A stretch of DNA of 13,859 nt from Pseudomonadota bacterium (lineage in GTDB: Bacteria > Desulfobacterota > Desulfobacteria > Desulfobacterales > RPRI01). Of the stretch, positions 1-13,859 are shown piece after piece (positions within the stretch are counted from its first letter, which is position 1; the number at the start of each line of letters is the position of its first letter). The position numbers were made by a program, and so were the translations under genes. Under the pieces are notes generated by a model, which saw only the letters and a program-made list of their open reading frames with translations, was not told the DNA's origin and did not search any database. The DNA lies in NCBI GenBank assembly GCA_043825875.1, contig JBDRRF010000082.1, positions 1 to 13,859 of the forward strand. Direction: 5' to 3'.

Positions 1-1
1 A

Positions 2-139
2 TTCAAGATCACTGTAGGAAATTGGTATGAAGCGCTGGGCTGGAACAGAGAAACCGGCTATCCTACCTTGGAACATCTGAAAGATATGGGAATTGAAGAT
101 CTGGCGCCTGAACTGGAAAAGATAGGCAAGTTAGGCTAA
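2..139 (+). CDS. 3' end (partial) of aldehyde:ferredoxin oxidoreductase (AOR/W-Mo family) protein
   Basis: Manual translation from position 2: FKITVGNWYEALGWNRETGYPTLEHLKDMGIEDLAPELEKIGKLG*, stop TAA 137-139. Matches the AOR C-terminal pattern Y..(R/L)GW...(T)G.PT.E.L..LG(L/I). Only 45 aa visible. Confidence 0.75.
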   Translation, partial: FKITVGNWYEALGWNRETGYPTLEHLKDMGIEDLAPELEKIGKLG

Positions 140-167
140 AAACAAGGGCAGTATTCAAGAGGCCAAG

Positions 168-204
168 GGTTCAATTTAAATATTACTTACATTTAAATTG
201 AACC
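168..204 (+). terminator. Perfect 14-bp stem-loop downstream of the AOR-like gene (possible terminator or RNA-stabilising hairpin)
   Basis: GGTTCAATTTAAAT (168-181) is the exact reverse complement of ATTTAAATTGAACC (191-204), with a 9-nt loop. The stem is AT-rich and has no long U-tract, so terminator function is uncertain. Confidence 0.45.
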
Positions 205-210
205 TTCAAA

Positions 211-260
211 ATAGAAAGGAGTTAAAAATGAGTGCAATGCGAGTCAAAGAACATCATCCA
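211..260 (+). repeat. Direct repeat copy A of RBS plus first 11 codons of the FAD oxidoreductase gene at 1609
   Basis: 211-260 vs 1592-1641: 47/50 identical by manual alignment. CAATTTAAATATTA is also shared at 172-185 and 1555-1568. Confidence 0.95.
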
Positions 261-296
261 CGCTCTTTTAATCTCCAGGCTTCCGCATATACGTAA
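228..296 (+). pseudogene. Truncated 5' duplicate of the FAD oxidoreductase gene (22-aa mini-ORF)
   Basis: AAGGAG RBS then ATG 228: MSAMRVKEHHPRSFNLQASAYT*, compared with MNVMRVKEHHPLYG... at 1609. Similarity ends abruptly after HHP. Confidence 0.7.
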
Positions 297-481
297 CGTG
301 GTTTCCCGAAAAAAATTATTTTCATTAATGTGCATAAGCATTTCATGTGTTTATTTGATAAAGCATATCTTATTTCACACTTTGCTGCATTAAGTGCGAA
401 TAGAAACATATAAAAGTGTTGTATACCATATTTATGACTGATGTAGTTGTTTAAACAATTGTATTTACAAATAATAATATT

Positions 482-498
482 TTGGCATGGTTTAAGCT
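482..498 (+). promoter_or_regulatory. Putative sigma54 (-24/-12) promoter
   Basis: TTGGCATGGTTTAAGCT has GG at 484-485 and GC at 496-497 with exact GG-N10-GC spacing. The -24 box fits TGGCAYG. The -12 box is AAGC instead of TTGC. It lies in an AT-rich intergenic region about 105 nt before ATG 605. Confidence 0.55.
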
Positions 499-604
499 TA
501 ACATATTAGATAAAATGATGAACGAGAACATGTTAAATTAGATAGTACTTTGGCGCAATCGGTATATAAATCTGAAAAACGCTATACAAGGAGACAAAAT
601 TAAG

Positions 605-1543
605 ATGAAACAATCAAGAAATTATCGCATTTTAGGATTGTTACTGGGCTTATCTTTTCTGTTTTTTTGTAGCGGAATCTTGCAGGCTGAAGAAATAGCT
701 GATTACGGGAACATATTTCCAATGCAAGTGGATCAATTAGCGTCCGATTCCATAATGATTTATCAGATTGTCTGGATGTCTGCAATACTAGCGGGCATAA
801 TCGCTTATGGAGTATATAGAACCATACGCCATAAAGACCCGATACTACTCTTTACGATGGGTTCCGGGATTATAGCTTTTTTTAATGAGGGAAACCTTGA
901 AGTGCTTGTTCATGTCACAATGCCGGTTAACTCTATAATGCCTGTATACCAGGCCTATGGAATAATCATGCCCTTTTGGATGCTCATTGGTTATACCGCT
1001 GTATTTCCGCTCTTGTCTTATATTGCCTACAGTTATTTAAAAAAGGGATTGGAAACCAAAGGCTTTATCATTTTATGGGTTTTGTTTTGCCTATTTGACT
1101 TTGTAGCCGAAGTCCCAGGTGTCGCCATGGGGGCGTATGTATACCAGCCGCCACAAATGCTGACATTTCTGGGTTTTCCGATATATAATATGTGGATAAA
1201 CGGAACTTCATGGCTTCTGGGTGGTGTTCTGATGTACTTTTTTGTACCGATTCTGACGGGCTGGAAACGACCTCTCATTTCACTTTTACCGTTCTTTGCG
1301 TTTGCCACAGGATGGGGTATAATAGATGTCCCGATCGTAATCGCACTGAATTTTGCCGGAATGCCCGCCTGGGGCAAGTGGGTGCTGTGGTTTGTTTCGC
1401 TAGGACTTAGCATCCTCATTGTAGTCACTCTGAATAGCATGGTCACGACAACTTCCAAGACAAGATGGAGATTGCCATGGGCTACATTGGATGCGGAGAT
1501 AGCAGCAGAGGCATCGGTGACTGCACCCGTCTTAGTCCGTTGA
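605..1543 (+). CDS. Hypothetical integral membrane protein with N-terminal signal peptide (weak resemblance to CruF/AveC-like membrane enzymes)
   Basis: 312-aa ORF, RBS AAGGAG 588-593. Basic N-terminus, hydrophobic core and LQA|EE cleavage-like site, then about 7 hydrophobic helices. Polar intramembrane motifs FFNEG, FDFVAEVPG and GAYVY...GFPIYN. Family resemblance is by eye only. Confidence 0.8.
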   Translation: MKQSRNYRILGLLLGLSFLFFCSGILQAEEIADYGNIFPMQVDQLASDSIMIYQIVWMSAILAGIIAYGVYRTIRHKDPILLFTMGSGIIAFFNEGNLEVLVHVTMPVNSIMPVYQAYGIIMPFWMLIGYTAVFPLLSYIAYSYLKKGLETKGFIILWVLFCLFDFVAEVPGVAMGAYVYQPPQMLTFLGFPIYNMWINGTSWLLGGVLMYFFVPILTGWKRPLISLLPFFAFATGWGIIDVPIVIALNFAGMPAWGKWVLWFVSLGLSILIVVTLNSMVTTTSKTRWRLPWATLDAEIAAEASVTAPVLVR

Positions 1544-1591
1544 GTCTTATGTTACAATTTAAATATTATGAAACGATTTAACCATTTATGC

Positions 1592-1641
1592 ATAGAAAGG
1601 AGTAAAAAATGAATGTAATGCGAGTCAAAGAACATCATCCA
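1592..1641 (+). repeat. Direct repeat copy B (RBS and start of the intact FAD oxidoreductase gene)
   Basis: 47/50 identical to 211-260. Confidence 0.95.
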
Positions 1642-3054
1642 TTGTATGGTGAATTGGCGATGATTGTTGGTTCCAAATTTACAACAGACAGCGACTTTGC
1701 TTTGTGGGCATATTCCCGCGACTCAAGTCCTGTTCCGGGAAAGGTTCCGGGGATAATCGTAAGGCCCGGCAGCACCGAGGAAGTATCGGAGATCATCAAA
1801 CTTGCAAATCTGACTCATACCCCGGTAATCCCACGTGGTGGGGGCGCTTCTATTTTTGGTTTTCCGGCAGGTATTCCCGGAAGAAGTATAGTAATGGATA
1901 CTACACGGCTGGACAAATTAATTGAGATCAATGAAGAAAACATGACGGTAACTGCTGAGGCAGGCATCGGTGTTTGCGAGCTGGGAACCAAGCTGACCGA
2001 AAAGGGATATTATGCAAATCTTGTCTGGGCGCCCTATTATGCGGATACGCTCGGTGGCCTGATTGGCGGCGTTATGGGTGGAGGATGGTCGACGCGAACG
2101 CAAGTAGTGGGACCCAATGCGAATCATATACTGGGCATGAAAGTAGTTACGCCCACCGGAGGCGTGATCCAAACCGGGGGAGGTCCGGGGACTAATGTGC
2201 ATCGTAAAACCACCTTCATGCGTGATGGGGGCGGACCCGATACAACCGGTTTATTCATCGGTGATGGAGGAACATTCGGCATTAAAACCGAAATAACGCT
2301 TTCAATTTACCCCCTCGAAACGGTTGCCAAACCAAGAGGCTTTCTCTTCAAGAGTTTTGATGACATCTGGAGCGCCATGTCCAGGTTGATGGCAATAGAG
2401 CCCTTTCCTTATACGAATCTTGTCGGACTTGCACCGAATGCCACGGCGCTGTTTATGAAAGATCCTTGTTGGGTATTATTATGCTATACCAGAGGATATG
2501 AGGAAGAGGAGGTAACAACCAAGATTAAGGTAGTAGATGAGGTTTGCTTGGCGGCAGGAGGTGAAATGGGTTCGGAAGCGATTCATATGCAGGCCAGTGC
2601 AGCCGGAACCGGAGAAATGTATCGTGAAATGGGCAAGCTTGCTTCGATAGGTATGTGGGTATTTCTTGAGACGCATGTTCCCAAAGAAGATCTTCCGAGA
2701 CTCTTTAACAAGTATGCTGAGCTGATTGATCAAAGATTCGAAGAAAAAGGCATAAAGGAATATGGCGGTGTCAGAATGGATGTTATGTTGCCTGTAGGGC
2801 ACGGCGAGTGCTATCTTTCGACAAATGTTTACTGGCAGGTTAATGTTCCGGAAGCAAGAAAGAAAGTTATGGAAATAGCTGACGAGTTCGTTAATGTCAC
2901 GATAAATGACGGGCTGTTTGCAACAACCGCCCAGCGTATACCCGCCGGAGTAACAGGCGCCAACTGGTCACCTTCTTATTATGAATTTATGCGCACCTTA
3001 AAGAAAGCAATGGACCCCAACAATATAATTAATCCCGGACATTGGGGTTTGTAG
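1609..3054 (+). CDS. FAD-binding oxidoreductase, GlcD/D-lactate dehydrogenase (VAO/PCMH-fold) family, copy 1
   Basis: Motifs YSRD, VRPGSTEEV, PVIPRGGGAS, TLGGLIGG, GLFIGDGGTFGIKTEITL and C-terminal LKKAMDPNNIINPG. RBS AAGGAG. Confidence 0.92.
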   Translation: MNVMRVKEHHPLYGELAMIVGSKFTTDSDFALWAYSRDSSPVPGKVPGIIVRPGSTEEVSEIIKLANLTHTPVIPRGGGASIFGFPAGIPGRSIVMDTTRLDKLIEINEENMTVTAEAGIGVCELGTKLTEKGYYANLVWAPYYADTLGGLIGGVMGGGWSTRTQVVGPNANHILGMKVVTPTGGVIQTGGGPGTNVHRKTTFMRDGGGPDTTGLFIGDGGTFGIKTEITLSIYPLETVAKPRGFLFKSFDDIWSAMSRLMAIEPFPYTNLVGLAPNATALFMKDPCWVLLCYTRGYEEEEVTTKIKVVDEVCLAAGGEMGSEAIHMQASAAGTGEMYREMGKLASIGMWVFLETHVPKEDLPRLFNKYAELIDQRFEEKGIKEYGGVRMDVMLPVGHGECYLSTNVYWQVNVPEARKKVMEIADEFVNVTINDGLFATTAQRIPAGVTGANWSPSYYEFMRTLKKAMDPNNIINPGHWGL

Positions 3055-3069
3055 AGAGGAGGAAAAGAT

Positions 3070-4248
3070 ATGCTAGAAAAATATCGATATAATGTTGCCA
3101 GATGTGCAAGGTGTGGTATCTGTCGGGCAAAATACAGCGAAAAAGTTCACTATGTTTGCCCCGTCAGGGAGCATACCGGAGGATTTGAACATTATTTCAG
3201 CAGGGGAAGAGTTGCTGTTGCCGCGGGAATTCTGGAAGGCGCCATTGACTATTCTCCCGAGCTTGTTGAAGTGCTTTATACCTGTCTTGGCTGTAAAAGT
3301 TGTGTGGAGCAATGCGGGTCAGTAGATATGAGAAACGGCAAATCTCTGGTTGATACGGCAAAAATAGTCCGGGAAATGAGAGAAGATGCGATTGCACTGG
3401 GGTTGGAACCTAAAATAATGCAGGAACTTCATGCTACCGTATCCAAGAACAAGAATACCTTTGGGGGAAGCCTGGAGGAGAAGAATAAACTGGCTAAAAA
3501 ATTTGAACTTCCTGATAAAGGAGATACTATCTTCTTTTCAGGGTGCTATGGCGTCTATCGTGATCGTAAAGAAGCAGAGGCTACAATAAAAATTCTCAAG
3601 GCTACAGGAGCTGCGCCCGCATATCTTGCTGATAAGGAGTGGTGCTGCGGAGTAATGGAGTATTGGGGCGGCAATACCAAAGTGGCAAGAGATATGGCAT
3701 TGCATAACATGGAAGCCTTGGATGCGGCAGGTGTTAAGACATTAGTAACCGCATGTTCAGGTTGTTTGGATACCATCAAGGATATATATCCTGAGATTAT
3801 AGAAGACAAGCTTCCCTTCAAGGTTATTCACATAAGTGAATATCTTGCGGATCTGGTTAAAAAAGGGGAGTTGAAATTTACCAAAGAAATAAATAAAACT
3901 GTGACCTACCATGACCCATGCCATTTGGGAAGGCATGCAAGAATATTTGATGCGCCCAGGAAAGTGATCGAAAGCATTCCAGGCATCACCCTTAAGGAAA
4001 TGGAAAGAAACAGAGAGGCTTCCGGTTGTTGTGGTAGTGGCATAGGAGCTGTTAGGGCATTGGAACCTGATTTGGCATTGGCTATTACTAATGACAGAAT
4101 TAAAGAGGCTGTAGCAACCGGCGCCGAAGTCCTTACATCGGCCTGTCCTATGTGTGTAGAACAACTTACGCTGGCAGGAAGAGCAGCGAAGGCTAAATTG
4201 GAATATATAAATCTTCCGGCGTTGGTAGCTGAGGCCATGGGGCTGTAA
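3070..4248 (+). CDS. HdrD/GlcF-like Fe-S protein (2x[4Fe-4S] plus two CCG domains), copy 1
   Basis: CARCGIC...CP and CLGCKSCVEQC ferredoxin motifs. CCG domains FSGC/WCCG/ACSGC and YHDPCHLGR/GCCG/ACPMC. RBS GGAGG. Confidence 0.92.
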   Translation: MLEKYRYNVARCARCGICRAKYSEKVHYVCPVREHTGGFEHYFSRGRVAVAAGILEGAIDYSPELVEVLYTCLGCKSCVEQCGSVDMRNGKSLVDTAKIVREMREDAIALGLEPKIMQELHATVSKNKNTFGGSLEEKNKLAKKFELPDKGDTIFFSGCYGVYRDRKEAEATIKILKATGAAPAYLADKEWCCGVMEYWGGNTKVARDMALHNMEALDAAGVKTLVTACSGCLDTIKDIYPEIIEDKLPFKVIHISEYLADLVKKGELKFTKEINKTVTYHDPCHLGRHARIFDAPRKVIESIPGITLKEMERNREASGCCGSGIGAVRALEPDLALAITNDRIKEAVATGAEVLTSACPMCVEQLTLAGRAAKAKLEYINLPALVAEAMGL

Positions 4249-4249
4249 C

Positions 4250-4391
4250 GAGACCTCTGAAAAACGCCCCCTTTTGCCCGATTTCTGCGTCAGGCTCAAA
4301 TTTCAATCCTCGAAATACTAAATGTATTCCTGCGGTTGAAATTTTTGCCTTCCTTGAACTTGAGCAAAATTGAGCATTTTTCAAAGGTCTC
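4250..4391. mobile_element. 142-nt rod-like palindromic element (MITE-like or structured repeat), copy 1
   Basis: Terminal inverted repeats GAGACCTCTGAAAAA / TTTTTCAAAGGTCTC (14/15), pairing continues inward, and there is an inner hairpin AAATTTCAA..AATAC..GTATT..TTGAAATTT. A second copy at 13719-13859 is 111/141 identical without gaps. Confidence 0.8.
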
Positions 4392-4408
4392 ATAATATAT
4401 TTAATATT

Positions 4409-4446
4409 CCCCTTCCTCTTGATGGGGGAGGGCTGGGGTGGGGGTG
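4409..4446. repeat. G-rich REP-like palindrome (CCCTTCCTC-TTGAT-GGGGGAGGG followed by CTGGGGTGGGGGTG)
   Basis: Imperfect hairpin followed by G-tracts, 13 nt upstream of ATG 4460. Single copy in the window. Resembles an extragenic repeat type I recall from deltaproteobacterial genomes. Confidence 0.55.
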
Positions 4447-4459
4447 AAAAAAAGGAAAA

Positions 4460-4900
4460 ATGGCAGAAATTAACGGATATGATATGCCCGATGATTTGCA
4501 CTATCATAAGGAACACATCTGGGCCAGGGTTGAATTCAAAAAAGTTAGAGTTGGAGTAACTGATTTTGCGCAGAAATCGGCTGGTGATATAGTTTATGTC
4601 GATTTGCCGTTTGAGGGAGATGAAGTAAAACAGGGTGAATCCTTCGGCAAGATGCAATCAGCCAAATGGATCGGAGAGCTATATGCGCCGATCAGCGGTG
4701 AAATTATTTCGGTCAATGAGATACTGGAAGGAAAACCGACATTGATAAACCAAAGCCCGTATGAGTCCGGATGGGTAATTGTTATCAGGCCAAGCAATCT
4801 TGAAGAAGAGCTTAAAACGCTGATGACGCATGAGACCGGTTTGGCGGATTGGTTAAATGGAGAAATAGAGAGAGTTAAAGCTCAAACGGAAGGGGCGTAA
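4460..4900 (+). CDS. gcvH: Glycine cleavage H-like lipoyl carrier protein (GcvH/LbpA-like)
   Basis: PDDLHYHKEHIW, RVGVTDFAQ..AGDIVYVDLP, lipoyl site MQSAKW (Lys69), LYAPISGEI..VN and INQSPYESGW. Confidence 0.93.
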   Translation: MAEINGYDMPDDLHYHKEHIWARVEFKKVRVGVTDFAQKSAGDIVYVDLPFEGDEVKQGESFGKMQSAKWIGELYAPISGEIISVNEILEGKPTLINQSPYESGWVIVIRPSNLEEELKTLMTHETGLADWLNGEIERVKAQTEGA

Positions 4901-4910
4901 GAAATACCTG

Positions 4911-6380
4911 ATGTCTGTATATGAAGATATAGCGGCAATTGTCGGTAAGGAAAAGATAAGCGAAAGCAATCTTGATCGTATTTGCTATAGTCATGATCTG
5001 GCCCCGCTGCCGGATGATTTGCTTAAGGGATTTGGTGTAGCTAAGCCTGATGTTGTTGTAAGGCCCGCCAATTTATCACACATTGCAGACATCATGAAAT
5101 ATGCTTCCCAAAAAAATATTCCGGTTACGCCAAGGGGTGGAGGTTCATGGGGACTTGGAGGAGTTCTGCCAATTGGCGGAGGCATTGTTTTAGATTTAAG
5201 CGGTATGAATCGTATTATAGAAGTAAACACTGAAGATGAGTATGTGACAGTTGAAACCGGGGTAGAGTGGAAACGTTTAACAAATACTATCAAAAAACAT
5301 GGATTTTATGTGGGTGCTTGTCCTACAAGCGCCCCTGTTGCAACAATCGGCGGTTATATAGCAACAGGAGGTTCTTCAGGAATAGGTGTTTCCCAGCACG
5401 GGCCACTTGGTGACCAAATAATATCTCTTAAAGCAGTACTTCCGGATGGAACAGTTATACAAACCAATCCTTGGGATTCATGGATTTTTGTTGGTTCGGA
5501 AGGGACTTTGGGAATAGTTTGTGAAGCAACTATTAAAATATTTAAAAAGAATAAAATGAAACATATGTTGTTTAGCTTTGACAGTTTTGATGCAGGATTG
5601 GAGGCTGTTATCAAGTTAAATGAAATAAGTCCTTATTATTATAACATCATGGATGAAGGCTTTGTCAGGTTGTTAAGAGAAAAAGGAAGCCTGTTACCTG
5701 AAAGTAAAATGATATTGGCAGTTACTTTAAATGAAATAAACGGTAAGTTGCAGGAAAAAGAAAAAGCAATAAACTCTATTTGCCGTGGCACAAGATTATC
5801 CGATGAAATGGCAGAAGAAGAATGGGAAAACAGATATAAAACAGCTCTTAGCATTAAAAGCCTGGGGCCGACGCTTTTGACTCAGGAGATCAGACTTCCT
5901 GTCAGGTTTCTGGGACAGGCGCTTAGTGAGTGGAAAACCGTTTTAAAGGGAAAAAGATTCGCTTTCAAAGGTGTCTGTAGTGATAATGGGGCCATAAGTG
6001 TTTTTCCGGTAGTACTGACAGATGAAAGAGAAAAATATGAGTTTATGAAGACCCTTTCTTATACCCGTGAAATAGCCGAAATAGGGAAAAAATATCATGG
6101 CTCTGTTTATGGTATAGGGCTTTTTAACTCAAACCAGATGGCAGATATTCATGGCAAATCGCTTGATGTAATGAAAGAGATAAAAAGGATTTTGGATCAA
6201 AAGAACATACTTAATCCGGGAAAAACAGTTGAAAGCAGAATTCCTGATATCTTTTTGTCTCTTGTTTTTACATTGATGAAACATGCGACTCCCCTTTTTG
6301 CTTTTCTTGCAAAAAGTGCAAATCGCCTTCCGGATAGTTTTATAAATAATTCTTTAAAGCTTCTAAAGGGTAGAAAGTGA
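4911..6380 (+). CDS. FAD-binding oxidoreductase, GlcD-like family, copy 2
   Basis: YSHD, PDVVVRP, PVTPRGGGSWGLGG, ATIGGYIATGG, FVGSEGTLGIVCEATIK and IKRILDQKNILNPGK, followed by an amphipathic/hydrophobic C-terminal tail. Confidence 0.92.
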   Translation: MSVYEDIAAIVGKEKISESNLDRICYSHDLAPLPDDLLKGFGVAKPDVVVRPANLSHIADIMKYASQKNIPVTPRGGGSWGLGGVLPIGGGIVLDLSGMNRIIEVNTEDEYVTVETGVEWKRLTNTIKKHGFYVGACPTSAPVATIGGYIATGGSSGIGVSQHGPLGDQIISLKAVLPDGTVIQTNPWDSWIFVGSEGTLGIVCEATIKIFKKNKMKHMLFSFDSFDAGLEAVIKLNEISPYYYNIMDEGFVRLLREKGSLLPESKMILAVTLNEINGKLQEKEKAINSICRGTRLSDEMAEEEWENRYKTALSIKSLGPTLLTQEIRLPVRFLGQALSEWKTVLKGKRFAFKGVCSDNGAISVFPVVLTDEREKYEFMKTLSYTREIAEIGKKYHGSVYGIGLFNSNQMADIHGKSLDVMKEIKRILDQKNILNPGKTVESRIPDIFLSLVFTLMKHATPLFAFLAKSANRLPDSFINNSLKLLKGRK

Positions 6381-7489
6381 AAGAAGATATAAAAGATTTA
6401 ATTTCCAAAAATGTTTATACCTGCGCCAGTTGCGGCTTCTGTCGTTTTGGCTGTCCCGTATCAAAGAATGTGGGTTTTGAAAGCCAAACGGTAAGGGGCA
6501 GGATGTATCTTCTGAAAAAATATATGGAAGGCGGACTGGAATATGACAAGGATCTTATTGAATCATTTTATACATGTGCTTTATGTGGAAACTGCAATGA
6601 GATTTGTCCCACAGGTGTTGATTATCTTGAAATTGTCTCACAATTAAGAAAACAGTTTGTGGAATCGGGGAAACTTCCCGAATCCCAAAAAATGTTAAGA
6701 GATAATCTGGTAAAATGTGGAAACCCTTTTGCTAAAGATAAAGAAGAAAGAGGGGCATGGCTTCCTCCCCAATATCGTGAGCACAAAAAAAGTAAAAATA
6801 TGTATTTTGTTGGTTGTTCATCTTCATATTCTTCCAATAGGATTGCCAAATCGATTATAAAGGTTTTGGAGAGTGCAGGGTTTGAATTTAATGTGATGGG
6901 AAATTCGGAAAGTTGCTGCGGCGATCCTTTATTTCGAATGGGTGAAGAAGAGAAGGCAAATGAGTTTATGCAGCAAAATATTGAAGTATTTGATAAGCTT
7001 GAAGTTGAAACTGTTTTTGCTTCATGTGCCGGATGTTATAAAACTTTAAAAAACAAATATCCTCAAAAATATAATGTTTTACATATAACCCAACTCCTCC
7101 ATCAGTTGGTTGAACAGGGCAAACTTGTATTCAAAAAAGAATTTCCAAACAAAATTATTTACTTTGACGGTTGCGATATCGGAAGACATTGCAAAACTTA
7201 TGAAGAACCCAGGGCTTTGTTAAAAGCAATTCCGGGAGTTGAATTGCTTGAGTTTGACTATAACAGAGATGAAGCCATGTGTTGCGGAGGTCCATTTGCT
7301 GCAAGTGACCCTGATCTGGCGGCAAAAATAGCCGAAGACAGAGTAAAAGAAGCAGAAGAACAGGGTGCGCAAATCATTGCCACAGCTTGCCCAACCTGTA
7401 TGGTTAATTTAAGAGAAGGGGCAAGAAGAATAGGTAGTGAAGTAGAAGTTCAGGATATCACATTGATGCTGCCAAAGTTAATTCGGTGA
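6377..7489 (+). CDS. HdrD/GlcF-like Fe-S protein (2x[4Fe-4S] plus two CCG domains), copy 2
   Basis: CASCGFCRFGCP and CALCGNCNEICP. CCG domains FVGC/SCCG/SCAGC and FDGC/MCCG/ACPTC. GTG start overlaps the upstream TGA (GTGA coupling). Confidence 0.92.
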   Translation: MKEDIKDLISKNVYTCASCGFCRFGCPVSKNVGFESQTVRGRMYLLKKYMEGGLEYDKDLIESFYTCALCGNCNEICPTGVDYLEIVSQLRKQFVESGKLPESQKMLRDNLVKCGNPFAKDKEERGAWLPPQYREHKKSKNMYFVGCSSSYSSNRIAKSIIKVLESAGFEFNVMGNSESCCGDPLFRMGEEEKANEFMQQNIEVFDKLEVETVFASCAGCYKTLKNKYPQKYNVLHITQLLHQLVEQGKLVFKKEFPNKIIYFDGCDIGRHCKTYEEPRALLKAIPGVELLEFDYNRDEAMCCGGPFAASDPDLAAKIAEDRVKEAEEQGAQIIATACPTCMVNLREGARRIGSEVEVQDITLMLPKLIR

Positions 7490-7492
7490 AAA

Positions 7493-8296
7493 ATGAATAA
7501 AATACTTACATGGATAGATACAGAAATTGTTGAGTTAAACGGCGACGCTACTATTAGCGAGGTTAATACCGAACTGGGAGAATATTGTCTTCCTGTTGAG
7601 CCGTTAAGCGATAAAAAAACAATCAGCAGCTTTATTAAAGAAGGTGGGATAGGTTACAATTCTTTGCATAATAAAACTCTTGGTTCTTCAATATTTGAGT
7701 TGTCCTCAACCTTTTCCGGGATAAATTTTACTTATGGCAGTAAATATAAAACACTGTATAATGCCGGGTATCCATTGCACAGGATTATTGAAGGCCCATC
7801 ATTTTCAAAAGAACTGTCTGATAAATTTGATCGGATAGAAAAAGTAGTATTGCCTGTAAGGAAAAATAAAGATGTGGAAGTGCTTTTTCATAATGGAAAT
7901 CTTGATCAATTCCATCAACACCAAATCCCTGACAATGCATCCAATGTTTTTTTTATTAATGATTTTGGCGCTAAACTTATGGGTTTGGAAGGCGAGGGAA
8001 TTGTTACAACTTATCTTAATCCAGGCAAAGAGAGTCTGAAATCAAATATGAAAATCTGGGAAAACAGATTTCTGGAGGATCTGATTCCTGATGATCATGA
8101 TACCATAAAGTTTCTTACAATGAACAGCCGGGTTGCGCAAATATATAAGCTTTTTAATGAAAACTCACAGGGCCTTTTTTTTGCATTACATGTGCACAAG
8201 GGTATCCTGGTTTTGATGTCAGGAAATAGCACTCAACTTGATACTGTGGCTGAAAATATCAAACTGTTTCCTCTGACCTTTGAAATAGGGACATGA
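7493..8296 (+). CDS. Hypothetical protein, probably a degenerate GlcE-like FAD-binding subunit
   Basis: 267-aa ORF tightly coupled to both neighbours. TISSFIKEGGIGYNS..KTLGSSI resembles TIGG.IA.GG.G..S..G..G..I. YGSKYKTLYNAGYPLHRIIEG resembles GlcE GG.V.KNVAGYDL..L..GS. The PRGGG loop is missing. Confidence 0.65.
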   Translation: MNKILTWIDTEIVELNGDATISEVNTELGEYCLPVEPLSDKKTISSFIKEGGIGYNSLHNKTLGSSIFELSSTFSGINFTYGSKYKTLYNAGYPLHRIIEGPSFSKELSDKFDRIEKVVLPVRKNKDVEVLFHNGNLDQFHQHQIPDNASNVFFINDFGAKLMGLEGEGIVTTYLNPGKESLKSNMKIWENRFLEDLIPDDHDTIKFLTMNSRVAQIYKLFNENSQGLFFALHVHKGILVLMSGNSTQLDTVAENIKLFPLTFEIGT

Positions 8297-9858
8297 TAAT
8301 GAATATTTGGAGATTATTGGATACAGGAGTCCTGAGCGCAGCAGAAAACATGGCCTTAGATGACTTAATCTTAGAGGCGAGAAGTAAAAATTTAATTCCC
8401 AATACTCTTCGTTTTTTACAATTTAGCCCACCGGCAGTCCTTGTTGGCTACTATCAAAGTGTAGAGCAGGAAATCAGAACAAGTTATTGCAGAGAACAAA
8501 GCATTGATATTAACAGACGAATGACCGGGGGCGGAGCTATATTTTTTGATCGTTCCCAGCTTGGGTGGGGAATATATGCTTCCAAAAAGGAATTAGGAGC
8601 TGCAAATCCTGAGATATTATTTAAGAAGATATGTCAGGCTGTTATCCTTGGGTTAAAGAGGTTTGGTATTGATGCTAAATATCGTCCTAAAAACGATATA
8701 GAAGTAGCAGGTAAAAAGATTTCCGGGACAGGAGGAACTGAAGAAAAAAACGCATTTTTGTTTCAGGGAACCTTACTTATGGATTTTGACGTGGATACCA
8801 TGTTAAAATCCCTTAGAATCCCTACAGAAAAGTTAATGGATAAAGGGATAGAATCCGCCAGAGAACGCACTACATGCCTTAAGTGGGAACTGGGGTATTT
8901 GCCGAAGTTGAGCGAAGTAAAAAATGCGATAAAAGAAGGTTTTGAAGAAACATTAAAAATCAAATTTGCAGAAGAGGGCCTTACAGAATATGAACAAGGG
9001 CTGTTTAAAAATAAGATAGATAGATTTAAATCGAATGAGTGGATTTACCAAAGAAAAGGATCTGTTGAAAAACTTCCGATCTTAACCTCAAGTTACAGAA
9101 CAAAAGGTGGATCAATTCAGGTTTCTTTAACTATTAATGTTGAGACCAATATCATTCAGAGTGTTTTAATTACGGGTGATTTCTTTGCTCATCCGAAAAG
9201 CGCCTTATTTGATCTGGAAGCGACCTTAAAATTTACACGGGCGGAAAGAGAAAGAATACAGGAAGTAGTTTTTGATTTTTTTGAAAAGGAAAAAGGTTTA
9301 TTTCCGGATATATCTCCTTCGGATTTTGTTGATGCAATATATGAGGCGGTAAAAAAAGTTGAATGCTTAAAACATGGAATCTCTTCGCCTGAAGCTAACA
9401 GGATCTTTACTGTAAATGGTAGTTTTGATCAGATAATCAAAAAGAAACCATCTTACTTATTGCTTCCTTATTGCGCCAAGCTTGTAGATTGTGAACATAG
9501 ACACAAAAGGGAGTGTGTGGACTGCGGGGAATGCGGTGTTGGTGATGTTTATCGTCTGGCAAATGAAAAGGGATTACATCCTGTTACTATTACCAGTTTT
9601 GAGGACTTGATGGAAACCTTTGCCGATATGGAATCTAAAGGGATAAAGTCTTATATCGGAAGTTGTTGCAGACATTTTTATGTCAAACACCGAAATGATT
9701 TTGAGATGGCCGGGCTTTCCGGCATATTGATAGATATTGAGAATACTACCTGTTATGATCTGGGGAAAGAGAATGATGCCTATAATGGTGTCTTTAAAGG
9801 TCAGACCGAACTGGATGCAGGATTGATCGGTAAGATATTGAATAGTTATAGACCTTAA
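8293..9858 (+). CDS. lplA: Lipoate-protein ligase (catalytic plus C-terminal LplB-like domain) fused to a Cys-rich DUF116-like domain
   Basis: ENMALD, NTLRF, RRMTGGGAIFFD, PKNDI, KKISG and QGTLL. Accessory domain ITGDFF. C-terminal LLLPYCAKLVDC...CVDCGECGVG...GSCC...TCYD. Start is ATG 8293 (ATGA overlap) or 8299. Confidence 0.9.
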   Translation: MIMNIWRLLDTGVLSAAENMALDDLILEARSKNLIPNTLRFLQFSPPAVLVGYYQSVEQEIRTSYCREQSIDINRRMTGGGAIFFDRSQLGWGIYASKKELGAANPEILFKKICQAVILGLKRFGIDAKYRPKNDIEVAGKKISGTGGTEEKNAFLFQGTLLMDFDVDTMLKSLRIPTEKLMDKGIESARERTTCLKWELGYLPKLSEVKNAIKEGFEETLKIKFAEEGLTEYEQGLFKNKIDRFKSNEWIYQRKGSVEKLPILTSSYRTKGGSIQVSLTINVETNIIQSVLITGDFFAHPKSALFDLEATLKFTRAERERIQEVVFDFFEKEKGLFPDISPSDFVDAIYEAVKKVECLKHGISSPEANRIFTVNGSFDQIIKKKPSYLLLPYCAKLVDCEHRHKRECVDCGECGVGDVYRLANEKGLHPVTITSFEDLMETFADMESKGIKSYIGSCCRHFYVKHRNDFEMAGLSGILIDIENTTCYDLGKENDAYNGVFKGQTELDAGLIGKILNSYRP

Positions 9859-9890
9859 GATAAAGCTTAAGACCTATATGAAAGTAATTT

Positions 9891-10090
9891 GAATATCGAA
9901 TTTCGAACAAGGAATAATGAATATCGAAGAAAAAGAAAAATTTTGATATAGAAGATCGTTACCAAAGACAAATAGAGGAAGCATTAGTGGCGATATAAAA
10001 TGCCGCCCTACGGCAGATGATATAGGGCGACATTTTATACCCCGCCAACTATTTCATAATTCGATATTCTTTGTTCGATATTGGATATTC
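9891..10090. repeat. Inverted pair of 7-nt-periodic (GAATATC-like) repeats
   Basis: 9891-9928 GAATATC GAATTTC GAACAAG GAATAAT GAATATC GAA vs reverse complement of 10053-10090: 30/38 identical. Confidence 0.8.
9987..10047. repeat. Degenerate GTAG-type REP doublet (REPIN-like)
   Basis: GTGGCGATATAAAATGCCGCCCTAC (9987-10011) and inverted TAGGGCGACATTTTATACCCCGCCA (10023-10047). Confidence 0.75.
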
Positions 10091-10145
10091 GTTTTTATAG
10101 ATAAACTTCATAAATTAACTTAGTGCCTTTGGTAAAGGGCATTGC

Positions 10146-10226
10146 GGCGGGGTGTAACAACCCCCTTTGTCCCCCTTGTAAAGGGGGAATACAGTCCGCC
10201 GTAGGGTGGCATTTTATATGCCGCCA
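10146..10226. repeat. REP doublet whose left unit is interrupted by a second palindrome type
   Basis: Half unit GGCGGGGTGTAA (10146-10157), then CCCCCTTTGTCCCCCTTGTAAAGGGGGA (10161-10188, hairpin TCCCCCTT/AAGGGGGA), then full unit GTAGGGTGGCATTTTATATGCCGCCA (10201-10226). Confidence 0.7.
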
Positions 10227-10285
10227 ATGATGCTTAATTAATCAATGTGAATTATATGAAAGCAAATTTTATTAACCTTATATCA

Positions 10286-10348
10286 GTGGCGGGGTATAAA
10301 ACCCCGCCCTACGGAAGATGGTAGTAGGGCGGGGTTTTACACCCCGCC
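10286..10348. repeat. Intact GTAG-type REP doublet (REPIN-like) overlapping the start of the downstream CDS
   Basis: GGCGGGGTATAAAACCCCGCCCTAC (10288-10312) and GTAGGGCGGGGTTTTACACCCCGCC (10324-10348) are inverted copies (24/25) around an 11-nt spacer. Each unit is GTAG plus a GC-rich palindrome. Confidence 0.88.
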
Positions 10349-11409
10349 GAAATCGCTATGATTTAGTAATAGTAGGAGCAGGACCTGCGGGCACTACGGC
10401 AGCCAGAGTTGCATCCGAGAAGGGAATTCGTACCTTAATAATAGAGAAGAAGGCTTGCATAGGCTCGCCGGTTCAATGCGCTGAACACATTCCCAAGCTA
10501 TTGATGCAACAGGTTAATTTTCATAGCCGTTGTATCACTCAGGAAGTCGGCATGATGATAACGTACATGCCGGATGGGGATATAGTAGAGACAAAGGCGC
10601 CTGGGTATATAATTGACAGGTCGCTGTTTGATAAAGGATTGGCCCTGGATGCAATCAGCAAAGGTGCCGATCTAATGATCAAAACGGCGGCCCATTCCAG
10701 CTATGAGAAAGGTATTATAGCAAAAACTGGAAGTAAAGAAGTAAGTATTGAGGCCAAAGTGATTATCGGGGCCGATGGCCCTAACTCCACAGTAGGCGGA
10801 TGGATAAATCGGAAAAACAGTGAATTTGTTTCTGCCGCACAATGCGAAGTACTTCTCAATCAACCGATAGAAGCAACATGCATCTATTTCTGCATGGAAT
10901 ATATGGGCGGATATGGCTGGTTGTTTCCTAAAGGCAGAACGGCAAATGTCGGTGTTGGAATAAATAATAAGATCGGACGCCAAAAACTATCAACATGTTT
11001 AAAACATTTATTGGATAGATTACAAAAGGAAGGAAAGATCAGGGACAATAGTGCAGTTGCTTATACCGCAGGGCTGATTCCGGTCGGCGGGTATCTTGAT
11101 ACCAGCCCATATGAAAACATATTGATAATTGGAGATGCCGCAGGACAGACAGATCCCATAACAGGCGCAGGCATTCCCCAGGCCATTTCCTGCGGAAAGA
11201 TCGCCGGAGAGGTTGCCACCAAAGCCATTAAAGAAAATGATCTTATGATTCTTGGTGAATATGAAAAAAGATGGAAGGGTCTGTTTCAAAGATCACTTGA
11301 TAATGCTCAACAAAAAAGAAAGTTATTGGATAATCACTGGAAGGACGATCAATTAGATAAAATCTTAAGAAAAACATGGGTGGCCTTTGATGGGTATTGG
11401 AGAGAATAA
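10318..11409 (+). CDS. Geranylgeranyl reductase/FixC-family FAD-dependent oxidoreductase (LipT-like by context)
   Basis: YDLVIVGAGPAG Rossmann motif, IEKK...PVQCAE, IDRSLFD, IIGADG, GGYGWLFPKG..ANVGVG and IGDAAGQTDPITGAGI. Sits between the lipoate ligase and lipS1. Confidence 0.88.
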   Translation: MVVGRGFTPRRNRYDLVIVGAGPAGTTAARVASEKGIRTLIIEKKACIGSPVQCAEHIPKLLMQQVNFHSRCITQEVGMMITYMPDGDIVETKAPGYIIDRSLFDKGLALDAISKGADLMIKTAAHSSYEKGIIAKTGSKEVSIEAKVIIGADGPNSTVGGWINRKNSEFVSAAQCEVLLNQPIEATCIYFCMEYMGGYGWLFPKGRTANVGVGINNKIGRQKLSTCLKHLLDRLQKEGKIRDNSAVAYTAGLIPVGGYLDTSPYENILIIGDAAGQTDPITGAGIPQAISCGKIAGEVATKAIKENDLMILGEYEKRWKGLFQRSLDNAQQKRKLLDNHWKDDQLDKILRKTWVAFDGYWRE

Positions 11410-12346
11410 AGAGCTATCCGGGCTGCTGTCAGAAGCCAGAGAACTTTCCTGGGAAAAATGGGGGAAAAAAATAGATTTCTATCTTCCGGGGATGATCACC
11501 TTAAATAAAGAGAAGGGAAAATATCCTGCCATTTCAATTACCGGAGAAAGCTGCGAATTAAACTGCGGCCATTGTGGCGGTAAACTTTTAAAATCCATGA
11601 TTCCTGCTACCACCCCGGAAAAATTGATTGAAAGATGCATAAAGATAAATGAGTCCGGCACTCAGGGTTGTTTGATCAGCGGCGGTTGTCTCAAAAATGG
11701 GAGAATACCGTGGGAGCCTTTCATTGAGGCCATCTCTGAAGTCAAAAAGCTTACTACCTTAAACATATCTATCCATTCCGGTCTGATAGATCTTGAAACA
11801 GCTAAAAGATTCAAGGATGCAGGAGTAGATCAAGTATTAATTGATGTAATCGGAGACGATGAAACCTTTAAGACCGTTTGCCACACAAATGCGGGTATTG
11901 AATCAATAAGAAATTCATTGAAAGCCCTAAGGCAGGCGGGTATTCCTATCGCCCCTCATATTGTTGCAGGTTTAAACTATGGAGAGATTAAGGGCGAATG
12001 GGATGCATTAAAGATGATAGCCGAATTTGAACCCCCGATTTTAGTCATCGTAGTATTAATGCCTTTAACCGGAACACCGATGCAAAATGTATTACCGCCT
12101 GATCCTTCTGAGGTGGCAAGGCTCATAGCTATGGCAAGAATACAGATGCCGGATACTCTTATCAGTTTGGGTTGTGCCCGCCCGCGAGGAAAGGTAAGCG
12201 AAGAATTGGAAGTACTGGCTATAGATTCAGGAGTAAACCGGGTCGCTATCTGGTCTGATGCAGCGATAAAAAGAGCAAAGGAATACGGCTTAGAGATCGG
12301 GTTTCATAAGACTTGTTGTAGTGTTACAGGAGGGGCTTGTGTCTGA
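11390..12346 (+). CDS. lipS1: Radical SAM sulfur-insertion enzyme LipS1 (archaeal-type two-protein lipoate synthase subunit)
   Basis: CELNCGHC radical SAM motif after ISITG, LISGG and PHIVAGL. Carries the LipS1 signature motifs GC(M/A)R (LGCARP) and C-terminal CC (KTCCS). Start is ATG 11390 or TTG 11387, overlapping the upstream gene. Confidence 0.85.
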   Translation: MGIGENKELSGLLSEARELSWEKWGKKIDFYLPGMITLNKEKGKYPAISITGESCELNCGHCGGKLLKSMIPATTPEKLIERCIKINESGTQGCLISGGCLKNGRIPWEPFIEAISEVKKLTTLNISIHSGLIDLETAKRFKDAGVDQVLIDVIGDDETFKTVCHTNAGIESIRNSLKALRQAGIPIAPHIVAGLNYGEIKGEWDALKMIAEFEPPILVIVVLMPLTGTPMQNVLPPDPSEVARLIAMARIQMPDTLISLGCARPRGKVSEELEVLAIDSGVNRVAIWSDAAIKRAKEYGLEIGFHKTCCSVTGGACV

Positions 12347-12686
12347 CTGTACTGGTTGTATGGATTGCGAAAAGGTATGCCCCCTCACTTCTTTCGGTTT
12401 TGGAATCGGCAATATAATCAGAAAGCATCTTGCCGGAAAAGAAGAAGATCTAATTGATACAAAAGAGATATGGCATTGCACTATGTGCTTTGCCTGCGAT
12501 GATGCCTGCCCCACAGACTTTAAGCCCAGAGAGCTTATGATTAGTCTTCGGAGAAGATCCGAAAATTACCCGAAAGCTTATAAAAGATTGGTAGCCGGGA
12601 TAAAAAATTCCGGTAATGCTTTTTCCATGAAAGAAAAAGAAAACAATGATTATTTGCAATTGTTCAAGATATGTCCGCCTGAATGA
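12339..12686 (+). CDS. hdrC: Heterodisulfide reductase subunit C-like 2x[4Fe-4S] protein
   Basis: CTGCMDCEKVCP and IWHCTMCFACDDACP. Start revised to in-frame GTG 12339, which has AGGAGG at 12328-12333 (the ORF track gives 12321). Adjacent to hdrB. Confidence 0.82.
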   Translation: MSDCTGCMDCEKVCPLTSFGFGIGNIIRKHLAGKEEDLIDTKEIWHCTMCFACDDACPTDFKPRELMISLRRRSENYPKAYKRLVAGIKNSGNAFSMKEKENNDYLQLFKICPPE

Positions 12687-12724
12687 GAAGACTGTTACAA
12701 AGGTTTATAAATTAGGTTGCGTAT

Positions 12725-12801
12725 TGTCATTTCGAACAAAGTGAGAAATCTTAATTGATATCGAAGCCGGTAAAAGATATCTCCCTTCGGTCGATATGAC
12801 A
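12725..12801. repeat. TGTCATTTCGA-type composite palindromic repeat between hdrC and hdrB
   Basis: Outer stem TGTCATTTCGA (12725-12735) / TCGATATGACA (12791-12801). Inner stem GAGAAATCTT (12743-12752) / AAGATATCTC (12774-12783). Confidence 0.75.
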
Positions 12802-12832
12802 CCGGAATTATGAAATGGGGCACTATAGATAA

Positions 12833-13654
12833 ATGAAATACGCTTTTTTTCGGGGTTGTATAATACCTTACAGGCTTTCATATTATGAAATTTCCGCCAG
12901 AAAAGTTTTGACAAAATTAGGGATTGAACTGGTTGATCTTGATTTTGGTTGCTGCGGTTCACAAATGCTTGAATCAAGAAACGAGGATTTATGGCTTGCG
13001 GTAGCTGCAAGAAACCTTGCGATAGCGGAAAGAGAAAATGTAGACATACTGACCCTGTGCGGAAGCTGTACCAATACTTTATCCAGAGCAAAGAATCTGA
13101 TGGAAAGTGATATGGACAAAGCTCAGCATGTGAAGCAGATCCTAAAAAAAATAGGGATTGAATTCAATAACAAGACAAGAGTCATACATATTTTAAAACT
13201 ACTGGCTGAAGAAATTGGAATTGGGAAAGTAAAAAAACATATTAAAAACAATCTGGATTTAAAGGTTGCCATGCAACACCCTTGTCAGATCTACCGGCCA
13301 GCTGAAATAATGAATTTTGGAAAAGATGCCGTTAACGATTTTGCCTCTTGCTTTATATCTGAAATCTTTGATGTGAATGCTTGCTGCGGGGAAACTTTGA
13401 TCGCTACAAACCAGGATGCATGCATTAATATCTTGAAACAAAATTTAGAAACCTGTTTTGCCAAAGATGTAAGTATGATTTTAACAGCCTGCGGAAATTG
13501 CCAGATGACCTATGATGTAAATCAGATGGGATTAAAAGTAAAAGATCAAATTAGCAGTACTCTGCCTTCATTGACCATAACTCAAGCGTTAGGGATGGCC
13601 ATGGGTTTTGGATATGATGAACTTGGGTTGAGGCAAAATATTATTAAGATATAA
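12833..13654 (+). CDS. hdrB: Heterodisulfide reductase subunit B-like CCG protein
   Basis: MKYAFFRGC, FGCCG, AARNLAIAE, TLCGSC, QHPCQIYRP, ACCG, TACGNCQMTYD and TQALGMAMG. All 10 CCG cysteines are present. Confidence 0.9.
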   Translation: MKYAFFRGCIIPYRLSYYEISARKVLTKLGIELVDLDFGCCGSQMLESRNEDLWLAVAARNLAIAERENVDILTLCGSCTNTLSRAKNLMESDMDKAQHVKQILKKIGIEFNNKTRVIHILKLLAEEIGIGKVKKHIKNNLDLKVAMQHPCQIYRPAEIMNFGKDAVNDFASCFISEIFDVNACCGETLIATNQDACINILKQNLETCFAKDVSMILTACGNCQMTYDVNQMGLKVKDQISSTLPSLTITQALGMAMGFGYDELGLRQNIIKI

Positions 13655-13680
13655 ACTTCAATAAAAAGATTTCAGATTTA

Positions 13681-13706
13681 TGGCGGGGTGTAAAACCCCG
13701 CCATAC
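13681..13706. repeat. Single REP unit downstream of hdrB (may act as terminator or stabiliser)
   Basis: TGGCGGGGTGTAAAACCCCGCCATAC belongs to the same family as 10286-10348. Stem TATGGCGGGGT/ACCCCGCCATA. Confidence 0.85.
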
Positions 13707-13718
13707 GCTAAATTATTA

Positions 13719-13859
13719 GAGCCAGTTTCAAAACGCCCCATTTTGGCCGATCTCTGCGTTGGGCTCAAATTTCAATCCTCGAAATACTCAATGTATTCCT
13801 GCGGTTGAAATTTTCTCCCGCCTTGAGCTTGACCAAACTGAAACGTTTTGAAAGTGGTA
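13719..13859. mobile_element. 142-nt rod-like palindromic element, copy 2 (runs to window edge)
   Basis: Colinear with 4250-4391 in the same orientation, 111/141 identical. The central 53 nt differ at one base. The termini have diverged but remain self-complementary. Confidence 0.8.

Follow-up and report, generated by a model that had tools for sequence, protein, structure and literature searches.

Complexes of the HdrDE, DsrMK(JOP), Tmc, and Hmc types contain a cytoplasmic CCG subunit that reduces CoM-S-S-CoB or DsrC, and CCG domains are also present in enzymes that deliver electrons to quinones or haems (GlcF, SdhE, EtfD). A further Hdr-like complex, sHdr, works with the lipoyl protein LbpA; excerpts of the published account propose dihydrolipoyl formation and binding of the sulfur substrate by LbpA, which is defined by two conserved cysteines (Cao et al. 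2018, PMC6067878), and lipoamide already is the electron acceptor in the model. Lipoate assembly by sLpl(AB), LipS1/LipS2, and LipT is assigned to shdr-lbpA clusters in an excerpt of Tanabe et al. (2023, PMC10332631). Among known systems, sHdr-LbpA is the closest to the locus analyzed here. Both encode a GcvH-fold lipoyl protein together with Hdr-like CCG proteins, and both include a ligase, two radical-SAM synthase subunits, and a geranylgeranyl-reductase-like flavoprotein. However, HdrA is missing from the present cluster, which has one HdrC/HdrB pair where shdr clusters have a set of six genes; it also has no gene for TusA, DsrE, or rhodanese, and its ligase bears a DUF116 domain. The partner proteins here comprise HdrD-like proteins and VAO-fold flavoproteins, joined in relatives by multihaem cytochromes, and the hosts are anaerobes with DsrAB rather than sulfur-oxidizing lithotrophs.

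The window (the whole stretch of 13,859 nucleotides that was analyzed) is one entire contig, with all named genes on the + strand (Table 1). The original prediction had described a co-directional gene block starting at 4460; all of its genes were found at the predicted positions and on the predicted strand, but the block is larger, beginning at 605 with orf312, a second GlcD-like gene, and a second CCG gene. Start and stop codons overlap at glcD2/ccg2, orf267/lpl, lipT/lipS1, and lipS1/hdrC, and dispersed repeats lie in the long intergenic gaps (4249-4459, 9859-10317, and 12687-12832). LipS2 is encoded by the first gene of another contig (C4:248-1282, outside the window; 239 bits, below the cut-off of 270). 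Since the 141 bases shared by the two contigs are themselves a dispersed repeat, the overlap on its own does not prove a join. However, lipS2 follows hdrB in four related loci (L015, L016, L081, and L082), and by this synteny the block probably runs beyond the contig end to lipS2. A second orf312 copy lies after lipS2 in L016 and L082. The orf312 product had no Pfam or NCBIfam match; its atlas neighbors are unnamed membrane proteins, and a weak likeness to carotenoid-synthesis/AveC-like proteins is a lead only. In agreement with the prediction, Pfam and NCBIfam searches detected no GcvP, GcvT, E2, HdrA, or TusA/DsrE domain within the window, and no TusA, DsrE, or rhodanese domain was seen in the window or in annotated related clusters. 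No ETF genes were found at this locus.

Table 1. Features of the window.
Feature	Position	Strand	Description
orf312	605..1543	+	Membrane protein, signal-peptide-like N-terminus, several hydrophobic helices; heads block
GlcD1	1609..3054	+	VAO-fold FAD protein (FAD_binding_4), second copy; PF01565 94 bits
CCG1	3070..4248	+	HdrD/GlcF-like Fe-S protein; ferredoxin domain and two CCG domains
Dispersed repeat copy	4261..4368		In ccg1-gcvH spacer; ~250-280 BLAST matches genome-wide
GcvH-like lipoyl carrier, K-W subfamily	4460..4900	+	PF01597 132 bits; TIGR00527 135.4
GlcD2	4911..6380	+	VAO-fold FAD protein; hydrophobic C-terminal tail of ~50 residues
CCG2	6377..7489	+	HdrD/GlcF-like Fe-S protein; ferredoxin domain and two CCG domains
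orf267	7493..8296	+	Truncated VAO-fold protein (GlcE-like); marker of glcD2-ccg2-orf267 trio
Lpl(AB)-DUF116	8293..9858	+	Lipoate:protein ligase fused to Cys-rich DUF116 domain
LipT-like FAD protein	10318..11409	+	Geranylgeranyl-reductase family; TIGR02032 211.8, cut-off 158.8
LipS1	11387..12346	+	Radical-SAM lipoyl synthase subunit; NF053742 244.5, cut-off 230
HdrC-like	12321..12686	+	Two [4Fe-4S] motifs; short, 121 aa
HdrB-like	12833..13654	+	Two complete CCG motifs
Dispersed repeat at contig end	13719..13859		Identical to first 141 bases of contig C4

The carrier resembles the glycine cleavage H-protein in its fold, in the position of its lipoyl lysine, and in an HMM score that exceeds NCBIfam's cut-off for GcvH (115.85 for TIGR00527). 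It differs from that protein by a Lys-Trp signature, with lipoyl Lys69 (codon 4664-4666) lying in the motif QSAKW and followed by Trp70. It contains no cysteine at all, neither of the two that define LbpA included, and is thus not an LbpA. Judged by its sequence, it is a member of a distinct H-protein subfamily in which tryptophan follows the lipoyl lysine ("K-W"). Scores against a profile built from 16 members were bimodal, with the clade at 164 bits or above and other H-proteins at 157 bits or below. Lys-Trp was present at the lipoyl site in all 30 best loci and in 118 of the best 120 database homologues, whereas the next 20 H-protein loci showed the canonical K-A/K-T (14 loci), K-Y (1 locus), or no H-protein-type motif by the pattern used (5 loci). 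In public records, the family carries the name "glycine cleavage system H."

The host is a sulfate-reducer-type member of the Desulfobacterota. It had been taken for an anaerobic organotroph, but it is not just that, as it carries DsrA (619 bits) and an adjacent DsrB-like gene. No GcvP, GcvT, or E2 was found in its genome, which is 99.8% complete, and the carrier adjoins CCG genes instead of gcvP/gcvT. A class-I disulfide reductase resembling LpdA is encoded elsewhere but scores under every NCBIfam cut-off, and other parts of the genome also encode a LipA/Lpl pair and four further H-like proteins. In a phylum sample of 401 genomes, 67 had a K-W H-protein; GcvP was present in 45 of these and missing in 22. 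The gene content thus supports the predicted role of this H-protein outside glycine cleavage.

The carrier appears to have a lipoylation machinery of its own. Among the genomes of the phylum sample with a full Lpl-DUF116, 55 of 58 also had the K-W H-protein, a co-occurrence which we count as evidence for dedicated lipoylation. At 20 distant Lpl-DUF116 loci, lpl, lipT, and lipS1 were found together in 19, with lipT adjoining lpl in 19, and lipS2 was adjacent in 18 and ∼7 kb away in one. Both glcD and hdrBC were absent from all 20, and hdrC-hdrB is inserted between lipS1 and lipS2 only in close relatives of the window.

The link between the carrier and CCG proteins extends well beyond these relatives. 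A CCG gene lay within 1.5 kb of gcvH at 21 of the 30 best K-W loci but at only 1 of the 20 next lower-scoring H-protein loci, counts in which related genomes are not independent samples. The CCG-linked loci come from families f1, f78, f43, f50, f54, f18, f21, f27, and f44, and their gene orders are shuffled (hdrB-hdrC-gcvH; CCG-gcvH-fer4-CCG; hdrC-hdrB-gcvH-glcD-like; cytochrome-gcvH-CCG). In family f43, G033 and G072 retain hdrB-gcvH-glcD2-ccg2-orf267-lpl-lipS2...lipS1 at 25 to 57% identity. In other families, the K-W carrier is flanked by a membrane multihaem cytochrome on one side and an HdrD-like protein on the other, and many K-W loci (e.g., L059-L062, L133, and L136) have the order cytochrome-gcvH-CCG with no flavoprotein gene in the stretch seen, which leaves the CCG protein as the sole candidate partner there. 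No CCG gene was found within 1.5 kb at the remaining 9 of the 30 loci; at 5 of these, lpl was the only meaningful neighbor, accompanied at 4 by histidinol dehydrogenase. This conserved but shuffled synteny across many families bears out the predicted linkage of the H-protein to CCG proteins, VAO-fold flavoproteins, and Lpl/LipT/LipS1/LipS2.

Every informative locus retained the glcD2-ccg2-orf267 trio, and gcvH often preceded it. Among 33 metagenome loci, ccg2 lies beside orf267 in all 30 that reach upstream of orf267, and gcvH is directly 5' of glcD2 in 8 of the 13 with sufficient upstream DNA. The other five (L099, L102, L103, L106, and L107, with L102 and L103 apparently the same arrangement) have the trio without gcvH, indicating that it can function without an adjacent carrier. 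In L084 and L088, the genes after the trio encode UbiA, a NapC/NirT-like multihaem cytochrome, and polyprenyl synthetase; in L096, L097, L102/L103, and G033, they encode the cytochrome and polyprenyl synthetase.

In its composition, the trio recalls the glycolate oxidase GlcDEF, with an FAD subunit, a degenerate second VAO-fold subunit, and a CCG Fe-S subunit; we also compared it with the two-subunit D-lactate dehydrogenases of sulfate reducers (GlcD-like plus HdrD-like) and with LDHD structures (8jdc etc.). Unlike in these enzymes, H-protein and lipoylation genes are attached here, and scores fall far below the family cut-offs (GlcD1 against TIGR00387, 100 versus 568). Although its FAD-binding domain is strong, GlcD2 has replacements at the residues that serve catalysis and metal binding in LDHD-type 2-hydroxyacid dehydrogenases, and the His/His/Glu positions are missing in GlcD2, GlcD1, and all 11 aligned relatives. 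The flavin-linked oxidation of a hydroxyacid that the original prediction invoked is therefore doubtful. For orf267, which had no Pfam match and whose family is rare (42 representatives in 1.84 billion proteins), an AF2 model (pLDDT 82.5) matched D-lactate dehydrogenase and other VAO-fold enzymes in Foldseek (probability 1.0, TMq ∼0.7), and this predicted fold supports the earlier "GlcE-like" label. The CCG proteins are intact in their motifs: CCG1 retains every Cys of both, 8 ferredoxin-type and 10 CCG-motif Cys are invariant among 15 aligned CCG2 relatives, and the HdrB-like protein matches methanogen HdrB (5odc_B) over its full length (E = 6e-39).

On gene content and neighborhood together, it is well supported that lipoyl-GcvH and Hdr-like CCG enzymes are functionally coupled. 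We give about even credence to the more specific reading that the lipoyl disulfide of the K-W carrier is a protein-bound substrate of these enzymes within a dedicated redox system. The dedicated Lpl(AB)-DUF116, LipT, LipS1, and LipS2 would lipoylate the H-protein, whose lipoamide dithiol/disulfide would then be turned over at the non-cubane clusters, by analogy with CoM-S-S-CoB for HdrB/HdrD and DsrC for DsrK. One carrier may be shared by three modules, GlcD1-CCG1 with orf312, GlcD2-CCG2-orf267, and HdrC-HdrB, between which the lipoyl group would shuttle electrons. The original prediction had HdrBC recycling the carrier in place of E3, a role that is conjectural for HdrBC. As in HdrDE and DsrMK, an HdrD/DsrK-like CCG subunit is encoded next to a small protein with a redox-active dithiol, and in relatives (L059-L062) a membrane cytochrome adjoins. 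Unlike there, the dithiol is the H-protein lipoyl rather than a DsrC Cys pair or two free coenzymes, and the partners in the window are soluble flavoproteins and the orf312 membrane protein.

Alternatively, the dihydrolipoyl group might be oxidized, or the lipoyl disulfide reduced, at the flavin of the GlcD-like/GlcE-like proteins, with the CCG protein only wiring the flavin to quinone or haem, as in GlcF, SdhE, or EtfD, so that the unit would act as a lipoyl-protein:quinone oxidoreductase and substitute for E3 in feeding the membrane. The position of gcvH directly 5' of glcD2 speaks for it, as does a GlcD2 that has kept its FAD-binding domain and lost its hydroxyacid residues, and the UbiA, multihaem cytochrome, and polyprenyl synthetase genes after the trio also fit a quinone-linked role. 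Moreover, the solved structure closest to CCG2 in sequence is PDB 9ojn (E = 7e-42), which we take to be EtfD/EMO, an ETF:(methyl)menaquinone oxidoreductase. EtfD, however, has a fused membrane haem domain, receives electrons from ETF, and has lost one CCG-motif Cys (C-T-G replaces the first CCG), whereas CCG2 has the full ten-Cys HdrB pattern and no ETF genes beside it. Since, to our knowledge, no VAO-family enzyme acts on a dithiol, and many K-W loci have no flavoprotein gene in the stretch seen, we consider this explanation unlikely.

A reduced relative of sHdr-LbpA, in which the lipoyl arm would bear sulfane sulfur as a persulfide and the CCG enzymes would process the bound sulfur in sulfur oxidation, disproportionation, or sulfite metabolism, appears distinctly improbable. 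It shares the lipoylation pathway of shdr-lbpA clusters (excerpt of PMC10332631) and has HdrC/HdrB genes inside the cluster, DsrAB in the host, and the sulfur binding proposed for LbpA (excerpt of PMC6067878) in its favor, but the missing HdrA and six-gene set, the missing sulfur-relay domains, and a carrier without the LbpA cysteines all count against it. We regard as highly improbable that the genes are juxtaposed by chance, with the H-protein serving a lipoate-assembly operon as first acceptor or relay hub, and GlcD/CCG and HdrBC being unrelated dehydrogenases. The distant lpl-lipT-lipS1 loci without glcD or hdrBC and the five K-W loci with lpl alone would fit such a hub, as would the H-proteins of Firmicutes, known as lipoyl relay donors and mentioned as such in an excerpt of PMC10332631. 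Nevertheless, the host lacks E2, GcvP, and GcvT, by which lipoate would be received or used, and has a separate LipA/Lpl pair and other H-like proteins, while CCG adjacency is a feature of the K-W clade over other H-proteins and the gene set recurs at the low identities given above.

Returning to the lipoyl disulfide as substrate of the CCG enzymes, the direction of electron flow can be considered from standard potentials. With lactate/pyruvate at ∼-190 mV and lipoamide at ∼-290 mV, electrons would have to move uphill from a hydroxyacid to lipoamide. For this reason, dihydrolipoyl-GcvH is more likely to be a low-potential donor to the CCG, flavin, and membrane modules than an acceptor from hydroxyacid oxidation. 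We found no paper in the open-access literature that describes a lipoyl K-W H-protein/Hdr-like CCG system. Our analysis suggests that protein-bound lipoic acid may be the long-sought disulfide partner of Hdr-like enzymes outside methanogens.

The window corresponds to the entire contig C82 (13,859 bases) of a 4.77-Mb, 118-contig genome that is 99.81% complete, and all of its large open reading frames lie on the plus strand. Pfam and NCBIfam scans confirmed every gene named in the original prediction and extended the block upstream. A scan for promoters and terminators remained at the level of chance (31 versus 33.8 and 16 versus 11.6 in shuffled sequence). At the window start, a reading frame ends a gene whose body falls outside the window, and contig C62, another branch of the assembly graph, starts with the same 141 bases as the window.

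Features of the window and of related loci (feature, position, strand where given, remarks)
orf312, membrane protein	605-1543	+	upstream of the originally predicted block
GlcD1, second GlcD-like gene	1609-3054	+	upstream of the originally predicted block
CCG1, second CCG gene	3070-4248	+	upstream of the originally predicted block
gcvH-like	4460-4900	+	Pfam and NCBIfam scans
GlcD2, GlcD-like	4911-6380	+	Pfam and NCBIfam scans
CCG2, HdrD/GlcF-like	6377-7489	+	Pfam and NCBIfam scans
orf267	7493-8296	+	no family match; VAO fold by AlphaFold/Foldseek
Lpl(AB)-DUF116	8293-9858	+	LplA-B_cat plus Lip_prot_lig_C
LipT, GG-reductase family	10318-11409	+	Pfam and NCBIfam scans
LipS1	11387-12346	+	NCBIfam 244.5 vs cut-off 230
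HdrC-like, 121 aa	12321-12686	+	Pfam and NCBIfam scans
HdrB-like	12833-13654	+	Pfam and NCBIfam scans; aligned to 5odc_B
Dispersed-repeat stretches	4261-4368; 13719-13857		BLAST of genome
Further repeat-bearing spacer stretches	9868-10317; 12696-12825		BLAST of genome
Trio (glcD2-ccg2-orf267) with UbiA/cytochrome/polyprenyl synthetase genes	L084:4434-8105; L088:10813-14478; L096/L097; L102/L103; L079:6240-8680		loci outside the window

The last 141 bases of the window are also the first 141 of contig C4, whose first gene encodes LipS2 (239.2 bits, just below the cut-off of 270). Contig overlaps in this assembly are exactly 141 bases, and the genome holds 47 copies of the first 60 bases of this one, many of them at the ends of contigs; the overlap is thus repetitive and cannot prove the C82-C4 join, and it was dropped as proof. 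We accepted the join because of synteny, since lipS2 directly follows hdrB in L015 (an uncultured Desulfobacterium sp., ligase identity 79%), in L016 (a metagenome-assembled genome, 91%) and in the metagenome contigs L081 and L082. An apparent break of glcD2 in L015 was ruled out, the stretch being masked N in the collection.

Long spacers within the block hold dispersed repeats. One element of about 110 to 140 nt gave about 250 to 280 BLAST matches in the genome, at many contig ends, and other spacer repeats, present in 5 to 18 copies, carry small GC hairpins followed by TTTTATAT. The corresponding spacers are short in relatives; repeats have invaded the spacers of this operon and not those of its relatives. 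No Rfam family reached its gathering score in the window, repeats included.

The host carries DsrA (619 bits, over its cut-off) with an adjoining DsrB-like gene. While the window H-protein passes the GcvH model (TIGR00527, 135.4 versus 115.85), the other components of the glycine cleavage system, GcvP (PF02347) and GcvT (PF01571), were without match in the host genome, despite its 99.81% completeness. The 2-oxoacid dehydrogenase complexes fared no better: the E2 catalytic domain (PF00198) was without match there, and the best match to the lipoamide dehydrogenase model (371.8 versus a cut-off of 408.8) was an E3-like protein that better fits a model for an unassigned FAD oxidoreductase (472.8 versus 620) and stays under every NCBIfam cut-off. 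We thus conclude that lipoate serves none of its textbook enzymes in this host.

Lipoyl-related genes occur elsewhere in the genome. A canonical LipA and a small Lpl-type ligase are encoded on contig C81 (locus L017), beside MtrH-like and URO-D-like genes, and four more H-like proteins adjoin either corrinoid and methyltransferase genes or MTHFR. Two of these (C31:210-659 and C28:280-729; loci L018 and L019) form a near-identical pair with a canonical 'ETSKAV' lysine and adjoin genes for a B12-binding corrinoid protein, URO-D-type methyltransferases and FAD enzymes. Judged from gene context, L017 to L019 may represent a second, methyl-transfer-linked use of lipoyl proteins. The other two, on contig C8 (L020:8535-9470 and 9736-10725, minus strand), are H-domain proteins of 311 and 329 residues with Cys-rich N-terminal extensions, in both of which the lipoyl-lysine motif looks degenerate. 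They adjoin MTHFR and lie between two giant proteins of 1238 to 1404 aa in which pyridine-nucleotide-disulfide-reductase, FAD-binding and 4Fe-4S ferredoxin domains are joined.

Lys69 was invariant among 16 aligned H-proteins of the window type and always followed by Trp. We refer to such proteins as the K-W subfamily, a grouping defined here and not a published family. Searching 401 genomes with the 16-sequence profile (A3) gave a two-peaked score distribution, with about 80 matches, in 67 genomes, at 164 bits or more and the rest at or below 157 bits. The Lys-Trp site was present in all 30 best loci, and 21 of these 30 had a CCG-domain gene within 1.5 kb, these and the following locus and genome counts of the survey being drawn from related genomes and not from independent trials. 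The CCG neighbors were HdrD-like, or HdrB-like with an HdrC-like partner, and were found in several gene orders and nine families. As a control we went further down the table and took the 20 lower-scoring full-length loci that followed, skipping one contig-edge fragment. Here, 14 had the canonical K-A or K-T, one (L146) had K-Y, and in five the search pattern caught no H-protein-type motif; a CCG neighbor was found in 1 of the 20, again L146. In that locus (G026:C15:8234-11659), the Lys-Tyr H-protein lies between a CCG gene and lipS1/lpl, and the subfamily signature may therefore be an aromatic residue after the lipoyl lysine.

The window protein belongs to this subfamily, with Lys-Trp, a high A3 score and a neighboring CCG or dedicated lpl gene. 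A K-W H-protein was present in 55 of the 58 genomes that encode the full Lpl-DUF116 fusion. A GcvP match was absent from 22 of the 67 K-W genomes, which, together with the missing GcvP, GcvT and E2 matches in the host, upholds the proposal that this carrier functions outside glycine cleavage. In a large protein collection, 607 clusters matched at an E value of 1e-20 or better, and Lys-Trp was found in 118 of the best 120; Stahlbacteria, TA06 and Thermoplasmatota are among the named sources, and all entries that bear a name are annotated as glycine cleavage H-proteins.

All four members of the sLpl(AB)-LipS1/LipS2(-LipT) gene set appear to be present, with LipS2 placed by synteny. Of 400 other phylum members sampled, 58 encode the full-length Lpl-DUF116 fusion. 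Among 20 distant loci, 19 kept lpl-DUF116, lipT and lipS1 together, and lipS2 adjoined them in 18 of these and lay about 7 kb off in one; the remaining locus (L067) had lpl with lipS1 alone. None of these 20 Lpl-DUF116 loci had hdrC-hdrB between lipS1 and lipS2, and none had GlcD genes. That hdrC-hdrB lies among the lipoyl-synthase genes in the window might reflect a role in making or oxidizing the new cofactor. In four of the distant loci (L059 to L062, families f50 and f54), gcvH and a CCG gene of HdrD type immediately precede lpl and are themselves preceded by a multiheme cytochrome of 611 to 676 residues (a NarI-like membrane domain was seen in L061 only). Loci with no more than a cytochrome, gcvH and CCG point to the CCG protein, rather than the flavoprotein, as the partner of the carrier. 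In two of the four (L059:15370-17187 and L060:15339-16928), the cytochrome-gcvH-CCG-lplDUF116 operon is headed by a fused LplA-catalytic/radical-SAM (LipA-like) protein, so that two lipoylation routes lie together in one cluster of these genomes.

The glcD2-ccg2-orf267 trio is less widespread. No similarity was seen between orf267 and orf312, and Pfam searches at an E value of 10 returned nothing useful for either. The AlphaFold model of orf267, built from a 16-sequence alignment (pLDDT 82.5, pTM 0.81), matched D-lactate dehydrogenase, D-2-hydroxyglutarate dehydrogenase and alkyl-DHAP synthase with a Foldseek probability of 1.0. By its modeled fold orf267 is a truncated VAO-fold subunit, and its earlier designation as GlcE-like was borne out. 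It is rare, occurring in 4 of 401 genomes and with 42 representatives among 1.84 billion proteins. In genomes G033 and G072 (family f43), proteins with 25 to 57% identity to those of the window are encoded in the order hdrB-like, gcvH, glcD2, ccg2, orf267, lpl, lipS2, cytochrome c, polyprenyl synthetase and lipS1. An orf267 relative was found in 33 metagenome loci; ccg2 adjoins it in each of the 30 with upstream sequence, and glcD2 is present wherever the DNA extends further. We found gcvH directly upstream of glcD2 in eight (L081, L082, L084, L085, L088, L096, L097 and L105) and absent from that position in five (L099, L102, L103, L106 and L107), the other 20 having too little upstream DNA to be scored.

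Downstream of the trio lie either lpl/lipS genes or, often, genes for a UbiA prenyltransferase, a NapC/NirT-like multiheme cytochrome and a polyprenyl synthetase. Heme-synthesis genes (hemE, hemH, hemY-like) precede the trio in L099. These neighbors, taken with a LipT of GG-reductase type and an orf312 that looks like a carotenoid-synthesis protein, hint at an isoprenoid or quinone link.

Fifteen HdrD-like proteins share eight ferredoxin-type cysteines and ten CCG-motif cysteines without exception. Among solved structures, CCG2 matched mycobacterial EtfD (chain 9ojn_A) best, but CCG2 retains C-C-G in the first CCG motif where EtfD has C-T-G. HdrB aligned over its full length to methanogen HdrB (5odc_B, E value of 6e-39), and all motif cysteines of HdrB (two CCG motifs) and of the short HdrC (two [4Fe-4S] motifs) are present, at scores below the respective cut-offs (TIGR03288, 165.4 versus 345; TIGR03290, 56.8 versus 160). 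GlcD2 has a clear FAD domain (PF01565, 129 bits) and scored 202.8 against the cut-off of 567.9 of the glcD model TIGR00387. In the alignment, it reads 'GVCSDNGAISV' and 'GSVYGIG' where mouse D-lactate dehydrogenase (LDHD) has 'GHVGDGNFH' and 'GEHGIG', and the His/His/Glu positions of LDHD were replaced in all 13 aligned GlcD2/GlcD1-type proteins. We take these LDHD residues to form a His-His-Glu metal site and to include the catalytic His; the H405A label stands in PDB entries. A hydroxyacid substrate for GlcD2 is therefore doubtful on present sequence comparisons.

The closest printed system is sHdr-LbpA with sLpl(AB)-LipS1/S2-LipT (PMC6067878, PMC10332631). The lipoylation module is alike; the differences lie in the gene set that defines sHdr, in the cysteines of LbpA and in the sulfur transferases. 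The sHdr system has a shdrC1B1A-hyp-C2B2 set with an HdrA-like flavoprotein, while the window has one HdrC-like and one HdrB-like gene, and no HdrA-type protein was found among its 12 open reading frames or in the related clusters L015, L016 and L079. LbpA carries an N-terminal and a C-terminal cysteine, both strictly conserved (PMC6067878); in contrast, the window carrier has no cysteine, and the 16-sequence alignment has no conserved Cys column. TusA, DsrE and rhodanese genes were absent from the window and from the annotated related clusters. A search of open-access papers and bioRxiv preprints found neither a GcvH-like protein with HdrD/GlcD/CCG outside sHdr, though tables S2 to S5 of PMC10332631, which cover genomes with LipS1/S2 and LipT, may list such clusters, nor a pairing of DUF116 with lipoate, and PMC13261682 does not mention lipoamide as an Hdr substrate.

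Gene neighborhoods and conserved motifs make it probable that the K-W H-protein serves Hdr-like CCG enzymes as a dedicated lipoyl carrier, equipped with assembly genes of its own. Whether its lipoyl disulfide would also be turned over at the non-cubane clusters, making it an electron carrier between modules, we regard as evenly poised. The original prediction, a lipoyl H-protein shuttling as a disulfide carrier between FAD oxidoreductases and Hdr-like enzymes, was sustained in part: comparative genomics supports the core link well, whereas hydroxyacid oxidation became doubtful with the replaced GlcD residues. Lipoamide has a more negative standard potential than lactate/pyruvate or menaquinone. 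Because of this low potential, dihydrolipoyl-GcvH is tentatively favored as an electron donor; the donor reading leaves the reduction of the carrier unexplained in a genome without P-protein or E1/E2.

More tentatively, and on balance rather doubtfully, K-W lipoamide could be a general dithiol/disulfide carrier of anaerobes, the physiological substrate of the many 'orphan' HdrD-, HdrB- and DsrK-like CCG enzymes in those bacteria and archaea that lack CoM and CoB, neither of which the present host is expected to make. It would then link cytoplasmic flavoprotein modules to membrane multiheme cytochromes and the quinone pool, in parallel to DsrC and CoM-S-S-CoB and with its own lipoylation machinery, including DUF116.

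The case extends the theme of lipoyl proteins with Hdr-like enzymes already known from sHdr-LbpA. Sulfate reducers, syntrophs, metal reducers and many uncultured anaerobes are rich in Hdr-like CCG proteins, for which we know of no thiol/disulfide substrate outside methanogenesis and DsrC; this gap dates back to comparative genomic work on sulfate reducers. A dedicated lipoyl H-protein whose gene adjoins CCG genes is a concrete candidate substrate, which makes this question testable for the bacterial Hdr-like enzymes. If true, lipoate would have a third role, besides acyl/aminomethyl transfer and sHdr sulfur oxidation, and DUF116 would gain a functional context. The widespread naming of these proteins as 'glycine cleavage system H' in public records would likewise need correcting, because it would lead to overprediction of glycine cleavage and of reductive glycine pathways from metagenome-assembled genomes.
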